In this document: positions 1 to 64,000 of the stretch, one piece after another
How positions within the stretch are numbered: position 1 is the first letter of the stretch
Layout: the number at the start of each line of letters is the position of its first letter
From: a virus
Taxonomy: Duplodnaviria > Caudoviricetes
DNA length: 64,000 nt
IMG/VR virus record: IMGVR_UViG_3300025389_001063
Direction: 5' to 3' (one strand)
Program-made: the position numbers and the translations under genes
The notes under the pieces: model-generated
What the model saw: only the letters and a program-made list of their open reading frames with translations
Told to the model about the DNA's origin: nothing
Database searches by the model: none

Positions 1-127
1 CTGCCCTTCACGCGGATCATAGTAAAGGATTCTACCGTTGGCGTATGTAAACGGGCCCTCTAGTCCTTTGCGAGGGCCAAACCCGTGATCGATATGGGGA
101 AGAACAGTATAGCCCATTTGATTCTCC

Positions 128-313
128 TTAATCTATCAAGTCCCCATCACTGAACTCAATGTCTACTTCATAGTTCCAGTTCTTAGAACGTTCTTCAGGG
201 GTAGCATCGAAGAACTGCTTCTCTGCTTTCTGGACTGCCTTCTTGGCACTCTTGGCTTCTACTTCGATAGCGTAGCGGACGATCTCTTGTATTTCTACGA
301 TGAACTTAGCCAT
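128..313 (-). CDS. small protein, DpnD/PcfM-like
   Basis: KFIVEIQEIVRYAIEVEAKSAKKA pattern; GGA RBS; upstream TTGACA promoter at 361-366. Confidence 0.5.
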   Translation of the reverse strand: MAKFIVEIQEIVRYAIEVEAKSAKKAVQKAEKQFFDATPEERSKNWNYEVDIEFSDGDLID

Positions 314-328
314 TTGACGTTCCTTTGT

Positions 329-544
329 TTATGCTGCTAATATAGCATCACTGTTCAGTGTGTCAACCACTTGGGGAAGTCCTGCTTCCTCACTGAGCAT
401 TTTTTGAACTATCTCGTAGGAGTCATACCCTCCCTGTTCTAGTGCTACCTCTCTAGCCCAAAAGCGAGCCTCATCTAGTGTGCGATAAACGCCCAGCATA
501 TCTGATTCACCGTATTGTAAACATCCTACGAGTATGTACAGCAT
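329..544 (-). CDS. hypothetical early protein
   Basis: ORF; GGAG RBS 6 nt before ATG at 544; promoter at 593-598. Confidence 0.6.
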   Translation of the reverse strand: MLYILVGCLQYGESDMLGVYRTLDEARFWAREVALEQGGYDSYEIVQKMLSEEAGLPQVVDTLNSDAILAA

Positions 545-581
545 CGTCAACTCCTATTGCTTATGATGCTATAATAGCACC

Positions 582-806
582 TTAGTCCATATTGTCAACC
601 TTGAACCAATCTTCTAAGATTTGATCTCGCCAAGCAGCCATATTCTCTAAGCCCACGTGTTCTTCCACATAATGATTAATATCTTCGTGGGGGAATTTAG
701 AAAGATCCCATAGTGCTTGTTTGAGAGCATGTACGGCACTCTCGGCTCTGGAGAAAGTCATCTCCAGACTTTCATGTGCTTCTTGCATTTGATTATTGAT
801 TGACAT
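582..806 (-). CDS. hypothetical protein
   Basis: GGAGG RBS before ATG at 806 (MSINNQ...). Confidence 0.6.
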   Translation of the reverse strand: MSINNQMQEAHESLEMTFSRAESAVHALKQALWDLSKFPHEDINHYVEEHVGLENMAAWRDQILEDWFKVDNMD

Positions 807-814
807 AATACCTC

Positions 815-1834
815 CTACTTCAGACATGTAACAATAGCATAGTCTTGCCAACGGTCTTTGAATGACTTCTTCAAGTCCGCTAGTTTAAGTATAGTACGCA
901 ATGAGAGCTCTCTGAGTTGCTTCTTGTTTGAGTCGACGAATTCTAGTATCTCGTCAACTTCTTCTTGTTCGAAGTTATAGTCGCGTAGCATACCGTCTTC
1001 GACAATCTGTTTGATACGTAGTATCTTATCGCGCTCACTGTCAATAGTGAGATCAACATAATGACTTCTGGATTCAAGAGCATCGAGGTGATCCTTCAGT
1101 TTCTTCGATTTGACATGATCGAATTTGATGTTAGTGATAAAGATAGCACTCGCTTTAAACTCAAAGCGATTTGGAATACCTTCACGTTCAAGCAAGCGAC
1201 TATCGGTATTCCAACTAATGTAACGACGCTTGCTGGAGTCTAGAGCAGCCTTGAGAATGTTTAGTGATAAGTCATCTAAGAGTACGCTATCGCAGTCGTC
1301 GAACACGATAACATTACCTGCTTCACTGTACTCGTATAGTTTAGCGTACAAGCCCAAAGCACTCATCGCACCTTTAACAATCTCGTACTTAGGCTTCTTG
1401 TTACCGATGGTGTTGAATAGGTCTGATTTAGCCAATTGGGCTTCGACACCAAAGGACTTACCGACGCCCGGTGGTCCACTAACGATAACAGCCCGTACAT
1501 TACCTTCTTTGGCAGCCTGTGTGATATCGGATAAGATTTTAAACCTTCTGCGGAGTCGTTCCTTAATCTCACTGTCAGTCTCCGTTGCTATATGCTTCTC
1601 TATATGATCGCTAATGTTGCCGTTTGATATCGAGTACGTACCGGTTGCTTGGGATACGCGGATGCGAATGTTGCGATCAGGGAAGCCGCGAACAGCACGA
1701 GCATCAACCGTGACATAATAGCCCTTGTCATCTTCTTTAGTCTCCTCTACGAGTGGAAACACCATACCAGCGACACTCTGAGGCTCACCTTTGATATTAT
1801 ATGTGCCCTCAGAGAACTTAATGAGAATGGACAT
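815..1834 (-). CDS. AAA+ family ATPase (conserved jumbo-phage type)
   Basis: Walker A GPPGVGKS, Walker B IVFDDCD, sensor-1 IFITN; start trimmed to MSILIKF. Confidence 0.85.
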   Translation of the reverse strand: MSILIKFSEGTYNIKGEPQSVAGMVFPLVEETKEDDKGYYVTVDARAVRGFPDRNIRIRVSQATGTYSISNGNISDHIEKHIATETDSEIKERLRRRFKILSDITQAAKEGNVRAVIVSGPPGVGKSFGVEAQLAKSDLFNTIGNKKPKYEIVKGAMSALGLYAKLYEYSEAGNVIVFDDCDSVLLDDLSLNILKAALDSSKRRYISWNTDSRLLEREGIPNRFEFKASAIFITNIKFDHVKSKKLKDHLDALESRSHYVDLTIDSERDKILRIKQIVEDGMLRDYNFEQEEVDEILEFVDSNKKQLRELSLRTILKLADLKKSFKDRWQDYAIVTCLK

Positions 1835-1974
1835 TCGTCTTATCCTTCTTACGGTTGTATACTTTTTTGGATTTAACAATACGCTTGCGAAAGAGCGGGT
1901 TGCTCAACGCAGCAGCATAAGGGTTATACTTACTCATCGCTCTCTCCTTATGCTGCTACTATAGCACCTATACT

Positions 1975-2208
1975 CTATGCGTCAACCCCCATGTGAAGTC
2001 TATCGCGAACTTCTTGTTCAGCCGCCCAATCCTCGAGCAATTTGGTAGCAGACTTAACCTGAGCAGCAACAGTAGGATGAGTCTCGATCAATCCCTTAAG
2101 GAATGACTCATAGAAGCCCGCTTGATAGTCAAACCCTGTGTGGGTAAGTTGGCTAGAACGACGGTTAACAGCGTCTTGAAAGCGCTCAAAAACGGATACT
2201 TCTGACAT
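1975..2208 (-). CDS. hypothetical early protein
   Basis: ORF with GGAG RBS and own TTGACA promoter (2255-2260). Confidence 0.6.
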   Translation of the reverse strand: MSEVSVFERFQDAVNRRSSQLTHTGFDYQAGFYESFLKGLIETHPTVAAQVKSATKLLEDWAAEQEVRDRLHMGVDA

Positions 2209-2261
2209 GCTCTGCTCCTTTGTTTATACCTTATAATAGCATAATGTTAGGGCTTGTCAAC

Positions 2262-2579
2262 CTATCGGCAGTATTGTCTACGAACCCAGCCATAGCGTTC
2301 GTCCCATCCACGACTATTAGTGCATCGATATGGTCGAGCAACCTCGACTTGTTCTTGTATAGCAACAGGCGGAGCCATGACTGCTGGGGGTGGAGGGGGA
2401 GGTGCTGCCATAGCACGAGAAGCAATAGCGCCTCCGATCATACCCCCGATGAGCCCCATTCCCATTTCCATGCCATAACCGCCATAGCCCCACATAGGGC
2501 TTGATCCCCAAAACTGAGCATGAGCAGGTGTTGCTGCTAGGGCAACAGCAACGACCGTTGTGGCTAAGACTTTACGCAT
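2262..2579 (-). CDS. secreted Gly/Pro-rich protein with glycine zipper and C-terminal Cys pair (Rhizobiales-type)
   Basis: signal peptide MRKVLATTVVAVALAATPAHA; GLIGGMIGGAIA; poly-Pro; C...WD...GWV...C. Confidence 0.7.
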   Translation of the reverse strand: MRKVLATTVVAVALAATPAHAQFWGSSPMWGYGGYGMEMGMGLIGGMIGGAIASRAMAAPPPPPPAVMAPPVAIQEQVEVARPYRCTNSRGWDERYGWVRRQYCR

Positions 2580-2751
2580 AGTCTTGTTCCTCATTGTAGA
2601 AGTATTGACGATCAAACCATTGGACTACATCTTCTTCAGTCCACATATGGGAGGATGGTAAGCAATGATACTTCTCACGATATGCTTCCCTGAATACTTC
2701 CCAGAGTGCTTCGTTTACAATAGCACATACTTCGTTTTTTGGTATTCCCAT
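2572..2751 (-). CDS. hypothetical protein (59 aa, not in ORF track)
   Basis: MGIPKNEVCAIVNEALWEVFREAYREKYHCLPSSHMWTEEDVVQWF...; GAGG RBS; promoter at 2792-2797. Confidence 0.55.
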   Translation of the reverse strand: MGIPKNEVCAIVNEALWEVFREAYREKYHCLPSSHMWTEEDVVQWFDRQYFYNEEQDYA

Positions 2752-2801
2752 CGTGTCCTCCTATAATACATATTAGCATCTAATTGGACTGTGTCAACCA
2801 A

Positions 2802-2885
2802 TGGTATCCGCGGCCGGACTCGAACCGGCACGAACAAGTCGAGGGATTTTAAGTCCCTTGTGTCTACCAATTCCACCACGCGGAC
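2802..2885 (-). tRNA. trnL: tRNA-Leu(TAA)
   Basis: cloverleaf GTCCGCG/CGCGGAT, anticodon loop CT-TAA-AA, long variable arm, GTTCGAG T-loop, encoded CCA. Confidence 0.95.
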
Positions 2886-2886
2886 A

Positions 2887-2963
2887 TGGTGCCCCCACTC
2901 AGACTTGAACTGAGAACCTGCGGTTTATGAGACCGATGCTCTAACCGATTGAGCTATGAGGAC
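2887..2963 (-). tRNA. tRNA with CAT anticodon (Ile2 precursor or elongator Met)
   Basis: cloverleaf, loop CT-CAT-AA, G1:C72 pair (not initiator), encoded CCA. Confidence 0.9.
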
Positions 2964-3106
2964 TATTCAGCAGCATACTTCTCTATGATTGCAATAGCTT
3001 GATCGATATGTTCCATGGCTTTAGTTAAAGCATCTTCGTTGCCTTCTAAACCTTCAATAATCTCGAAAGCATTATTGAGCATATCTAAAACTTCTTGCTT
3101 CTCCAT
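2963..3106 (-). CDS. hypothetical protein (47 aa)
   Basis: MEKQEVLDMLNNAFEIIEGLEG...; GGAGG RBS. Confidence 0.5.
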   Translation of the reverse strand: MEKQEVLDMLNNAFEIIEGLEGNEDALTKAMEHIDQAIAIIEKYAAE

Positions 3107-3154
3107 AGCTGCCTCCTATTTTCTAGTATATAGTGAGTAGAGGCACTCGTCAAG

Positions 3155-3176
3155 AAAAAAGGGGGATTTCTCCCCC
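3155..3176 (-). terminator. intrinsic terminator
   Basis: on the - strand GGGGGA-GAAA-TCCCCC followed by TTTTTT, just after ORF 3183-3512. Confidence 0.8.
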
Positions 3177-3182
3177 TATTCT

Positions 3183-3512
3183 TTAAGCGAGTTCAGCCTT
3201 AGGAACAAAAGTCGGTTGAGCGATATTCGCCTTAGTCTTAGCCTTAGGTGCCTTAGCAGCAACCTTAGGGGTCTGCTTTACATTCTTAGCAGCATAATCC
3301 GCGAACACCGACTGAGCCTCTGTGTTCTCAAATAGTGCCAGCGTGGACAAATACGCCACAGCAGCGTCCTTTGACATAGCCTGAGGCAACTCAACTAGGT
3401 CAATGTCCTTATGACCATTGCGCTGAAGCACCTTGACTCGCGTAACGAAGTCATTGGCAAAGCGAAGCTTGAGAGCACCATTTTGACGTGAAAGACCAGC
3501 AACTGTAAACAT
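3183..3512 (-). CDS. conserved jumbo-phage hypothetical protein with Lys/Ala-rich tail
   Basis: MFTVAGLS...KLRFAND...RVKVL..NGH.DI.L.ELP..M.K; GAGGAG RBS; promoter at 3582-3587. Confidence 0.7.
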   Translation of the reverse strand: MFTVAGLSRQNGALKLRFANDFVTRVKVLQRNGHKDIDLVELPQAMSKDAAVAYLSTLALFENTEAQSVFADYAAKNVKQTPKVAAKAPKAKTKANIAQPTFVPKAELA

Positions 3513-3591
3513 ACTTAACTCCTCTTCTGTGTGTGTTGGGCACCATTGCCCATAGTCCTATAATAGCACCTCTATGAGTGCTGTCAACCGG

Positions 3592-3888
3592 TTAAGCCAT
3601 AACCGGATCTATGACAGGTGCTAACATATTAGCCGGCACCCGATAATTCCCACGCGACGTATTCACAATCACGTTCTTCTGCATGACCTTCTCTACTGTG
3701 CCAAATAACTTCTGACCAGCACGGTTAGTGAACGATACCTTAGAGCCAGATCGCACCATAGAAGTATTACGCTTAGCCAATTGAGCCCTACGATACTTCA
3801 TAGCATCGATGAGCATATTAAGTTCATCATTAGAAGCTTCGAATTGAATGAAGCTGATAGCAGCATTACGAGCAGCAACAGTAGACAT
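3592..3888 (-). CDS. hypothetical protein with SH3/KOW-like C-terminus
   Basis: GSKVSF...GTVEKVMQKNVIV...YRVPANML; AAGGAG RBS. Confidence 0.6.
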   Translation of the reverse strand: MSTVAARNAAISFIQFEASNDELNMLIDAMKYRRAQLAKRNTSMVRSGSKVSFTNRAGQKLFGTVEKVMQKNVIVNTSRGNYRVPANMLAPVIDPVMA

Positions 3889-3943
3889 ATCCAACTCCTT
3901 AGTTCTCATCCTATACCTTACTATAACACCTTATTCGATAGTG

Positions 3944-4120
3944 TCAACCAGCTAAGAAATACCAAAACCCAGCAACAATATAGAATCCAAACATCATATT
4001 GCGAACCCAATCAATCTTGAAACACATCAAGCCAGTGAATAACCAAACCGAGGCTATGACCATCCCATATTCGTTAAGGTTGATCAAAGTTAATGCAGCA
4101 GCAAGTAGGATCGCATACAT
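3944..4120 (-). CDS. small membrane protein
   Basis: hydrophobic 58 aa; GGAG RBS; promoter at 4164-4169. Confidence 0.55.
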   Translation of the reverse strand: MYAILLAAALTLINLNEYGMVIASVWLFTGLMCFKIDWVRNMMFGFYIVAGFWYFLAG

Positions 4121-4335
4121 TGGCTCTCTCCTTATGCCCTTAGTATAGCAGGGGCTGTCCAATTGTCAACCCCTGCTTGTTTACAATCAAGGCACTCTGA
4201 TAAAAGCCGCATCCCCCCTCTTATTAAAGATCACAGCCTGAGAATTCTGCAACCATGACTCCTTCTCGGCAAAAGCCTTGGCATCTTCCCAATTGTCGAA
4301 CTTTTGAGTTACCTTACCAATCTTGACTGTAAACA

Positions 4336-4806
4336 TTATTCTGACTCCTCTTCTTCCTCTTCCCACATAGCATTATTCTCACTAATAGAAAACTCCATAT
4401 CGATGTCTTCAGGAATATCCTTAGTGCCTTCATAGCAGTCGTCCTCACCATCAGTCCAACGACCACAGAAGTCCATGCCTGGCTCATAGTAGAATGCATC
4501 TACTTCAAAGTCTAACTCTACCAAATGCTCATAGAACGCCAGTGGAGGTGACCAAGCAGTCTCAAATGATAAGTTCAATTGATCAAACCTTATAGCAGCA
4601 GGACTATCGAAACCACGCTCAACATCCCACTTGGTGCCCCAGTTCTCTAGGTTCCAATTATACCAACCTTCACCCTCTAATAGCTCTGGGGGAGTAGGGA
4701 GGAAGGCTTTGAACAAGCCCTCACCATTATAACCAGCCGCCGCCTTCTCTAGCATGGCTCGGTCTTTGTGCTTAAGATAAAGTGTATTTGAACACCAATT
4801 AGGCAT
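4336..4806 (-). CDS. conserved phage protein (MPNWC..., YubB ferredoxin-like/DUF1281 type)
   Basis: MPNWCSN, WNLENWGTKWD, FETAWSPP, YYEPGMDFCG motifs. Confidence 0.7.
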   Translation of the reverse strand: MPNWCSNTLYLKHKDRAMLEKAAAGYNGEGLFKAFLPTPPELLEGEGWYNWNLENWGTKWDVERGFDSPAAIRFDQLNLSFETAWSPPLAFYEHLVELDFEVDAFYYEPGMDFCGRWTDGEDDCYEGTKDIPEDIDMEFSISENNAMWEEEEEESE

Positions 4807-4848
4807 AGCAGCCTCTCTTGTTAGAGTTTACGATTATATAATAGCACC

Positions 4849-5277
4849 TTACGCGGGTATGTCAACCAGCTCCTTATCGCTGTTGCGGCACTCCCACTTG
4901 CCGTTTACATATACATAGGAGTAATCCTGCCCGCGATCATCTGCGAGGAACTCATAGATATCTTTATATTTGTGAGCCTTTGTGCATGTCTCACCACGAT
5001 CGCGTCCATACGCTTTACACCAGTTCTCGGTGCGGGCTTCATATGCGGCACGCTCTGCTTCAGGAACTTCAAACTGGCTAAAGGCATGCTTACGACCAAT
5101 CTTTGGTCCTAGCACAGATAAGTCCCCTAGCTTTATGAGATTAACGATCTTACTAGGAGTATTATAATGGTCCCGCAAGATACGACCATTATGCTCTGGA
5201 TAACCGTCCCAGTGGCAGTAGATGCCCTTAACAAACCCGTTCTCGTCCATAACACCGATTAAGCTGCGAGTGCCCAT
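4849..5277 (-). CDS. conserved phage hypothetical protein
   Basis: MGTRSLIG...IYCHWDGYPEHNG..L..HY family motif; AGGAG RBS. Confidence 0.7.
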   Translation of the reverse strand: MGTRSLIGVMDENGFVKGIYCHWDGYPEHNGRILRDHYNTPSKIVNLIKLGDLSVLGPKIGRKHAFSQFEVPEAERAAYEARTENWCKAYGRDRGETCTKAHKYKDIYEFLADDRGQDYSYVYVNGKWECRNSDKELVDIPA

Positions 5278-5435
5278 TGTAGGCTCCTTGTTAGCGTTTA
5301 TGATATTACTATAGCACCTTAGTCTTCTCTGTCAACCAAGTCCCATAGGTTGATCAAAGCATAGGAGACGAACAAACCAATCACACTACCAATTAACACG
5401 CCTACTATAAACATCGTTGTCTCCCTTGCTTATGA

Positions 5436-5648
5436 TTATATAATAACATCATCCCGGAATCTGTCAACCTCGGCTAAGTCACTAAAATCTATAGCAGTTC
5501 CCACGAGCCAACGACGCTTGGCTTCATTGGCTGTTGACATATCCTTATAGCCCACAGCGAATGCAAACTCGTCATCCTCCCAGAAGTTAACAACCCAAAT
5601 AGCATTGCCGTCTATAGTGAAGTCTATCTCTGATTTACATTCACGCAT
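5436..5648 (-). CDS. hypothetical protein
   Basis: GGAG RBS; promoter at 5693-5698. Confidence 0.55.
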   Translation of the reverse strand: MRECKSEIDFTIDGNAIWVVNFWEDDEFAFAVGYKDMSTANEAKRRWLVGTAIDFSDLAEVDRFRDDVII

Positions 5649-5711
5649 GATATGCTCTCCTATAGTCACAATAATAGCGTCGAATTGAATTATGTCAACC
5701 GACGCTATTGA

Positions 5712-6074
5712 TTAGAACTTTAAAGGTGGAACTGATTGTGGGATGCTACCAGGCACATTCGATGGCGGTGGAGTTACTGGCTTTCCTACTGACATAACCA
5801 ACGGGCTAACAAATGGAGAAAAATTATTCCATCCCTCTCCAGAAGCCGGAAGAGTGTTGTTATCAACTGGGGTAATATCTAATATTCTTCCCTGCCACGC
5901 AGCAACAGAACTAGCAGCCTGAGCCCAATTTAAAAGAGCATCTTCTGGATTGATCTGATTACTGAATACATAACGAATGGTGATGTCATATACTGTAGCA
6001 TCTAATCCCGCAGGAACCTGTGTCATTAGATACTGATTCTCTGAGAGTAATTCTGGATTCTTTGGTTGAGCCAT
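5712..6074 (-). CDS. hypothetical Pro-rich protein
   Basis: GAGG RBS before MAQPKN. Confidence 0.6.
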   Translation of the reverse strand: MAQPKNPELLSENQYLMTQVPAGLDATVYDITIRYVFSNQINPEDALLNWAQAASSVAAWQGRILDITPVDNNTLPASGEGWNNFSPFVSPLVMSVGKPVTPPPSNVPGSIPQSVPPLKF

Positions 6075-6086
6075 GCTATTCCTCAA

Positions 6087-6305
6087 TTAACCTATTTTAG
6101 TTACGTCTGTGATAGAAGTTCCTGGAACAAATGGAGGCTGAGTACTAGCGAACTTGCCAGTCATCATGTCTGCTAATAATTGTTCAATGTCTGAACCCTT
6201 AGGTATACTGAAATTCAAAGTGACACTGTAAATGTCATGTGAAGCATCAGGTACTAGGGGTGTTTCAAATAATTGTACTAATGTTGGATTTGTTGGTTTT
6301 ACCAT
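6087..6305 (-). CDS. hypothetical protein
   Basis: GGAG RBS; TAAATA upstream. Confidence 0.55.
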   Translation of the reverse strand: MVKPTNPTLVQLFETPLVPDASHDIYSVTLNFSIPKGSDIEQLLADMMTGKFASTQPPFVPGTSITDVTKIG

Positions 6306-6347
6306 AGTTTCTTCTCCCTTGCAAGGTAAACTATTTAGCCTGCTAGG

Positions 6348-6424
6348 TGGCGATTCCGGAACGATTCGAACGTTCGACCTGCTGATTAGAAGTCAGCTGC
6401 TCTATCCTGCTGAGCTACGGAATC
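6348..6424 (-). tRNA. trnR: tRNA-Arg(TCT)
   Basis: cloverleaf GATTCCG/CGGAATC, loop CT-TCT-AA, encoded CCA. Confidence 0.95.
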
Positions 6425-6425
6425 A

Positions 6426-6501
6426 TGGTGCCCGAAGACGGATTCGAACCGCCGACCTACTGATTACAAATCAGTTGCTCTACCAGCTGAGCTATTCGGG
6501 C
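6426..6501 (-). tRNA. trnT: tRNA-Thr(TGT)
   Basis: cloverleaf GCCCGAA/TTCGGGC, loop TT-TGT-AA, encoded CCA. Confidence 0.95.
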
Positions 6502-6686
6502 GCTTTTATATGCTGCTTCATCTTACGTCGGAACTCTGCTACACTGTGAAGTCTATATACTGCTTCACGAACACTAAGTCCCTCATGGTATGCTGAGTAT
6601 ATATCACCTCCGGTGACCTTGTCAATGGGAAATCCGACTGCTCTCAACTCATTAACAAATTGCTGAAATGCTGTTCCACTAGACAT
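6492..6686 (-). CDS. hypothetical protein
   Basis: GGAGG RBS; 3' end overlaps tRNA-Thr by 10 nt. Confidence 0.5.
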   Translation of the reverse strand: MSSGTAFQQFVNELRAVGFPIDKVTGGDIYSAYHEGLSVREAVYRLHSVAEFRRKMKQHIKAPE

Positions 6687-6741
6687 ATATCCCTCCCTAG
6701 ATGAAGAGTGGGCAGATTAACCGCCCACTATTGTTTATTTA

Positions 6742-6987
6742 TTAAGCGAAGATCTTAGCGCGGCTACCTGTGATATCACGGGCACTCACAGCATACTTCG
6801 CACGTCCCTCTTGAGTCTTCTCACGACGAATCCGTAAACCAACAGCACGTAGATCGCTAATGCGAGCACGGAGGTTGCCAATGCCATATGTAGCACGAGC
6901 TTGAGCCTCTGTCAATGTGCGGCCAGTACCACGAAGATAGTCTTCAAGAAACTCTACCTGAGAAACTGTTAAATGAGTAAATGCCAT
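6742..6987 (-). CDS. winged helix-turn-helix DNA-binding protein
   Basis: LRGTGRTLTEAQARATYGIGNLRARISDLRAVG, a wHTH pattern. Confidence 0.7.
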   Translation of the reverse strand: MAFTHLTVSQVEFLEDYLRGTGRTLTEAQARATYGIGNLRARISDLRAVGLRIRREKTQEGRAKYAVSARDITGSRAKIFA

Positions 6988-7070
6988 ATTGCCTATTCCT
7001 TTGTCAATGCGCTGTCTACAGCGTCTTTATACTATAACAGCGCATATGACAAAGATCAAGCAGTTTGGCT

Positions 7071-7364
7071 CTATTCGCTCTCAGGCTCGAATTCTTCTTC
7101 AGATATAGCATACTCTACCTGCTCGTCTAGCTCAAAGTAATAGCTCTCAAGCTCATCGCAGACACCGTCAATGTCATAACGATGCTCTGTATAATAGTCG
7201 TAGGCGTGAGCCAATTCCTTAGCACGAAGCGACTTAACAATGGTTTGGAGATGCTCTATAACATTCTCAATGTCAGCAGCTATATAACCTAAGTCGTCGC
7301 TGTCGACAATGTTTAAGTCCTGAGCTACGTTGAGATAAAACATGTTAGGTTCAAAGTCGCGCAT
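7071..7364 (-). CDS. acidic hypothetical protein
   Basis: ORF with GAGG RBS and promoter. Confidence 0.6.
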   Translation of the reverse strand: MRDFEPNMFYLNVAQDLNIVDSDDLGYIAADIENVIEHLQTIVKSLRAKELAHAYDYYTEHRYDIDGVCDELESYYFELDEQVEYAISEEEFEPESE

Positions 7365-7415
7365 GATAGCCTCTCTGTGTTGCTATAGCTTACAATAACA
7401 CAAACGACCCAAAAG

Positions 7416-7721
7416 TCAAACTCCCGACCACCTTACACTATTCCAATTGCGAGCAAGTATATTACCGCGGGCGAAGTTCTTAGCAGGTGACGCATAAGAA
7501 GCAGCCTTTAGAATGTCACCCTGCTTGAACTTGCCATCATCCTGCTTGACAATGAACGAGTGAACACTACGGTCTACAATGACCTTGACATACTTACTTC
7601 CATTAGTGAAATCAACCTTGCGTTCAGCTTCTTCTAATGTATACATACCCGTCTTAGCATAATCAGCCCTAATGTGATCAAGGTAATCTAAGAAGTTGAG
7701 TTGAAAGTCCTTGAAGCTCAT
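7416..7721 (-). CDS. conserved phage hypothetical protein
   Basis: GSKYVKV...VHSFIV...GDILKAASY..PAKN.ARGNI family motif. Confidence 0.7.
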   Translation of the reverse strand: MSFKDFQLNFLDYLDHIRADYAKTGMYTLEEAERKVDFTNGSKYVKVIVDRSVHSFIVKQDDGKFKQGDILKAASYASPAKNFARGNILARNWNSVRWSGV

Positions 7722-7722
7722 G

Positions 7723-8052
7723 TTAACCCCTCTTGTCTGTGTTCAATACAGGACGATATTGACGAATTAACTCACGCTCTAATTTATGAGCAGCAACCTT
7801 ACCACGCACTATATACTCTGCTTTTATAACAGCTTCACGGCGATCTGTCAATGACCGAAGAGCGCTATAAAGTGACCAATGTAACCGGGCGGGATCATTC
7901 CTCCGGTACCAATGCTTACTAAGACGCGACCAGAGGCTTTTTGGAACAGTAGATTCAGTTTTCGCCGTGACGCCAACATATAGGTCTCCATCTATCGTTA
8001 TTGAATATACGATATGATTACGGTCCACTCGCTTTTTTCTTACTGCTTTCAT
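7723..8052 (-). CDS. GIY-YIG-like nuclease domain protein
   Basis: IVYSI...LYVGVT...RLSKH...LERELI. Confidence 0.65.
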   Translation of the reverse strand: MKAVRKKRVDRNHIVYSITIDGDLYVGVTAKTESTVPKSLWSRLSKHWYRRNDPARLHWSLYSALRSLTDRREAVIKAEYIVRGKVAAHKLERELIRQYRPVLNTDKRG

Positions 8053-8086
8053 AATAACAATATACACTCAATTCCAAACTAGTCAA

Positions 8087-8285
8087 CCACTAGATATAGT
8101 CACTCAGAACACTAGATATAGTGGACTACATATAGTTACCCACTGACTACATATAGTAGGTTGACACTATATCTATAGACGCTATTATAGAATTATGAAA
8201 GCGAACCAGCAATAGCAGACTCGCTAGGGAGTATACTTCGGGGAACCCTGACCTCAAGGTCGTTTACATAAACAACATATAGTCC
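8087..8285. promoter_or_regulatory. cluster of NrdR-box-like palindromes in a divergent promoter region
   Basis: CCACTAGATATAGTCA 8087, ACACTAGATATAGTGG 8109, GGACTACATATAGTTA 8123, TGACTACATATAGTAG 8144, degenerate ACACTATATCTATAGA 8164, AAACAACATATAGTCC 8270; match to acaCwAtATaTwGtg. Confidence 0.65.
8198..8275 (+). ncRNA. candidate small structured RNA, copy 1
   Basis: directly after TTGACA(8161)/TATTAT promoter; 33-nt core 31/33 identical to copy 2; hairpins. Confidence 0.45.
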
Positions 8286-8343
8286 CTGGTTGACATATAA
8301 AATTGTGACCTTATTATCATACTATAAGCAATAGGAGATCCCA

Positions 8344-8583
8344 ATGCGCAAACTGTCCTACTCAGAAGCCTTTGCTCGTATTGAATCCACATCCTGGACA
8401 GAATTGTATACAATGCTCTATGACTCCCACAAGGACTTCTATGGCTACAAGGGTCGCTATCTATATAACTATACCAAAGAGGAACTCCTCAATTGGTTTT
8501 CGGATCACTTCATGTGGGATAACGACGAACAGTTTTGGCGCAATCAAGTCCCCTTTTACGAATACAACCCGGAGGATATGTGA
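8344..8583 (+). CDS. hypothetical protein
   Basis: AGGAG RBS; promoter TTGACA at 8290. Confidence 0.65.
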   Translation: MRKLSYSEAFARIESTSWTELYTMLYDSHKDFYGYKGRYLYNYTKEELLNWFSDHFMWDNDEQFWRNQVPFYEYNPEDM

Positions 8584-8584
8584 T

Positions 8585-8806
8585 ATGCACTATGCTCAAT
8601 TCTATAATCAAACAGCCAAAGGTCTCCTCGAAGCTTGTGGTGATCGCGCTGTTATTATACTAGATGGTAGAGAATCACAGTGGAAGCAGGAACATACCGC
8701 AAGGCAGGAATGTGCCAAAAGAGGTTATGTGGCTTTTAGACTTTATAAAGGTGAGTCATTTACTCGTTCATGGCCAATCTCTCAAATCACAGTTTTGCCA
8801 GGTTGA
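8585..8806 (+). CDS. hypothetical protein
   Basis: GGAGG RBS before MHYAQFY (C-terminal part of track ORF 8372-8806). Confidence 0.6.
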   Translation: MHYAQFYNQTAKGLLEACGDRAVIILDGRESQWKQEHTARQECAKRGYVAFRLYKGESFTRSWPISQITVLPG

Positions 8807-8838
8807 CGCACCCGCTAGTGATGTTAATATAACAATAT

Positions 8839-8917
8839 AAAGCGCACACCCAATAGGGATCGCGTGATGGGTTCAAGTTCCGCCGAACTCTGACCTCCAG
8901 GTCGTTTACATAAACAA
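8839..8917 (+). ncRNA. candidate small structured RNA, copy 2
   Basis: after TTGACG(8803)/TAATAT promoter; no downstream ORF on +; same architecture as copy 1. Confidence 0.5.
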
Positions 8918-8983
8918 AATCGCGACCTAGAAGATCACCCCAGGCGAATGTATACTATACCAATTCACTATAGTATACATTAA

Positions 8984-9415
8984 CTACTTCTTCTGCTGTT
9001 TACATACTTCACCAGTGTTTACAGACTGAGTGCATACGTTTACATTAACTGTGGTGGGCGCTGCTACCGGAACCGGAACAGGGACTTTTTTGTATACAAC
9101 ACGACGCTTGACGACTACGCGATCTCTTACTATAATGCGATCTCTGTATACAACAGCAGGTGGCTGCTGAACTATTACAGCAGGCGGAGTCTCTATTACA
9201 ACAGGTGGCTGAGGAACTACTACTCGTCTCCTCACTATTACTTGCTGTGGATATAAGGTTTCCATAGAATCCACATATGGATTATATCCCGGTGGCGGTA
9301 ATGCTGTTTGTGGCGCAGCATATGGATATCCCGGTCCCGCTCCGGGATAATATTGGGCGTGAGCACTTCCCGCTATTAGTACACTAGATATAGTGGCAAT
9401 CACAATACGTTTCAT
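8984..9415 (-). CDS. secreted Pro/Val-rich protein (Rhizobiales-type)
   Basis: signal peptide MKRIVIATISSVLIAGSAHA; PPVV repeats; C-terminal Cys pair. Confidence 0.7.
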   Translation of the reverse strand: MKRIVIATISSVLIAGSAHAQYYPGAGPGYPYAAPQTALPPPGYNPYVDSMETLYPQQVIVRRRVVVPQPPVVIETPPAVIVQQPPAVVYRDRIIVRDRVVVKRRVVYKKVPVPVPVAAPTTVNVNVCTQSVNTGEVCKQQKK

Positions 9416-9526
9416 GCTTTAGACTCCCTATAATAAGACTATACGACGATATATAGTACCTGTCAACCATGGTCTTGGCGTGTTTTGAATGCTAGATATA
9501 GTAGATCTATACACTAGATATAGTGG
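9381..9526. promoter_or_regulatory. second cluster of NrdR-box-like palindromes
   Basis: ACACTAGATATAGTGG 9381 and 9511, ATGCTAGATATAGTAG 9489, degenerate CGACGATATATAGTAC 9444 inside the promoter with TTGACA at 9461-9466 (-). Confidence 0.65.
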
Positions 9527-9712
9527 TTGACCGTGGTGACGACAGGCTTAGTTCAAATGGTATCTTTCCGATTTTGTCCAAGTTCTTCCTATTCACCACT
9601 ATATCGACAATCTATCTCTATAGTAGTTCGCCTGTCTAATCGCCGCGTTCAAGCCAGCGACTACTGTGGATCTCGTGTGCTTATAGCAGCGCCCACAGCT
9701 TTCCTAAGATGC

Positions 9713-9966
9713 ACAGCGGGGCCACTATGCATTAGGATCTCTATCGTCGTTTGCATGTATATCCAAAGGCGGCACAGCGGGGCCAGTAGTATTCCATTTA
9801 GTTCCTGCTAGTACCACCAATGGGATTGTTCTTTTTATAAAGTAAGTACCAGTTGTTACAGCGGGGCCTTTAAATACAGCATATGTTTTAACGGGACCTC
9901 TACTACGTTTACGATTAGCCTTTTTAAAGAAGTCTTTAAGATCGTTCATTATGTTACAGCGGGGCC
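9713..9966. repeat. four dispersed copies of the 11-mer ACAGCGGGGCC
   Basis: exact copies at 9713, 9774, 9858 and 9956. Confidence 0.9.
9725..9949 (-). CDS. possible hypothetical protein
   Basis: ORF only; contains the GPAV-coding repeats. Confidence 0.3.
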   Translation of the reverse strand: MNDLKDFFKKANRKRSRGPVKTYAVFKGPAVTTGTYFIKRTIPLVVLAGTKWNTTGPAVPPLDIHANDDRDPNA

Positions 9967-10140
9967 TGTATGTAGAGTATCAGTATATGTATTTGTGCCT
10001 TCTATACGATCTAGTAGTGTCTGTTCTAGTTGTTCAACTTCTGCTTCTAGTGCTCTAGTTTCCCTATAAAGTTCTACTAGTCTGTCTTTCTTTGGTACTA
10101 GTATAAGATTGTATAGTGCTATTTCTTCTATGCTCATCAT
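9949..10140 (-). CDS. hypothetical protein
   Basis: coupled ORF in leftward array. Confidence 0.5.
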   Translation of the reverse strand: MMSIEEIALYNLILVPKKDRLVELYRETRALEAEVEQLEQTLLDRIEGTNTYTDTLHTGPAVT

Positions 10141-10358
10141 TGTGGATTTACTCTTTTCTTTAGTATAGCAAGTGTTCTATGATAGCGTTCGTTTAGTATG
10201 TTAAGACTATCAATAAGTTCGCTATATTCATTACTCAATCTATAGCGTTCTTTACTGTTTAGTATGTTAAGTCTATCTATAATATTACTACGTTCATCTA
10301 GTGTATTATTTGAAGTTATTTCTAGTTGTTCTATAGTCATTGTTATTAGATCTTCCAT
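10137..10358 (-). CDS. hypothetical coiled-coil protein
   Basis: ORF in array. Confidence 0.5.
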   Translation of the reverse strand: MEDLITMTIEQLEITSNNTLDERSNIIDRLNILNSKERYRLSNEYSELIDSLNILNERYHRTLAILKKRVNPQ

Positions 10359-10438
10359 TTGGGTCCCCTATAATGATGTTAGCAATAGTAGTAATAAAGG
10401 CCAGTATGACCAGCATCAGCATCAATGATTTAGACTGT

Positions 10439-10663
10439 TCAGTCATCACCAAATTCTACTATTTTATCTATGTGCATTATTTCATTTAGATCTTTTTCTA
10501 AGTTTTTTGAGTATCCTACTATATTTTGTATATCCATATGTTCGTAAGTAAGTAGTTCTTCTTCTAAGTGATTAATATAAGCAAGAGCATCTAGACTAAG
10601 TTCAGTATTTTGATTTTTCAGTTGATTTTTTAATTCTGTAATTTGCATCATATTTGTTCTCAT
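10439..10663 (-). CDS. hypothetical protein, paralog of 10602-10904
   Basis: LKNQLKNQNTELSLDALAYINHLEE vs LKQLLKNHNSQMSLAALDYIQRLED. Confidence 0.55.
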   Translation of the reverse strand: MRTNMMQITELKNQLKNQNTELSLDALAYINHLEEELLTYEHMDIQNIVGYSKNLEKDLNEIMHIDKIVEFGDD

Positions 10664-10904
10664 TCACCAAGTCTTTTACACGTTGTATAACGTATGGTTG
10701 CTGTATAGGAGTCAATTTCACTACATCTTGTGCTATTTTAAGTTGTTCTTTAAGTGTGTTAATTTCGTTATTAATAGCATTTAGATCAATGTTATGTTCG
10801 TATACAGTAACTCTATCTTCTAGACGCTGTATATAGTCAAGAGCAGCAAGGCTCATCTGGGAATTGTGATTTTTGAGTAGTTGTTTCAGTTTCTTCGTGT
10901 TCAT
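10602..10904 (-). CDS. hypothetical protein, paralog of 10439-10663
   Basis: GGAGG RBS; shared motif as above. Confidence 0.6.
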   Translation of the reverse strand: MNTKKLKQLLKNHNSQMSLAALDYIQRLEDRVTVYEHNIDLNAINNEINTLKEQLKIAQDVVKLTPIQQPYVIQRVKDLVNENKYDANYRIKKSTEKSKY

Positions 10905-11046
10905 TTTGTATACCTCCAGGCATGTTATTACGTGCTTTATTCAGTAGTTTAGCAGCCTCAATACTGTTTTGCAACATCATGTGCCAAGGTAATATACCGT
11001 TTTTAAGATCGTCAATATCAACGTTGTGTGAGGATTGTTCTGACAT
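10837..11046 (-). CDS. hypothetical protein
   Basis: ORF in array. Confidence 0.4.
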   Translation of the reverse strand: MSEQSSHNVDIDDLKNGILPWHMMLQNSIEAAKLLNKARNNMPGGIQNEHEETETTTQKSQFPDEPCCS

Positions 11047-11308
11047 ATTTCATCAACAGTTTCTTATTTTTATGTTTAGATAGTGCTTTATATATGATTT
11101 TAAAAGCAGCATGTGATATTGGGGGCATAACGAAGTCTAGGGCGTGTATAGCAAGACTTTCACGTCTAATAAGGGTATTTTCCTGTTTTAGTTCTTTAAT
11201 TCTTGTGAGGGCTCGTCGTGTGATCTTGTTTGCTCTAGATTCGTTACATTTTTCCAGAGCAATAGCCATAATGTATAGATCGTCGAGTAGTTCTTTATCT
11301 TTTGACAT
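11018..11308 (-). CDS. hypothetical protein
   Basis: ORF in array. Confidence 0.55.
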   Translation of the reverse strand: MSKDKELLDDLYIMAIALEKCNESRANKITRRALTRIKELKQENTLIRRESLAIHALDFVMPPISHAAFKIIYKALSKHKNKKLLMKYVRTILTQR

Positions 11309-11549
11309 TCTTCTTCCATTGTTTTTTTAGGAGGAATGCCTTAAATTTCAATTTACCTATGAACAGGTTGACTTTTTCTTTGAGTGTGGGATCTGCCTTA
11401 TTAAGTTTTAATTTGAGTAGATTTATTTCTTGTTGTTGCGCCTGTATAGTATAAGCAGCCTGTCTGCAAGTTGAAGCGCATTGTACTGATTCGTTAGCTT
11501 CGATAATATCTGCATATTTGTGTAGTTTATGGACCAGTTCTCTAGGCAT
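11295..11549 (-). CDS. hypothetical protein
   Basis: TAAATA late promoter and GGGAG RBS upstream. Confidence 0.55.
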   Translation of the reverse strand: MPRELVHKLHKYADIIEANESVQCASTCRQAAYTIQAQQQEINLLKLKLNKADPTLKEKVNLFIGKLKFKAFLLKKQWKKNVKR

Positions 11550-11616
11550 GGGTAATCTCCCTTTATTAGGGGTATTTATAAAAATTTGCGTGCCGTGTAC
11601 TTCGTATTGTTCGGGG

Positions 11617-11853
11617 CTATGTCATCTTCCAAAGTGAGTAGAAGGCTAGAGACAGTGCTATTGTAAAGAAGGCTATTGGGCCACCTACAGCAATAGCAGT
11701 AGAAGTTATAACCACTATGGAGAAGAATGTGGCAGCGTGTCTTAGTATATGTACGGGTTTTGTTAATTCTTTATAAGTAGGTAGTTTGATTGGTTCTAGG
11801 GTTGTATCTTGTATAGGAGAATTCTTTTGTTTAAATGGCAATATGTTCGACAT
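11617..11853 (-). CDS. membrane protein
   Basis: two hydrophobic segments; AGGA RBS. Confidence 0.55.
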   Translation of the reverse strand: MSNILPFKQKNSPIQDTTLEPIKLPTYKELTKPVHILRHAATFFSIVVITSTAIAVGGPIAFFTIALSLAFYSLWKMT

Positions 11854-11923
11854 GGCAATTCCTTAAATGTGTTTGAATTGTGTTAACACTATATATGGAT
11901 TTGCCATGTGTGTCTAGATATTT

Positions 11924-12154
11924 TTAGTCAATAAGTCTATGAGAACTTGTAGTTGATTTATTTCCGTATAGTCGCCATTCTGCTTCTAGATTCTTCTGCA
12001 TTACTTTTAGTATAAGTGGTCCCCAATAGGGTATATTATTATCCCATTCTGGTTTGAATTTAAAGTAGAGATGACGTCCGTATTGTACGGCATTATCTGT
12101 ATCTATTACGCCAAATTTGATATGTTGTTCTAGATATTCTTTACAAGTTTTCAT
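11924..12154 (-). CDS. hypothetical protein
   Basis: ORF in array. Confidence 0.55.
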   Translation of the reverse strand: MKTCKEYLEQHIKFGVIDTDNAVQYGRHLYFKFKPEWDNNIPYWGPLILKVMQKNLEAEWRLYGNKSTTSSHRLID

Positions 12155-12294
12155 TCGGGATCCTTTATCTTACGTGTTAGTATAACAGTAAACAGTAGGG
12201 TAGAGCAAGCGAAATAGCCTGCTAATATAGCAAGTCCTTCCAATGCTTGAGGATTCGTGAGAACTTCGTGTAGAGTGATTTGATGAGGTGCCAT
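12151..12294 (-). CDS. possible small membrane protein
   Basis: GGAG RBS before MAPHQ; overlaps the next ORF. Confidence 0.35.
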   Translation of the reverse strand: MAPHQITLHEVLTNPQALEGLAILAGYFACSTLLFTVILTRKIKDPE

Positions 12295-12611
12295 ATGTGT
12301 GTCTCCTTGTGTTCGGTATTTAGCGGCATAGGAGCCTTGTTGGGCCATCTTACTCTATTGAACTCTCTTGTGGATCCTCTACCTTCATCATAGAAGTACC
12401 ATTCTGTATTATTAGTGCAGGGTATTTGTGTACCGTATTCTTGGGGACTTTTATATACTCCGATTCTACGTGGGTGGTGTGGTTTCTTAACCTTGATGTC
12501 GGCCCATATGTAAGCAAAGTCACCTTCAAACTCTACATATAGGAATTTGGGTTTCCTGCCCTGTATATAGACTATTTGACTTTTGAGGGAGATGGGGTGG
12601 CGTAGTTTCAT
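12222..12611 (-). CDS. hypothetical protein
   Basis: coupled ORF (ATGA overlap), start MKLRHP. Confidence 0.55.
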   Translation of the reverse strand: MKLRHPISLKSQIVYIQGRKPKFLYVEFEGDFAYIWADIKVKKPHHPRRIGVYKSPQEYGTQIPCTNNTEWYFYDEGRGSTREFNRVRWPNKAPMPLNTEHKETHIWHLIKSLYTKFSRILKHWKDLLY

Positions 12612-12808
12612 TGAAGGGCCAACCAAGCCATATATGCTATTGCCAACATCCATATGCCCGCTAGGAAGAATATTAATAGGAATAGTTGTTTATCGTTTAG
12701 GTACATTGTTTTTGCTTTTCTTTTGTGGGGTCTGCGATTATCTCGGGGTCTTCTAACCGTTCTGGCCTCTCGGCTATATGGTGATCGAATTGGTCTTCGG
12801 GCATTCAT
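12608..12808 (-). CDS. small membrane protein
   Basis: C-terminal TM helix. Confidence 0.5.
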   Translation of the reverse strand: MNARRPIRSPYSREARTVRRPRDNRRPHKRKAKTMYLNDKQLFLLIFFLAGIWMLAIAYMAWLALQ

Positions 12809-13092
12809 TTTACCTCCATCATCTCGCCGTGATCGAATATGTGTAATATGTATGGTCCATCTTCTAGTGTATCTATGTAGTATCCAGTGAGGGCTAGTTC
12901 GTCGTTGATCTCTTGTCCAGTACTATATAGTTTAATGGCTCGTTTTCTTAGGGGTGCTTTTGGGTCTACTAGGGCCCACAGTGCGAATCTATTGGATCCG
13001 CAAGCAATGGCTTTAAGTATCTTAGCACCACGGGGCATCTCAATATGGGTGGTGCTATAGTTAAAGAGGAATTTATCAACTATCACTGTCAA
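12805..13092 (-). CDS. conserved phage hypothetical protein
   Basis: MPRGAKIL...LWALVDP...STGQE...HIF family pattern. Confidence 0.6.
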   Translation of the reverse strand: MTVIVDKFLFNYSTTHIEMPRGAKILKAIACGSNRFALWALVDPKAPLRKRAIKLYSTGQEINDELALTGYYIDTLEDGPYILHIFDHGEMMEVK

Positions 13093-13245
13093 GAGACCTT
13101 ATGAACCAATTAGTTAGAAACCCTGTAGCAATACTGGAAATCCAGCCCCACATAAAGAATTCTTGTGGTTTGCTGTATATCATTGTGAGATTCTCTGTTA
13201 TTAGAAAACACATCATGGCTAGTAATATAACAGCAATAATCTTAA

Positions 13246-13626
13246 TCATGTGCCCCGTTCCTTTCTGTGATCTTCTTCCATAATATCATCCCAACTGACG
13301 TAATTGTCTTCGTGATAGAATTTGTTTGTTGTGTTTATATCTATCCTATGTGTGGCTTGTTTATATTCGTTATGGGAGGGTTCGATAGTGGCTTCCCATT
13401 TAAGCACTATGAAGTTTAGTAATTTACTATCACCTACTCTATAGAATATACGACTACTAGCAACACCGCGTCTACCGGGATTAGTAGTCCAACGTGGTGA
13501 ATGAATCTCGTAGAATTTATCGCTGATAGTTTGAGAATTCATCCAGTCTCTAATCTCCAATTCGCAATGTTGATTACAGAGAATGTAAGCCACGGGCCAG
13601 TTTTCCCATCCAATAGGTTGAGTCAT
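13246..13626 (-). CDS. hypothetical protein, F/L-x-L-K-W family
   Basis: LLNFIVLKWE motif. Confidence 0.55.
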   Translation of the reverse strand: MTQPIGWENWPVAYILCNQHCELEIRDWMNSQTISDKFYEIHSPRWTTNPGRRGVASSRIFYRVGDSKLLNFIVLKWEATIEPSHNEYKQATHRIDINTTNKFYHEDNYVSWDDIMEEDHRKERGT

Positions 13627-14465
13627 TATGGTATTACCGCCAATCGTTTAATCAGACCCTTCTCAAATGCTCTTTGGAATGGGGTATAGTCTCTAAAGGA
13701 TACGCACCCATTACTAGCACCCTCGGGGTTCAGCATATATGTATGGGCCAGTAAGCCATCTCTATTATGTATTTCTTTCGAGCCCCCAACAGGGTTGAGC
13801 CTAATGGCCTTCACGCCATGGAAGGGTCGTTCACGCCATGATAGATCGTATATGTGTGGTGGTGTAGGTCCACGCATCCTAACATGGGTGTAGCGTGGAT
13901 TATCACGCATCTGTCCTAGGCCACTATGTGCTTCTATCTGGGTACCGTCTGGGAGATATACTTTATGATCTGTAATCTTATAAACAGCCATACCTGGTTG
14001 GGCCTGTATATCACTTGCGGGTTGTGTAAGTCTACGTACCACTCCAAATAGTTTTTCTGCTAAGTTCTCTTGGGGTGCGTATGCCAAGGCTTCTTGTGGT
14101 TGCTCTTGTTGTGGCTCTACATCTTTAGTAGTCTTGAAGTGAGCAGCAATAGCTTGATAGGCCTGTTTGAATTTAGGCTTATGTGGGGGTGTTGGAATGT
14201 GTGCCACTACATTTTTAATAACCTCACGAGCAGTATGTTTCTCGGGGACTAGTTCTTCAGTCTTAGGTTTATCACCTTTTAGATTAACTAAGACTGGTCC
14301 AAATGGATTACGTGAAATAGCAACATCTGCTGCTTTGGGCATTTCTTTAGCAATCTCTTCGCTTTTCTTTGGCTCAGCAAGGATGAAGCATCCAATTGCC
14401 AGTAGCGTGGTCATTGCTGTCGCACTCAGCAGAATCTTTTCACTTTTTAACATTCTTTTCTCCAA
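13626..14465 (-). CDS. membrane-anchored DUF2778/Tlde1-family L,D-transpeptidase-fold protein
   Basis: N-terminal TM; AHSGLG..RDNP....RMRGPTPP..Y; catalytic HTYML...SNGCVSF. Confidence 0.85.
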   Translation of the reverse strand: MEKRMLKSEKILLSATAMTTLLAIGCFILAEPKKSEEIAKEMPKAADVAISRNPFGPVLVNLKGDKPKTEELVPEKHTAREVIKNVVAHIPTPPHKPKFKQAYQAIAAHFKTTKDVEPQQEQPQEALAYAPQENLAEKLFGVVRRLTQPASDIQAQPGMAVYKITDHKVYLPDGTQIEAHSGLGQMRDNPRYTHVRMRGPTPPHIYDLSWRERPFHGVKAIRLNPVGGSKEIHNRDGLLAHTYMLNPEGASNGCVSFRDYTPFQRAFEKGLIKRLAVIP

Positions 14466-14835
14466 TTATTTTACCTTTACTATAGAGCAAACGCTCTTTT
14501 ATATTCTCCCTAAAAATATTATCAGTTACATTTGTATCTTTAATCTTCTCTGTTATTTCTTTGAGAAGCCTTTTAATTTCTGCGTCCATTGCTGCATTTT
14601 TTTCTTTGCGATCTCGTTCTTGATCATCTTCACAAAGAAGTAATTCAGCAGTATACTTTATTAGCATATATGTAATATACTTGTCACTCTTAATGGCAAT
14701 CTTCGAAGCTATGGAGCCGTGATAGACTGGAACAAATTCATCTTTTGGACAGTTCTTTGTCAGCCATTCCACAGCCTCGTAGCGGTACGTAATATCTATT
14801 TGTACCTGAGGCCAAGATCTCCATTCGTTAGTCAA
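14440..14835 (-). CDS. hypothetical protein, F/L-x-L-K-W family
   Basis: YITYMLIKYT motif. Confidence 0.55.
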   Translation of the reverse strand: MTNEWRSWPQVQIDITYRYEAVEWLTKNCPKDEFVPVYHGSIASKIAIKSDKYITYMLIKYTAELLLCEDDQERDRKEKNAAMDAEIKRLLKEITEKIKDTNVTDNIFRENIKERLLYSKGKIIGEKNVKK

Positions 14836-15185
14836 TTTGGATCTCTTATGTGACTAGGTCCCCATTTGAGTAACCAATATGTTTCTTGCTGTGGTAGCAT
14901 TGTAGTATAGGCGATATAGGTATTCATATCTTCCATAGGAGAATAATGACTATCTGCTTCTATCTTCATCTTTTCTTCTTGTGTCCAATTGAACCAAGGT
15001 TGCTTGATTATTAAATTTGCTAGACGTGAGTCTGTGCTGGATATTTCGCTATCGTTAAATCTATTATAGTACCAAGAGTTCATGGACCAAGTAAGTAGAT
15101 TAACTCTTTTCTTTGAGGAATTCTCTGAGGGCATTTTCTTTTTCTGCGTCCATGACAGAGATGGAAATTTCTCGTGCTCGATCAT
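14832..15185 (-). CDS. hypothetical protein, F/L-x-L-K-W family (start uncertain)
   Basis: ETYWLLKWG motif. Confidence 0.5.
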   Translation of the reverse strand: MIEHEKFPSLSWTQKKKMPSENSSKKRVNLLTWSMNSWYYNRFNDSEISSTDSRLANLIIKQPWFNWTQEEKMKIEADSHYSPMEDMNTYIAYTTMLPQQETYWLLKWGPSHIRDPN

Positions 15186-15351
15186 CTAGTAATATTCTCC
15201 AAGTATGATTTTGGGCCTGCCATTCTACCTTTTTTGAGTGTTGACTGCCCCAATGGGGTTCATATCCTTGTCTGGAACTGGGAGCCACGTGAGCAGTAAG
15301 CCAATCTATAATATCTCTATAGTTGTCATCCTGCCTGGGGATTATGATCAT
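15100..15351 (-). CDS. hypothetical protein
   Basis: ORF in array; IIDWL..HV pattern. Confidence 0.5.
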   Translation of the reverse strand: MIIIPRQDDNYRDIIDWLTAHVAPSSRQGYEPHWGSQHSKKVEWQAQNHTWRILLDDRAREISISVMDAEKENALREFLKEKS

Positions 15352-15559
15352 CTTCTATAGTCCATGCTCTAATTCCTTTTTCTGGTTTGGCTTCCCATTT
15401 AAGGATTGCGTAAGTTATAAGTTTAGCATCGTCGGTAATTAAAGTAAATTGATATGGACTATTCCAGGAATAGCATGTCCACTCTATGTTGTGTTCTCTA
15501 ATCCATGCTATACATTCGTACCATTCTTCATGTGTAAGAATTCTAGAAGTTATGATCAT
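15326..15559 (-). CDS. hypothetical protein, F/L-x-L-K-W family
   Basis: LITYAILKWE motif. Confidence 0.55.
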   Translation of the reverse strand: MIITSRILTHEEWYECIAWIREHNIEWTCYSWNSPYQFTLITDDAKLITYAILKWEAKPEKGIRAWTIEDDHNPQAG

Positions 15560-15717
15560 GTAAACTTCATAGCCACAATGAGGGCATCCTTACTATGTGT
15601 AAAGTATATTATATGCGTTAATGGGTCTGGTTTCCATTGTTTCATCTTAACATTAGTCATACACCAACCCATTGCTTCGTAGTATTTTATTCCTGAATCG
15701 AATTTGATCTTAGTCAT
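15556..15717 (-). CDS. hypothetical protein (53 aa, not in track), same family
   Basis: MTKIKFDSGIKYYEAMGWC...YFTHSKDALIVAMKFT. Confidence 0.5.
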   Translation of the reverse strand: MTKIKFDSGIKYYEAMGWCMTNVKMKQWKPDPLTHIIYFTHSKDALIVAMKFT

Positions 15718-15937
15718 AGTATTTCAGCATAAACAATGCTGCCTTCCCTTTGTCTACCATTTCCCCGGAATAGAAACCGTTTGGTTTACGACGATTGTAG
15801 TGTTTCTGTAGTTTAACTCCCCACCTTTCTTTAAGCCATGGATCAAAGTCAATTAAACCGTATTCTGCTTCTCGATACCAATTACCCCAATCGTGATGTG
15901 CTTTTAGGATGACCTTGTTTGGAATTTCCATTTTCAT
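15710..15937 (-). CDS. hypothetical protein, same family
   Basis: KAALFMLKYY motif. Confidence 0.55.
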   Translation of the reverse strand: MKMEIPNKVILKAHHDWGNWYREAEYGLIDFDPWLKERWGVKLQKHYNRRKPNGFYSGEMVDKGKAALFMLKYYD

Positions 15938-16143
15938 GAGAACCTCAACACAAATAGAGTTCGATCTTGTTCTTGTTCGAATGTGATAATATCGGGACTG
16001 TACCAGATATGTCTTATGGGTTTATCTTCAAGCCAGTCTATCATCTTCATTTCTTGTAGCATTTCGGGTTCGTCGAGAAAGTGGAGACTATATCCTGGCT
16101 TAAAGATAAAGTGATGTGGATTATCTATTAGTTTGAATCTCAT
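15934..16143 (-). CDS. hypothetical protein, same family
   Basis: FEQEQDRTLFVLRFS motif. Confidence 0.55.
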   Translation of the reverse strand: MRFKLIDNPHHFIFKPGYSLHFLDEPEMLQEMKMIDWLEDKPIRHIWYSPDIITFEQEQDRTLFVLRFS

Positions 16144-16324
16144 CCTCAGGGACGTCCTCTTCCCAATAGCGACAATAGAAGTGATCTCCACAACTATCTA
16201 TTTCGTGCTGTGGATATCCATTTTCAATTAGCCATTTCATTTTATCGGTTATGTCATCTGGGAGGATTTTTGGAAATCCATATTGCCAACCAGATGGAGG
16301 ATCAATCATAGTGACCTTAGGCAT
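16121..16324 (-). CDS. conserved phage hypothetical protein
   Basis: MIDPPSGWQYGFPK...WLIENGYP family motif. Confidence 0.65.
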   Translation of the reverse strand: MPKVTMIDPPSGWQYGFPKILPDDITDKMKWLIENGYPQHEIDSCGDHFYCRYWEEDVPEDEIQTNR

Positions 16325-16508
16325 AAGTTCCAACTTTCTCTTCGTCCGGGTTATATGATGCGTAGGCTCGGATAACCTGATCCAAACACATCTGAATAGT
16401 TACATTAGGCTTTAGGTCGCTCATAAAAGAATAGAGACGCACAGCCTTATCCAATAGTTCTTCTTCGCTCATTTGAGTAAGTTCGTAATCTTTGAATGAC
16501 AAGTTCAT
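16317..16508 (-). CDS. hypothetical protein
   Basis: ORF in array. Confidence 0.5.
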   Translation of the reverse strand: MNLSFKDYELTQMSEEELLDKAVRLYSFMSDLKPNVTIQMCLDQVIRAYASYNPDEEKVGTYA

Positions 16509-16871
16509 TTAGATTCTCCAGATTTCTGTTCCAAATTTTAGAGAAAGCATTATTACGATGTGCTTATCTCTAACATAGAAGTAAGCATACATGTTATTTA
16601 GGTTACTGTCAATATGTGGATGGTAGTCCTTTTCGTCCACATTTTGGGCGAGCCAATCGTGGACTTCTTTCGCTACTTTAAAGTCTTCGTTTGCTTTTGG
16701 ATCAAGTATTAGAACTTTAGCACAAGGCCACTGATACCAATTTTCCAGTAAACGATTTTTCTTCTTCTTATCCATAGCCTTATCATAACCGATAAAGTAT
16801 CCACTCATAAATCCAGATAGCATGGCCACACAAACAAATGCCAGCCATGCCATCACTTGTCCTTCACTCAT
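16509..16871 (-). CDS. membrane-anchored protein, F/L-x-L-K-W family
   Basis: N-terminal TM; VIMLSLKFG. Confidence 0.55.
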   Translation of the reverse strand: MSEGQVMAWLAFVCVAMLSGFMSGYFIGYDKAMDKKKKNRLLENWYQWPCAKVLILDPKANEDFKVAKEVHDWLAQNVDEKDYHPHIDSNLNNMYAYFYVRDKHIVIMLSLKFGTEIWRI

Positions 16872-17071
16872 GTTCTGTCGTATGCAGCAAATAATCTTAT
16901 CCAAAGATAAACAAGCAAACTAATAATAAAAAATAGTAACCAAGAGTTGAGATATTCTTCTCGTTCAACAAGATGTTTGAAGTCAAAGTATTTTCCGTAA
17001 GTATTTGGATTACCGGCCATGAATTCGGCGGCTTTTTGATTTAGAGTATCGAAGTCGAAATATTTGCTCAT
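16868..17071 (-). CDS. small membrane protein
   Basis: C-terminal TM. Confidence 0.5.
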   Translation of the reverse strand: MSKYFDFDTLNQKAAEFMAGNPNTYGKYFDFKHLVEREEYLNSWLLFFIISLLVYLWIRLFAAYDRT

Positions 17072-17119
17072 TGTTATGCCCCTTGCATATACGAATATAT
17101 AGCAGAGGCATAAAATAGA

Positions 17120-17281
17120 TTACTTTATTCCGAGTGCTTCTTTAGCAAGATTAGCAGCATCAAATACTGCTTTAGCATCTACAGATCCAGTAAATGGAGT
17201 AAATTTACTAATCTTTGTTAGTGCTTCTTTATATGTTTCGAGTGTTTTCTCGAGTTCTTTAATTCTATCTGTGTCAGCCAT
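17120..17281 (-). CDS. hypothetical protein (53 aa, not in track)
   Basis: MADTDRIKELEKTL...; TAAATA promoter and GGGAG RBS. Confidence 0.55.
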   Translation of the reverse strand: MADTDRIKELEKTLETYKEALTKISKFTPFTGSVDAKAVFDAANLAKEALGIK

Positions 17282-17310
17282 GGAAGTTCTCCCTGTGTAT
17301 TTAGACAGGA

Positions 17311-17613
17311 CTATTGTTTGATTTTATCGGAGTTTTTAAGAACCTGTGTAAGGACATCCTCTCTAATACAAACGGCATCCCCTCTTAATGTTCTAACTGC
17401 TATACCTTTTTGTTCAGCACAGTTATCTAATATCTTTAATATATTAGAAGATTCTGTTGTGTAGTTCCATAGACTAAGAATAGAAAATCCTACCATAACA
17501 TAGAAGAATACATTAAAGATCCAAACCATTCCTTTTGGTGGAGTTGATTCTTCTGGTGGTTCGGGTTCTGCTTGTTGTTTTCTATATTTCTTCCAATCAA
17601 AATCAGTTGGCAT
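17311..17613 (-). CDS. membrane protein
   Basis: central TM; C..QKG......G..VC motif. Confidence 0.55.
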   Translation of the reverse strand: MPTDFDWKKYRKQQAEPEPPEESTPPKGMVWIFNVFFYVMVGFSILSLWNYTTESSNILKILDNCAEQKGIAVRTLRGDAVCIREDVLTQVLKNSDKIKQ

Positions 17614-17616
17614 ATA

Positions 17617-17793
17617 CTATCCTTTTTTCTTCGGTTGTGGAGTATTCTTACCCATTGTACCAGTTACAGCAGGAGCAGTAACAATTTGATTAAGATCGGG
17701 ATGATTCTTCAGAAAATCATCTAGTTCTGAAATCTTCATAAATTGTTCGAATACTTCACCGGTATGTTTATCTTGAAATTGATATGTGGGCAT
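17617..17793 (-). CDS. small conserved phage protein (FmdB-like N-terminus; not in track)
   Basis: MPTYQFQDKHTGEVFEQFMKISELDDFLKNHPDL. Confidence 0.6.
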   Translation of the reverse strand: MPTYQFQDKHTGEVFEQFMKISELDDFLKNHPDLNQIVTAPAVTGTMGKNTPQPKKKG

Positions 17794-17816
17794 TAGTAAT
17801 CCTTTTATAAACTATA

Positions 17817-17990
17817 TTAGTTCTTCTTCAGTAAGTCAAATGAATTGAGCGCATAGTCATATTCATATTTCTGACTCCACCAAAGCAATAGTCTTTCGCG
17901 TTCATATACATATCGCAGCCAGTACCATCGTCCGTTTATTTTTAGTGGCCACCAAAGAAATTTACGTTCCCATAAGGTCCAATTACTCAT
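17817..17990 (-). CDS. Trp-rich small phage protein (not in track)
   Basis: MSNWTLWERKFLWWPLKINGRWYWLRYVYER. Confidence 0.55.
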   Translation of the reverse strand: MSNWTLWERKFLWWPLKINGRWYWLRYVYERERLLLWWSQKYEYDYALNSFDLLKKN

Positions 17991-17997
17991 CTATTAA

Positions 17998-18303
17998 TTA
18001 TTTGATATCCCAAGACCTTGGAATGTTTCTGGATTTAAGCATAATCCAACTAAGTTCTTTATCGTCTATAGGATATTCTCGCCATTCGTTACACTGATCT
18101 TTAAGTACTTGGACATTGCCAAATTCAATACGGAGACATCGCTCACATTTTGTTAGCATACGATAATCTACCTGTGTATCGCTCTTATAGACGATTCCTT
18201 CGCCCATATCGTAATAGTATGTGATCATGTGTCTCAAATATTGCGGTCTCGCATATACTAATTTATCTTGATTGGCTTTGCTTTTAGCAGTATCCATGCC
18301 CAT
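17998..18303 (-). CDS. hypothetical protein, YYY...W-I-L-K family
   Basis: MITYYYD...ELSWIMLKS. Confidence 0.55.
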   Translation of the reverse strand: MGMDTAKSKANQDKLVYARPQYLRHMITYYYDMGEGIVYKSDTQVDYRMLTKCERCLRIEFGNVQVLKDQCNEWREYPIDDKELSWIMLKSRNIPRSWDIK

Positions 18304-18464
18304 TCTTGGTCACTTATACGTTCATCTAGTCTATGTGGTTTGTAACTATCAATAACCATTTGGTTACAGTATATCTCTTCGATATGATTACCATAACCAC
18401 CCCAATGAAGCGTATCATTCGTTGATATATATGTCCCATCGTCTAAGAGATAATAATAGATCAT
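18258..18464 (-). CDS. hypothetical protein, YYY...W-I-L-K family
   Basis: MIYYYL...EWAWILLKAKP. Confidence 0.55.
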   Translation of the reverse strand: MIYYYLLDDGTYISTNDTLHWGGYGNHIEEIYCNQMVIDSYKPHRLDERISDQEWAWILLKAKPIKIN

Positions 18465-18772
18465 GTATGTGGTGGATCTTTAACGCCGCCACTCTTAATT
18501 AGGATCAGCATCCAATCTTTAGGAGATACATATCTCGGTTCATCTAAGACCCATTTATCTTCCATAATGCAAGTAATATGTCCGTGTTCATATTTGTATA
18601 TTCTTATACCATAATCGTAAGTATAGAACATATGACTTTTAACAAAGGATCCATCGGTCATTTCGTAATAGTAGTGAGTATCGGGCCAATTATGATAATG
18701 TCGATCTATATAACTATCTTCCACGTTATTCACCTTGTGATTGAGAGACTGCTCTATGATAATATCTAGCAA
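18461..18772 (-). CDS. hypothetical protein, YYY...W-I-L-K family
   Basis: HYYYE...DWMLILIKS. Confidence 0.55.
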   Translation of the reverse strand: MLDIIIEQSLNHKVNNVEDSYIDRHYHNWPDTHYYYEMTDGSFVKSHMFYTYDYGIRIYKYEHGHITCIMEDKWVLDEPRYVSPKDWMLILIKSGGVKDPPHT

Positions 18773-18968
18773 ATATATCTAATCTATCTTCTTCGGAGTA
18801 ACAATCTGGTATTGGGTAACCTTTTACTTGTAACCAAACAATTTCAGCCATTGATAAAAGGAATTCTTTTTCTCTGCGTTCGCTTTCTGCTAAAGCATTA
18901 AGAGTTTCGTAATGAGTCTCATTTATTTCTTGAAGCATTTTTGCAATCTTAATTCTTTTATCGCTCAT
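18726..18968 (-). CDS. conserved hypothetical protein
   Basis: TAAATA promoter and GGAG RBS. Confidence 0.6.
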   Translation of the reverse strand: MSDKRIKIAKMLQEINETHYETLNALAESERREKEFLLSMAEIVWLQVKGYPIPDCYSEEDRLDIFARYYHRAVSQSQGE

Positions 18969-19000
18969 AGACTTTCTCCAAATCTATTTATAGTATACAA

Positions 19001-19255
19001 TCAAGCATGTCCAGGATCAAAGTAATTTGACATTTTGGTAGGATGAGGTTTTGCTGCTAATAGTATAAAAGTAGTTTCCTGGGGATCTAGGTAGTAATAA
19101 GTTGTACCGTATCCAGCAATGCATTGTAGACCATTGTCTTGCATCTGGAATACTCTAGTGCTTATACTGGCAAGGAAAGGATCAAAGTAGTTTTCGTGAA
19201 TGTATGGTGGATTACCGTTCTTCTGAAAATTCTCTTCAATTTCGTAATAGTAAAT
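19001..19255 (-). CDS. YYY family member lacking ATG/GTG/TTG (ATT start or pseudogene)
   Basis: 84-codon frame IYYYEIEEN...ETTFILLAAKP; GGAG 7 nt before ATT. Confidence 0.4.
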   Translation of the reverse strand: MYYYEIEENFQKNGNPPYIHENYFDPFLASISTRVFQMQDNGLQCIAGYGTTYYYLDPQETTFILLAAKPHPTKMSNYFDPGHA

Positions 19256-19374
19256 TAGTTATCTCCGGGAATATAATGATAGTTAGTGTAAGCATTATAA
19301 AGACTGTAGCACATAAGCTGCATCCTATATAAAGTTTCTCTGCTACTATTAGTTTCTTTGGTCTAGCCATAATT

Positions 19375-19581
19375 TTACTTATCATCGTAATGGGCCTTGC
19401 CCAAATTGTCTACCCAGAATCCTGGCTTACGATTTATGCCTTCGTCTCTTAATTTTTTATCAAATTCAAATCTTTTTTCCACATACCAATATATTCGTTC
19501 TTGTTCATCATTTGGTGGAGTTTGTTTTCTGACCCATTCTATGTATTGCACTTCAAACTCTGCTTGTGTTATTATTGTCAC
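19375..19581 (-). CDS. hypothetical protein
   Basis: ORF in array. Confidence 0.5.
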   Translation of the reverse strand: MTIITQAEFEVQYIEWVRKQTPPNDEQERIYWYVEKRFEFDKKLRDEGINRKPGFWVDNLGKAHYDDK

Positions 19582-19789
19582 AGCCCCACCTCATAAAGAA
19601 TAATAGTCTGTCGTTAGGGTCTTCTATTATTAAAAAGTGTGGCTCTTGTGTGACTACGACCCCGGGAAATGTTTTTATAGCTTCCCAATTCTTTACTGCC
19701 CACTGAACATCTCTAATATAGATGAGTTGTGGGACTTCTAAGTCTTCGCATGTTTCAAAGTACTTAGTACGCATGACTTTACTTATCAA
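19553..19789 (-). CDS. hypothetical protein, F/L-x-L-K-W family
   Basis: DRLLFFMRWG motif. Confidence 0.55.
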   Translation of the reverse strand: MISKVMRTKYFETCEDLEVPQLIYIRDVQWAVKNWEAIKTFPGVVVTQEPHFLIIEDPNDRLLFFMRWGCDNNNTSRV

Positions 19790-21165
19790 AAATTAGCCCT
19801 CAAACGTATTCCAAAAACATGAGCAGAATGACTTTGACTATTAAAGTTAGGATTAATAACACGTTGATAATCAGCAGTTATAGCAAGTCTATCGTTAATA
19901 GTCCATTTGTAATAAGTTTCTATAGTTTTCTGAGCAGCATATCCTGCTGATCCTGCTCCATATGGGGTAAAACTGAGATCATTATTATTGAAGATGTTAT
20001 TTCCTTTAATATGTTGTATACCAAATGCAGCACCAATCTCATCTCCGGGTCTATTCCATAACTTCCCGTCAAACACAAGACCATTACTGAATGTATGAGT
20101 AATATCAGATATTGATACAGACTTATTATCCATACCTGCTCTCATAAAATATCCAATGCCGTCTGCTAATTGTTGTTGTAGATTAACACCAATACCAAAT
20201 ACAGTTCTTCGCATTAGATCGTTAAGTTCAGTTCTATTAATTCCATTTACATAATCAATAAGACTGTTAAGACCTTGGTATCCTCCATTCTGATCTAGAT
20301 ATCCGTAATCTCTATAACCAATTAGTTTAAGACTACCGGGATTATCGAATAAATGATATCTTCTTTCTAGTTCTGATATTAACATATATTGTCTTAAGGG
20401 AACTGGATCTATATTATTACTAGGTGGTGGTAGTGATCCCTGGAATATACCTGTTCTCCAAGACCAATTATAATAATGCCAATCAAACATAGCACCAACA
20501 GTAGTACCCCAAGAATTACCAACATAGTCAACAGAGTCAAATCCAGAAAAGGATTGATTCATAAACTTTCTAGTTGGGTCGTGAGCATATATGTTACCAT
20601 CAAATATATCGCCAACAGCAAACTTACCAAATGTAAATGTTAGGGTATTTTCAGAAACTTTATCAGCAAGTTTCTGTTCAACTGAAGCAAGTGCATCACT
20701 TCGTGTGCCGCTAAAGTCTGGCATAATAGTATCTTCGCCTTCTATGTCAATTACTTGTCTAAAGAATAATCTTTGTAATTGCATATAAGGATTATTAGTG
20801 TTTACATTTGGAACTGTGGAATTAACATTGTTAGCAAAGTCTATATTGTTTGAAATGTTATAACCTTGGTATATTTCTGTATTGCTATAAACACTAGCAC
20901 CTTTCCAAAGTTTCATACCAAGATAGAAACTGCTCTTAACCATATTGTCAACTTGACCTTTATTGAAAGGATTATTTGGATCAACGTTATTTTTATAAGT
21001 TGGATAACCTTGCACAGTATCAAGCACAAGTCCGTTGATGGTTAATGTGCTAAGTGGATTAGAGTCGTCTAGTTTCCAAGGCCAATCAAATTTAGGACTG
21101 TGATCAGCCCAAGCAGGAGTAGCAGCCAAAAGGAATATTAACCCTAGAGTCTTGGATTTAACCAT
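19786..21165 (-). CDS. outer-membrane beta-barrel porin, OprB/carbohydrate-porin family, MnoP (Mn2+ porin)-like
   Basis: signal peptide; RLFFRQVI, TFGKFAVGDIFD.N.YAHDP...FMN, ETYY, ADYQ.V.NP; terminal Phe. Confidence 0.8.
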   Translation of the reverse strand: MVKSKTLGLIFLLAATPAWADHSPKFDWPWKLDDSNPLSTLTINGLVLDTVQGYPTYKNNVDPNNPFNKGQVDNMVKSSFYLGMKLWKGASVYSNTEIYQGYNISNNIDFANNVNSTVPNVNTNNPYMQLQRLFFRQVIDIEGEDTIMPDFSGTRSDALASVEQKLADKVSENTLTFTFGKFAVGDIFDGNIYAHDPTRKFMNQSFSGFDSVDYVGNSWGTTVGAMFDWHYYNWSWRTGIFQGSLPPPSNNIDPVPLRQYMLISELERRYHLFDNPGSLKLIGYRDYGYLDQNGGYQGLNSLIDYVNGINRTELNDLMRRTVFGIGVNLQQQLADGIGYFMRAGMDNKSVSISDITHTFSNGLVFDGKLWNRPGDEIGAAFGIQHIKGNNIFNNNDLSFTPYGAGSAGYAAQKTIETYYKWTINDRLAITADYQRVINPNFNSQSHSAHVFGIRLRANF

Positions 21166-21208
21166 AATAGGATAATAGCATATTGCTTAAAAAATAAGTA
21201 GTTTTATC

Positions 21209-22000
21209 ATGCTCAAACATCAATTTTTAAATTCTGATCGATTCAAAATATACAATACGACTCATGGATGGTTTTATACAGATACTTTAGAACAGTACAA
21301 TAAAGTAAAGGACAATCCACAAGTTCAATATAACCCTGGAGAAGTTGTTTACAAATTTAATAATAGAGGATTTCGTTGTGATGATTTTAGTAACTGGAAA
21401 AATCATCCAATTAGGATTTTATTTGCAGGATGCAGTGAAACCGAAGGAGTGGGTATTCCTCTAGAGAAAACCTGGGCAAAACTATTTCACAACATGCTTT
21501 GTGATCAATTGGGTCCAATACCTTTTTGGAGCATTGCACATAGTGGTGCCAGTATGGATCATTTAGTAAAACATTTATATTTGGAAGGCAATGAATTACG
21601 TCCACAGATAGTAATATCTTTATTACCTAGATTTGAGAGAAGAGAGCGATGGAGTGAAGACCATTGGGGACCTTGGTTAACTTATACAAAGGAAGATAAG
21701 AATACTGCTAAGATATTTCTCAAAGAAGAATATATTAGATATCAAACCGAAAAGAATTTATCATTTATTGATCTCCTTATGAATAGATGGGATAGTTTAT
21801 TTCTCTATTCAAAAATCGATTCCGATTATGATCTTAGTAACATAACATTTTCAAAATTTAAGAATGTCGATCATCGATTGGAATTTATTGATCTTGGGAG
21901 AGATGGGTGGCATGCTGGTCCGGAATCAAATAAATTATTTGCTGAAAGAATGTTTAATGATTTTTATCCTTACATAAGAGAAAAATTAAATGATTCCTGA
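21209..22000 (+). CDS. SGNH/GDSL-hydrolase-like protein, paralog 1
   Basis: YKFNNRGFRCDDF, FAGCSETEG (nucleophile Ser), DGWHAG (DxxH). Confidence 0.7.
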   Translation: MLKHQFLNSDRFKIYNTTHGWFYTDTLEQYNKVKDNPQVQYNPGEVVYKFNNRGFRCDDFSNWKNHPIRILFAGCSETEGVGIPLEKTWAKLFHNMLCDQLGPIPFWSIAHSGASMDHLVKHLYLEGNELRPQIVISLLPRFERRERWSEDHWGPWLTYTKEDKNTAKIFLKEEYIRYQTEKNLSFIDLLMNRWDSLFLYSKIDSDYDLSNITFSKFKNVDHRLEFIDLGRDGWHAGPESNKLFAERMFNDFYPYIREKLNDS

Positions 22001-22766
22001 ATTTTTAGATATCAGAAGAGACATTGTTGCCAACAAAACATTTCAGTGGATGCCCATGGATACTGAAGAGAATTATACAAAAGTCAAAGACTTAGTTCCT
22101 TATGGGCCAAACGATATTACTTACAAATACAATAATTATGGATTTCGATGTGATGACTTTGATAGTTGGGAAAAGTATCTTTATCGAATTTTATTTGCAG
22201 GATGCAGTATGACTGAAGGCATTGGACTTCCGCTAGAAGACCTATGGACCAAAAAGTTACATAGCATGATTTGTAAAGAATTAAATCAAGAAATACCTTA
22301 TTGGAGTATTGCATCAGGTGGAACTGGGTTGGATCATATGACTCGTTATCTTTATAATTTAAAGGATCTATTACGTCCACAAATTATAATATGTTACATT
22401 CCTAGTTCTGTTAGACGTGAACGATGGCATGAAGATCGCTGGAGTGTTTGGTCTCTGGAAAGAGAAAAAGATACAGATTTTTTAACGAATGAGCAATTGG
22501 TTAATTATCAAACTGAAAAAAATTTAGTTATGATTAATCTAATGTGTGAAGAAATAGATGCACATTTTTTATATTCGAGACAGTTTGAGGAGTATAAAGT
22601 AGAAAATCTTAATCTTTCGAATTTTATCTATAAAGAATTATTCATAATGCAATTGGATCTTGCTAGGGACAATATGCATGCCGGGCCAAAATCAAATGAG
22701 TTATTTGCCAATACTGCTTTTGAAATTTTTTGGCCAAATATATCAGAAAAGTTAGGCTTGACATAA
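21990..22766 (+). CDS. SGNH/GDSL-hydrolase-like protein, paralog 2
   Basis: YNNYGFRCDDF, FAGCSMTEG, DNMHAG. Confidence 0.7.
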   Translation: MIPEFLDIRRDIVANKTFQWMPMDTEENYTKVKDLVPYGPNDITYKYNNYGFRCDDFDSWEKYLYRILFAGCSMTEGIGLPLEDLWTKKLHSMICKELNQEIPYWSIASGGTGLDHMTRYLYNLKDLLRPQIIICYIPSSVRRERWHEDRWSVWSLEREKDTDFLTNEQLVNYQTEKNLVMINLMCEEIDAHFLYSRQFEEYKVENLNLSNFIYKELFIMQLDLARDNMHAGPKSNELFANTAFEIFWPNISEKLGLT

Positions 22767-22791
22767 TAAAAAATGATGTTTAAATAAGAGT

Positions 22792-22968
22792 ATGATAATA
22801 TGTTCATGTCGCACAGTATGCACCCGAAAGATTAAGGAATGCATGGATCGTCTTCCAAATCCAACTGTCAAGACAATATTAAAAGAACTCAACTGGACGC
22901 CCGAATGTGCCACTTGTGCCAAAAGTATAGTAAAAGAAATTAATTCTATGTTGGATCAGAAGCAATGA
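22792..22968 (+). CDS. bfd: bacterioferritin-associated ferredoxin-like [2Fe-2S] protein (not in track)
   Basis: MIICSCRTV...ECATCAKSI: C-x-C plus C-x2-C in 58 aa; TAAATA 5 nt upstream. Confidence 0.7.
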   Translation: MIICSCRTVCTRKIKECMDRLPNPTVKTILKELNWTPECATCAKSIVKEINSMLDQKQ

Positions 22969-23150
22969 CTGCAAGACAAAAAGAAATTCAAGGATATGTT
23001 ATTATCGGATTGTTAATATTTTCTTATTGGGTAGGTCAAGTTTATAGTGTTACCCAAAAAGGTATTGAGCATTCTTATGAAATGGAGCAGAAAACTGGTA
23101 AACATTGGATTATGGATCTACAAGGGAAACCCCTCGGAGATACATATTAA
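22965..23150 (+). CDS. small membrane protein
   Basis: TM helix; ATGA-coupled. Confidence 0.5.
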   Translation: MTARQKEIQGYVIIGLLIFSYWVGQVYSVTQKGIEHSYEMEQKTGKHWIMDLQGKPLGDTY

Positions 23151-24070
23151 TGTATAAAAAATTTATTGTGGAACTATCTAAACATAAAGATGATATAGAT
23201 TCAGTAATTTGTGAATTTGATATTCAAAAAGATAATTTATCGCAATCATGGGCAAAAGAAATCAATAACAATTATCCATTTTATGAACAAGATAGATTTA
23301 CATATTGGCCCAATAATGGCAAGGATGAGGAACACTTTGCTAAGAAATTAAATGAACAAATCGATATAATAAACAAAACGTATCCCGGAAGAGTTACATT
23401 AAAAGCAAGTCCAGATATGGACCAACAAACAATGAATGAGATGCATGTCTTTTTTGAAAGACTTCGAGGGCCTATCGAAAGTCCATTAGAATGGTATCTT
23501 AATGCTACAGATGATGTTAAAAAAGCAATCGAGCGTCTTAATCTTTTAGTTCATGAATATGAATATAAGCAACTTAATAAAGAATTAGAAAAACTTACAG
23601 AACATCCAAATGCCATGATTGTGGGAACATATGAACCAAAACCTAGATTTAAATTAACTAATGACGAATACAAATTGTTTACATATAGGTATACGTTTGG
23701 AACAGTTTATATTAATTATTGTGTAGTTGGTAAGCCAATCCTTGATGTATTTTTAAATCAGGATGAAGATATAGGAAATGATAATATTCGTCCACAGGAT
23801 CACTGGTCTGCTGATTGGATGATTAAATTTGGAGCAGCATTACCAGAATGGAAAGTTACAGAAATGGAAAAAGATTTCTGGAAATGGTTTGAAAGCAAAG
23901 AAGATTTTTTTAATAATTTGGGTATATTAAGAGGACCTAAAATGTCTTTAGGACAGATACCTGTTGCACAATTAAATCGTGAGTGTTTATTATGTTATGG
24001 TTTAAGCAATTTAGAAATAGTAAACAAATTATCTCCATACCAATATTTAAAATCAACTCGGGTTGAATAG
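23150..24070 (+). CDS. conserved jumbo-phage hypothetical protein
   Basis: LH..FE.LRG, LN.LVH.YE, GTVYINYC.VGK motifs; start MYKKF. Confidence 0.65.
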   Translation: MYKKFIVELSKHKDDIDSVICEFDIQKDNLSQSWAKEINNNYPFYEQDRFTYWPNNGKDEEHFAKKLNEQIDIINKTYPGRVTLKASPDMDQQTMNEMHVFFERLRGPIESPLEWYLNATDDVKKAIERLNLLVHEYEYKQLNKELEKLTEHPNAMIVGTYEPKPRFKLTNDEYKLFTYRYTFGTVYINYCVVGKPILDVFLNQDEDIGNDNIRPQDHWSADWMIKFGAALPEWKVTEMEKDFWKWFESKEDFFNNLGILRGPKMSLGQIPVAQLNRECLLCYGLSNLEIVNKLSPYQYLKSTRVE

Positions 24071-24117
24071 GTTGACACAAATCCTACATTGTATATAATA
24101 TAGGAAAGTGAGGAACC

Positions 24118-25416
24118 ATGCATCAGATTATCCAAGAACTCGAATCCGATAATAGTCGTCTTGCTAAAGAAGCAATTCTATTGCGTGAAGCAAATGCTAA
24201 CAATATGGAATTCTTTGCGGGATGTCGTCTAGCATATGATGCTAAGATTACTTTTGGAATTAAGCAACTTCCAGAATCAACAGAAGACGGACCCGGATTG
24301 CTTTGGAATGATTTTAGAACAACAGTTGATCAATTCATTCACAGAAACATTACTGGTAATATGGCTAGAATGTATCTTGCGGAATTAATGGCTACTGCTA
24401 CTAAGGATCAATGGAATGGTTGGTACCGACGTATCCTCATTAAAGATTTACGTTGTGGTATTAGTGATAAGAGTATCAACAGTGCTGCTAAGAAAGCAGA
24501 CAAACCACATCTTATGGTTCCAGTATTCACTTGTCAACTAGCACATGATGGAGCAAACCATGAATCAAAGATTACAGGACACAAACAAATTGAAGTCAAA
24601 TTGGATGGCGTTAGGATTATTACTATTGTATATCCTAATGGGCGTGTTGATCAGTTTAGCCGCAACGGAAAAGAACTTGTTAACTTCCCACATATTCGAA
24701 ACGAATTTACAAAAATGGCTAAAGACATAAATGAACCTATGGTCTTTGACGGCGAGATTATGAGTAGTTCATTTCAGGACTTAATGAAACAAGTACATCG
24801 AAAAGATAATGTTCAAGCACAAGATGCTACATTATATCTTTTTGATTGGTTAACTCTTAAAGAATTTGAAGAAGGTAGGAGCAACGTTGCTCAAATTAAT
24901 CGCAGCAACCTACTTAGTCAATTCCTCAAAGCATACAATTTCGATTCCATTGAGCAACTTGGATTTGAATTTGTAAATCTTGACAACGAGGAAGGTAAGA
25001 AACGTTTTGCCGAGATTAATGCTTATGCTATTGAAAATGGTTATGAAGGTATTATGATTAAAGACGTTGATGCTCCTTATGAATGTAAAAGGTCAACTGC
25101 TTGGCTCAAACAGAAACCTTTTATTGAAGTTAGTCTTGCTGTTAAGGATGTTGAAGAAGGCACAGGTCGCAATGAAGGACGACTTGGTGCATTAGTTTGT
25201 GAAGGAGAAGATGATGGGAAATTTATCAGGGTTAATGTGGGTAGCGGATTTACTGATGATAATCGTAGTAGTTATTGGTCCTCTCGCAGCCTTTTACTGG
25301 GCAGCGTTGTGGAAGTAAGAGCAGATGCTATTACTCAAAATCAAGATGGAACTTATAGTTTGCGATTCCCTCGTTTCTTAAGGTTCCGTGGATTCGAGTC
25401 TGGAGAGAAACTATAG
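24118..25416 (+). CDS. lig: ATP-dependent DNA ligase
   Basis: motif I EVKLDGVR, DGEI, EGIMIK, WLKQK, OB fold VGSGF...LRFPRF. Confidence 0.95.
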   Translation: MHQIIQELESDNSRLAKEAILLREANANNMEFFAGCRLAYDAKITFGIKQLPESTEDGPGLLWNDFRTTVDQFIHRNITGNMARMYLAELMATATKDQWNGWYRRILIKDLRCGISDKSINSAAKKADKPHLMVPVFTCQLAHDGANHESKITGHKQIEVKLDGVRIITIVYPNGRVDQFSRNGKELVNFPHIRNEFTKMAKDINEPMVFDGEIMSSSFQDLMKQVHRKDNVQAQDATLYLFDWLTLKEFEEGRSNVAQINRSNLLSQFLKAYNFDSIEQLGFEFVNLDNEEGKKRFAEINAYAIENGYEGIMIKDVDAPYECKRSTAWLKQKPFIEVSLAVKDVEEGTGRNEGRLGALVCEGEDDGKFIRVNVGSGFTDDNRSSYWSSRSLLLGSVVEVRADAITQNQDGTYSLRFPRFLRFRGFESGEKL

Positions 25417-25442
25417 TTACTCAGTTCTTAAAAGAACCTTTT

Positions 25443-26189
25443 ATGTATCGAGCAAATACTCAAGACATTGTTCTTGCAACGGATCAATATGATCCAAGCA
25501 AAGGAAAACATATAAAATATAAATTCAACAATTATGGTTTTAGATGTGACGACTTTGATCACTGGGAGAAACATCCGTTAAGGGTAGTATTCACTGGATG
25601 TAGTTATTCGGAAGGAGTTGGTTTATCATTAGAAAATACATGGCCTAAGATTATTCATAAAAACCTTTGTGATGATTTTGGACTTATGCCTTTCTGGAAT
25701 CTATCTGCCGCAGCAAGTGGATTAGATCATATTGTCAAATATCTTTATCATTATGGGGATATGTTACATCCACAAATTGTAATTTGTTATCTTCCTAATA
25801 TTGAAAGAAGAGAAAGATGGGTTGGAGATTATTTTACTGCTAATACTCCAACTCCGATGTATGATAAGCTTAATAAAACATTTTTAAAAGAAGAATTTAT
25901 ATCTTATCAAACTGAAAAAGATTTTGTAATGTTAAATTTGTTGTTAGAAAAATTAGACAGTTATATGATATTCCACCCTGCTGTTAATGATATAGATATA
26001 TCATATATGAATTTATTGAACATACAACAGATAGACTTTAATGCCGATATCATGTATCATGACACTAAATTAGATGTAGCTAGAGATAACATGCACCCGG
26101 GTCCTAGATCGAATATTGAATTTGCTTCTAGACTGTACAATCAAATTAGAAAAATATCTAAAGAGAGGCTCAATGTTAATAGGATTTAG
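25443..26189 (+). CDS. SGNH/GDSL-hydrolase-like protein, paralog 3
   Basis: FNNYGFRCDDF, FTGCSYSEG, DNMHPG. Confidence 0.7.
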   Translation: MYRANTQDIVLATDQYDPSKGKHIKYKFNNYGFRCDDFDHWEKHPLRVVFTGCSYSEGVGLSLENTWPKIIHKNLCDDFGLMPFWNLSAAASGLDHIVKYLYHYGDMLHPQIVICYLPNIERRERWVGDYFTANTPTPMYDKLNKTFLKEEFISYQTEKDFVMLNLLLEKLDSYMIFHPAVNDIDISYMNLLNIQQIDFNADIMYHDTKLDVARDNMHPGPRSNIEFASRLYNQIRKISKERLNVNRI

Positions 26190-26547
26190 TATATCGAGAT
26201 GTATATCTGATATAATGGAAGATAAAGTTGATCCTGATGATATACTTCTTATCATAGGAAGAACTTACTTTGATCTTGATAGTATAGATCAACTTATCAC
26301 CGAGTATCAACATATGGGGCCTTGGTACGACTATGATAAGGATAAATTGAAAAATATATTAACAACATTATGGAAGTCGGGTAAAATACATCAACCTAGA
26401 AGATTTGGAGTACAACCTCCTTCTATGCCAAGAAGTAAGATATGGATGCGAGTTATACTTGATCAAAAAGATATGCCTAAACCCGCACAAGATGCTTGGG
26501 ATAAGTTTATAGTATTAGCAAGTCTATATGGAGCAAAGGGTGATTAA
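26173..26547 (+). CDS. conserved phage hypothetical protein
   Basis: MLIGFSISRC..DI; GK.HQPR.FG; GAGG RBS. Confidence 0.65.
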   Translation: MLIGFSISRCISDIMEDKVDPDDILLIIGRTYFDLDSIDQLITEYQHMGPWYDYDKDKLKNILTTLWKSGKIHQPRRFGVQPPSMPRSKIWMRVILDQKDMPKPAQDAWDKFIVLASLYGAKGD

Positions 26548-36266: not shown

Positions 36267-36531
36267 TCTTGTAAAGAAATTACGATCATATCCATCTTCC
36301 ACTTGTAAGGATGCGGATATCTATGCTGCTGCTGACAGGATTGAGGAACTAGAGGCTTCTATTGATAAAAACGACGAATGGGCAAAGTGGTTCATTGAGA
36401 AAACTGACACCCGTATTGCGGAACTAGAGGCGGCGTTACAGCCGTTTGCTGAACTAGGCGATAACTTCTCTGATAGCGAAGTGATGGAAAGCATACGCCA
36501 TGCCCGTAAGGTAATAGGAGAGAAAGAATGA
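36259..36531 (+). CDS. hypothetical protein
   Basis: MSDLVKKLR...AADRIEELEA phage pattern. Confidence 0.6.
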   Translation: MSDLVKKLRSYPSSTCKDADIYAAADRIEELEASIDKNDEWAKWFIEKTDTRIAELEAALQPFAELGDNFSDSEVMESIRHARKVIGEKE

Positions 36532-36857
36532 CTAAAGTTCTTTATAATACTCACTGGGGTATATACAGCATTCCACTTGAAGTTCTAAAAAGATATAATG
36601 AACTTACTGGAATTGATCATGATGTTCTCCTTACCTTTTCGGACGAGATTCCTCGTCACGATCCTTTGCTTGTTCAAGCCTTTGAAGAGTATCTTGCTGA
36701 AGAAAAGAACTTAAACAATACAGACGTTCGCATTACAGAAATTCGAGGTAATCGTTATAGAATACAAGAATATGATGGCAACGAAAGCGTAATCGAGCCT
36801 GAAGATGAGGTCTGGATAGAAGTGAATGAAGGTGGTCATGAATCTATACTCAATTAA
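36528..36857 (+). CDS. conserved phage hypothetical protein
   Basis: PRHDPLLVQ...Y.I.EYDG.ES family motif. Confidence 0.65.
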   Translation: MTKVLYNTHWGIYSIPLEVLKRYNELTGIDHDVLLTFSDEIPRHDPLLVQAFEEYLAEEKNLNNTDVRITEIRGNRYRIQEYDGNESVIEPEDEVWIEVNEGGHESILN

Positions 36858-36986
36858 ATGGCGAACACATCCATATCATCCAATTAAGAGACCAGCACCA
36901 CTGTTGTGTCGACATTATACAGCCTTTATTATCTATCCAAATTATTCTTATTTGATCAAGCGAGTAAACAGCAGGAGACCGAAGAG

Positions 36987-37313
36987 ATGACCACTTGGAA
37001 TGATATTGAAAGAGTTCGCTGCTTAGATGAACTTTGTGAGAAGTTGGGCTTCACATATCAACCCGATGGGTATGGCACCAGTCATATCTTGCTTAATGCT
37101 ACCGATGAGTTAGTTGTCTATGCTAAACACATAAGTCTCTATCGTGGTAATGTAGAAGATATGATTAACTTCCTTAAAGGTTGGGAGCAGGCACATCTGT
37201 ATCTCAATATTCTAGGTGCTATTAATGAAAAGAGGATCGAACGGTCAAAGTTAGACTATCGCAATAAGCATTTGGTTAAAATCATTAAAGGAAAAGATGA
37301 CATACTCTGTTGA
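36987..37313 (+). CDS. hypothetical protein
   Basis: AGGAG RBS before MTTWND. Confidence 0.6.
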   Translation: MTTWNDIERVRCLDELCEKLGFTYQPDGYGTSHILLNATDELVVYAKHISLYRGNVEDMINFLKGWEQAHLYLNILGAINEKRIERSKLDYRNKHLVKIIKGKDDILC

Positions 37314-37545
37314 AGTAGAACATTACGATAAACAACTTGGTAAATGTCTTAACTATCTACGACTAAATGGAAAGAATCCACAACCAGCAATATCAGGTTT
37401 ATCATATTATGATAAATTAATCTCACAGATGGAACAGGAAATGGATATTAAAGTTCATTGGTTAGATGGCGAGGCTCGTGTTTGGTATAAATTAGAATTT
37501 GAAAATGAAAATAAATTCTTATTATGGTTGATGAGGTTCTCATGA
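37297..37545 (+). CDS. hypothetical protein, F/L-x-L-K-W family
   Basis: FENENKFLLWLMRFS. Confidence 0.55.
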   Translation: MTYSVEVEHYDKQLGKCLNYLRLNGKNPQPAISGLSYYDKLISQMEQEMDIKVHWLDGEARVWYKLEFENENKFLLWLMRFS

Positions 37546-37760
37546 ATTCTCCGCAGACTAAGTATCTCTGGCACGATGGTGCTAAAAGATATTACATTAA
37601 AGATCCCGTTGACGGCGGTCGCGTCTTGAGAAATGATTCACGAGACAAAATCTTTGCGTGGTGTAAGCAACATTGTAATGGTGATTACTGGATTGGCATG
37701 GGCTTTGGCATGTTTGAATTAGATAGCGATGCTGCTCTATTTTTGTTGAGGTGGTCGTGA
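37542..37760 (+). CDS. hypothetical protein, F/L-x-L-K-W family
   Basis: FELDSDAALFLLRWS. Confidence 0.6.
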   Translation: MNSPQTKYLWHDGAKRYYIKDPVDGGRVLRNDSRDKIFAWCKQHCNGDYWIGMGFGMFELDSDAALFLLRWS

Positions 37761-38264
37761 TTAGTCGTTGTAACCTTTAGAAACTTTACGCTGACCTTTG
37801 TATGCCTTCATTCCTTTAATAGGTATATTCAATTTACCAGCAAGTTCAATAATGCTTGGTGGTATCTTATCTTGTGGAATATCTGGATTAATTTCAATAT
37901 GACTTATGAAAGGTTGTTTGAGAGGAATCGGAACTAGAACTTCTTCTTCCTTTTCTGGATCCTTACCTTTAGGAGTGCCTTTATAATAAGGGGACCAACC
38001 AAATAGTTGTACTTTTATACCTGCTCTTCTTAGGGCATCACGATCTATAGCAAATTGAGCAGCACCTTCATAATTTGGGAAGCGATAGAATTGATCGCGA
38101 GTTAGACTAATAACAGGATTAGTTCTACCCATCTCAGAACCATGTGTGGCTACACGAGGGAGGATCTTACCACTTTGTAAGATCTTTTCTAATATAGAAA
38201 AACTGTATACACTGTGGTATAAGAGGTTGGCTCCAACGGCTTCGACGAGTTCTGAAATCTTCAT
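37761..38264 (-). CDS. late hypothetical protein (possibly virion-associated)
   Basis: MKISELVE N-terminus; LYH...ISLTRD...EEEV; TAAATA 5 nt upstream. Confidence 0.6.
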   Translation of the reverse strand: MKISELVEAVGANLLYHSVYSFSILEKILQSGKILPRVATHGSEMGRTNPVISLTRDQFYRFPNYEGAAQFAIDRDALRRAGIKVQLFGWSPYYKGTPKGKDPEKEEEVLVPIPLKQPFISHIEINPDIPQDKIPPSIIELAGKLNIPIKGMKAYKGQRKVSKGYND

Positions 38265-38272
38265 ACTATTAT

Positions 38273-38557
38273 TTACAGGATTACGTCTATGATTACGTCC
38301 TTAACTACTTCTTCTGCGATCTCGACGCCTTCTTTCTCTAACTCTGCTTCAACTTCTTTAATAAGTTTTTTACTCTTTTTCTTTAATCTACAAAATCCAC
38401 GCACTACTGATTCAAATAGTGGTTTTGCTACAGTTGGTGCTACTACTGAAGCAACACCTACAACTATGCCTGGAAGAAGTGCTGCTTCTACAACGGCTGC
38501 TCCAACTGCTATTACTGCTACCGAAGTAACTGTTGACTGAATATGTTCTTGCTTCAT
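38273..38557 (-). CDS. DUF5132-like small membrane protein
   Basis: GAAVVEAALLPGIVVGVA..VAP...PLF.S.VRG; GGAG RBS before MKQEH. Confidence 0.5.
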   Translation of the reverse strand: MKQEHIQSTVTSVAVIAVGAAVVEAALLPGIVVGVASVVAPTVAKPLFESVVRGFCRLKKKSKKLIKEVEAELEKEGVEIAEEVVKDVIIDVIL

Positions 38558-38630
38558 TTCGATTCTCCACGTATATTTAACAAGAAATAACCCGCTATAT
38601 CTTAAAATACCAGTTAATAAATAGAAGAAC

Positions 38631-39374
38631 ATGACACAGAGAAACAGAAAAGAATATAGATCAATCTTTATCTCAGATGTACATTTAGGTACAAAATACG
38701 CCAACGCCGAATTACTCCTAGAATTTCTAAAAGATACAAGAGCCGAAAGATACTATCTAATCGGTGATATTATTGATGGTTGGTCTATGAAGAAGAAAGT
38801 GTACTGGCCACAAGCACATAATAACATAGTACAATACTTTCTAAAACTATCCAAAAACGATCACAAGGTTTTTTACATAACAGGTAATCACGATGAGTTC
38901 TTAAGAGAATACGGTGGAACCACAATGGGAAATATTCATCTTGTAAATGAATGTATCCATCACGGTGAGAATGGAAAAAGATATCTAGTTATCCATGGTG
39001 ACCAATTTGATCTTGTTACCACTAACGCTAAATGGTTAGTTCATATCGGCAGTTGGGCATATGATTGTATGATTGAACTTAATACAAAATTACAATGGCT
39101 TTATAGAACTTTGGATATTAAAGGTTTCTCATTAAGTGCTTGGGCAAAGCATAGTGTTAAAGAAGCAGTAAACTTTATTGGTGATTACGAAGATGTTGTT
39201 TCAGACTATGCTGCTAAAAAATGTGTTGACGGAGTTATATGTGGTCACATACATTTTTGTAATATCAAAGAGATGAACGGCATACAATATATGAATACAG
39301 GTGACTGGGTAGAATCATGTACTGCTATAGTTGAACATCACAATGGAAAGTTTGAGTTGTTGAGGTTCTTATGA
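38631..39374 (+). CDS. plcP: PlcP-type metallophosphoesterase (LpxH2/phospholipase C family)
   Basis: YRSIFISDVHLG, GDIIDGW, GNHDE (His rather than the LpxH Arg), IHGD.FD, CGHIH, N.GDWVES; adjacent to GT4. Confidence 0.75.
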   Translation: MTQRNRKEYRSIFISDVHLGTKYANAELLLEFLKDTRAERYYLIGDIIDGWSMKKKVYWPQAHNNIVQYFLKLSKNDHKVFYITGNHDEFLREYGGTTMGNIHLVNECIHHGENGKRYLVIHGDQFDLVTTNAKWLVHIGSWAYDCMIELNTKLQWLYRTLDIKGFSLSAWAKHSVKEAVNFIGDYEDVVSDYAAKKCVDGVICGHIHFCNIKEMNGIQYMNTGDWVESCTAIVEHHNGKFELLRFL

Positions 39375-40087
39375 GTAATTTAGAAAAAAATTATCGCAAG
39401 ATTTATGAAAATCATCATGGTTCTATCCCAAAAGGCTATCATATTCATCACAAGGATGGAAATCATCTAAACAATCATATAGATAACTTACAATGCGTAT
39501 CAGTACAAGATCATTTTAATATTCATTTCTCTCAAGGAGACTGGGGTGCTTGTTATGCTTTATTCAAAACAGGGCATATGACATTAACTCCAGAGCAGAG
39601 ATCAGATATTGCTAGTCGCCGCGAAAAGAAAAAAGTAGAAGATAAAGAACATATTTTTCTTAATCCAGAATTTGTTGCTATGGTTGCCGAAATAAATAGC
39701 AAAAGATTACAAGAATTAGCAAAAGAAGGTAAACATCCGGCACAATTAGAAAAAAATAGAAAAAAGTTATCCGAAAGAAATTCAAAAACACAAAGCGACT
39801 TATCTAAAAAAGGAAAACACGTTTTCCAAAAAAAGGAACATCGTGAAAAACTTTCTAAAATAGTTAGCGAATCTAATAAAAGACGAGCAACTGGAACTAA
39901 CTGGTGGAATAATGGACAGAAAAATAAACAATCAAAGGAATGTCCAGGCAATGGTTGGACCATTGGGAGGTTAGAGGTTAGTGGCTCTAAAGGATTCAAA
40001 TGGTGGAATAATGGAATTAATAATGTTTTTACAAAAACTTTCCCAGGCAATGACTGGGTATCAGGAAGAATAAAAGAGGATAAATGA
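39371..40087 (+). mobile_element. free-standing HNH homing endonuclease with two WWNNG repeats
   Basis: HIHHKDGNHLNNHIDNL...H...H; inserted between plcP and the GT4 gene with 4-nt overlaps. Confidence 0.85.
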
Positions 40088-41091
40088 TGAAAATTGTTAT
40101 TTTTTCAGATGCTTCGAGTAAGAATCAAATAAATGGCGTAAAATATACAATTGAACAAACTAAAAAATGTCTTGAATTAAGAGGTTATACTGTTACAATA
40201 ATTGGACCAGATGACTATAAGGTTACAGTTCCTCTTCAACCTTCAACTGGTATCTATATGCCAATATTTCCTCTTGGTCTTGTTGAAGATGCACTCGAGG
40301 ACGCAGATTATATTCATATAGCGACGGAGGGATCAATTGGACTTGCTGCCAGATACGCCTGTAAAAAACAAAAAAAGAAATATACTACAAGTTTTCATAC
40401 TAAATTTCCAGACTACCTTTATGAACATGCTTATATTCCACCCAGAGTTACTGGTCGGTATTTTCGTTGGTTTCATCGAAACAGCAGTTCTGTTCTCGTT
40501 ACAAACGCCGCCATGGTTAACTATTGTTCTAAACTGGGCATCAAACACCTAACAATCTGGTCAAGGGGTGTTGATACAAATCTATTCAAACCAGATCCTA
40601 ATTTTAAGAGACAAGGATCTGCTATTCGTGCTGTCTACGTTGGTAGAGTTAGTGCCGAAAAGAATCTAGAAGCATTTCTCAAAATAGAAAATCCTAATAT
40701 CATAAAATATGTCATTGGTGACGGACCACAATTAGATTCCTATAAAGTATTATATCCTGATGCTTTTTTTCTTGGTAAGAAGACACATGAAGAAATTGCT
40801 AAATTATTACAAACAATGGATGTCTTTGCTTGGCCTTCGCTAACGGATACATTTGGACTTGTTGTATTGGAGGCTATGGCTTGTGGATTACCTGTTGCTG
40901 GATTCGATAATGAAGTTAATCGTTACCTTATTGAAGATGGTATTTCTGGATCATTAATGAAATTTGATCTTGAAGAAGGTATATTAGCATCTTTTCAATG
41001 CTTGAAGAAAGAAGATGCTATCGCTCGTGCCCAAAAGTTTTCCTGGGACGCAGCAACAGATCAATTTGTTGACAATCTAGTTAAGTCTTGA
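40084..41091 (+). CDS. GT4 glycosyltransferase, Agt/MGDG-glucuronosyl-DAG synthase-like
   Basis: QINGV, IHIATEG.IG, TTSFHTKFP.Y, WSRGVD..LF, YVGRVS.EKN, VGDGP-like, PS.TDTFGLV.LEAMACGLPV. Confidence 0.85.
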   Translation: MMKIVIFSDASSKNQINGVKYTIEQTKKCLELRGYTVTIIGPDDYKVTVPLQPSTGIYMPIFPLGLVEDALEDADYIHIATEGSIGLAARYACKKQKKKYTTSFHTKFPDYLYEHAYIPPRVTGRYFRWFHRNSSSVLVTNAAMVNYCSKLGIKHLTIWSRGVDTNLFKPDPNFKRQGSAIRAVYVGRVSAEKNLEAFLKIENPNIIKYVIGDGPQLDSYKVLYPDAFFLGKKTHEEIAKLLQTMDVFAWPSLTDTFGLVVLEAMACGLPVAGFDNEVNRYLIEDGISGSLMKFDLEEGILASFQCLKKEDAIARAQKFSWDAATDQFVDNLVKS

Positions 41092-41121
41092 CATAGTTCT
41101 TAAAGGTGTTATTATAACACT

Positions 41122-41751
41122 ATGAGATATCAGTTTCCAAAGATTGAGCATATTAACGATGTGCTACCCGCTATTCAGGACTCTCCCGAATTTATTGTGG
41201 CGGAGCGTGAATACTTCACTGTGATTAACTATTTGGTTTCACATCCGGAGACCTTTCCCGAAGTGGACGAATCTCCCGAATTAGAATATGATCTGATCGC
41301 AAAGCGTAACGCTATCCGTCGTGAATGCCGCGGACTTATCTTCTGTAAGACTACCGGTAAGATACTTCGGAGACCGTTTTCCAAATTCTTTAATATTGGA
41401 GAGCGAGACGAAACCCAACTTCATTTGTTAGACTTCACTGGTTCGCACGAGGTCTTTACCAAGGAAGACGGTTCTATGGTAACTCCATTTGAAGTTGGTT
41501 TTGGTTCCGGTGTAATCCGTTGGGCGACAAAGATGGGATTATCGGATGTGGCTCTGAACGCAGAAGTGTTTGTGGCAGAAAATCCAAAGTATCAAGAGTT
41601 TGCCAAATGGTGTATTGCCAATCGGCTAACTCCTATATTTGAATGGGTAAGCCGCAAGAATAGAATTGTTCTCGACTATCCCGAGGATAATCTTATTCTT
41701 CTTGCTGTTCGGCATATGGAGACGGGAGAATATCTTCCTTTGAAGGTATAG
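41122..41751 (+). CDS. rnlA: T4 Rnl1-like RNA ligase, N-terminal fragment
   Basis: ECRGLIF, KFFNIGE, motif I KEDGS, TPIFEW, LILLAVR; ends in TAG at 41749-41751. Confidence 0.85.
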   Translation: MRYQFPKIEHINDVLPAIQDSPEFIVAEREYFTVINYLVSHPETFPEVDESPELEYDLIAKRNAIRRECRGLIFCKTTGKILRRPFSKFFNIGERDETQLHLLDFTGSHEVFTKEDGSMVTPFEVGFGSGVIRWATKMGLSDVALNAEVFVAENPKYQEFAKWCIANRLTPIFEWVSRKNRIVLDYPEDNLILLAVRHMETGEYLPLKV

Positions 41752-42451
41752 ATCCTAAATACTTCTCTATTGATGCTAAAGACAAACAGGTTCTTCTTTT
41801 GATTAACTCTTTGTTTTTAGCATCATTAAATGTTTCTTCAGTAAGTTTATCATAATGTATATAAAACTTTTGTAAGAACTTAATACATCTACCTTTTATA
41901 AGATTTTTCTTTCGGTCCTCATTAAACTTTATACCTGTTTGACCTAATGAAATTTTGCGGCGATCTTCCTCTGTTCTTTTAGATCCTTTCCATAAGGACC
42001 GCAATTTAGAACGAGTTTCTTCGGAAACAATTCTACCTGTATTTCTTATTATTAGTGCTTCACGGACATGCTCAGGTCGAGGTTTTCCCTTATAACGATC
42101 TTTAGCCATACTCGCATGTTCTTCTTTAATTGCTGTATATAATTTTGAATTAAGTTTTGTAGGCCATCTATTACTCGTTGACATTCTTTTATACGCACAT
42201 AACATTCTATATTTCGGATCACCGATAACCATTCTTGTTAATAATAGATGACAAATATAATGTTCTCTACAAGTAAGAAGAACGAGATTATCTTTAGAAT
42301 TACTTCCTCCTAAAGATTTTGGAAAAATATGATGAGATTCTAAAGTGCCATCGAACTTTTTGGATCTATTTTCGGATTTGGCTTTCTCAATAATGGCAAG
42401 ATACCAATTTGTATATTTGTTTGTGAGAAAATATGTGCTATAAATATTCAT
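41693..42451 (-). mobile_element. HNH/NUMOD3 homing endonuclease inserted antisense into the RNA ligase gene
   Basis: NKYT.WY..II; HHIFPKSLGG.N..DNLV.LT.REH..CH.LL; NUMOD3-like repeats. Confidence 0.88.
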
Positions 42452-42518
42452 GCTGTTGCTCCTATAAAGCGATAGAGTAGTTGGGAACGCCAATTCCGTG
42501 AACTACACTCTTATTTAT
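42452..42518 (-). repeat. conserved structured 5' leader of HNH gene, copy 1
   Basis: 55/67 identical to 53452-53518; TAAATA, hairpin, RBS. Confidence 0.85.
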
Positions 42519-42576
42519 TCTCCTAACAGGTTGACTGCTTTAGATATGATGCTATTATACATTATAGGAGATTGTC

Positions 42577-43239
42577 ATGGACTTAATCAATCAACTTTTG
42601 GAACGCATTAAAACTTTGGACATCCCTGTTGTGGCAACACACGACCCTGTTGTTGATCCAAAGGCTTTTATGGATTATGTCCGCGACCTTAAGGATGCTG
42701 AAGGATTTGTTATTGCGTGGCCTTCCGGATACCGCGTAAAAACTAAAGCAGCAGATTACCTCCGCCTCCATAAAGTTAAGGACTCGCTCAGTCAGGAAAA
42801 GAATGTTATCGAAATGCTTATTAGCGAATCAATCGATGACGCTAAACCTTTCATGAGTGCCGAAGATCGTAAGAGAGTAGAGGAGTTTGAAGATGGATTT
42901 TGGCAGAATGTTGAATATTCTGCTAAAGAGTTTGAATCTTACTTTAATAGATTATCTATTGATCGTAAGACTTGGTCTCTAGAACATATGAAAGATATGA
43001 ACGCGAAGAATCCATTTTCTTCAAACATTGTGTTCAACTTGTACAATGGTAAAAGTGCTCTCGATACAATCATTGAGATCATTACTAAAAACTTATCAAC
43101 TCAAACTCAAGTAGATAAAGTCCGCTGCCTTTGGGGTGGACTTTATTGGAATTATTCCTTTGGTGAAGAACAACAAAAAGTTGCCTCTGGCTTCTTTGGC
43201 AAGTGGGCTGAACATAAACATGTGGAGCAATTACAATGA
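42577..43239 (+). CDS. rnlA: T4 Rnl1-like RNA ligase, C-terminal fragment
   Basis: motif IV EGFVI, motif V RVKTK..Y...H; own promoter TTGACT 42531 / TATTAT 42553 and GGAG RBS. Confidence 0.8.
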   Translation: MDLINQLLERIKTLDIPVVATHDPVVDPKAFMDYVRDLKDAEGFVIAWPSGYRVKTKAADYLRLHKVKDSLSQEKNVIEMLISESIDDAKPFMSAEDRKRVEEFEDGFWQNVEYSAKEFESYFNRLSIDRKTWSLEHMKDMNAKNPFSSNIVFNLYNGKSALDTIIEIITKNLSTQTQVDKVRCLWGGLYWNYSFGEEQQKVASGFFGKWAEHKHVEQLQ

Positions 43240-43253
43240 TGAAGGAGAATAGA

Positions 43254-43670
43254 ATGCGTAAGATACTTTTAACAACTGCTGTTATCGCAGCACTTGCTAT
43301 TCCTGCTGCAACACCTGCCGATGCTTGGTGGCGAGGTGGTGGTTGGGGTTATGGCGGCGGCTGGGGCGGCTACGGAATGGGTTACGGTGGTTGGGGTTAC
43401 GGAGGCTATGGAATGGGGATGATGGGCGCTGCTGCTGGTGGAGCATTACTTGGTGGTATCGTTGGTGGTGCTATTGCTGCTCAAGCTGCTCGTCCAGTTT
43501 ATGCTGCTCCTGCTCCAGTTTATGCTGCTCCTGCTCCGGTAGTAGTTGAACAACCTGCAACAGTAGTAGTTGAACAACCTGCCCCTGTAGTTGTTGTAAA
43601 ACGTAGATGTCAAATTATGCAAGAATGGGATGCATTAGAAGGCTATGTTTACAAAAAGGTATGTCTATGA
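43254..43670 (+). CDS. secreted Gly/Pro-rich protein with glycine zipper and Cys pair (Rhizobiales-type)
   Basis: signal peptide; GWGYGG repeats; GALLGGIVGGAIA; PVYAAPA x2; C...WD...GYV...C. Confidence 0.75.
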   Translation: MRKILLTTAVIAALAIPAATPADAWWRGGGWGYGGGWGGYGMGYGGWGYGGYGMGMMGAAAGGALLGGIVGGAIAAQAARPVYAAPAPVYAAPAPVVVEQPATVVVEQPAPVVVVKRRCQIMQEWDALEGYVYKKVCL

Positions 43671-43764
43671 TTACTGATATAATTTATGGAATGATATATC
43701 TAGGTGAGATTGTAGCAGTCTTCACTGTTATAATCTCAATCTACTCAATCTTTAAGGGAAACAA

Positions 43765-43908
43765 ATGAGTGCATGGCTTATAGCAGTAACGGGAACAATC
43801 TATGCCGTAGTGGCAATTGAACAATTTTTAAAAGGCAATATGTCTATGACTATAGTTTATAGTGGATATGCCTTTAGCAATATTGGACTTTATCTTCTGG
43901 CTAAGTAG
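43765..43908 (+). CDS. small conserved membrane protein (47 aa, not in track)
   Basis: MSAWLIAVTGTIYAVVAIEQF.KG...Y.GYAFSNIGL. Confidence 0.6.
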   Translation: MSAWLIAVTGTIYAVVAIEQFLKGNMSMTIVYSGYAFSNIGLYLLAK

Positions 43909-43956
43909 TTGACACAGTTATTACAAGTGTTATTATATACTACAGGAGACAGACAG

Positions 43957-44397
43957 ATGACTAAGGTAATTGTGTTCGATATTGACGGAACATTAGCCGA
44001 TATGGAACACCGTAGACAATGGTTTGACGGTGGAAAAAAGAACTGGAATGCGTTCTTTGCTGCTCAGCATTTGGATCCAACACACGAAGATATTGTTTGG
44101 ATGCTGAATCAGTTTCACCAGAGTGGTAATACAATTCTTATCTGTACTGGACGTAACGAAGGACACAGAGAAATATCTGAAGAGTGGTTAACAAAGAACA
44201 ACATCGAGTACGATAAGATGTATATGCGTCCACTTAACGATTTCCGTCAAGATGGCGTTGTTAAAGTTGATCTGTTAGCAAAAATCCGAGAAGAATACGG
44301 TGAACCTTGGTTGTGGATTGATGATCGCAAACAGGTTGTGGATGCTATTCGTGCTGAAGGAGTTCGTGTTCTTCAAGTTTGTGAGGGCGATTATTAA
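43957..44397 (+). CDS. HAD-family polynucleotide 3'-phosphatase (PNKP phosphatase domain)
   Basis: DIDGTLAD, ICTGR, MR...D.R.D..VK, IDDRKQVV. Confidence 0.85.
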   Translation: MTKVIVFDIDGTLADMEHRRQWFDGGKKNWNAFFAAQHLDPTHEDIVWMLNQFHQSGNTILICTGRNEGHREISEEWLTKNNIEYDKMYMRPLNDFRQDGVVKVDLLAKIREEYGEPWLWIDDRKQVVDAIRAEGVRVLQVCEGDY

Positions 44398-44430
44398 AGT
44401 AGCATATATAGAACTTGTCAGGAGAAAACT

Positions 44431-44796
44431 ATGAACAAGTTCTTAATTGCTGCCTTAATCGCCTTTACACCATATAATGCCTTTGCTAAATCTGTAGTAG
44501 AAAAAGAATTCAAACCAGATCCAGGATGTGTTACTAAGGAAGTAGCAGATAATGTTATTAATAATGGTGGTTATGAACTTCTTGTTAGAGGTATAGATCC
44601 TCAAAAGAAGATTATAGAGTTTTGGTTCAGTGGTGCTAAACAAATGGTTATGCTCACATACGAACTACCTAAGGATGCTAAACCAGAATCAATAAAGCAA
44701 GTCTGCGTTGTAGGTTATGGTGAAAACATAGTGTTTAATGGAGATACAGTAGATCTTCTAAAGAAGGCCCTAGATAAAGTAAGCCCAAAGACATAA
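44431..44796 (+). CDS. secreted protein
   Basis: signal peptide; Cys pair; AGGAG RBS. Confidence 0.6.
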   Translation: MNKFLIAALIAFTPYNAFAKSVVEKEFKPDPGCVTKEVADNVINNGGYELLVRGIDPQKKIIEFWFSGAKQMVMLTYELPKDAKPESIKQVCVVGYGENIVFNGDTVDLLKKALDKVSPKT

Positions 44797-44839
44797 GTAT
44801 ATTTGGTTTCCTATTTGGACTTCTACACATGGAGGAATC

Positions 44840-45064
44840 ATGTTAAATCCTAACGTCGGTGAATACTCATTGGCTACTGATCCAATGAAATATAATTTGA
44901 GATTTGCGTTTGTTTACGAAAATAATACAATTGGTCTTAGAAAAAATAACTTATCACAAAGACATAACGAACTAACTGAAGAAGAACGAAAAGAACTTTC
45001 TAATTTAATAATTATAGAAGATTACCTCCAAAAAAGAATAAAAGAATTAAAAGAAATAACATGA
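44840..45064 (+). CDS. hypothetical protein
   Basis: GGAGG RBS. Confidence 0.55.
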   Translation: MLNPNVGEYSLATDPMKYNLRFAFVYENNTIGLRKNNLSQRHNELTEEERKELSNLIIIEDYLQKRIKELKEIT

Positions 45065-45282
45065 GTGAAGAATGGTTATATCAGGCAACTAGTACTCAAG
45101 CCGAATTAGATATTGCTCGTAGAAAAATAGAACTCCTCGAGCAATTCTATCGTAATATTGTTGAATTAACAATTAATCATGACTTTATAGAAAGTAAAGA
45201 CGGACACGACTATGCAAGTGTTAGTCCTCAAAAATTAGGGGACTTACTTGCAAAGGTTGATCCTGAATGGTTTAAACACTAA
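45061..45282 (+). CDS. hypothetical protein
   Basis: coupled ORF. Confidence 0.55.
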   Translation: MSEEWLYQATSTQAELDIARRKIELLEQFYRNIVELTINHDFIESKDGHDYASVSPQKLGDLLAKVDPEWFKH

Positions 45283-45320
45283 TATAATTTGCTTCATTGC
45301 GCCGGTTAAATATCCTTACC

Positions 45321-45902
45321 ATGAATACACACATACTTGCAATCCACGGTGCTTATAGTTCACCATTTATTTTTAACTACTTACAAAAGCAGTTACCAAA
45401 GTCTTACAAGTGGCAATTCTTTGATTACAGAGATAATCCAGAAGGACATATGGGTCCACTTATTGATCAACTACAAAAGTGTATGGTCAACGAGTGCCAC
45501 GTAATTGGACATTCGATGGGAGGACTACTTTCTCTTTGGTTAGGTGAAAATCTAGCAGTAAAATCAATAACAACAATAGCAACACCACTAGATGGATTAG
45601 ATGTAAATTTATTACAATCAATGATGACCCGCAGTCCATTTATTAAAGAAATGGCACATGGTAGCAAGTTTATAAAATTCATACACAATCAATCATTCCT
45701 AATGCCAGTTCAACATATAGTTTCAACTAAAGGTTATAATCCATATATCTATGAAGAAAGCGATGGCGTTGTAACTATGCGTTCACAGCGTGGATGGAAT
45801 ATTGGCGAGATTCACGACATTCCTGCTAACCATGCCGAAATTATGATGCATGAAGATACTGTAAAGTTGGTAAAGACCTTTATTGACACAAACAACGAAT
45901 AA
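45321..45902 (+). CDS. alpha/beta hydrolase
   Basis: IHGA, VIGHSMGG (GxSxG), TIATP, SDGVV, NH. Confidence 0.85.
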   Translation: MNTHILAIHGAYSSPFIFNYLQKQLPKSYKWQFFDYRDNPEGHMGPLIDQLQKCMVNECHVIGHSMGGLLSLWLGENLAVKSITTIATPLDGLDVNLLQSMMTRSPFIKEMAHGSKFIKFIHNQSFLMPVQHIVSTKGYNPYIYEESDGVVTMRSQRGWNIGEIHDIPANHAEIMMHEDTVKLVKTFIDTNNE

Positions 45903-45916
45903 TACTATAATGTATT

Positions 45917-46477
45917 ATGATCATTAAAGAACGTGATGTAATGGTGGACATCGAAACACTTGCCACCGGTCCAAACGCTGTCATCCTTACAATTGGTGCT
46001 TTAAGATTTGACCCATATGGAGATGATCGTGATCGCAATGTTAAAAACATGCCTCATTTTTATTGTCGGGTTGATCCTGAAAGTTTTGATTATCCAGAGG
46101 CTGAAATCAACAATGAAACCTTAGCATGGTGGAGTAAACAACCTCCTGAAATACAACACGAAGCATTTGGTGAAGGTGTTGAACGTTTACCTATCAAAGA
46201 AGCATTAACACAATTCTTTGATTTTTGTAGACCACTAGATAGAATTTGGGCAAATGGTCCTGCCTTTGATATTATTATTTTAGAAACTGCTGCTAAACAT
46301 GCCGGAGTGCCTGTACCTTGGAATTTCTGGCAGGCTCGAGATTGTAGAACCGTATTTCGCTTAAATCCACAAAGAGATCAAAAATCAAATAACCATAATG
46401 CCTTAGACGATTGCTGGGTACAGACCTATAAATTACAGCAATGTTTAAAGGCATTAAATGTAACAAAGATGGACTAA
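45917..46477 (+). CDS. DEDDh 3'-5' exonuclease (DUF5051/Rv2179c-like)
   Basis: MVDIETL.T...ILTIGA, WANG..FD, PW..W..RD.RT, HNALDD. Confidence 0.85.
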   Translation: MIIKERDVMVDIETLATGPNAVILTIGALRFDPYGDDRDRNVKNMPHFYCRVDPESFDYPEAEINNETLAWWSKQPPEIQHEAFGEGVERLPIKEALTQFFDFCRPLDRIWANGPAFDIIILETAAKHAGVPVPWNFWQARDCRTVFRLNPQRDQKSNNHNALDDCWVQTYKLQQCLKALNVTKMD

Positions 46478-46494
46478 ATATCTAAGAGGAGCCT

Positions 46495-46677
46495 ATGGAA
46501 ACCTTTGAATTAAATGAGAATCACCAATTAGTAATATGTTTAATAATGCTTTGTAAAATGACAAAACATACTGACCCAGCGGCATATGCACAATACAAAG
46601 CACATTTAAAACTATTAGAAGAAGCAATGATGAAGGAATTTGACGATGAGAATGTGGGAAATACACGCTGCCATTAA
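46495..46677 (+). CDS. hypothetical protein
   Basis: TAAATA and AGGAG RBS. Confidence 0.5.
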   Translation: METFELNENHQLVICLIMLCKMTKHTDPAAYAQYKAHLKLLEEAMMKEFDDENVGNTRCH

Positions 46678-46855
46678 GCAAGCAGGAAACCAAAGAATCG
46701 TCAATATTCAAGTTCAAGCACCAAATCAAATTGTGGCTAAAGAATTAGCCAAGGCCCAATACGCCGGCTCAGATGTAGTTTTAAGAGGTACTCCTAGAGA
46801 AGTTAAACCTCTTAAAACAAATCAAAAAAACGATCCTCGACAATTTAAAAAATAA
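46646..46855 (+). CDS. conserved small phage protein
   Basis: V.VQA.N...AK.LA.AQY pattern. Confidence 0.55.
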   Translation: MRMWEIHAAIKQAGNQRIVNIQVQAPNQIVAKELAKAQYAGSDVVLRGTPREVKPLKTNQKNDPRQFKK

Positions 46856-46863
46856 ATTAATAT

Positions 46864-47253
46864 ATGATTGGTTGGATTATTCTCTCATTTGCTATCGGCA
46901 TGGCTGTTGGCATGTATCTATTAATATCAGACTATTGGTTGAACGTTGTCTTAGTTCTTGACTACGTGTATGAAAAGATAGTATTATTTTCTAAGAGATG
47001 GAGAAAGAGTATGTCTTTTAAACAAATCTATGGTGACGATCAAATTTATGTTTCTACAAATGATATATATGGTGGACAAGAATTAAGAATTACTATGAAT
47101 TCCATATCTAAAGAAAATCTAAATTGGTTACAGAATTTTAGAATGGAACACGAAAAAGAAAAGAAACTTCGTGAAGAAAATATCGCAGTAAAGAATGCCT
47201 GGGAACAATATCAAGTTGTTAAAACATTAGCACAAAAGGAAACAGTGGGATGA
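46864..47253 (+). CDS. membrane-anchored hypothetical protein
   Basis: N-terminal TM; AVK.AWEQYQ.V..L. Confidence 0.55.
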   Translation: MIGWIILSFAIGMAVGMYLLISDYWLNVVLVLDYVYEKIVLFSKRWRKSMSFKQIYGDDQIYVSTNDIYGGQELRITMNSISKENLNWLQNFRMEHEKEKKLREENIAVKNAWEQYQVVKTLAQKETVG

Positions 47254-47489
47254 GTGAAAGACTCTTTGATAAGTTTATCGAATCTCTAGAAGAACTTATT
47301 GATACACAAGACGATATGTGGGAAGAAGAGAAACATGAGAATGTTCATGCTCGCCGTAAAATATATGAGGAAAGATTTATTCCAGCAAGAGACAAATTAA
47401 AAAGAACACTAGATGATTATATCGATGAAAGAATATTAAAAGGTCTTCAGAAACACGGAGTAAGAAGAACTTATACCAATCCTGAATAA
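47250..47489 (+). CDS. hypothetical protein
   Basis: coupled ORF. Confidence 0.55.
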   Translation: MSERLFDKFIESLEELIDTQDDMWEEEKHENVHARRKIYEERFIPARDKLKRTLDDYIDERILKGLQKHGVRRTYTNPE

Positions 47490-47538
47490 CCTTTTTTATA
47501 ATCTGGATATATAATGATGTCAACATTAGGATCCAGAC

Positions 47539-47937
47539 ATGAAGAAGATTTTAATAGCAATAGCACTTTTAATTTCAACTCCAGTATACGCAACACAGAT
47601 TGTAGTAGATAAAAGAACACAAACAATGTATGTAGATAGTCCAGAAGGAACATTTACATGGAAAGTATCGACAGCAAGGAAAGGTTATAGGACACCAAGT
47701 GGAACTTTTTATCCTTATTCGCTCCAGCCTATGCATTATAGTAAAAAGTATGATAATGCTCCCATGCCTCACAGTATCTTTTTTAATGGCGGTTATGCTA
47801 TACATGCTACTCCTCATGTGGGTGCTTTGGGTCGGCCTGCTAGTCATGGTTGCGTACGTCTATCACCTGCTAATGCCCGGACGCTATACGGAATAGTAAA
47901 GCGTGATATAGGTTACACAACAATCCATATACAATAG
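47539..47937 (+). CDS. L,D-transpeptidase (YkuD family, Rhizobiales short type)
   Basis: signal peptide; VSTARKG..TP.G; MH.SKKYDNAPMPHSIFF.GG.AIHAT...LG.PASHGCVRL. Confidence 0.93.
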   Translation: MKKILIAIALLISTPVYATQIVVDKRTQTMYVDSPEGTFTWKVSTARKGYRTPSGTFYPYSLQPMHYSKKYDNAPMPHSIFFNGGYAIHATPHVGALGRPASHGCVRLSPANARTLYGIVKRDIGYTTIHIQ

Positions 47938-47978
47938 GTTGACACTGTTCATTAAGTAAAGTAATATAAGAACATGAT

Positions 47979-48054
47979 GGGGGATTAGCTCAGTTGGGAG
48001 AGCGACTGATTTGCATTCAGTAGGTCATCGGTTCGATCCCGGTATCCTCCACCA
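47979..48054 (+). tRNA. trnA: tRNA-Ala(TGC)
   Basis: cloverleaf, G3:U70 pair, loop TT-TGC-AT, encoded CCA. Confidence 0.95.
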
Positions 48055-48057
48055 TAT

Positions 48058-48136
48058 CGGAGTATAGCGCAGCCTGGTTTAGCGCATCTGCTTTGGGAGC
48101 AGAGGGTCGCAAGTTCGAATCTTGCTACTCCGACCA
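48058..48136 (+). tRNA. trnP: tRNA-Pro(TGG)
   Basis: CGGAGTA/TACTCCG, loop TT-TGG-GA, encoded CCA. Confidence 0.95.
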
Positions 48137-48152
48137 ACATAAAGGAAAGAAA

Positions 48153-48413
48153 ATGAGAGCAAGTCATATATTAGTTGATTCATTAGAACAGGCACAAGCA
48201 ATTCTTGCAGAAGCAAATGCTTTGAATTTTGGATCACTAGCACAGCAACATAGTAAGTGTCCAAGTAAGGCTCAAGGCGGCGACTTAGGTGATTTTGGTC
48301 CCGGTATGATGGTTAAACCATTTGAAGATGCTACAGTAGCAACTCCTGTTGGATCTATCAGCGAACCAGTACAAACACAGTTTGGATATCATTTAATTCA
48401 TCGTACAGGTTAA
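48153..48413 (+). CDS. ppiC: parvulin-type peptidyl-prolyl isomerase
   Basis: ASHILV, LA..HS.CPS...GGDLG.F..G.MV.PFE, PV.TQFGYHLI. Confidence 0.93.
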   Translation: MRASHILVDSLEQAQAILAEANALNFGSLAQQHSKCPSKAQGGDLGDFGPGMMVKPFEDATVATPVGSISEPVQTQFGYHLIHRTG

Positions 48414-48539
48414 TTATTATGAATAAAGATGAATTAAAAGGACCACATTGGACTGTATTACTTGTTATTCTTTGTGTTATGGCAATAGCAAGTTATTTTG
48501 CCTTTGCTACAGGACTTATAGGTAATATAACAATAGTAC

Positions 48540-48860
48540 CTAGCGAATAAGTTTTTCTCTTACAAGGTGTTCTAATAATGGATCATCTTCATATCTTATG
48601 AGAGCAAAGTCGACATGATTAATTGCTTTCTCTAAAGGAATGTCAAACCATTCACCGTTTAATCTATATCTATCAAGGTGTTTATGAATGACAGATTCTA
48701 ATAGTTTTGTTTTTTTAGAATCTGTTTTTCGAAGTTCTATTATTTTTAATTTGTGAGGATGTCCAGTTTGTAGATTCTTTAATCTACGTTCTGGATTCTT
48801 GCTTATTCCAATTTTGTATGGAGGATTTTCTGATCCAATTATATAGATATAACTTGACAT
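48540..48860 (-). CDS. GIY-YIG (T5orf172/MUG113-like) protein
   Basis: YIYII...YKIGIS.NP..RL..LQTG...E..IH...GEWF. Confidence 0.85.
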   Translation of the reverse strand: MSSYIYIIGSENPPYKIGISKNPERRLKNLQTGHPHKLKIIELRKTDSKKTKLLESVIHKHLDRYRLNGEWFDIPLEKAINHVDFALIRYEDDPLLEHLVREKLIR

Positions 48861-48888
48861 TCGAATACTTATAAGGATATAATACAAC

Positions 48889-49599
48889 ATGCCTACAATG
48901 CGAATCATAATACCTGCAAGAATGAAAAGTATAAGACTTCCTAATAAACCTCTAGCAATGATTGGAGATATAACACTTATCGAAAGAGTTCATCAAAAGG
49001 CTTGTGCTACAGATTATCTTGTTACTGTTTTAACCGATAGTCAAGAACTTAAAGATCAATTTCCTAATTGGGACATAAGATTAACACCAGAAGACTGTGC
49101 TACAGGAACAGACAGAATTGCTAGTGTTGCAGATCAATTTCAAGAAGATATTCTTGTAAACTGTCAAGGTGATTTGCCATTTATTGATTCTTATCAAATT
49201 GTAGATACTGCTATAACTTTGGAAAGAACTAAAGCAGATGTTGCTACATTAGTTCATGATATGGATCTTAATAAATTAGAAGATCCTAATACTGTAAAGG
49301 CAATATGCTGTCAAGTTGCTCCAGACTTAGATCCAAAAATTATGAGAGCACATTGGTTCCTCAGAAGTTCTCTAAAATATGGATATCAACATGTTGGTGT
49401 GTATGCTTATCGTCGAGAATTCTTACAAGTACTTTCTTCTGAAAGAACTCCGCATGAAGTAGCAGAAAATCTTGAACAGTTGAGATTCTTAGAACTTGGA
49501 TATAAAATTGCTGCTCTACATACCGATCCGGTGCCGTTAGAGGTTAATACTCCAGAAGATCTCGAAGCAGCAAATAAATATTTGTATGAGATTTTATGA
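48889..49599 (+). CDS. kdsB: CMP-Kdo synthetase (3-deoxy-manno-octulosonate cytidylyltransferase)
   Basis: IIPARM.S.RLP.KPL, TGTDRI, VN.QGD.PFI, HVGVYAYR, E.LEQLR.L..G, VNTPEDL. Confidence 0.92.
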   Translation: MPTMRIIIPARMKSIRLPNKPLAMIGDITLIERVHQKACATDYLVTVLTDSQELKDQFPNWDIRLTPEDCATGTDRIASVADQFQEDILVNCQGDLPFIDSYQIVDTAITLERTKADVATLVHDMDLNKLEDPNTVKAICCQVAPDLDPKIMRAHWFLRSSLKYGYQHVGVYAYRREFLQVLSSERTPHEVAENLEQLRFLELGYKIAALHTDPVPLEVNTPEDLEAANKYLYEIL

Positions 49600-49828
49600 A
49601 TTTGATATTAAGACAAAGGAATCGGGCCCAGCATCAAGATCCCTTTGTCTAAGTAAAAAACGTCTAGGAGCAAGTGATCAGTCATCTTGTGTAAGCCAAG
49701 GACTTCGTCCACATAAGGGCGAAAAAAGTCATCTTATGGGTACAACAAGAGTTAAAGTTGCTGGTAAAAAGATTAAAGGTAAGAAGTATGGTGGTCCACT
49801 TCCTGATTGGGGTAGCCACAAAAAATAA
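49586..49828 (+). CDS. conserved basic late protein
   Basis: MRFYEF; SCVSQGLR; K.GKKYGGPLPDW; TAAATA 5 nt upstream. Confidence 0.65.
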   Translation: MRFYEFDIKTKESGPASRSLCLSKKRLGASDQSSCVSQGLRPHKGEKSHLMGTTRVKVAGKKIKGKKYGGPLPDWGSHKK

Positions 49829-50725
49829 TCATTCTTTTCTTGCTTTTCTATCAAGGCCGTTTTTACAGATTTCTTTAGAACAAATAACAGGATCTTTAGG
49901 CCACTCAATAGGCATATTATAAATGTTACCTATTACTCCTCCTTCATGACACCACCCTCTAGAAACATTTCCTCTGGGATCAATTACTAAAGTATCAATT
50001 CCTGCATAACAGGTCATATTAGTATAAGAAGATTGTTCTGATGTTTTAATAACTATACCAGTTGGATCAATTGATATATCCTCATTGAATGAATTTTCGA
50101 TTGATTCTTTCATTTTATTAAATTTATACCATTGTCGATGAGTGTAGGGGAGATATGTATTATTTCCTTTTCCAAAATCACTGTAAAGAAGTTGTAAATT
50201 ACCTAAACCGTATTTTCTTCTAAAATATTTTACATACTTAATACCTCTATCAAAAACTTCATCGTGATTTGTAACTGGAAATAAAATTTCCATTTCTACA
50301 GGATGATATTTGTCATTCTCTCTTAATAAAGAAATAACATTTTCTATATGAGATATATCACAAAATTCTTGATGAACAGAAATAATTACTTTTGATAAAA
50401 ATTGTCGAGATTTCTTCCACCAATCTAAACTTGCACTTCCATTTGTTCTAAGAATTAAATTTGTGGGATAGTTGTGTAGACGATTTCCTATATTGGGAAT
50501 TTTTTCATAAAGAGTAGGTTCACCACCTATAAATTCAAATATCACATCTCTTCCTAGAGAATCATAATGTGCAAAAATATCTGTACAAACATTAATGATA
50601 GTTTCGTCATTAGGATAAGGATTATCTCCTCTTTTGAGAAGATCTAAGCAGTAACTACAATTGTAATTACAACTATTACTTAAAACCCATTCTACTATAG
50701 TCTTAGGTCGTTCAAAGTCATCCAT
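49829..50725 (-). CDS. radical SAM protein, paralog of 32063-33013
   Basis: CNYNCSYC; FIGGEPT; CYAG...RGWC...CSKEIC. Confidence 0.88.
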   Translation of the reverse strand: MDDFERPKTIVEWVLSNSCNYNCSYCLDLLKRGDNPYPNDETIINVCTDIFAHYDSLGRDVIFEFIGGEPTLYEKIPNIGNRLHNYPTNLILRTNGSASLDWWKKSRQFLSKVIISVHQEFCDISHIENVISLLRENDKYHPVEMEILFPVTNHDEVFDRGIKYVKYFRRKYGLGNLQLLYSDFGKGNNTYLPYTHRQWYKFNKMKESIENSFNEDISIDPTGIVIKTSEQSSYTNMTCYAGIDTLVIDPRGNVSRGWCHEGGVIGNIYNMPIEWPKDPVICSKEICKNGLDRKARKE

Positions 50726-51230
50726 CTAAATAATTTAGCCAACTTTCGTGAGGAACTTGCCATTCCTTCTTTTTACGATTGTTAGCCAGCATCCAGTAAT
50801 TTGGCATTTCTGGATCTATCTTTGGACGAATTTTAGCATTATTGCCTTTGCTATTATTACAAGGATAACATGCTGTAACAACATTATGCCAAGTTGTTTT
50901 ACCACCCTTAGATACAGGAACAACGTGGTCAATTGTACATTGTTTAACTGTTAAATTGTCTCCACAATATTGACAAGTGTAGTTGTCGCGTAGAAAAACC
51001 CATCTACGATTAAATCTTACACGGGACTTTGGTTGCCAATATTCATTGAGCATAATAACTGCGGGTACTTTAATAGTATGATTGGGAGAATGTATCTCCC
51101 AATTATCATATTCGTGTAGTACCTTAACTTTATCTAACCAAATATATCGTATTGCACTTTGCCAATCTATTGCCGACAATGGAACTAAATTCATAGGTTG
51201 TGCGTCAGCATTTAACAATAATGTATTCAC
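50718..51230 (-). CDS. McrA-like HNH endonuclease
   Basis: LLLNAD..P; RDNYTCQYCG...TIDHVVP.SKGG.T.W.N.V.AC..CN..K. Confidence 0.9.
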   Translation of the reverse strand: MNTLLLNADAQPMNLVPLSAIDWQSAIRYIWLDKVKVLHEYDNWEIHSPNHTIKVPAVIMLNEYWQPKSRVRFNRRWVFLRDNYTCQYCGDNLTVKQCTIDHVVPVSKGGKTTWHNVVTACYPCNNSKGNNAKIRPKIDPEMPNYWMLANNRKKKEWQVPHESWLNYLDG

Positions 51231-51275
51231 ATCAAACCTCTATACTAAATAGTATGTCAACCATAGGAGACTCTG

Positions 51276-51947
51276 GTGTATTTACAGAACAAATATACCA
51301 CTTGGTATTATTTAATAATAGCACAGGCCCAGAAAAGAATCAACCTGCCTATTTTCGTTGAGAAACATCATATCATTCCAAAATCATTAGGTGGTAATAA
51401 TAGTGATGACAATTTGGTTAGATTAACACCGAGAGAGCACTTTGTTTGTCATCTTCTCTTAACGAAAATGGTTACAGGTGATGCCCAAAGAAAAATGTGG
51501 TTTGCTTCTTATTTAATGATGCGAGGAACAAAAAGATATAAACCTTCTGGAAGATTATATGAGATTCTTAAACAGAAAATGATACAATCACTTAAAGAAA
51601 GACCTGGACCAAATTTAGGAAAAAAACTTTCTGAAGAACATAAGAAGAAACTTAGTTTAGCACAAAAGGGAATTCCTAAAGGACCAATGTCTGAAGAGCA
51701 TAGAGAGAAACTAAGAAAACCTAAAACAGAAGAGCATAAGAAGAAACTATCAGAAGTAAGATTAGGTAAATCTTGGGGACATAAACATTCGGAAGAAACT
51801 AAACAAAAAATGTCTAATTGGCAAAGGGGTATTCCTAAACCTAAAGTAACATGTGAGCATTGTGGGAAAGAATTGTCACTAATGAATTATAAAAAATGGC
51901 ATGGAGATAAATGTGTCAACTGCGGCGGTAAGAGTCATGTAAAATGA
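51276..51947 (+). mobile_element. HNH/NUMOD3 homing endonuclease
   Basis: NKYTTWY; EKHHIIPKSLGG.N..DNLV.LTPREH; SEEHK repeats; C-terminal CxxC. Confidence 0.88.
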
Positions 51948-52437
51948 TCATGCCTTCGGGCAATTGTCTTCGGGCTGTGTAGGATCCATTTTCTGCTAGC
52001 CAAATTATTTCTGAAAGTTGTTTAGGACGAGAATTTAATGCTTCTTCTACAAAGTCTCGGAGAAATTCAAAAGTATCTCCGATTCTTCTAAAAAGATTAT
52101 CATTAATCGCATCGCTATAATCATAATAACTGTGACTTCCCATAGAAGTATAATATCTTAAACTAATACCTTTTCTACGAGCATACATTGGACAAAAACT
52201 TGTGAGGAATAAGCAATCCTCAGCAAGCCATCTTGAACGGTGAACAGATTCACCTGTTTTCTTTATTTCGTCTAAAGTAAGGATAAATGATTTTTCTGGA
52301 GGAAAGCCCTTTTTCTCCACATAGTCTGCTAAAAAGTAAACCAAGTATGCTTCTATGTCGCCTTCGAGTTCATACCCATGTTTTTCACTGGTATATTTTA
52401 CAACATCATAGAAGGCCGAAACATAGGCTCTTTCCAT
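51916..52437 (-). CDS. conserved hypothetical protein
   Basis: IEAYLV..LA; L.EDCLF; YY..MG..SY; start MERAY. Confidence 0.6.
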   Translation of the reverse strand: MERAYVSAFYDVVKYTSEKHGYELEGDIEAYLVYFLADYVEKKGFPPEKSFILTLDEIKKTGESVHRSRWLAEDCLFLTSFCPMYARRKGISLRYYTSMGSHSYYDYSDAINDNLFRRIGDTFEFLRDFVEEALNSRPKQLSEIIWLAENGSYTARRQLPEGMIILHDSYRRS

Positions 52438-52533
52438 ATTGTATTTAATAGAAAAGCCAGAACAAGTCTGGCTTTTCACTGGTTTTCTAAAAATTATTTG
52501 CGCTATGCGCTTCAATATAATTGTTTGATAAAT

Positions 52534-52812
52534 TTACTTTTTCATGTTCACAAAATCGTAGAACATTTGTGCTGTTTTAAGGATTTGATCGGCTCCTGGA
52601 ATCTGTGGAGCTTCAACAGTAGTAACGACTTGGTCGCCATCTTTCTTAACAGTTAATTCAAACTGTCCCCACTTAGCCTGGTAGTCATTCCAGAGCTGAG
52701 TCTGTGCCATTTCTAATAGTTGAGTTCTTATCTCGTAGCCATTTTTCGAAAATTTAACTTCTGGGATATACTTGTTCATCTCTGTGGTCTTTTCTTCGGT
52801 ATATTTAAACAT
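52534..52812 (-). CDS. conserved phage hypothetical protein
   Basis: KNGYEIR..LLEMA; A..FY.FV; TAAATA and AGGAG. Confidence 0.7.
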   Translation of the reverse strand: MFKYTEEKTTEMNKYIPEVKFSKNGYEIRTQLLEMAQTQLWNDYQAKWGQFELTVKKDGDQVVTTVEAPQIPGADQILKTAQMFYDFVNMKK

Positions 52813-52859
52813 TTTGTTTTCTCCTGTGTGTGTATGATGTTTATTTATAACAGATAAAA

Positions 52860-53450
52860 CTATGCTTGTAAATCTTTTTTTCTATTCTTTGCTGCCAAAC
52901 TTAATTTTTCTCGGTGTTCATCACTAAAAGTTATTCCTTTTCTTGATTCTGATATTTTCTTCTTTGTTTCTTCAGACCTTTTACTTCCTTTAACTGCTCC
53001 GCCTACTATATTAGTCTTAGATGCTAGACTCATTTTCTGCTTTGTTTCTTTTGATACTATTTTTCCTTTATGGGCTCTACTTATAGCCTCTCTATGTTGA
53101 TCAGTTCTTCCAATAAGTTTATGTGCTTCAGAAAGTTGTATTCGTAGAATTTCAAACATTCTTGAGCACGGAACATATCTATCCATTGATTTAGTTTTTC
53201 TGTTCATCATAGAATTTAAGGCAAATATCATCTTACTTTTATTTTTATCAGATGTTATTCTAACTAATAACAAATGGCATATAAAGTGTTCTCTTGCGGT
53301 TAAGACAGCAAGATTATCTGCGTCATTTGTTCCGCCTAATGATCTTGGAATGATATGATGTTTTTCTTTATACCCTTCTAACTTTCGGGTCTTTGCTCTA
53401 TTACAAATGTCTTGATAAATTTTGAGATATTTGTTATCAATAAATATCAT
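52860..53450 (-). mobile_element. HNH/NUMOD3 homing endonuclease
   Basis: NKY..IY; EKHHIIPRSLGG.N..DNL..LT.REH..CH.LL; SKETK/SEETK repeats. Confidence 0.88.
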
Positions 53451-53451
53451 T

Positions 53452-53518
53452 GCTGTTGCCCCTTGTAAGCAATAGAGTAGTTGGGAATTGGCGTTCCGTG
53501 AACTACACTCATATTTAT
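53452..53518 (-). repeat. conserved structured 5' leader of HNH gene, copy 2
   Basis: homolog of 42452-42518 with the 6-nt loop reverse-complemented. Confidence 0.85.
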
Positions 53519-53573
53519 ACCAGAGGAGTAATAGCTTTAGTTTTCTTTCGGATCAGTATATGTTAAATACTTA

Positions 53574-53870
53574 ATGAAAAGACAAACAAGATCAATACTA
53601 CAGGAACTAAACTCTTATGCTACTAAAAAAGATGTCGAGTTAATTGTAGAAAGCAGAGCATTACATGTTATCAATGGTGCTATTAATATCCTAGATATGG
53701 TTAGAGAAAACTTTCCAGAAGAAGTTGCTCTTGATCTTGAACGCCGCTTAATCAATAGTATACGCGGCAGTGATCCTGATAAATTCCGTCGAGGTATTCG
53801 TAAAATACAAGAATCAAAGAGAGCAGGAACACGCCTTGCTCGACTAGATGACCCCAATTCTGACTCTTAA
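53574..53870 (+). CDS. conserved late protein
   Basis: MKRQTRSILQEL...IN.IR..DP.KF.RGI; TAAATA 4 nt upstream. Confidence 0.7.
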   Translation: MKRQTRSILQELNSYATKKDVELIVESRALHVINGAINILDMVRENFPEEVALDLERRLINSIRGSDPDKFRRGIRKIQESKRAGTRLARLDDPNSDS

Positions 53871-53947
53871 CAATTGAATATTTTTTCAAATGATAAATAA
53901 TTGTAACGAGGTCTAGATAGTCCTCGACATTTTTTAGGAGAAATAAT

Positions 53948-54463
53948 ATGGCCGATCTATACGGTACAACAGTTGCAGCTAATGCTGCTAAGATTACAAC
54001 AGGCGTTACAGTAACAGGTCCTGCTCTTTATATGTACGAAGTAGACTTCAAAATTGCAGTCAATCAGGCTGACGGTTCACGTGAAGTAACTTGGTTACTT
54101 TACAACATCAGTGAGCAACTTGGATATACTCCAGTTGTACTCGGAACACTTGGTGCAGTTGCTTACAATCAAAGCGGTGGTGCTGGTACTGCAAATGGTA
54201 CAATCCGTTTTGCTATCGAAGCAAAAGGTTCAGAAGTTCTTTCAGTAGACTCTGCTACTAATCACAGTTATGTATGGTCAGGTGCAACAACTGAGCCAAC
54301 TGTAAATTACTTATTACCAAATGGTACTGCTGGTTCAGCAGTTTTCTCAACTGCTCTTCAGACATACCTAAGAACTTTTACTGCTTGGGCTTACACTGAT
54401 GATTCAGGTGCAGCACAGACAGCTAATCTTTCAAGTGCAACTGTTACAGCATTCACTTTCTAA
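53948..54463 (+). CDS. putative virion structural protein
   Basis: Ala/Thr/Gly-rich, highly biased codons, TAAATA, AGGAG RBS, own terminator. Confidence 0.6.
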   Translation: MADLYGTTVAANAAKITTGVTVTGPALYMYEVDFKIAVNQADGSREVTWLLYNISEQLGYTPVVLGTLGAVAYNQSGGAGTANGTIRFAIEAKGSEVLSVDSATNHSYVWSGATTEPTVNYLLPNGTAGSAVFSTALQTYLRTFTAWAYTDDSGAAQTANLSSATVTAFTF

Positions 54464-54485
54464 TTAAAAGAGAATATTAATTAAG

Positions 54486-54513
54486 AAGGGTGGTTTTTAT
54501 ACCACCCTTTTTT
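54486..54513 (+). terminator. intrinsic terminator
   Basis: AAGGGTGGT / ACCACCCTT stem followed by a T-run. Confidence 0.8.
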
Positions 54514-54531
54514 ATTGACATAATTATAATA

Positions 54532-54912
54532 ATGCAACGGTTTCGAATTACTACTCTTGTTGATATCACACGAACATTAGTATTCAATGAATATTTAGAC
54601 CCACTAAAGAAAAAACAACAAGATAACTTTAATACTCTTCATCAAACACTTGAAATGAGAGCAAATATTTTTACGGAGAAAAATCCTGAAAGAAAGATAA
54701 TTAATTGGAATGGTAAAAAACAATTAACTTGGGTGTGGGAATTTTATATTGAACGTGATGATATTTTTTTAAAAGATAATGATCCTGCTGGATTGATGAA
54801 ACAAGACATAGAATATGTACCTTTTATAAATGATTGTGAAGAAACTGCGAAATTTAAAAATTGTTTTTTCTCAATTAATAAAAATATTAGGGTTGAATTT
54901 ATTAGTACTTAA
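54532..54912 (+). CDS. conserved jumbo-phage protein
   Basis: F...TLVDIT...QQ.NF.TL.Q....R; W...F..E..D...VP. Confidence 0.7.
   Translation: MQRFRITTLVDITRTLVFNEYLDPLKKKQQDNFNTLHQTLEMRANIFTEKNPERKIINWNGKKQLTWVWEFYIERDDIFLKDNDPAGLMKQDIEYVPFINDCEETAKFKNCFFSINKNIRVEFIST

Positions 54913-64000: not shown

Follow-up and report, generated by a model that had tools for sequence, protein, structure and literature searches.

Why would a T4-like phage carry an array of operators resembling the binding sites of NrdR, which represses ribonucleotide reductase (RNR) genes, at small early genes far from its own nrdAB? NrdR, a repressor with a zinc ribbon and an ATP-cone, needs dATP plus ATP or ADP in order to bind DNA. 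The original prediction, made from the letters at 8087-8285, proposed that such boxes either titrate host NrdR or use it to gate early phage promoters. We analyzed the boxes, the promoters beside them and the occurrence of the same box in other phages and in bacteria, and weighed which protein might read the array.

The window, that is, the whole 64-kb stretch of DNA analyzed here, is part of a 351,300-bp metagenomic contig (ENA ERZ27272004 k141_182421) and comes from an uncultured freshwater T4-like jumbo phage of 351 kb that looks lytic. Identical copies were present in three JGI lake metagenomes, bog-lake samples containing the phage include JGI 3300003798, 3300004806 and 3300025417, and exact copies of the 8984-9415 region were found in four metagenome records at 100% identity, with no microdiversity. 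The first 20 kb have the character of an early region, with small genes that lie for the most part on the minus strand. At ~9.5-10 kb the GC content drops from 0.44 to 0.33, and the cumulative GC skew has a local minimum at this compositional step. The phage nrdA, whose product has an ATP-cone, and nrdB occupy 60772-63999. As originally noted, nrdA has no NrdR-type box upstream: the best score in 60100-60800, with the matrix described below, was 3.0 bits. The 64-kb window of the 351-kb genome contained no second ATP-cone protein besides NrdA. We also considered naming the host through the phage OprB porin and rejected this, because its sole genome match, in an alphaproteobacterial MAG, was too weak (30%); that MAG encodes NrdR, and its relatives have RNR loci with ordinary boxes 31-33 bp apart.

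Ten palindromic boxes beside early promoters

A promoter scan placed four sigma70-type promoters at the locus, listed here with the two neighboring genes that matter for its interpretation.

PL1, 8059..8086, minus strand, TTGACT-16-TATATT, promoter scan 10/12
PR1, 8161..8188, plus strand, TTGACA-16-TATTAT, promoter scan 11/12
PR2, 8290..8317, plus strand, TTGACA-16-TATTAT, promoter scan 11/12, upstream of a 79-aa ORF at 8344-8583
PL2, 9438..9466, minus strand, TTGACA-17-TATAGT, promoter scan 11/12, upstream of the 143-aa gene 8984-9415
Gene 7723..8052, minus strand, first gene of the leftward operon, small GIY-YIG-like protein, weak Pfam match
Gene 6742..6987, minus strand, winged-helix protein (HTH_39), same leftward operon as 7723-8052, candidate alternative binder

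Around these promoters, ten boxes of 16 bp form two clusters, at 8087-8285 and at 9381-9526, separated by 1.3 kb. Each is given below with its position relative to the promoters, its score against the NrdR matrix and, as a fraction, how many of the six positions C4, A6, A8, T9, T11 and G13 it keeps.

Box 1, 8087..8102, CCACTAGATATAGTCA, abuts the PL1 -35 (8086-8081), 11.0 bits, 6/6
Box 2, 8109..8124, ACACTAGATATAGTGG, 22 bp from box 1, 19.0 bits, among the top three matches of the window, 6/6
Box 3, 8123..8138, GGACTACATATAGTTA, 14 bp from box 2 with a 2-bp overlap (doublet), 8.1 bits, 6/6
Box 4, 8144..8159, TGACTACATATAGTAG, 1 nt before the PR1 -35, center at about -44, 8.7 bits, 6/6
Box 5, 8164..8179, ACACTATATCTATAGA, inverted, over the PR1 -35 and spacer, 41 bp from box 3, 7.9 bits, 5/6 (without G13)
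Box 6, 8270..8285, AAACAACATATAGTCC, 4 nt before the PR2 -35, 11.0 bits, 6/6
Box 7, 9381..9396, ACACTAGATATAGTGG, in the first codons of 8984-9415 (minus strand), downstream of PL2, 19.0 bits
Box 8, 9444..9459, CGACGATATATAGTAC, occupies the PL2 -35/-10 spacer, 7.7 bits, 6/6
Box 9, 9489..9504, ATGCTAGATATAGTAG, 22 bp from box 10, 14.0 bits, 6/6
Box 10, 9511..9526, ACACTAGATATAGTGG, abuts TTGACC at 9527, 19.0 bits

All six 16-mers originally reported in 8087-8285 were found again, and the four cores at 8089, 8111, 8125 and 8146 proved to be exact copies of ACTA[G/C]ATATAGT. At these four positions ACTASATATAGT is exact, 8272 is a one-mismatch copy of the core, and TAGATATAGT is inverted at 8166-8175. 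The array at 8087-8285 is therefore real as first described, but that description left out the second cluster (9381-9526), which is part of the same feature. Its core matches lie at 9383, 9491 and 9513, and 9446 is a degenerate copy; the corresponding boxes start at 9381, 9489 and 9511 and, for the degenerate one, at 9444. Allowing at most one mismatch, we observed eight matches to ACTA[G/C]ATATAGT in the 64-kb window versus 1.19 expected. This count was equalled in none of 100 shuffles of the window, and a stretch of 1,436 bp contains every core match.

The 16-mer ACACTAGATATAGTGG is identical at three sites, 8109, 9381 and 9511, where the identity ends exactly at the 16-bp borders and the flanks differ. 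Nine of the ten boxes have all six of C4, A6, A8, T9, T11 and G13, and the remaining box has five. Of the eight strong boxes, seven point the same way and have S at position 7 and A at position 10. In the first cluster successive boxes start 22, 14, 21 and 20 bp apart, in agreement with the 22 and 21 bp reported earlier; in the second these distances are 63, 45 and 22 bp. Between neighbors in the tight arrays, the linkers measure 6, -2, 5, 4 and 6 bp. No two of the ten boxes are 30-33 bp apart, and the single 41-bp pair (8123/8164) is weak, one member (8164) having no G13.

The promoter adjacency first reported, with boxes that abut or overlap the -35 elements of PL1, PR1 and PR2, was upheld by the promoter scan. 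At 8086, 8161 and 8290 the gap between box and -35 is 1-4 nt or nil. At 9527 a box directly abuts TTGACC, a -35-like hexamer with no good -10 that is absent from the promoter-scan list. PL1 and the site at 9527 share a box-GG-TTGAC junction in which the box is oriented oppositely relative to transcription; this points to a symmetric reader that is fixed near -44. The strong boxes are found upstream of the -35 hexamers, and core promoter elements are overlapped by the two weakest boxes only. About 20 other early promoters of the window have no boxes. The boxes exist, are non-random, fit the sequence definition of an NrdR box and are fixed beside -35 hexamers in either orientation.

The PL1 -10 is 6 nt from the ATG of gene 7723-8052, and the mRNA may therefore be leaderless. 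The short unit of PR1 starts with ATTATGAAAGC, as does the PL1 transcript (inverted repeat I1). Beside the array lie the GIY-YIG-like gene and small early ORFs with no assigned function, and the nearest HTH gene (6742-6987) is four genes off. GIY-YIG motifs in the 7723-8052 product were visible in an alignment of relatives; it had no PHROG annotation and no PDB sequence match. We considered this protein as a host-DNA nuclease (T4 EndoII-like) under dNTP control and dropped the idea as unsupported. Among other sites considered for the boxes, MotA boxes, T4 late promoters, phage RNA-polymerase promoters and the sites of LexA, Fur, CRP, NtcA and PhoB all misfit in sequence or arrangement.

Likeness to NrdR boxes and the question of spacing

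To score the boxes, we used a symmetric weight matrix built from 16 experimentally studied NrdR boxes of Listeria, two Streptococcus species and E. coli, taken from the supplement of Shahid et al. 2025 (PMC12051234). With 19.0 bits, ACACTAGATATAGTGG outscored all but one of the training boxes, and the three best matches of the window were its copies. The ten boxes scored 19.0 (three boxes), 14.0, 11.0 (two boxes) and 7.7-8.7 bits (the remainder), in a comparison where the training boxes ranged from 10.2 to 20.6; the scores are thus comparable to those of experimentally bound NrdR boxes. The core differs from E. coli nrdHIEF box 2 at one of 12 positions. C4, A6, A8, T9, T11 and G13 are the highly conserved positions of the NrdR box, and positions 7 and 10 are experimentally free to vary (bioRxiv 10.64898/2026.05.11.724285). 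It is at positions 7 and 10 that the phage boxes depart from the textbook consensus. Like an NrdR box, each is a 16-bp partial palindrome, and 16 bp is also the span of identity among the perfect copies. The NrdR likeness first proposed is strengthened by the nine boxes that keep six of six positions and by scores of up to 19 bits.

The spacing tells against an ordinary NrdR site. A tetramer of NrdR occupies a pair of boxes and will not bind one alone; binding is good when the linker is 14-17 bp (three turns) or 24-27 bp (four turns), and the remaining linkers in the series of 12-27 bp bind ~100-fold, up to 300-fold, more weakly and give no repression in vivo (PMC12051234). The 4-6 bp linkers of the array fall outside this published series. 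The spacings of 20-22 and 14 bp lie outside the canonical arrangement, which weakens the original prediction, and a single weak 41-bp pair fits. The placement of the strong boxes upstream of -35 is also unlike that of typical NrdR repression sites. NrdR of other species has been found to bind heterologous boxes in vitro (E. coli, S. coelicolor; bioRxiv 10.64898/2026.05.11.724285), and the box type is therefore portable.

We then compared the array with known systems. Bacterial NrdR box pairs (PMC9110341; PMC12051234) share with it the 16-bp partial palindromes, the six positions, the AT-rich center and the occurrence of multiple boxes beside sigma70 promoters. However, bacterial sites consist of one pair with a linker of 15-16 (or 24-27) bp and lie at RNR genes, over the core promoter or transcription start, whereas in the phage four to five boxes make up an array, the linkers measure -2 to 6 bp, and the strong boxes lie upstream of -35 at small early ORFs and not at the promoter of an RNR operon. 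In the carrier, moreover, the 64 kb analyzed include no NrdR gene. The boxes at Shewanella dnaA and Pseudomonas topA are likewise NrdR-like, non-RNR and non-canonical, but they are isolated and their function is doubted, topA being unchanged in an nrdR mutant (bioRxiv 10.1101/2025.03.28.645925); the phage has ten clustered boxes, three of them perfect, at promoters. Lambda-type OR/OL operators resemble the array in having palindromic sites about two turns apart at divergent promoters, some of them over the -35 or spacer. They differ in that the array is not flanked by its own repressor and Cro genes (no CI/Cro-like gene adjoins it), the phage is T4-like and looks lytic, and the sites have the sequence of a host repressor's site. 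A 2025 regulon study found the NrdR regulon to consist of RNR operons only, with paired boxes only there, and did not mention phages (bioRxiv 10.1101/2025.03.28.645925). Full-text literature searches did not turn up any account of NrdR box pairs in phages away from nrd genes, in line with the earlier statement that no phage precedent was known.

The same box in other phages and in bacteria

A search of IMG/VR for the exact 12-mer core in two copies separated by 2-42 bp gave 50 distinct pairs with unrelated linker sequences. The distance was 31-32 bp in 19 of them, 28-34 bp in 33 and 41-43 bp in four, with minor classes at 14-15, 20-21, 28 and 38 bp. A control pattern, reversed but not complemented, gave five contigs versus 50 and lacked the peak at 31-32 bp. 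When matrix matches of at least 12 bits were collected in the same loci, adjacent distances peaked at 31-33 bp (34) and 15 bp (11). In 401 alphaproteobacterial genomes, box pairs occurred at 31-32 bp (nine) or 42 bp (two) only, so that none of the 11 pairs had a spacing of 14-30 bp. Because phages and bacteria share the 31-32 bp pairing, the core of the array is, on these comparisons, to be regarded as a bona fide NrdR-type box. Phage genomes for the most part retain the NrdR spacing, and the array of the window is one of a minority of arrangements found in phages only.

No RNR was present among the ORFs adjoining the IMG/VR pairs, which include terminases, glycosyltransferases, an integrase and small proteins of no assigned function. 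In 25 paired-box records with canonical or near-canonical spacing, a class I/II RNR was found in three, and NrdD and NrdR in none; four of the five complete paired-box genomes had no RNR at all. Records with non-canonical arrays contained no ATP-cone protein. HTH_39 was absent from seven complete box-bearing phage genomes, and all-against-all blastp and tblastn revealed no regulator common to the window and the box-bearing loci. The proteins that they do have in common are three early families shared with L053, of which the 4336-4806 family also occurs in L029. With no NrdR, little RNR and no shared regulator, a host factor is favored as reader for the box family overall. Some aquatic podoviruses carry proteins annotated as NrdR, and a phage-encoded reader may thus lie elsewhere in this genome.

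The surroundings of the boxes vary among phages. L003, L006 and L008 have tandem boxes at a 15-bp spacing in the 5'UTR, downstream of the promoter. NrdR-like pairs stand beside DnaA-box clusters in L012, L021, L029 and L045, and beside iteron arrays in L031 and L033/L036. Enrichment of TTGAC beside the IMG/VR box clusters was not significant (7 of 53 clusters). We also considered GGTGACGACAGG as a second shared motif after the boxes (window, L017, L027 and L007) and rejected it, its count being near chance. The pairs of L053/G015, L056, L014 and L031 resemble the array in their 12-mer core and their location in non-coding phage regions, and those of L053 and L056 also in lying directly upstream of a -35 hexamer; all four, however, keep the 31-32 bp spacing that the array of the window does not.

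A parallel in arrangement was locus L053 in G015, a 67-kb T4-like fragment from a distant relative that has homologues of the window genes 3592-3909, 4336-4806 and 4849-5277. It contains four sites with 31-32 bp box spacing, one of which adds a third, abutting box, and all lie in the last 8 kb of the record, its early region. Two of these sites end 10-11 nt before a GTTGAC -35, and a ribosome-binding site and start codon follow the promoter. The box center lies near -54.5 there versus near -44 in the window. This is the architecture of the window with canonical spacing, one helical turn further out.

Closer relatives were searched for the array itself. The AAA ATPase at 815-1879 has 301 IMG/VR relatives, and none of 80 related loci (883 kb) contained a box cluster or a match of at least 17 bits. 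The GIY-YIG-like gene 7723-8052 was kept in 68 of these 80 loci, where a terminator and a plain early promoter free of boxes precede it. Neither NrdR nor box clusters were found in two complete relatives (~360 kb). Conservation in related phages, which the original prediction had named as a check, was thus not borne out, either in the 80 loci or in the two complete genomes. The winged-helix gene 6742-6987 and most genes at 5.4-10 kb had no homologue in relatives, the protein of 8984-9415 had no relatives in IMG/VR, and cultured phages gave no megablast or blastn match to 6500-10500, 7000-10000 or 8085-8182. By these comparisons the array is a recent, lineage-specific acquisition.

Candidate readers of the array

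Our best explanation is that the boxes are operators of the host NrdR type that may gate lineage-specific early promoters while being bound in a non-canonical mode; we put its chance slightly short of even. The ten NrdR-type boxes are set into the upstream margins and the cores of four early promoters of the sigma70 type. Host NrdR would bind them, using the two-turn (20-22 bp) and abutting (14 bp) spacings, and would thereby repress PL1, PR1, PR2 and PL2. Plentiful dATP would damp the promoters and a shortage of DNA precursors would release them, and part of the early gene set would thereby be coupled to the infected cell's nucleotide state. We favor a host factor because the 25 box-bearing records have no phage NrdR, and the opposite orientations at the box-GG-TTGAC junctions fit a symmetric dimer. 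Several observations count against NrdR: the linkers of -2 to 6 bp, the lack of 14-30 bp spacing among the 11 bacterial pairs, the position of the strong boxes upstream of -35, the absence of the array from relatives, and the uniform orientation, which local duplication or a directional reader would equally produce.

The principal rival is a different dimeric protein, whether the winged-helix product of 6742-6987, that of a phage gene outside the window, or a host factor. Each palindrome would then be bound on its own, with neighbors cooperating two turns apart in the manner of lambda-type repressors, and the array would act as a local switch of divergent promoters; we regard this as possible, if rather doubtful. 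Spacings of 20-22 bp and a 14-bp doublet are more readily explained by cooperating dimers than by an NrdR tetramer, and the uniform orientation and conserved asymmetric center also agree with such a reader. So do the recurrent 15-bp doublets (11) and the 20-21 and 28 bp classes of other phage contigs, and the 5'UTR boxes of L003, L006 and L008. The winged-helix protein, already named as an alternative in the original prediction, is lineage-specific like the array, as are most of the genes at 5.4-10 kb; yet HTH_39 does not accompany the boxes elsewhere, being missing from the seven complete box-bearing phage genomes, and no regulator shared with the other box-bearing contigs was found. The boxes, moreover, have every sequence property of an NrdR box, with a conserved unit of exactly 16 bp, and most other phages place the same core at the 31-32 bp NrdR spacing.

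The remaining readings appear improbable, each for its own reasons. Titration, in which the array would soak up host NrdR as phage genomes multiply and so derepress host RNR while the phage nrdAB escapes, would account for a genome that has ten boxes but none of them at the phage nrdA. The NrdR regulon is also reported to go up in infected S. pneumoniae (PMC6755750), an increase that dNTP depletion can explain as well. It is nevertheless the weaker of the two options originally offered, because a decoy needs high-affinity sites and the spacing of the array is of the kind that binds NrdR poorly. A sponge would have no need of precise placement relative to -35 hexamers, relatives of the same lifestyle do without the array, and the early-entering DNA that the titration argument invoked is unsupported in a T4-like genome. 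There is similarly little chance that the boxes serve as replication-origin iterons, or as some other DNA-level site such as one for partition or packaging, read by an initiator protein. Two clusters of same-orientation direct repeats, the repeats spaced by about two turns and the clusters by 1.3 kb, would suit an origin, as would the compositional step and GC-skew minimum at ~9.5-10 kb, the four ACAGCGGGGCC repeats at 9713-9966, and the NrdR-like pairs found beside DnaA-box clusters or iteron arrays in other phage contigs. But the 64-kb window has no DnaA boxes near the array and no adjacent initiator-like gene, each box is palindromic and set at a fixed distance from a -35 hexamer, and iteron origins are not known in T4-like phages. 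Least probable of all, and hardly to be expected, is that the boxes are non-functional remnants of promoter-cassette duplication whose resemblance to NrdR boxes is coincidental. The early region is indeed made of duplicated promoter cassettes, PR1 and PR2 being partial duplicates, as are the transcript starts of PL1 and PR1. Against this, identity is limited to the 16-bp box while the flanks differ, one copy is retained within a coding sequence (8984-9415), ~20 other early promoters have no boxes, and the match to an independently derived matrix is extreme.

Gating of early promoters by host NrdR may also be seen as one case within a wider view, which we hold to be conceivable but on the unlikely side: phages would have co-opted host NrdR widely beyond RNR, at early promoters and at DnaA-box origin-like regions, and the dense array, bound in a novel mode, would be a read-out of dATP/ATP. 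The array bears on whether NrdR uses two-turn or abutting boxes, spacings that lie beyond the published 12-27 bp linkers. If phages do put NrdR operators on their own promoters, a universal nucleotide sensor of bacteria would have become a device for phage timing and decisions, and infection programs would be readable as responses to dNTP supply.

Divergent transcript starts at cluster 1

Leftward and rightward promoters PL1 (8059-8086) and PR1 (8161-8188) diverge at the first cluster of NrdR-type boxes. Owing to a perfect 11-nt inverted repeat (8045-8055 and 8192-8202), both divergent transcripts start with ATTATGAAAGC. The PR1 unit opens with a truncated copy, MKANQQ followed by a stop codon (8196-8216). 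The -10 element of PL1 precedes the ATG at 8052 by 6 nt, a spacing from which we infer that the PL1 mRNA may be leaderless. The first leftward gene is:

7723-8052, (-), small protein with GIY-YIG-like motifs, family of ~105-150 aa

This family, which has 39 invariant columns, is conserved in 68 of the 80 related phage loci, where it is the first gene preceding the AAA ATPase. It carried no PHROG annotation, and sequence comparison with the PDB gave no match.

Compositional boundary at cluster 2

A sharp compositional step was observed at 9500-10500, with a GC content of ~0.44 on the left vs. 0.32-0.38 on the right. Cumulative GC skew has a local minimum in the same interval, where AT skew moves from 0 to -0.2. 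The second box cluster is located at this boundary. In the adjoining AT-rich stretch, two more isolated matches to the NrdR weight matrix, scoring 14.4 bits (10516-10531) and 13.7 bits (10718-10733), are separated by 202 bp; these may be due to chance, as their scores fall inside the shuffle range.

NrdR-type boxes in other phages

Among the IMG/VR loci, box pairs spaced 31-32 bp were common in phage contigs lacking both RNR and NrdR genes (L012, L014, L019, L021, L024, L027, L031, L033/L036, L041, L043, L045, L056 and L057, plus others). RNR of any kind was absent from four of the five complete box-bearing phage genomes checked, and our literature search found no paper on such pairs in contigs without RNR or NrdR. 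L053 (G015:C1:59127-65532), part of a T4-like fragment that has three early gene families in common with the window, carries four sites with this spacing in its early region. Two of these sites lie upstream of GTTGAC early promoters and end 10-11 nt from them.

Other arrangements were also found. Abutting doublets spaced 15 bp occurred repeatedly in unrelated phage contigs:

L003:308-334, 5'UTR
L006:3098-3154, 5'UTR, four boxes with a 15-bp period
L008:4235-4261, 5'UTR
L034:12848-12920
L046:1488-1576

The three 5'UTR examples lie downstream of a TTGACA-17-TATAAT promoter. A four-box array with distances of 35, 16 and 34 bp (L018:876-976) stops 17 nt short of the start of a gene in another jumbo phage, represented by a complete 461-kb genome with terminal repeats (IMGVR_UViG_3300037247_001786) that encodes no ATP-cone protein.

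DnaA boxes and iteron-like repeats beside box pairs

In four loci, perfect DnaA boxes (TTATCCACA) clustered within ~130 bp of NrdR-type pairs:

L029:700-925
L012:2700-2880
L045:10970-11130
L021:5080-5210

Iteron-like direct repeats adjoin the pair in L031 and in L033/L036; the L033/L036 pair sits inside the terminal repeat. NrdR-type pairs beside DnaA boxes or iteron-like repeats may mark origin-like regions, or may represent promoters of the E. coli nrdAB style, wired with DnaA plus NrdR.

Follow-up and report, generated by a model that had tools for sequence, protein, structure and literature searches.

A promoter-driven two-hairpin element as a candidate structured non-coding RNA of a phage clade

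Two similar elements, spaced 642 bp apart in the same orientation, lie in the 64-kb stretch of phage DNA analysed here (the window), and they raise the question of whether such a unit works as an RNA, as a site in the DNA or as a joint at which genes are exchanged. A sequence-only reading of the locus had described two homologous, promoter-driven small RNAs with covarying stems and had suggested that they act as early decoys. We checked the stretch by pattern counting, repeat searching, folding and comparison with relatives. The duplication itself is real: the copies span 8195-8275 and 8837-8917, a 28-nt pattern of their common core matches exactly twice in 64 kb (8248-8275 and 8890-8917, against 0 matches expected) and the repeat search returned 36 nt at 92% identity (8243-8278 versus 8885-8920). 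The features of the locus are collected in the table below, in which the upstream copy is called c1 and the downstream copy c2.

The description of both copies as lying behind sigma70-like promoters was also borne out. P1, P2 and P3 belong to a class, GGTTGAC-N16-TAWTAT, with 13 sites in the 64-kb window versus 0.01 expected, and comparison of the sequence downstream of every such site places +1 at a fixed distance. For c1 and c2 the predicted +1 falls at 8195 and 8837, in both cases 7 nt past the -10 box, which gives AUGAAAGCG and AUAAAGCG as the predicted 5′ ends of the transcripts. The start had earlier been placed at AAAGCG, which is indeed promoter-proximal but lies 2-3 nt downstream of the predicted +1. 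Downstream of promoters of this class the standard early leader of the phage is AUAAGCAAUAGGAG-N6-AUG. What follows c1 is a further promoter (P2) and not directly a gene, and no terminator was found between c1 and ORF79. P3 is set into the end of the preceding gene, the TGA within its -35 box being the stop codon of ORF73, and it is retained in all seven genomes compared, where the variants TATTAT and TACACT leave the -10 box usable.

Table. Features of the locus, in window coordinates
Feature	Position	Strand	Remarks
Promoter P1	8161..8188	+	-35 TTGACA 8161-8166, 16-nt spacer, -10 TATTAT 8183-8188; precedes c1
Copy 1 (c1)	8195..8261	+	5′ hairpin retained; GACC-UCAA-GGUC hairpin at 8250-8261
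GTTTACATAAAC 12-mer, first	8262..8273	+	16 nt upstream of P2 -35 box; DNA motif
Promoter P2	8290..8317	+	drives ORF79 and ORF73 via leader AUAAGCAAUAGGAG
ORF79	8344-8583	+	cargo gene
ORF73	8585-8806	+	cargo gene
Promoter P3	8803..8830	+	-35 TTGACG, TG-extended -10 TAATAT; precedes c2
Copy 2 (c2), conserved RNA	8837..8900	+	two hairpins
Optional hairpin GACC-UCCA-GGUC	8892..8903	+	other sequence instead in 4/13 copies
GTTTACATAAAC 12-mer, second	8904..8915	+	
Convergent-terminator zone	8922..8981	no strand	minus-strand terminator-like site 8938-8922

The comparison rests on six relatives that are syntenic with the window and about 68-83% identical to it in nucleotides over coding stretches. Five are metagenome contigs (L024-L028), found in a scan with a hairpin-plus-12-mer pattern, and the sixth (L029, JBJTKU010000021.1) is a contig of a metagenome-assembled genome (MAG) found in a scan of species-representative genomes, which covered 185,579 species with the exact pattern GACCTNNAGGTCGTTTACATAAAC only. 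These seven genomes hold 12 copies of the element, and c2 with its promoter occurs in every one of them. The upstream copy is more variable: L024 lacks it, L025 and L027 have one with another 5′ hairpin, and in L028 and L029 it is nearly identical to c2 except that the inner stem is swapped. In the window, c1 lacks the central block GGGUUCAAGUUCC and carries GGGAGUAUACUUC there instead, although the block is invariant in the other 11 aligned copies save for one extra U in two. The sequence-only reading had proposed a covariance model from related phages as a check; such a model scores c2 at 105.3 bits and the window's c1 at 71.7 bits. The window's c1 is a decayed paralogue, and at least one copy is dispensable, since that c1 has lost the invariant block and L024 has no c1.

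Other collections yielded nothing comparable. Megablast and blastn searches of 7700-9500 and a tblastn search of ORF79 found no match among 50,697 phage records, IMG/VR scans with two core patterns, ORF79 and a 143-aa neighbour returned nothing, and an IMG/VR scan with a central-block pattern gave only two chance matches, both in coding sequence. A scan of metagenomes with the ORF79 protein was likewise empty. A 114-aa GIY-YIG-like gene at 7723-8067 (minus strand), which falls below the Pfam cut-off, did have relatives at 23 IMG/VR loci, none with shared synteny or the core; because these relatives share no neighbouring genes with the window, the gene appears to be of an endonuclease type that is mobile and free-standing. 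The 5.7-kb contig L029 was binned with a 1.2-Mb ‘Candidatus Planktophila’ (‘Ca. Planktophila’) MAG. That MAG holds no second copy elsewhere, and covariance model R1 has no match in 150 further genomes of the MAG's family, so L029 is a stray phage contig and not evidence of host carriage. A host feature of that family was accordingly rejected as the source of the element, model R1 matching the stray contig only. The binning is probably an artefact and is at most a weak hint to the host.

Within this set of genomes the downstream copy stands out from its surroundings. Positions +1 to +58 of c2 have a mean identity of 91% across genomes (84-97% relative to the window copy), compared with 75% for the c2 promoter, 51% for the upstream coding sequence and 56% for the downstream sequence, and the ORF79 protein shares only 56-57% identity with its relatives. 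Conservation of the block extends from +1 as far as CUGACYU at about +64, or ~64 nt. Neither strand has an ORF that is conserved across the element. Conserved mini-ORFs were considered and rejected: MKANQQ* and MKSQ* occur in some c1 copies only, the AUG at 8867 is absent from L024-L027 and the minus-strand frame has no start codon. Known RNA families do not cover the element either, as only tRNAs reach the Rfam gathering score in the window and 8100-9050 returned nothing plausible at E values up to 10. A tRNA-like origin was likewise set aside, with ARAGORN and Rfam seeing no tRNA at the locus and the phage's own T-arms being different.

That the element is kept as a fold was examined on the alignment of copies (alignment A1) with 500 shuffles and with controls in which the 3′ partner was slid by 1-3 columns. 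In c2 the 5′ hairpin, which begins at about +6, consists of an outer stem H1 (8842-8845 with 8862-8865) and an inner stem H2 (8849-8851 with 8856-8858) closed by an AAUA loop. This AAUA-loop hairpin within GCG/CGC pairing, already described from the sequence, folds in both copies. Paired cells amount to 93.5% in the alignment versus 83.5% in the shuffles, none of which reached as high (0/500), and only 18-48% of cells pair in the slid-partner controls. Six pairs have changed on both sides, all of them in the 5′ hairpin. The outer stem is GCGC/GCGU or, in L024-L027, GAGC/GCUC, and is different again in the c1 of the window and of L025; the inner stem CCC-AAUA-GGG is replaced by GGA-GAUA-UCC in the c1 of L028 and L029 and reads CCU/GGG in L026. 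RNAalifold, run with no supplied structure, returned H1, H2, H3 and part of H4, and when each copy was folded singly the same interrupted 5′ hairpin came back every time, also from copies that differ in sequence. In folding energy the copies are unremarkable (z from +0.5 to -2.1). The comparative base for these counts is seven closely related genomes with about four independent stem variants. Thus the covarying stems claimed for a promoter-driven non-coding RNA find support in compensatory and G-U-preserving changes across six relatives, and in a c2 that is more conserved than its flanking genes.

The second hairpin behaves differently from the first in that it shows one-sided changes only, C/U opposite G. 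Two mutually exclusive folds fit it equally well. In fold (i), GGGUUC pairs with GAAYYC (in c2, GGGUUC 8869-8874 with GAACUC 8885-8890) and H4 forms a hairpin of its own, while the extended fold has GGGUU/GACYU enclosing AGUUC/GAACU (in c2, GGGUU 8869-8873 with GACCU 8892-8896, around AGUUC 8876-8880 with GAACU 8885-8889). An advantage of the extended fold is that its 3′ end is the point at which four variant copies diverge. Nine of 13 copies continue beyond it with a GACC-N4-GGUC hairpin and then GTTTACATAAAC; the remaining four, including the c2 of L028, continue with unrelated sequence containing a ACTAGATATAGT box. The GACC/GGTC hairpin of the earlier description is therefore present in 9/13 copies but is optional. 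In L025, L026, L027 and L028 this alternative 3′ end includes a ACTAGATATAGT-type box.

Palindromes such as these could also be read as DNA-level operators to which a dimeric regulator binds. Both AGTTC-N4-GAACT and GTTTACATAAAC come close to being palindromes, and in the former the N4 spacer varies while the half-sites are kept. The strand pattern of the pairing speaks otherwise. On the plus strand 137 of the 143 cells of H1-H3 pair, compared with 120 of 143 on the minus strand; 17 cells are G-U, and because these pair on the plus strand only, the structure is placed on that strand, which argues against a double-stranded palindrome. Variable positions with C/T opposite G keep the RNA pairing and break the DNA symmetry, and the stems H1 and H2 swap their sequence completely. 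We consider a purely DNA-level operator highly improbable.

One part of the locus does look like a DNA site. The sequence-only reading had let both copies end in a single 33-nt core, with a GTTT/AAAC hairpin as its last helix. The 12-mer GTTTACATAAAC, to which this supposed hairpin corresponds, occurs in 29 exact copies in the seven sequences, with one constant orientation. Only nine of these are inside element copies, and the others lie 4-21 nt upstream of promoter -35 boxes on either strand, or in clusters downstream of c2 in L025, L026 and L029, where a 22-bp spacing recurs. With up to one mismatch the window has six copies versus 0.7 expected. Because 20 of the 29 copies are outside elements, promoter-upstream or clustered, GTTTACATAAAC is a separate 12-bp DNA motif, and RNAalifold did not return a GTTT/AAAC helix. 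The core is thus no single RNA module; the 3′ end of the RNA is joined in it to a motif that also occurs away from any RNA element. The GTTTACATAAAC of c1 belongs to the upstream region of P2. Judged by its sequence and distribution, the motif is probably a regulator-binding or iteron-like site.

The possibility of iterons brings to mind a replication origin. The T4 origin oriE depends on an early promoter and contains small early genes and 12-nt direct repeats (PMC3016281), and the present locus, in a T4-like genome, likewise has an early promoter, small early genes and 12-nt direct repeats. On an origin model of this type, an early transcript would enter a repeat-rich region and prime DNA synthesis, with the 12-mers as iterons, and the relatives do have three to six same-orientation 12-mers downstream of c2 at the recurring 22-bp spacing. 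The window, however, has two exact 12-mers only, and 12-mers also precede many ordinary promoters. In T4 the iterons, which lie within gene 5 at a spacing of 24 bp, read GTTGAAGGTAAT and are unrelated in sequence to the 12-mer. Nor does an origin model predict a conserved RNA fold. An origin module of the oriE type is in our view very improbable.

A stronger case can be made from what lies between the two copies. The cargo differs in each of the seven genomes: it is ORF79 with ORF73, ORF79 with an unrelated gene, a version with an added 102-aa ORF, or nothing but a 35-aa peptide. The relatives lack any homologue of ORF73, and an unrelated gene of about 53 aa takes its place in L024, L025, L027 and L028. 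Both ORF73 and this replacement end in ...PG* because the P3 -35 box encodes their last codons and stop. Among T4-type phages, PeSLs are sigma70-like promoters with stem-loops that mediate such shuffling (Arbiol et al. 2010, PMC2839356; Comeau et al. 2014, PMC4122927), and the likeness is considerable: a near-consensus sigma70-type early promoter is joined to stem-loops, and such units recur within a hyperplastic region of a T4-like genome, with ORFans beside them, at points where relatives have gained, lost or replaced genes. The unit could accordingly be a mobile regulatory cassette of this kind with no RNA-specific role, its promoter and hairpins acting mainly as a homologous recombination site and as a transcript-end buffer for ORFan cassettes. 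P1, P2 and P3 are sigma70-like early promoters, the window contains an array of the same early promoters, direct copies bracket a cargo that differs in every relative and L024 lacks c1. Recombination, however, depends on identity and has no need of compensatory pairing or of a G-U pattern confined to one strand. The hairpins here are downstream of +1, transcribed from the unit's own promoter, and have 3-6-bp stems; they are not G+C-rich terminators with U tails, and no PeSL-style terminator or attenuator stem-loop was found, there being no U tail and no plus-strand terminator-like site. Unlike in PeSLs, the 64-nt fold is kept by compensatory changes, and no Shine-Dalgarno sequence, start codon or gene comes after the conserved copy c2. 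The reshuffling of cassette content between relatives matches the shuffling role of PeSLs in T4-type phages, which does not account for the fold itself. We therefore regard a PeSL-type cassette without any RNA role as unlikely.

The position of c2 narrows the choice further. As the sequence-only reading had it, no ORF follows this copy: the plus strand downstream has none in the window, nor in any of the seven genomes, and in the window about 12 kb of minus-strand genes lie there instead. A terminator scan found no canonical plus-strand terminator after c2 or in the zone 8922-8981, and neither a plus-strand intrinsic terminator nor another defined 3′ end was found after c2. In that zone a perfect 13-bp inverted repeat (8947-8959 with 8969-8981) adjoins the stop of a minus-strand gene at 8984-9415. 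Units of GAATGTATACTATAC form hairpins in the same zone, once in the window (8946-8981) and up to five times in relatives (L028:3743-3960; L029, reverse strand, 560-660), the zone growing from 67 nt to about 300 nt.

An arrangement with two copies near early promoters is known from phage HK022, in which putL and putR are similar elements of about 70 nt with two interrupted stem-loops near the transcript 5′ end (PMC9378689). A put RNA binds the zinc-binding domain of the RNA polymerase beta' subunit and in cis suppresses termination ahead of genes that depend on read-through. By analogy, the nascent two-hairpin RNA might bind its own RNA polymerase and confer resistance to pausing and termination. 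In support, each genome combines what HK022 combines, namely two similar copies just downstream of early sigma70 promoters, about 64-70 nt long, with two stem-loops that have internal loops and that start within a few nucleotides of +1. The likeness seen is one of architecture. Behind the universal copy c2, however, there is neither an operon nor a terminator to which read-through could apply; transcription running on from it would go antisense into the minus-strand genes, and c1 has no terminator between itself and its operon. A cis-acting role of this kind thus seems improbable.

The absence of a gene behind c2 is better matched by an RNA that acts away from its site of synthesis. Small RNAs of the 3′-UTR type with their own promoter inside the end of the upstream gene form the DapZ and MicL class. 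The present locus resembles them in that the stop codon of the operon's last gene falls within P3, with the RNA placed at the operon end before the convergent-terminator zone. It differs in that no Hfq-type terminator, seed or target was found, and duplex energies of the RNA against 291 start regions in the window were no better than those of shuffled RNA.

Two specific decoys had been put forward for such an RNA, besides a possible sponge for an RNA-binding regulator. Racr RNA anti-CRISPRs and ToxI-type antitoxin RNAs are small phage-borne structured RNAs that have been proposed as decoys, and a ToxI-type (type III) antitoxin is a tandem array of about 36-nt repeats beside an endoribonuclease toxin gene. 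The present RNA is likewise small, structured, non-coding and promoter-driven. Among the representatives of 185,579 species, however, the exact pattern GACCTNNAGGTCGTTTACATAAAC, the only form of the element scanned for, occurs in no genome save the one mis-binned phage contig, so no CRISPR array there carries the hairpin-plus-12-mer pattern, and model R1 is absent from the 150 other genomes of that MAG's family. The copies stand 642 bp apart and not in tandem, and the neighbouring proteins include no Pfam or PHROG toxin matches. Both a mimic of a CRISPR repeat and a ToxI-like antitoxin consequently have very little in their favour; a decoy role in the general sense is conceivable.

The reading that we prefer, at a probability of roughly 0.55, is that c2, from 8837 to about 8900, gives rise to a structured non-coding RNA, as yet undescribed and specific to this phage clade, which is transcribed early from a sigma70-like promoter of its own. 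What we present for it is the promoter class, conservation above that of the neighbouring genes, compensatory and G-U-preserving changes, plus-strand polarity and the absence of a conserved ORF. Its 5′ hairpin drifts in sequence but keeps its pairing, and the second hairpin, near-invariant as GGGUUCAAGUUCC...GAAYYCUGACYU, may offer a sequence-specific binding surface. The molecule would then work at the RNA level, most probably in trans and with a protein as its partner, and such a role is the most economical one because c2 has no downstream gene. In its place at the end of an operon c2 resembles a 3′-UTR-type small RNA with its own promoter. c1 would be a paralogue from duplication of the promoter-plus-RNA cassette, serving at most as a leader for the operon beside it; in some lineages it is decaying or has been lost. 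Between the direct copies lies a set of ORFan genes whose content is reshuffled from one relative to the next, and the 33-nt core is the RNA 3′ end abutting a 12-bp promoter-upstream DNA motif. A bolder and doubtful extension of this candidate RNA is that it constitutes a protein-independent, put-like polymerase-modifying element or a dedicated early decoy RNA of a freshwater jumbo T4-like phage lineage, in which case the GGGUUCAAGUUCC hairpin would bind host machinery.

To our knowledge, comparative support is rare among the non-coding RNAs of T4-like and jumbo phages, and we know of no such RNA from uncultured freshwater jumbo phages. The locus offers a compact candidate of ~64 nt with an identified promoter, natural compensatory variants and a natural ‘knock-out’ in the window's c1, which makes it directly testable. 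It also indicates that, in place of a terminator, an RNA fold under selection can be part of a PeSL-like shuffling cassette. For readings made from sequence only it holds a caution, since an apparent single core turned out to be two unrelated adjacent features.

Several further observations concern the surroundings of the locus. Window positions 1-10000, with the early cassette array and the locus, have a G+C content of about 44%, versus about 29-41% (mostly 32-39%) in 10001-64000. Boxes of ACTAGATATAGT and ACTACATATAGT lie at window 8089-8157, 8167-8180 and 9383-9524, where they fill the divergent promoter region and one falls in the P1 spacer; matched by eye, they fit the NrdR-box consensus. 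Direct repeats of ACAGCGGGGCC occupy window 9711-9970 and are also present in L026 (reverse strand, about 1-210). Lastly, the predicted +1 of an early promoter is in some cases also the first nucleotide of an ORF: a 209-aa gene at window 41122-41751, a 26-aa membrane peptide ORF at L029:1438-1518:- and the mini-ORFs that open some c1 copies (window 8195-8215). From their placement, these are candidates for leaderless mRNAs.

Follow-up and report, generated by a model that had tools for sequence, protein, structure and literature searches.

What would a virus gain from carrying, within one compact block, a gene for a metallophosphoesterase (MPE) resembling the phospholipase C PlcP and a gene for a family 4 glycosyltransferase (GT4) resembling Agt? 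An earlier note on the window (the whole stretch of viral DNA analysed here, 64,000 nucleotides in length) had proposed that these two genes form a module that remodels phospholipid into glycolipid, through which the phage would harvest phosphate from the host membrane. In this work we consider the structure of the block, the families to which the two enzymes belong and the company the genes keep in bacteria and in other phages, and we weigh the proposed function against other uses to which the same genes might be put.

Layout of the block and the HNH gene at its centre

The three open reading frames are real and intact at the positions the earlier note had given, all on the + strand, as judged from their translations. 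The plcP-like gene (38631..39374) encodes a 247-aa LpxH-like MPE of the PlcP (phospholipase C) family, matched by Pfam Metallophos at 4e-11, while the agt-like gene (40087..41091) encodes a 334-aa GT4 enzyme (GT-B, retaining) of the Agt/GTcp diacylglycerol-glycosylating group, matched by Pfam Glyco_transf_4 and Glycos_transf_1 at 1e-16 to 1e-19. Exactly at the junction of the two lies a free-standing HNH_3 homing-endonuclease gene of 238 aa (39371..40087; Pfam HNH_3, 4e-14). The motifs that had been quoted for both enzymes are likewise present, GNHD (as YITGNHDEF) in the MPE and ATEG, TTSFHTKFP and WSRGVD in the GT. An alternative ATG at 40084 would give an agt-like product of 335 aa instead of 334.

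Upstream of plcP is a divergent intergenic region of 73 bp (38558..38630), which we presume to be the promoter region; the promoter scan reported no sigma-70-like site within it, and it contains no recognisable Pho box. A strong promoter-like site on the + strand (41088..41115; TTGACA-16-TATTAT with TG, 11/12 matches) marks where the block ends on its 3' side and precedes a split RNA ligase gene. The plcP/HNH and HNH/agt junctions are each a 4-base overlap (ATGA), and a scan of the + strand inside the block found neither a strong promoter-like site (at least 10/12 matches) nor a terminator-like site; as such, co-transcription of the three genes is plausible. The identical GT protein in the identical arrangement was assembled independently in at least five samples, which argues that the arrangement is not an artefact of assembly.

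The product of the central gene also matches the PHROG family annotated as an intron-like DNA endonuclease (7e-19). The sister contig L353 lacks the gene, as do 54 of the 55 pair-bearing IMG/VR loci; the one exception, L296, has it at the identical site (67% identity). The plcP of L353 has 95.8% DNA identity to that of the window, its junction is empty of HNH, and the ATG of the HNH gene sits in the very ATGA overlap that in L353 starts agt. An insertion that is rare, that falls precisely at a gene junction, and that is absent in L353 and present in the window and L296 bears out the view of the HNH gene as an interloper. Judged by its domain and distribution, it is a free-standing homing endonuclease and a selfish insertion that leaves translational coupling intact.

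Family membership of the two enzymes

The AF2 model of the MPE (pLDDT 88) resembles LpxH and carries a helical insertion at approximately residues 123-196, and LpxH is the nearest solved fold and top PDB match (TM ~0.57, 20% identity). A phmmer search against PDB sequences gave no match, and PHROGs contain no dedicated family for the MPE, whose matches there, all to generic phosphoesterases, are weak and partial. LpxH has in common with the phage enzyme a calcineurin-like core, a helical lipid-binding insertion and the ligands of a binuclear metal centre, but the two are only about 20% identical, and the phage MPE has GNHD in place of GNRD, Asp49 in place of Glu and an extra conserved Asp127. 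Furthermore, it falls far below both cut-offs of the LpxH equivalog models in NCBIfam, scoring 50.5 and 43.8 bits where 134 and 190 are required. The discriminator on which the earlier note relied, His in PlcP versus Arg in LpxH, holds throughout: the His of GNHD, which is His87 in the phage MPE, is present in all 69 PlcP-like proteins (16 phage and 53 bacterial), and Arg stands at the site in 5/5 LpxH, the E. coli motif being GNRD. The metal-binding motifs of calcineurin-like MPEs (DxH, GD, GNHD, H and GHxH) are all found in the phage protein, and D16, H18, D46, N86, H87, H122, H206 and H208 are invariant across the phage and bacterial PlcP-like members.

A phylogeny of PlcP and LpxH, which had been named as a check, splits LpxH from the PlcP-like proteins with support of 100/100 (IQ-TREE, LG+C20), the two being separated by a very long branch, and places the phage MPE inside the PlcP clade. 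Within this clade the phage PlcP sequences (15 rows, 100/99) are nested among those of Hyphomicrobiales, including Agrobacterium and Rhizobium. The alignments and trees were built with PlcP relatives from Agrobacterium, Rhizobium and Burkholderia, and the characterised SMc00171, PA3219, GTcp and Atu2297 stand outside them. LpxH is also a distinct paralogue of PlcP in genomes that have both. Five beta- and gammaproteobacterial genomes with the gene pair hold a separate true LpxH (four pass the cut-off at 205-262 bits, and the fifth scores 189), and the pair-linked MPE of the same five genomes reaches 27-44 bits on the LpxH model, much like the phage MPE. By score, motif and tree placement, then, the phage MPE is a member of the PlcP family and not LpxH, as had been proposed.

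The assignment of the glycosyltransferase as Agt-like was also sustained, by its GT4 Pfam domains, by the residues essential in GTcp and by its structural neighbours. In GTcp of SAR11 the catalytic dyad is His104-Asp256, with Asp replacing the usual Glu, and the phage GT retains every residue whose mutation abolishes the activity of that enzyme (PMC8231724). Its own dyad is His104 and Asp254, with the Asp present in 21/21 viral and 50/52 bacterial relatives, and Glu in an unrelated phage GT4. The UDP-sugar motifs appear as GRVSAEKN and WPSLTDTFG (versus GRVAxEKN and FPSxTDTFG), the Gly-rich motif is kept as well, and G17, G82, G85, R187, K192, T255, F256, G257 and E262 are conserved. Arg163 and Trp320 of GTcp, which have been implicated in the binding of diacylglycerol, correspond to R160 and W320, an equivalence drawn from motif offsets; W320 is invariant in all relatives of the GT, and the position of R160 is Arg in 19 of 21 viral and 48 of 52 bacterial ones. 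The AF2 model (pLDDT 92) has MshA, BshA and PimA as its top PDB matches, and among the reviewed structures that resemble it most are monoglucosyl-DAG synthases and SQD2.

The phage GT is a member of the same family as the bacterial GTs linked to plcP. Used as a query, it found one full-length match per genome in two Agrobacterium tumefaciens genomes, in each case the sole match below 1e-10; no close relative of it turned up among phage isolates. A quick tree with a single, very distant GT4 as its root places the viral GT clade, on a long branch, basal to the bacterial Agt clade and not inside it, and for this reason a shifted acceptor or donor specificity of the phage enzyme is possible.

Pairing of the genes in bacteria and in phages

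The operon logic that had been read into the pair is supported both by the overlapping genes here and by a plcP to agt order that is conserved in bacteria and phages. In bacteria, the MPE gene is followed directly by the GT gene, in that order, at 52 of 82, 54 of 80 and 58 of 80 loci (about two thirds of the 242 sampled); a further scan of bacterial loci with one protein as query comprised two loci only, and the scan led by the Mosig protein had no Pelagibacter record among its best 80. At nine other bacterial loci BtaA, which also uses diacylglycerol, takes the place of the GT downstream of the MPE. Such PlcP-BtaA/BtaB clusters of the betaine-lipid route resemble the phage pair in that the same PlcP feeds diacylglycerol to the synthase of a phosphorus-free lipid, and differ from it in that the partner is a DGTS synthase and not a glycosyltransferase. 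L011, at 54% identity the closest bacterial PlcP to be found first, is arranged in this way; BtaA occurs in none of the 80 viral loci that were the best of at least 580 IMG/VR contigs.

Bacterial PlcP-Agt operons include those of S. meliloti (SMc00171), Phaeobacter MED193, SAR11 HTCC7211 (PlcP and GTcp), P. aeruginosa (PA3219-PA3218) and B. cenocepacia (BCAL2364-BCAL2365), and in Burkholderia the sampled pair loci are counterparts of the plcP-agt-dagK operon that has been characterised there (PMC13691135). The phage pair is like these in its two families, in the order from plcP to agt, in its usually tight linkage and in its catalytic residues. Phage and bacterial proteins share 44-55% identity for PlcP and 35-43% for Agt, which is in the same range as the identity between characterised members (46-47% and 35-41%, respectively; PMC8528852). 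Unlike the bacterial operons, the phage pair is virus-borne, has neither Pho box nor dagK, and carries a GT from its own long-branched viral clade; phage genes overlap by 4 bases, whereas bacterial plcP and agt lie about 45-450 bases apart. In the window, moreover, the HNH gene splits plcP from agt.

Relatives of the MPE were found on at least 580 IMG/VR contigs. A survey of phage genomes for the pair, also named as a check, placed the GT directly downstream of the MPE in 54 of the best 80 of these contigs, and the same holds in the window (past the HNH gene) and in L007-L010, L185-L188 and L353. At 23 of the 80 viral loci the MPE is without a GT4, and the pairing is therefore common but not obligatory. 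The carriage of plcP-agt by phages is genuine: all five long records tested encode the T4-type capsid protein Gp23, one of them (338 kb) has terminal repeats, and neighbours of the viral pair include T4 RegA, a clamp-loader subunit and NrdB. Searched at the DNA level, the block matched none of 50,697 records of phage isolates. The pair is kept across phage lineages, at 50-98% identity and in genomes of 146 to 351 kb. In L187 the PlcP falls within the clade of the window and the GT elsewhere in the Agt tree, from which it appears that the pairing survives exchange of a partner. With dN/dS of 0.08 for plcP (relative to L353) and 0.27 for agt, both genes are under purifying selection. Flanking genes vary between close relatives; in L273, the closest of them, an acyl-CoA dehydrogenase is encoded directly upstream of plcP, and a class-3 lipase is found at one viral locus.

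Two cultured phages, Pelagibacter phage Mosig EXVC030M (44% identity) and Synechococcus phage S-SRM01 (36%), encode a homologous MPE annotated as LpxH and, unlike the window, have no Agt adjoining it. The Mosig protein falls in another part of the PlcP tree, and this implies that it was acquired separately. The S-SRM01 homologue lies on a very long branch near LpxH (FastTree), such that its membership of PlcP is unsure, and it was left out of the IQ-TREE tree.

Genes related to phosphate recur around the viral loci. Of 63 non-redundant viral loci, 7 have phoH as their immediate upstream neighbour, as do L007-L010, the MPE homologue of Mosig lies beside a PstS-family gene, and a phosphate-selective porin and a UDP-glucose dehydrogenase are each present at one viral locus. 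Two expectations regarding the window were not realised. Pho-type regulation found no backing, with neither a Pho box nor any further signal of a phosphate response near the genes and two weak Pho-box matches in the window, both elsewhere and fewer than expected by chance; this absence is not disqualifying for the enzyme family, since phage regulation may differ. The OprB-family membership of the porin in the window is real, but the suggestion that this MnoP-like porin and the pair make up a self-contained system is not supported: the porin is encoded on the opposite strand at a distance of 17 kb, and all five other pair-carrying phage records, two of which are at least 98% complete, lack it.

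Membrane phosphorus and other possible uses

From the evidence above, the block is probably a viral copy of the bacterial plcP-agt operon, serving as an auxiliary metabolic module for membrane phosphorus in a T4-like jumbo myophage of about 351 kb, and we hold this reading with reasonable confidence. As to substrates, metal, timing of expression and benefit to the phosphorus supply, we infer the following course. The PlcP-like enzyme, a phosphodiesterase with a binuclear metal centre (probably Mn2+), would cleave host PE, PG and PC into diacylglycerol and a phosphorylated head group. The Agt-like GT4 would then move glucose or glucuronate from a UDP-sugar onto the diacylglycerol, giving a phosphorus-free glycolipid that keeps the bilayer intact, and the membrane phosphorus freed into the cytoplasm would be available to phage nucleotide synthesis. 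Such a lipid swap would continue or pre-empt the phosphate-starvation response of the host after shutdown of its gene expression. What PlcP releases is phospho-head groups, from which a phosphatase would still have to liberate free phosphate, and no such enzyme was recognised in the module. Harvest of phosphate for a large phage genome, as the earlier note had it, is plausible, with some contextual support from phoH, pstS and the phosphate porin in other phages. Our literature searches, in which no paper describing a phage plcP-agt was found, are in line with the statement that no phage version of the system had been characterised.

The same chemistry might instead serve to alter the envelope, with changed host lipids affecting the presentation of outer-membrane proteins or LPS so as to exclude superinfection or mask receptors, competing phages being blocked at adsorption or DNA entry, and any gain in phosphorus incidental. 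A review (PMC9804370) reports that PlcP-dependent remodelling shifts membrane protein levels and, from unpublished work, the efficiency with which phages adsorb in Pseudomonas aeruginosa, and glycosyltransferases of pelagimyophages have been read as surface-modifying (PMC7029224). As the enzymology would be the same, sequence evidence cannot separate this purpose from phosphorus harvest. We consider it unlikely, while granting it some weight, in that it is phosphate-stress genes (phoH, pstS and the phosphate porin) that recur nearby, and not exclusion or receptor genes, and in that remodelling acts mainly on inner-membrane and inner-leaflet glycerophospholipids, an indirect route to the masking of receptors. 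It is quite unlikely, in our estimation, that the products are put to a use unconnected with phosphorus, in which diacylglycerol or glycolipid would keep the membrane of an enlarged infected cell stable or let it grow, tune the timing of lysis or feed fatty-acid catabolism. The acyl-CoA dehydrogenase of L273, the class-3 lipase and the several viral loci with the MPE alone would fit such a use; the conserved pairing with a diacylglycerol-consuming GT argues for re-use of diacylglycerol in the membrane and not for its burning, and phosphate-related neighbours are the more frequent.

That the MPE is LpxH itself (UDP-2,3-diacylglucosamine diphosphatase) and the GT an enzyme of LPS or the cell wall, with the phage modifying the synthesis of lipid A or LPS, is what the existing names suggest. 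JGI labels homologues 'LpxH' and 'glycosyltransferase involved in cell wall biosynthesis', the MPE copies in Mosig and S-SRM01 are annotated as LpxH, lpxH is listed as an AMG in a viral metatranscriptome from Lake Baikal (PMC9611531), and LpxH is, at the modest similarity given above, the nearest solved fold. We regard this as highly improbable given the wide miss of both equivalog cut-offs, the His where all LpxH have Arg, the fully supported split in the tree, the separate true LpxH kept by pair-bearing bacteria and the Agt/GTcp-specific residues of the GT. Nor is it credible, to any but the slightest degree, that plcP and agt are decaying passengers without function in the phage: the HNH gene between them and the differing flanks of close relatives could be taken as signs of decay, but both frames are intact with all catalytic residues kept, the dN/dS values are low, and the pair is conserved across lineages.

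Beyond this one genome, the phosphorus-module reading suggests, more tentatively and at a little short of an even chance, that a large class of phage genes has gone unrecognised under the label 'LpxH', by which T4-like and jumbo phages of freshwater and marine bacteria would strip the host membrane of phosphorus and put glycolipid in its place; a measurable share of the phosphorus in phage DNA would come from this source, and infection, not only nutrient stress, would drive the shifts from phospholipid to glycolipid that serve in the field as indicators of phosphorus limitation. Phage particles are rich in DNA, and phosphorus consequently often limits phage production. The pstS, phoA and phoH genes of marine phages are, like the phage pair, host-derived and would raise the phosphorus supply during infection. 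The known phage answers to phosphorus limitation, pstS and phoA, work on the uptake or scavenging of external phosphate, and phoH is of unknown function, whereas PlcP-Agt would mobilise and replace an internal pool, the host membrane, and thereby open a second source of phosphorus. By a rough estimate, the several million phospholipids of a small rod-shaped cell hold phosphorus of the same order as its chromosome, or roughly ten phage genomes of 351 kb.

The plcP-like genes of phages are common in viral metagenomes, as the IMG/VR count attests, yet they are mislabelled as LPS genes and as such are miscounted in surveys of auxiliary genes. To our knowledge, neither the PlcP nor the Agt family has a solved structure, and the phage enzymes, if active, would offer compact and diverged members for structural work. 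Pelagiphage Mosig, with PlcP only and beside pstS, is an existing cultured system for a first test. If the enzymes are active, part of what lipid indicators of phosphorus stress record in lakes and oceans would be infection.

The gene block and its phage setting

The block at 38631-41091 (+) comprises three genes whose Pfam domains were confirmed: a metallophosphoesterase (MPE; 247 aa, 38631-39374), an HNH_3 endonuclease (238 aa, 39371-40087) and a GT4 glycosyltransferase (GT; 334 aa from 40087, or 335 aa from an alternative ATG at 40084, to 41091). Both junctions are four-base overlaps, and the motifs quoted in the earlier note were all found in the translated ORFs. A plus-strand scan of the block gave neither a strong promoter-like site (≥10/12) nor a terminator-like site, and the promoter scan placed a strong site just 3' of it, at 41088-41115. 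At least five independent samples yielded assemblies with the identical GT protein and the HNH gene ahead of it (longest contig 351,300 bp).

The window is phage DNA, with genes for six tRNAs, NrdAB, an ATP-dependent DNA ligase, a T4-type RNA ligase 1, a PNKP-type phosphatase and several homing endonucleases, and with many small ORFs. Its NrdA is closest to those of Stenotrophomonas phage DLP_6 (168 kb) and the Rak2/121Q/GAP32 jumbo phages (58-62% identity). All five long IMG/VR records with the same gene pair encode the T4 Gp23 major capsid protein; terminal repeats are present in one of them (338 kb), and a second (162 kb) is 98% complete. The window also has four overlapping ORFs (27486-33013, -), three of them radical SAM genes as judged by their counterparts in another record (L001); one of these three has a B12-binding domain and one a faint SPASM match. 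A 144-aa protein (43236-43670, +) begins like a signal peptide and contains PAPV repeats and a region of Gly/Trp/Tyr-rich repeats (GGWGYGGGWGGYGMGYGG); its Pfam matches, all weak, are to cuticle and chorion proteins.

The plcP-agt pair is widespread in phages. MPE relatives occur in at least 580 IMG/VR contigs, and in the survey of phage genomes that the earlier note had proposed, an Agt-like GT lies immediately 3' of the MPE in 54 of the best 80 loci. Among close relatives (≥68% identity) on sufficiently long contigs the GT is present in 28 of 28, directly 3' in 27 and after an HNH gene in the contig L296. PhoH, plcP and agt genes are contiguous in relatives of 146-174 kb; in other viral relatives curli genes precede the pair, or an intact 419-aa RNA ligase follows it, in the order seen in the window. 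Among the upstream neighbours at 63 non-redundant viral loci are PhoH (7), a phosphate-selective porin (1) and UDP-glucose dehydrogenase (1), as well as T4 RegA, a clamp-loader subunit and NrdB. In three putative phage contigs of ~13 kb each (L344, L345, L346) the MPE is paired not with a GT4 but with a 237-aa GT2 (weak GT21 match) ~190 bases downstream, which may be a non-orthologous partner. PHROGs has no MPE family. The closest IMG/VR relative (L273:4165-5820) has a full-length acyl-CoA dehydrogenase gene directly upstream of plcP, and this, taken with the lipid genes, suggests that the phage in question may break down fatty acids. Two other pair-bearing contigs (L185 and L186, 2257-5800) have CsgF, CsgG and one curlin-repeat gene just upstream and, downstream, a gene for a CHASE2-guanylate cyclase; pelagimyophages have been noted before to carry curli genes.

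Identity of the two enzymes

The earlier note took the MPE for a PlcP-like phospholipase C rather than the lipid A enzyme LpxH, and a phylogeny against both was among the checks it named. The AF2 model (pLDDT 88) does resemble LpxH in its core, into which a helical segment is inserted at roughly residues 123-196, and its best solved structural match is LpxH (TM ~0.57, 20% identity); we know of no solved structure of PlcP. Model scores, a motif residue and the tree all speak against LpxH and uphold the PlcP-like call. The MPE scores 50.5 and 43.8 bits on two NCBIfam LpxH equivalog models with cut-offs of 134 and 190. In five pair-bearing beta- and gammaproteobacterial genomes another gene reaches 189-262 bits with the LpxH model (over the cut-off in four), and the pair-linked enzyme, at 27-44 bits, scores low as the phage protein does. 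The GNHD histidine is present in 16/16 phage or metagenome and 53/53 bacterial PlcP-like sequences of a 74-sequence alignment, and is Arg in 5/5 LpxH (GNRD in E. coli); Asp49/Glu and Asp127/gap discriminate further. In an IQ-TREE analysis (LG+C20), LpxH splits from the PlcP-like set on a very long branch with 100/100 support, and the window MPE falls on the PlcP side, in a clade of 15 phage/metagenome sequences (100/99) among Hyphomicrobiales PlcP, beside Agrobacterium, Rhizobium and Bradyrhizobium. The PlcP-family gene of the cultured pelagimyophage Mosig (record 93031-94866), annotated LpxH or 'UDP-2,3-diacylglucosamine hydrolase', divergently adjoins a PstS-family phosphate-binding protein gene (PBP_like_2, 2e-44); it lies on a different branch of the PlcP tree, and the gene was therefore acquired by phages more than once.

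The Agt-like call likewise stands, on residues, motifs and structural neighbours. In SAR11 GTcp (334 aa) the dyad is His104-Asp256, with Asp where Glu is usual, and a D256E substitution costs the enzyme >90% of its activity; its motifs are GRVAxEKN, FPSxTDTFG and a Gly-rich motif, and Gly16, Gly82, Gly85, Arg163, Arg190, Lys195, Thr257, Phe258, Gly259, Glu264 and Trp320 are essential (PMC8231724). The phage GT has all the equivalents (G17, G82, G85, H104, R160, R187, K192, D254, T255, F256, G257, E262, W320), the great majority of them unchanged across 21 viral and 52 bacterial relatives, with a few substitutions at R160, D254 and F256; one unrelated phage GT4 enzyme has different residues at most of these positions. 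Two Agrobacterium tumefaciens genomes each give one match below 1e-10, full-length at 35-36% identity. The AF2 model (pLDDT 92) is that of a GT-B enzyme, and its best reviewed structural matches include alpha-monoglucosyl-diacylglycerol synthases (Acholeplasma, Streptococcus pneumoniae) and plant SQD2. A quick tree puts the window's viral GT clade (13 rows, support 100) basal to the bacterial GTs, on a long branch; therefore, judged by sequence, membership of the Agt/GTcp family is clear and exact specificity is not.

Three independent samplings of named bacterial genomes gave directly adjacent MPE and GT genes, in that order, at 52/82, 54/80 and 58/80 loci. At nine other bacterial loci the gene after the MPE is that of BtaA, a betaine-lipid synthase that uses diacylglycerol. 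The Burkholderia cepacia-complex loci with the pair are counterparts of a characterised plcP-agt-dagK operon, by which glycolipids are made under phosphate limitation (PMC13691135). Identities between phage and bacterial proteins (44-55% for PlcP, 35-43% for Agt) may be set beside those among characterised members (46-47% and 35-41%; PMC8528852). The pairing in the phage is that of the bacterial operon.

The HNH gene between plcP and agt

The HNH gene, named in the earlier note as all that separates the pair, is by sequence comparison an insertion. In the sister contig L353, whose plcP is 95.8% identical in DNA, there is no HNH gene and agt overlaps plcP directly; the ATGA at which agt begins in L353 is exactly where the HNH ORF begins in the window, and the end of that ORF forms a new ATGA overlap with agt. 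L296 is the only other viral locus with an HNH gene (67% identical) at this site. Across 37297-48000, DNA identity to L353 is 93-96% left of the insertion (to the plcP end) and 72-84% from agt onward, a breakpoint that coincides with the insertion site and fits recombination or co-conversion at an endonuclease site. Values of dN/dS (0.08 for plcP, 0.27 for agt) indicate that both flanking genes are still under purifying selection.

Downstream, the window has a split RNA ligase 1 (41122-43239), with an N-terminal piece (41122-41751; RNA_lig_T4_1), a C-terminal piece (42577-43239; T4_Rnl1_C) and, between them, a 266-aa ORF (41693-42493, -). L353 has a tryptophan halogenase gene at this position, and two further contigs (L187, L188) have a single intact 419-aa ligase directly 3' of agt. 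SegE-type GIY-YIG or HNH endonuclease genes lie directly downstream of the MPE in four others (L314, L315, L316, L331), and homing endonucleases seem to have settled repeatedly at the 3' end of the PlcP-like gene.

A proposed role in host lipid remodelling

The earlier note knew of no characterisation of the pair in a phage, and our literature search, which left many subscription papers outside its scope, agrees in finding no published description of a phage-encoded PlcP-Agt pair, an absence that is no proof of novelty. A survey of pelagimyophages regards phage glycosyltransferases as enzymes that modify the O-antigen and does not mention a phospholipase (PMC7029224), the Mosig genome announcement does not discuss its PlcP-like gene, and 'lpxH' is listed among the auxiliary metabolic genes of a Lake Baikal viral metatranscriptome (PMC9611531).

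The MnoP-like porin, put forward earlier as a partner, does belong to the OprB family (459 aa, 19786-21165, -; Pfam 9e-34). A search of 50,697 phage records gave no match to it, and we leave it out of the system because none of the five other pair-carrying phage records tested has it. No Pho box lies near the genes.

The identities of the PlcP-like and Agt-like enzymes are well supported; we infer their substrates, metal, expression and benefit. The best reading of the pair is that of a viral auxiliary module for lipid remodelling, which would convert host phospholipid to diacylglycerol and then to glycolipid, and would free membrane phosphorus for the phage.

Follow-up and report, generated by a model that had tools for sequence, protein, structure and literature searches.

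Can an RNA ligase still work once a homing endonuclease gene has come to lie within its coding sequence? The question is raised by a locus in the 64,000-nucleotide stretch of phage DNA analysed here (hereafter the window), in which a T4 RNA ligase 1 (Rnl1)-type gene is present as two separate open reading frames (ORFs). We infer from the sequence that the two ORFs are expressed, assemble and retain ligase activity, that is, that this T4 Rnl1-type tRNA-repair ligase may be a functional two-subunit enzyme, and we put the probability of this reading at about three in four. As the same break occurs in related uncultured phages and both halves are under selection, the two-piece enzyme probably works.

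A ligase gene in two pieces

The locus comprises, in order, an N-terminal half (N-half), an antisense MobE-type HNH gene and a C-terminal half (C-half), with a gap of 825 nt between the two ligase ORFs (Table 1) and a 59-nt overlap between the 3′ ends of the HNH gene and the N-half on opposite strands. An earlier note on this DNA had described an Rnl1 naturally split by an antisense HNH gene, with KEDGS and motifs III and IIIa in the first ORF and EGFVI and RVKTK in the second. Every sequence-level element of that description holds: the ORFs lie exactly as claimed, both are open and their profile matches are complementary. Where a typical Rnl1 is one polypeptide with all motifs, two ORFs are found here. 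Megablast of positions 41000–43300 against the phage collection returned no match.

Table 1 Features of the split ligase locus and of its putative repair partners in the window
Feature	Position	Strand	Details
P-loop kinase (AAA_33), stand-alone	33119–33580	+	Homologue in DSS3P8
N-half promoter motif, TTGACA-N16-TATTAT	41088–41115	+	Ends 6 nt before ATG
rnlA N-half	41122–41751	+	209 aa; motifs I, III and IIIa; Pfam and phrog profile matches
MobE-type HNH homing endonuclease gene (predicted), free-standing	41693–42451	−	252 aa; PF01844, phrog_655
AGGAG ribosome-binding site of endonuclease gene	42459–42463	−	
Endonuclease leader	42459–42519	−	Late-type box, hairpin and AGGAG
Leader hairpin	42477–42506	−	Covariation-supported
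T4-late-promoter-like box, AATAAATA	42512–42519	−	Part of endonuclease leader
C-half promoter, TTGACT-N16-TATTAT	42531–42558	+	Own copy of phage motif
C-half GGAG ribosome-binding site	42567–42570	+	Upstream of ATG at 42577
rnlA C-half	42577–43239	+	220 aa; motifs IV and V, tRNA-specificity domain
Promoter of Pnkp phosphatase gene	43909–43936	+	Same motif search
Pnkp phosphatase-domain gene, stand-alone	43954–44397	+	PF25109 HAD_PNKP, E 4.4e-29

The N-half matches Pfam RNA_lig_T4_1 (PF09511; positions 1–153 of 227, E 2.5e-23) and phrog_562 (positions 32–194 of 377, E 8.8e-43), and its alignment to T4 Rnl1 covers chain positions 52–191. It contains the N-terminal sub-domain and nucleotidyltransferase (NTase) motifs I (K114-E-D-G-S, residues 114–118), III and IIIa; motif I aligns to T4 K99-E-D-G-S, in which the lysine is the nucleophile, and R70 and K88-F89, which are themselves invariant, align to residues characteristic of Rnl1. 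Homology to intact ligases stops at G-E-Y-L-P (approximately 41739), and the last three codons (LKV) and the stop, which have no counterpart in intact ligases, are probably derived from the insertion.

The C-half opens with the last approximately 55 residues of the NTase domain, in which motif IV (EGFVI, residues 42–46) and motif V (RVKTK, residues 53–57) align through E42-G43 and K55-x-K57 to T4 EGYV and KIK, and continues into the all-helical Rnl1 C-terminal tRNA-specificity domain, which is matched by Pfam T4_Rnl1_C (PF20819) above the curated cut-off (E 1.2e-8). It also matches phrog_562 (positions 209–366 of 377, E 2.7e-25) and covers T4 Rnl1 chain positions 212–360.

Candidate end-healing enzymes are encoded in the same window. 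The product of the phosphatase-domain gene, which is 40% identical to the ‘polynucleotide kinase’ gp099 of Roseobacter phage DSS3P8, may be an end-healing partner of the ligase, and the P-loop kinase is homologous (38.6% identity, E 1e-31) to the gene directly downstream of the intact RNA ligase of DSS3P8. A search of the 64-kb window found no second Rnl1 copy.

Position of the break

The phrog_562 ranges of the two halves do not overlap and no ligase segment is missing, so the two pieces are complementary. Comparison with uninterrupted homologues, which the earlier note had proposed, shows that most relatives are single ORFs of 370–430 aa and that the break is seamless: as in other genes in pieces, a gene that is contiguous in relatives is split without coding loss. 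The junction adds only about seven residues in the window and none in the related lineage L023, and neither contains an insertion-derived assembly tail of the kind known from phage Aeh1 (PMC3045599).

The break maps to approximately residue 191 of T4 Rnl1, within the catalytic domain, and the active site would therefore be shared between two polypeptides. This refines the earlier reading, as alignment places the break inside the adenylyltransferase domain instead of at a domain border. In an AlphaFold model of the unsplit relative P0015 (single chain, pLDDT 96), which concerns the intact fold and not the affinity between the two fragments, the break falls between a strand (191–192) and a helix (194–197).

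Recurrence and spread of the split allele

Whereas a single-protein scan of IMG/VR with the N-half matched only distant relatives, an alignment-based scan with C-halves was productive. Seven further C-half clusters of approximately 200 aa begin at the same point (36–82% identity), and five N-half representative clusters end 3–5 residues after G-E/N-Y/F. In five split lineages for which the DNA was read, an antisense endonuclease ORF lies in the gap; it is of the HNH type in L007 and L008 and of the GIY-YIG type in L022 and L034, and it bears a helix–turn–helix (HTH) motif in L029. L023 is without an endonuclease, and its 61-nt gap holds a remnant of an endonuclease 3′ end; sequences of this type were assembled in four metagenomes, and a metagenome scan yielded only further L023-type copies and one unsplit fragment. 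Four other candidates were rejected as split forms: P0011 is truncated at the edge of its contig (L030), P0012 includes N-half sequence upstream, and P0044 and P0127 are fragments lacking full length.

In L007, the flanks are 83–94% identical in DNA to the unsplit phage L011, and the endonuclease sits in approximately 1.5 kb of foreign DNA that resembles the window, a co-conversion tract. This mosaic indicates that the split allele arrived together with the endonuclease by gene conversion. Judged from these alignments, the split is a mobile, recurrent allele and not a peculiarity of the present phage, and it has spread horizontally between phages; one other relative looks like an independent insertion. 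A tree with an AU test rejects a single clade of split forms (p 4e-51); given that the sequences are recombinant mosaics, we do not take this to prove that the gene was split many times independently.

Expression signals and the endonuclease gene

The window has 15 occurrences of the promoter motif TTGACW-N16-18-TATTAT, where chance predicts 0.23. The promoter and ribosome-binding site that the earlier note assigned to the second half are both present, and the downstream piece would thus have its own transcription and translation starts, as far as such predicted signals go. A TTGACA...TAT(T/A)(A/C)(T/A) box and GGAG also precede the C-half in L007, L022 and L029.

The antisense gene is a predicted MobE-type HNH homing endonuclease, free-standing in the gap: its product matches the HNH family PF01844 (above the cut-off) and the phrog_655 homing endonucleases (E 2.6e-41), and is 40–43% identical to the annotated MobE genes of Sinorhizobium phages phiM12 and phiN3. 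The gene starts with ATG at 42451, with AGGAG 7 nt upstream. Its leader is kept upstream of the endonuclease genes in L007, L022 and L029, and occurs again in the window at 53451–53518, beside a second HNH gene (52860–53450; 36% identity between the products), where the late-promoter-like box is exactly TATAAATA. In the leader hairpin, 98% of cells pair and 6 of 10 pairs have compensatory changes, a result reached by 0 of 500 shuffles. The window HNH enzyme has a modest match to the L022 enzyme (E 4e-4), in which the final 17–19 residues are forced by conserved ligase sequence on the opposite strand. A C-terminal module that seemed, by eye, common to the window HNH enzyme and the L034 GIY-YIG enzyme was not significant (E ~11).

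Selection on both halves and alternative explanations

A selfish insertion into a non-essential gene normally inactivates it, and the two ORFs might accordingly be the dead remains of a ligase whose reading frames have stayed open only owing to the recency of the insertion; the odd C-terminal extension of approximately 20 residues on the window C-half, relative to its relatives, would fit such decay. However, the split is long-standing and widespread: synonymous sites are saturated between split lineages, whereas dN/dS is 0.156 (N-half) and 0.145 (C-half) between L022 and L029, 0.160 (C-half) between L007 and L008, and 0.043 (N-half) and 0.183 (C-half) between L023 and L029. Purifying selection acts on both halves in these sister split lineages (dN/dS approximately 0.04–0.18); the closest relatives of the window halves, P0002 (82%) and P0003 (73%), are known as proteins only, and the estimates therefore come from sister lineages and not from the window’s own branch. 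Furthermore, both ORFs have stayed intact in L023 after loss of the endonuclease, four lineages retain a dedicated promoter, ribosome-binding site and start codon for the C-half, and the catalytic positions show no variation in 11 N-halves and in nearly all C-halves. We therefore consider dead remains unlikely.

It seems equally unlikely that the halves are functional but no longer a ligase, for example, with the C-half acting in tRNA binding and the N-half binding ATP in some other role. The C-half does hold a complete tRNA-specificity domain, and purifying selection alone does not reveal which function is kept. The invariant residues, however, are the catalytic residues of a ligase: the equivalents of T4 R54, K75/F76, K99 (the motif I lysine), D101, G102, K119 and E159 are invariant in 11 of 11 stand-alone N-halves, and, in the C-half, the motif V residues K55 and K57 are invariant in 12 of 12 sequences, with at least 90% conservation of the motif IV residues E42 and G43. 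Only when assembled around one ATP do such residues have a role (PMC6379707), and both halves stand behind the same promoter class.

Rejoining of the halves through a group I or group II intron with an antisense ORF, a split intein or gene-60-type ribosomal bypassing is very improbable: introns and inteins often house phage endonuclease genes and the window halves share a reading frame (41122 and 42577, 1455 nt apart), but Rfam matched no intron family in 40500–44000 at E up to 1, nor in five related split loci at the gathering score; outside the endonuclease coding sequence the gap has exactly 125 nt (42452–42576, from the HNH start codon to the C-half ATG), which, with the 61 nt of L023, leaves no space for the ribozyme core of a group I intron, as the earlier note had argued from approximately 125 nt; the halves are out of frame in L023, L007, L029 and L034; no intein fragments fit, since homology to intact ligases runs to within 3–6 residues of the N-half ends and has already begun where the C-halves start; and every C-half opens with a start codon (ATG, but GTG in L029), with GGAG upstream in four of the DNA-confirmed lineages.

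A working two-piece ligase is thus supported by comparative data, that is, by the recurrence of the split, its survival after endonuclease loss, low dN/dS and conserved catalytic residues, all of which are read from sequence.

Proposed model

We envision that a mobile cassette of approximately 840 bp was inserted after the G-E-Y-L-P codons, in a short link between a beta-hairpin and a small helix (approximately T4 residue 191). This cassette would have carried the antisense MobE-type HNH gene behind a late-type promoter and hairpin leader of its own, and would also have brought an early-type promoter facing outward together with a GGAG and an ATG, so that the first frame would end after three extra codons and expression of the second would be restarted. 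The halves would be made separately from one promoter class, the N-half supplying the lysine nucleophile and the C-half supplying motifs IV and V and tRNA binding. Activity would require reassembly without a covalent link: two C-half strands that carry motifs IV and V may join the incomplete beta-sheets of the N-half and so restore a single active site, and the two-piece ligase, together with the separate kinase and phosphatase of the phage, could then seal broken tRNA.

Because the cassette provides not only a stop but also an outward early promoter with a ribosome-binding site and a start codon, the invaded ligase might survive as two subunits; that is, the endonuclease cassette may compensate for its own damage, with the split allele homing by co-conversion, swapping its nuclease (HNH and GIY-YIG behind the same leader) and outliving it. 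We regard the odds on this further proposal as evenly balanced.

Relation to known systems

The precedent cited in the earlier note, the nrdA-a/mobE/nrdA-b ‘genes in pieces’ of Aeromonas phage Aeh1 (Friedrich et al. 2007, as cited in PMC2988022), is apt. As here, a free-standing MobE-family HNH gene, with neither intron nor intein, splits a catalytically critical region such that two polypeptides result. Unlike in Aeh1, the present host gene encodes an Rnl1 RNA ligase and not ribonucleotide reductase, the endonuclease gene is antisense to it, the split is found in several lineages, alongside nucleases of different families, and outlasts loss of the endonuclease, and the short junction is without the long tails that, in the split NrdA of Aeh1, are derived from the insertion and essential for assembly (Crona et al. 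2011, PMC3045599). The Aeh1 enzyme has been shown to be active, whereas the split ligase is known from its sequence.

Enzyme genes are also split at an endonuclease site in T4 (gene 39/60, with mobA) and in Aeromonas phages 25 and 44RR (gene 43A/43B) (PMC2988022), and phage 44RR gene 43 is, like the ligase gene of L023, split without an endonuclease in the gap (PMC2988022). Those enzymes are a topoisomerase and a DNA polymerase, in contrast to an RNA ligase, and here the L007 mosaic adds direct sequence evidence of a split allele moving by co-conversion. In ‘fractured genes’, split inteins flank a free-standing endonuclease gene (Dassa et al. 2009, PMC2677866); the present locus likewise has an endonuclease gene lying between the two parts of a host gene, but is without intein halves and hence without protein trans-splicing, so any reassembly of the ligase halves would be non-covalent. 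Relative to T4 Rnl1 itself (RnlA/gp63; PDB 2C5U, 5TT6), all NTase motifs, the N-terminal sub-domain and the C-terminal tRNA-specificity domain are retained, and kinase and phosphatase healing partners are encoded as in T4; however, the T4 enzyme is one chain of 374 aa, which is cut here, and its healing activities reside in one Pnkp protein and not in separate genes.

In a 2010 review of mobile DNA in T4-like phages, no more than three phage enzymes are listed as split by endonucleases, and of these Aeh1 NrdA alone is reported as shown to work (PMC2988022); our literature search found no published description of a split Rnl1. In our reading, the Rnl1 ligase is a new host gene for the known ‘genes-in-pieces’ phenomenon, one in which the NTase active site would be divided between a chain that bears the lysine nucleophile and a second chain that bears motifs IV and V. 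For annotation, this means that ligase halves would otherwise be classed as gene fragments or pseudogenes. Should the two chains come together without docking tails, nature would have provided a split site in an enzyme family that is in wide laboratory use. As every stage of a life cycle at one site can be followed in the comparative data (insertion, spread by co-conversion, nuclease exchange and nuclease loss that leaves the gene permanently in two pieces), the evolutionary question is directly testable. If the cassette does compensate for its own damage, homing endonucleases would be a recurrent natural cause of enzyme gene fission, and the loop in the Rnl1 catalytic domain would be a naturally validated split site.

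Split RNA ligase gene

The earlier note had placed an antisense homing endonuclease between two ORFs of a T4 Rnl1-type RNA ligase (rnlA), and the ORF list, the sequence and the Pfam and PHROG matches bear this out (see table). The N-half matches positions 1-153 of 227 of RNA_lig_T4_1 (Pfam; E 2.5e-23) and covers positions 32-194 of 377 of phrog_562, the C-half covers positions 209-366 of the latter and matches T4_Rnl1_C (Pfam; E 1.2e-8), and the middle ORF matches phrog_655 (HNH homing endonuclease; E 2.6e-41), its protein showing 40-43% identity to MobE-annotated genes of Sinorhizobium phages phiM12 and phiN3. The endonuclease ORF overlaps the 3' end of the N-half by 59 nt on the opposite strand, and the non-HNH sequence, put at about 125 nt, measures exactly 125 nt from the HNH start codon to the C-half ATG. 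There is no second Rnl1 copy within the 64-kb window.

Alignment with the intact ligases of Synechococcus phage B23, Roseobacter phage DSS3P8 and Caulobacter phage Cr30 shows N-half homology running up to G-E-Y-L-P and C-half homology restarting about 15 residues ahead of the conserved I-P-V-V; compared with uninterrupted homologues, no ligase residues are missing at the junction and about 7 are extra. Given that T4 Rnl1 chain positions 52-191 correspond to N-half residues 67-205 and positions 212-360 to C-half residues 26-170, the cut falls at about T4 residue 191, well within the adenylyltransferase domain. The motifs are divided as previously described, with I, III and IIIa in the N-half and IV (E-G) and V (K-x-K) in the C-half; the former also encodes the Rnl1-specific N-terminal residues (T4 R54, K75 and F76) and the latter the tRNA-specificity domain (roles summarized in PMC6379707). 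P0015, an unsplit relative, was modelled with AlphaFold2 (pLDDT 96); in this model a beta-hairpin (strands 177-185 and 191-192) precedes the break and a short helix (194-197) follows it. The final two strands in the nucleotide-binding sheets are predicted to come from the C-half.

Coordinates of features in the window and in related phage or metagenome contig loci (L handles)
Locus	Feature	Position	Strand	Details
Window	rnlA N-half	41122-41751	+	209 aa; RNA_lig_T4_1 and phrog_562 profile matches
Window	HNH homing endonuclease gene	41693-42451	-	252 aa; ATG at 42451; AGGAG 7 nt upstream of ATG
Window	rnlA C-half	42577-43239	+	220 aa; T4_Rnl1_C and phrog_562 profile matches
Window	C-half extension	43170-43239		about 20 residues
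Window	TTGACW-N16-18-TATTAT, example sites	571, 8161, 33996, 35097, 41088, 42531, 43909		of 15 in window
Window	Promoter motif before N-half	41088-41115	+	ends 6 nt from N-half ATG
Window	C-half promoter	42531-42558		
Window	C-half GGAG	42567-42570		
Window	Late-promoter-like box AATAAATA	42512-42519	-	one mismatch from TATAAATA
Window	Endonuclease leader hairpin	42477-42506	-	
Window	Full endonuclease leader	42459-42519	-	box, two-part hairpin, AGGAG
Window	Second HNH gene	52860-53450		
Window	Twin leader, 5' of second HNH gene	53451-53518	-	exact TATAAATA
L007	Leader copy	4874-4948		
L022	Leader copy	1436-1512		
L029	Leader copy	4859-4932		
Window	AAA_33 kinase gene	33119-33580	+	homologue of gene adjoining intact ligase in phage DSS3P8
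Window	Stand-alone Pnkp phosphatase-domain gene (HAD_PNKP)	43954-44397	+	PF25109, E 4.4e-29; own promoter
Window	Homing endonuclease gene	39371-40087	+	HNH_3, E 4.4e-14
Window	Glycosyltransferase gene	40084-41091		
Window	144-aa protein gene	43236-43670	+	
L034	Second GIY-YIG-like gene	3029-3595	antisense	just upstream of N-half
L034	Copy of first 30 ligase codons	2931-3020		53% identical

Recurrence and selection

Searching with the C-half returned seven further stand-alone clusters of about 200 aa, with the same start point and 82-36% identity (P0002-5, P0007, P0009 and P0010), and an exhaustive N-half search yielded, amid hundreds of full-length ligases (370-430 aa), five representative clusters whose members are about 205-211 aa long and end 3-5 residues past G-E/N-Y/F. 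In DNA of split loci taken from IMG/VR, the gap holds an antisense HNH gene with NUMOD3 in L007 and L008 (58% identity to the window HNH over the first 84 residues), an antisense GIY-YIG gene in L022, an antisense ORF with HTH domains in L029 (GIY-YIG-like by eye only) and an antisense LEM-3-like GIY-YIG gene in L034. L023 and L024 have no gap gene, only a 61-nt spacer in which ~45 nt from the 3' end of an L022-type endonuclease gene survive; two further metagenome contigs (L085 and L086) carry the identical L023 allele, so this genotype is in circulation rather than an artefact of assembly.

Rejoining of the halves by an intron, an intein or ribosomal bypass was rejected. Rfam gave no intron family in window 40500-44000 (E up to 1) and no intron in five related split loci, in line with the earlier judgement that there is too little room for a group I intron; N-halves stop 3-6 residues beyond the last homologous residue and C-halves begin within homologous sequence, so that split-intein fragments cannot fit; and the L023 halves, which are in different frames, lie 61 nt apart.

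Nei-Gojobori estimates of dN/dS for three pairs of related split loci indicate that both halves are under selection, with N-half and C-half values of 0.156 and 0.145 (L022 versus L029), 0.043 and 0.183 (L023, which is without the endonuclease, versus L029), and 0.135 (dS only 0.016) and 0.160 (dS 0.60; L007 versus L008). As the split is present in each of the three L022-clade members, it is older than a divergence with saturated synonymous change. R70, K88-F-F-N, K114-x-D-G-S, K137 and E174 are invariant in 11 stand-alone N-halves, as are K55 and K57 in the C-halves, at least 90% of which have E42-G43. We infer that the two-piece ligase is expressed, assembles and is active.

Expression signals

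Fifteen copies of a phage-specific promoter motif, TTGACW-N16-18-TATTAT, lie in the window (0.23 expected by chance), often with TGn preceding the -10 box. They represent a sigma-70-like, presumably early promoter class, to which both halves belong given the same motif upstream of each. If its motif is used, the N-half mRNA would be leaderless or nearly so; the separate promoter and GGAG ascribed to the C-half are present as sequence signals.

The T4 late-promoter box consensus is TATAAATA, and a close match opens the endonuclease leader. This leader is conserved 5' of HNH and GIY-YIG genes alike and consists of a (T/A)ATAAATA box followed by a two-part hairpin and then a ribosome-binding site. 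Pairing in the hairpin is 98%, with compensatory changes in 6 of 10 pairs (0 of 500 shuffles as good), and the leader might stabilize the mRNA or control timing. In the twin leader the 6-nt loop is inverted, as a reverse complement of that in the first leader (CGCCAA versus TTGGCG, plus strand). The spacers of the window, L007, L022 and L029 (118-128 nt) have one common layout, with the leader hairpin and ATAAATA box on the minus strand and TTGACA...TAT(T/A)(A/C)(T/A), GGAG and the start codon on the plus strand.

Origins and spread of the split

A maximum-likelihood tree scatters the split forms over at least three positions, and their monophyly is rejected by an AU test (log-likelihood difference 236.7, p 4e-51), results that need care because the sequences are mosaics. 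The most clear-cut example is L007, with 77% identity to unsplit L011 at the N-terminus, 95-100% at the C-terminus and only ~36% around the junction; when it is compared with the window, identity is 75-80% centrally and 31-36% at the C-terminus. Nucleotide comparison of L007 with L011 gives 83-94% identity for flanking genes and 68% for the N-half, with L007 4186-5165 unalignable. This pattern is the hallmark of homing with asymmetric co-conversion: ~1.5 kb of DNA, including the endonuclease gene and split junction, was copied from a window-like donor into an L011-like phage to yield L007. Between L007 and L008 (locus 3650-6002), the N-half and HNH gene are ~99% identical (dS ~0.02) and the C-half dS is 0.60; identity extends to ~100 codons into the C-half before divergence, which marks a second edge of recombination at the cassette.

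L034 shares 62% identity with unsplit L035 (SH-aLRT 100), with similarity steady across the junction; its nuclease is unrelated to those of other split loci, and its spacer is only 22 nt, without the shared leader. From these sequence comparisons we take the L034 split to have arisen by a separate insertion at the same loop, which would imply at least two split origins, plus horizontal spread. Separately, L034 carries a second GIY-YIG-like gene and, beyond it, a stray copy of the ligase 5' end; the arrangement resembles another endonuclease insertion, close to the gene 5' end, with a duplicated exon fragment.

Genomic context and precedents

The phosphatase gene lies ~700 nt downstream of the ligase and ~10 kb from the kinase gene. 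Whereas T4 has phosphatase and kinase in one Pnkp protein, the window has separate genes; judged by gene content, these and the ligase complete an RNA healing-and-sealing set. The window C-half runs past the common end of all relatives (W-N-Y-x-F-x-G-D), an extension that may reflect a lost stop codon. Its stop is overlapped (ATGATG) by the start of the 144-aa protein gene, the product of which has a signal-peptide-like start, GGWGYGG repeats and PXPV-like repeats, with no family match assigned. The window has three endonuclease genes within ~14 kb, one directly upstream of the glycosyltransferase gene.

Three endonuclease-split genes are listed in a 2010 review on the mobile DNA of T4-like phages: Aeh1 nrdA/mobE, T4 39/60/mobA and phage 25 gene 43 (PMC2988022). 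Full-text literature searches turned up no account of a split Rnl1. Assembly in Aeh1 depends on insertion-derived tails (PMC3045599); the ligase junction in the window adds almost nothing. What is unusual here is that the antisense cassette brings its own promoter, that splits recur at one loop of the ligase catalytic domain, and that the split outlasts loss of the nuclease.
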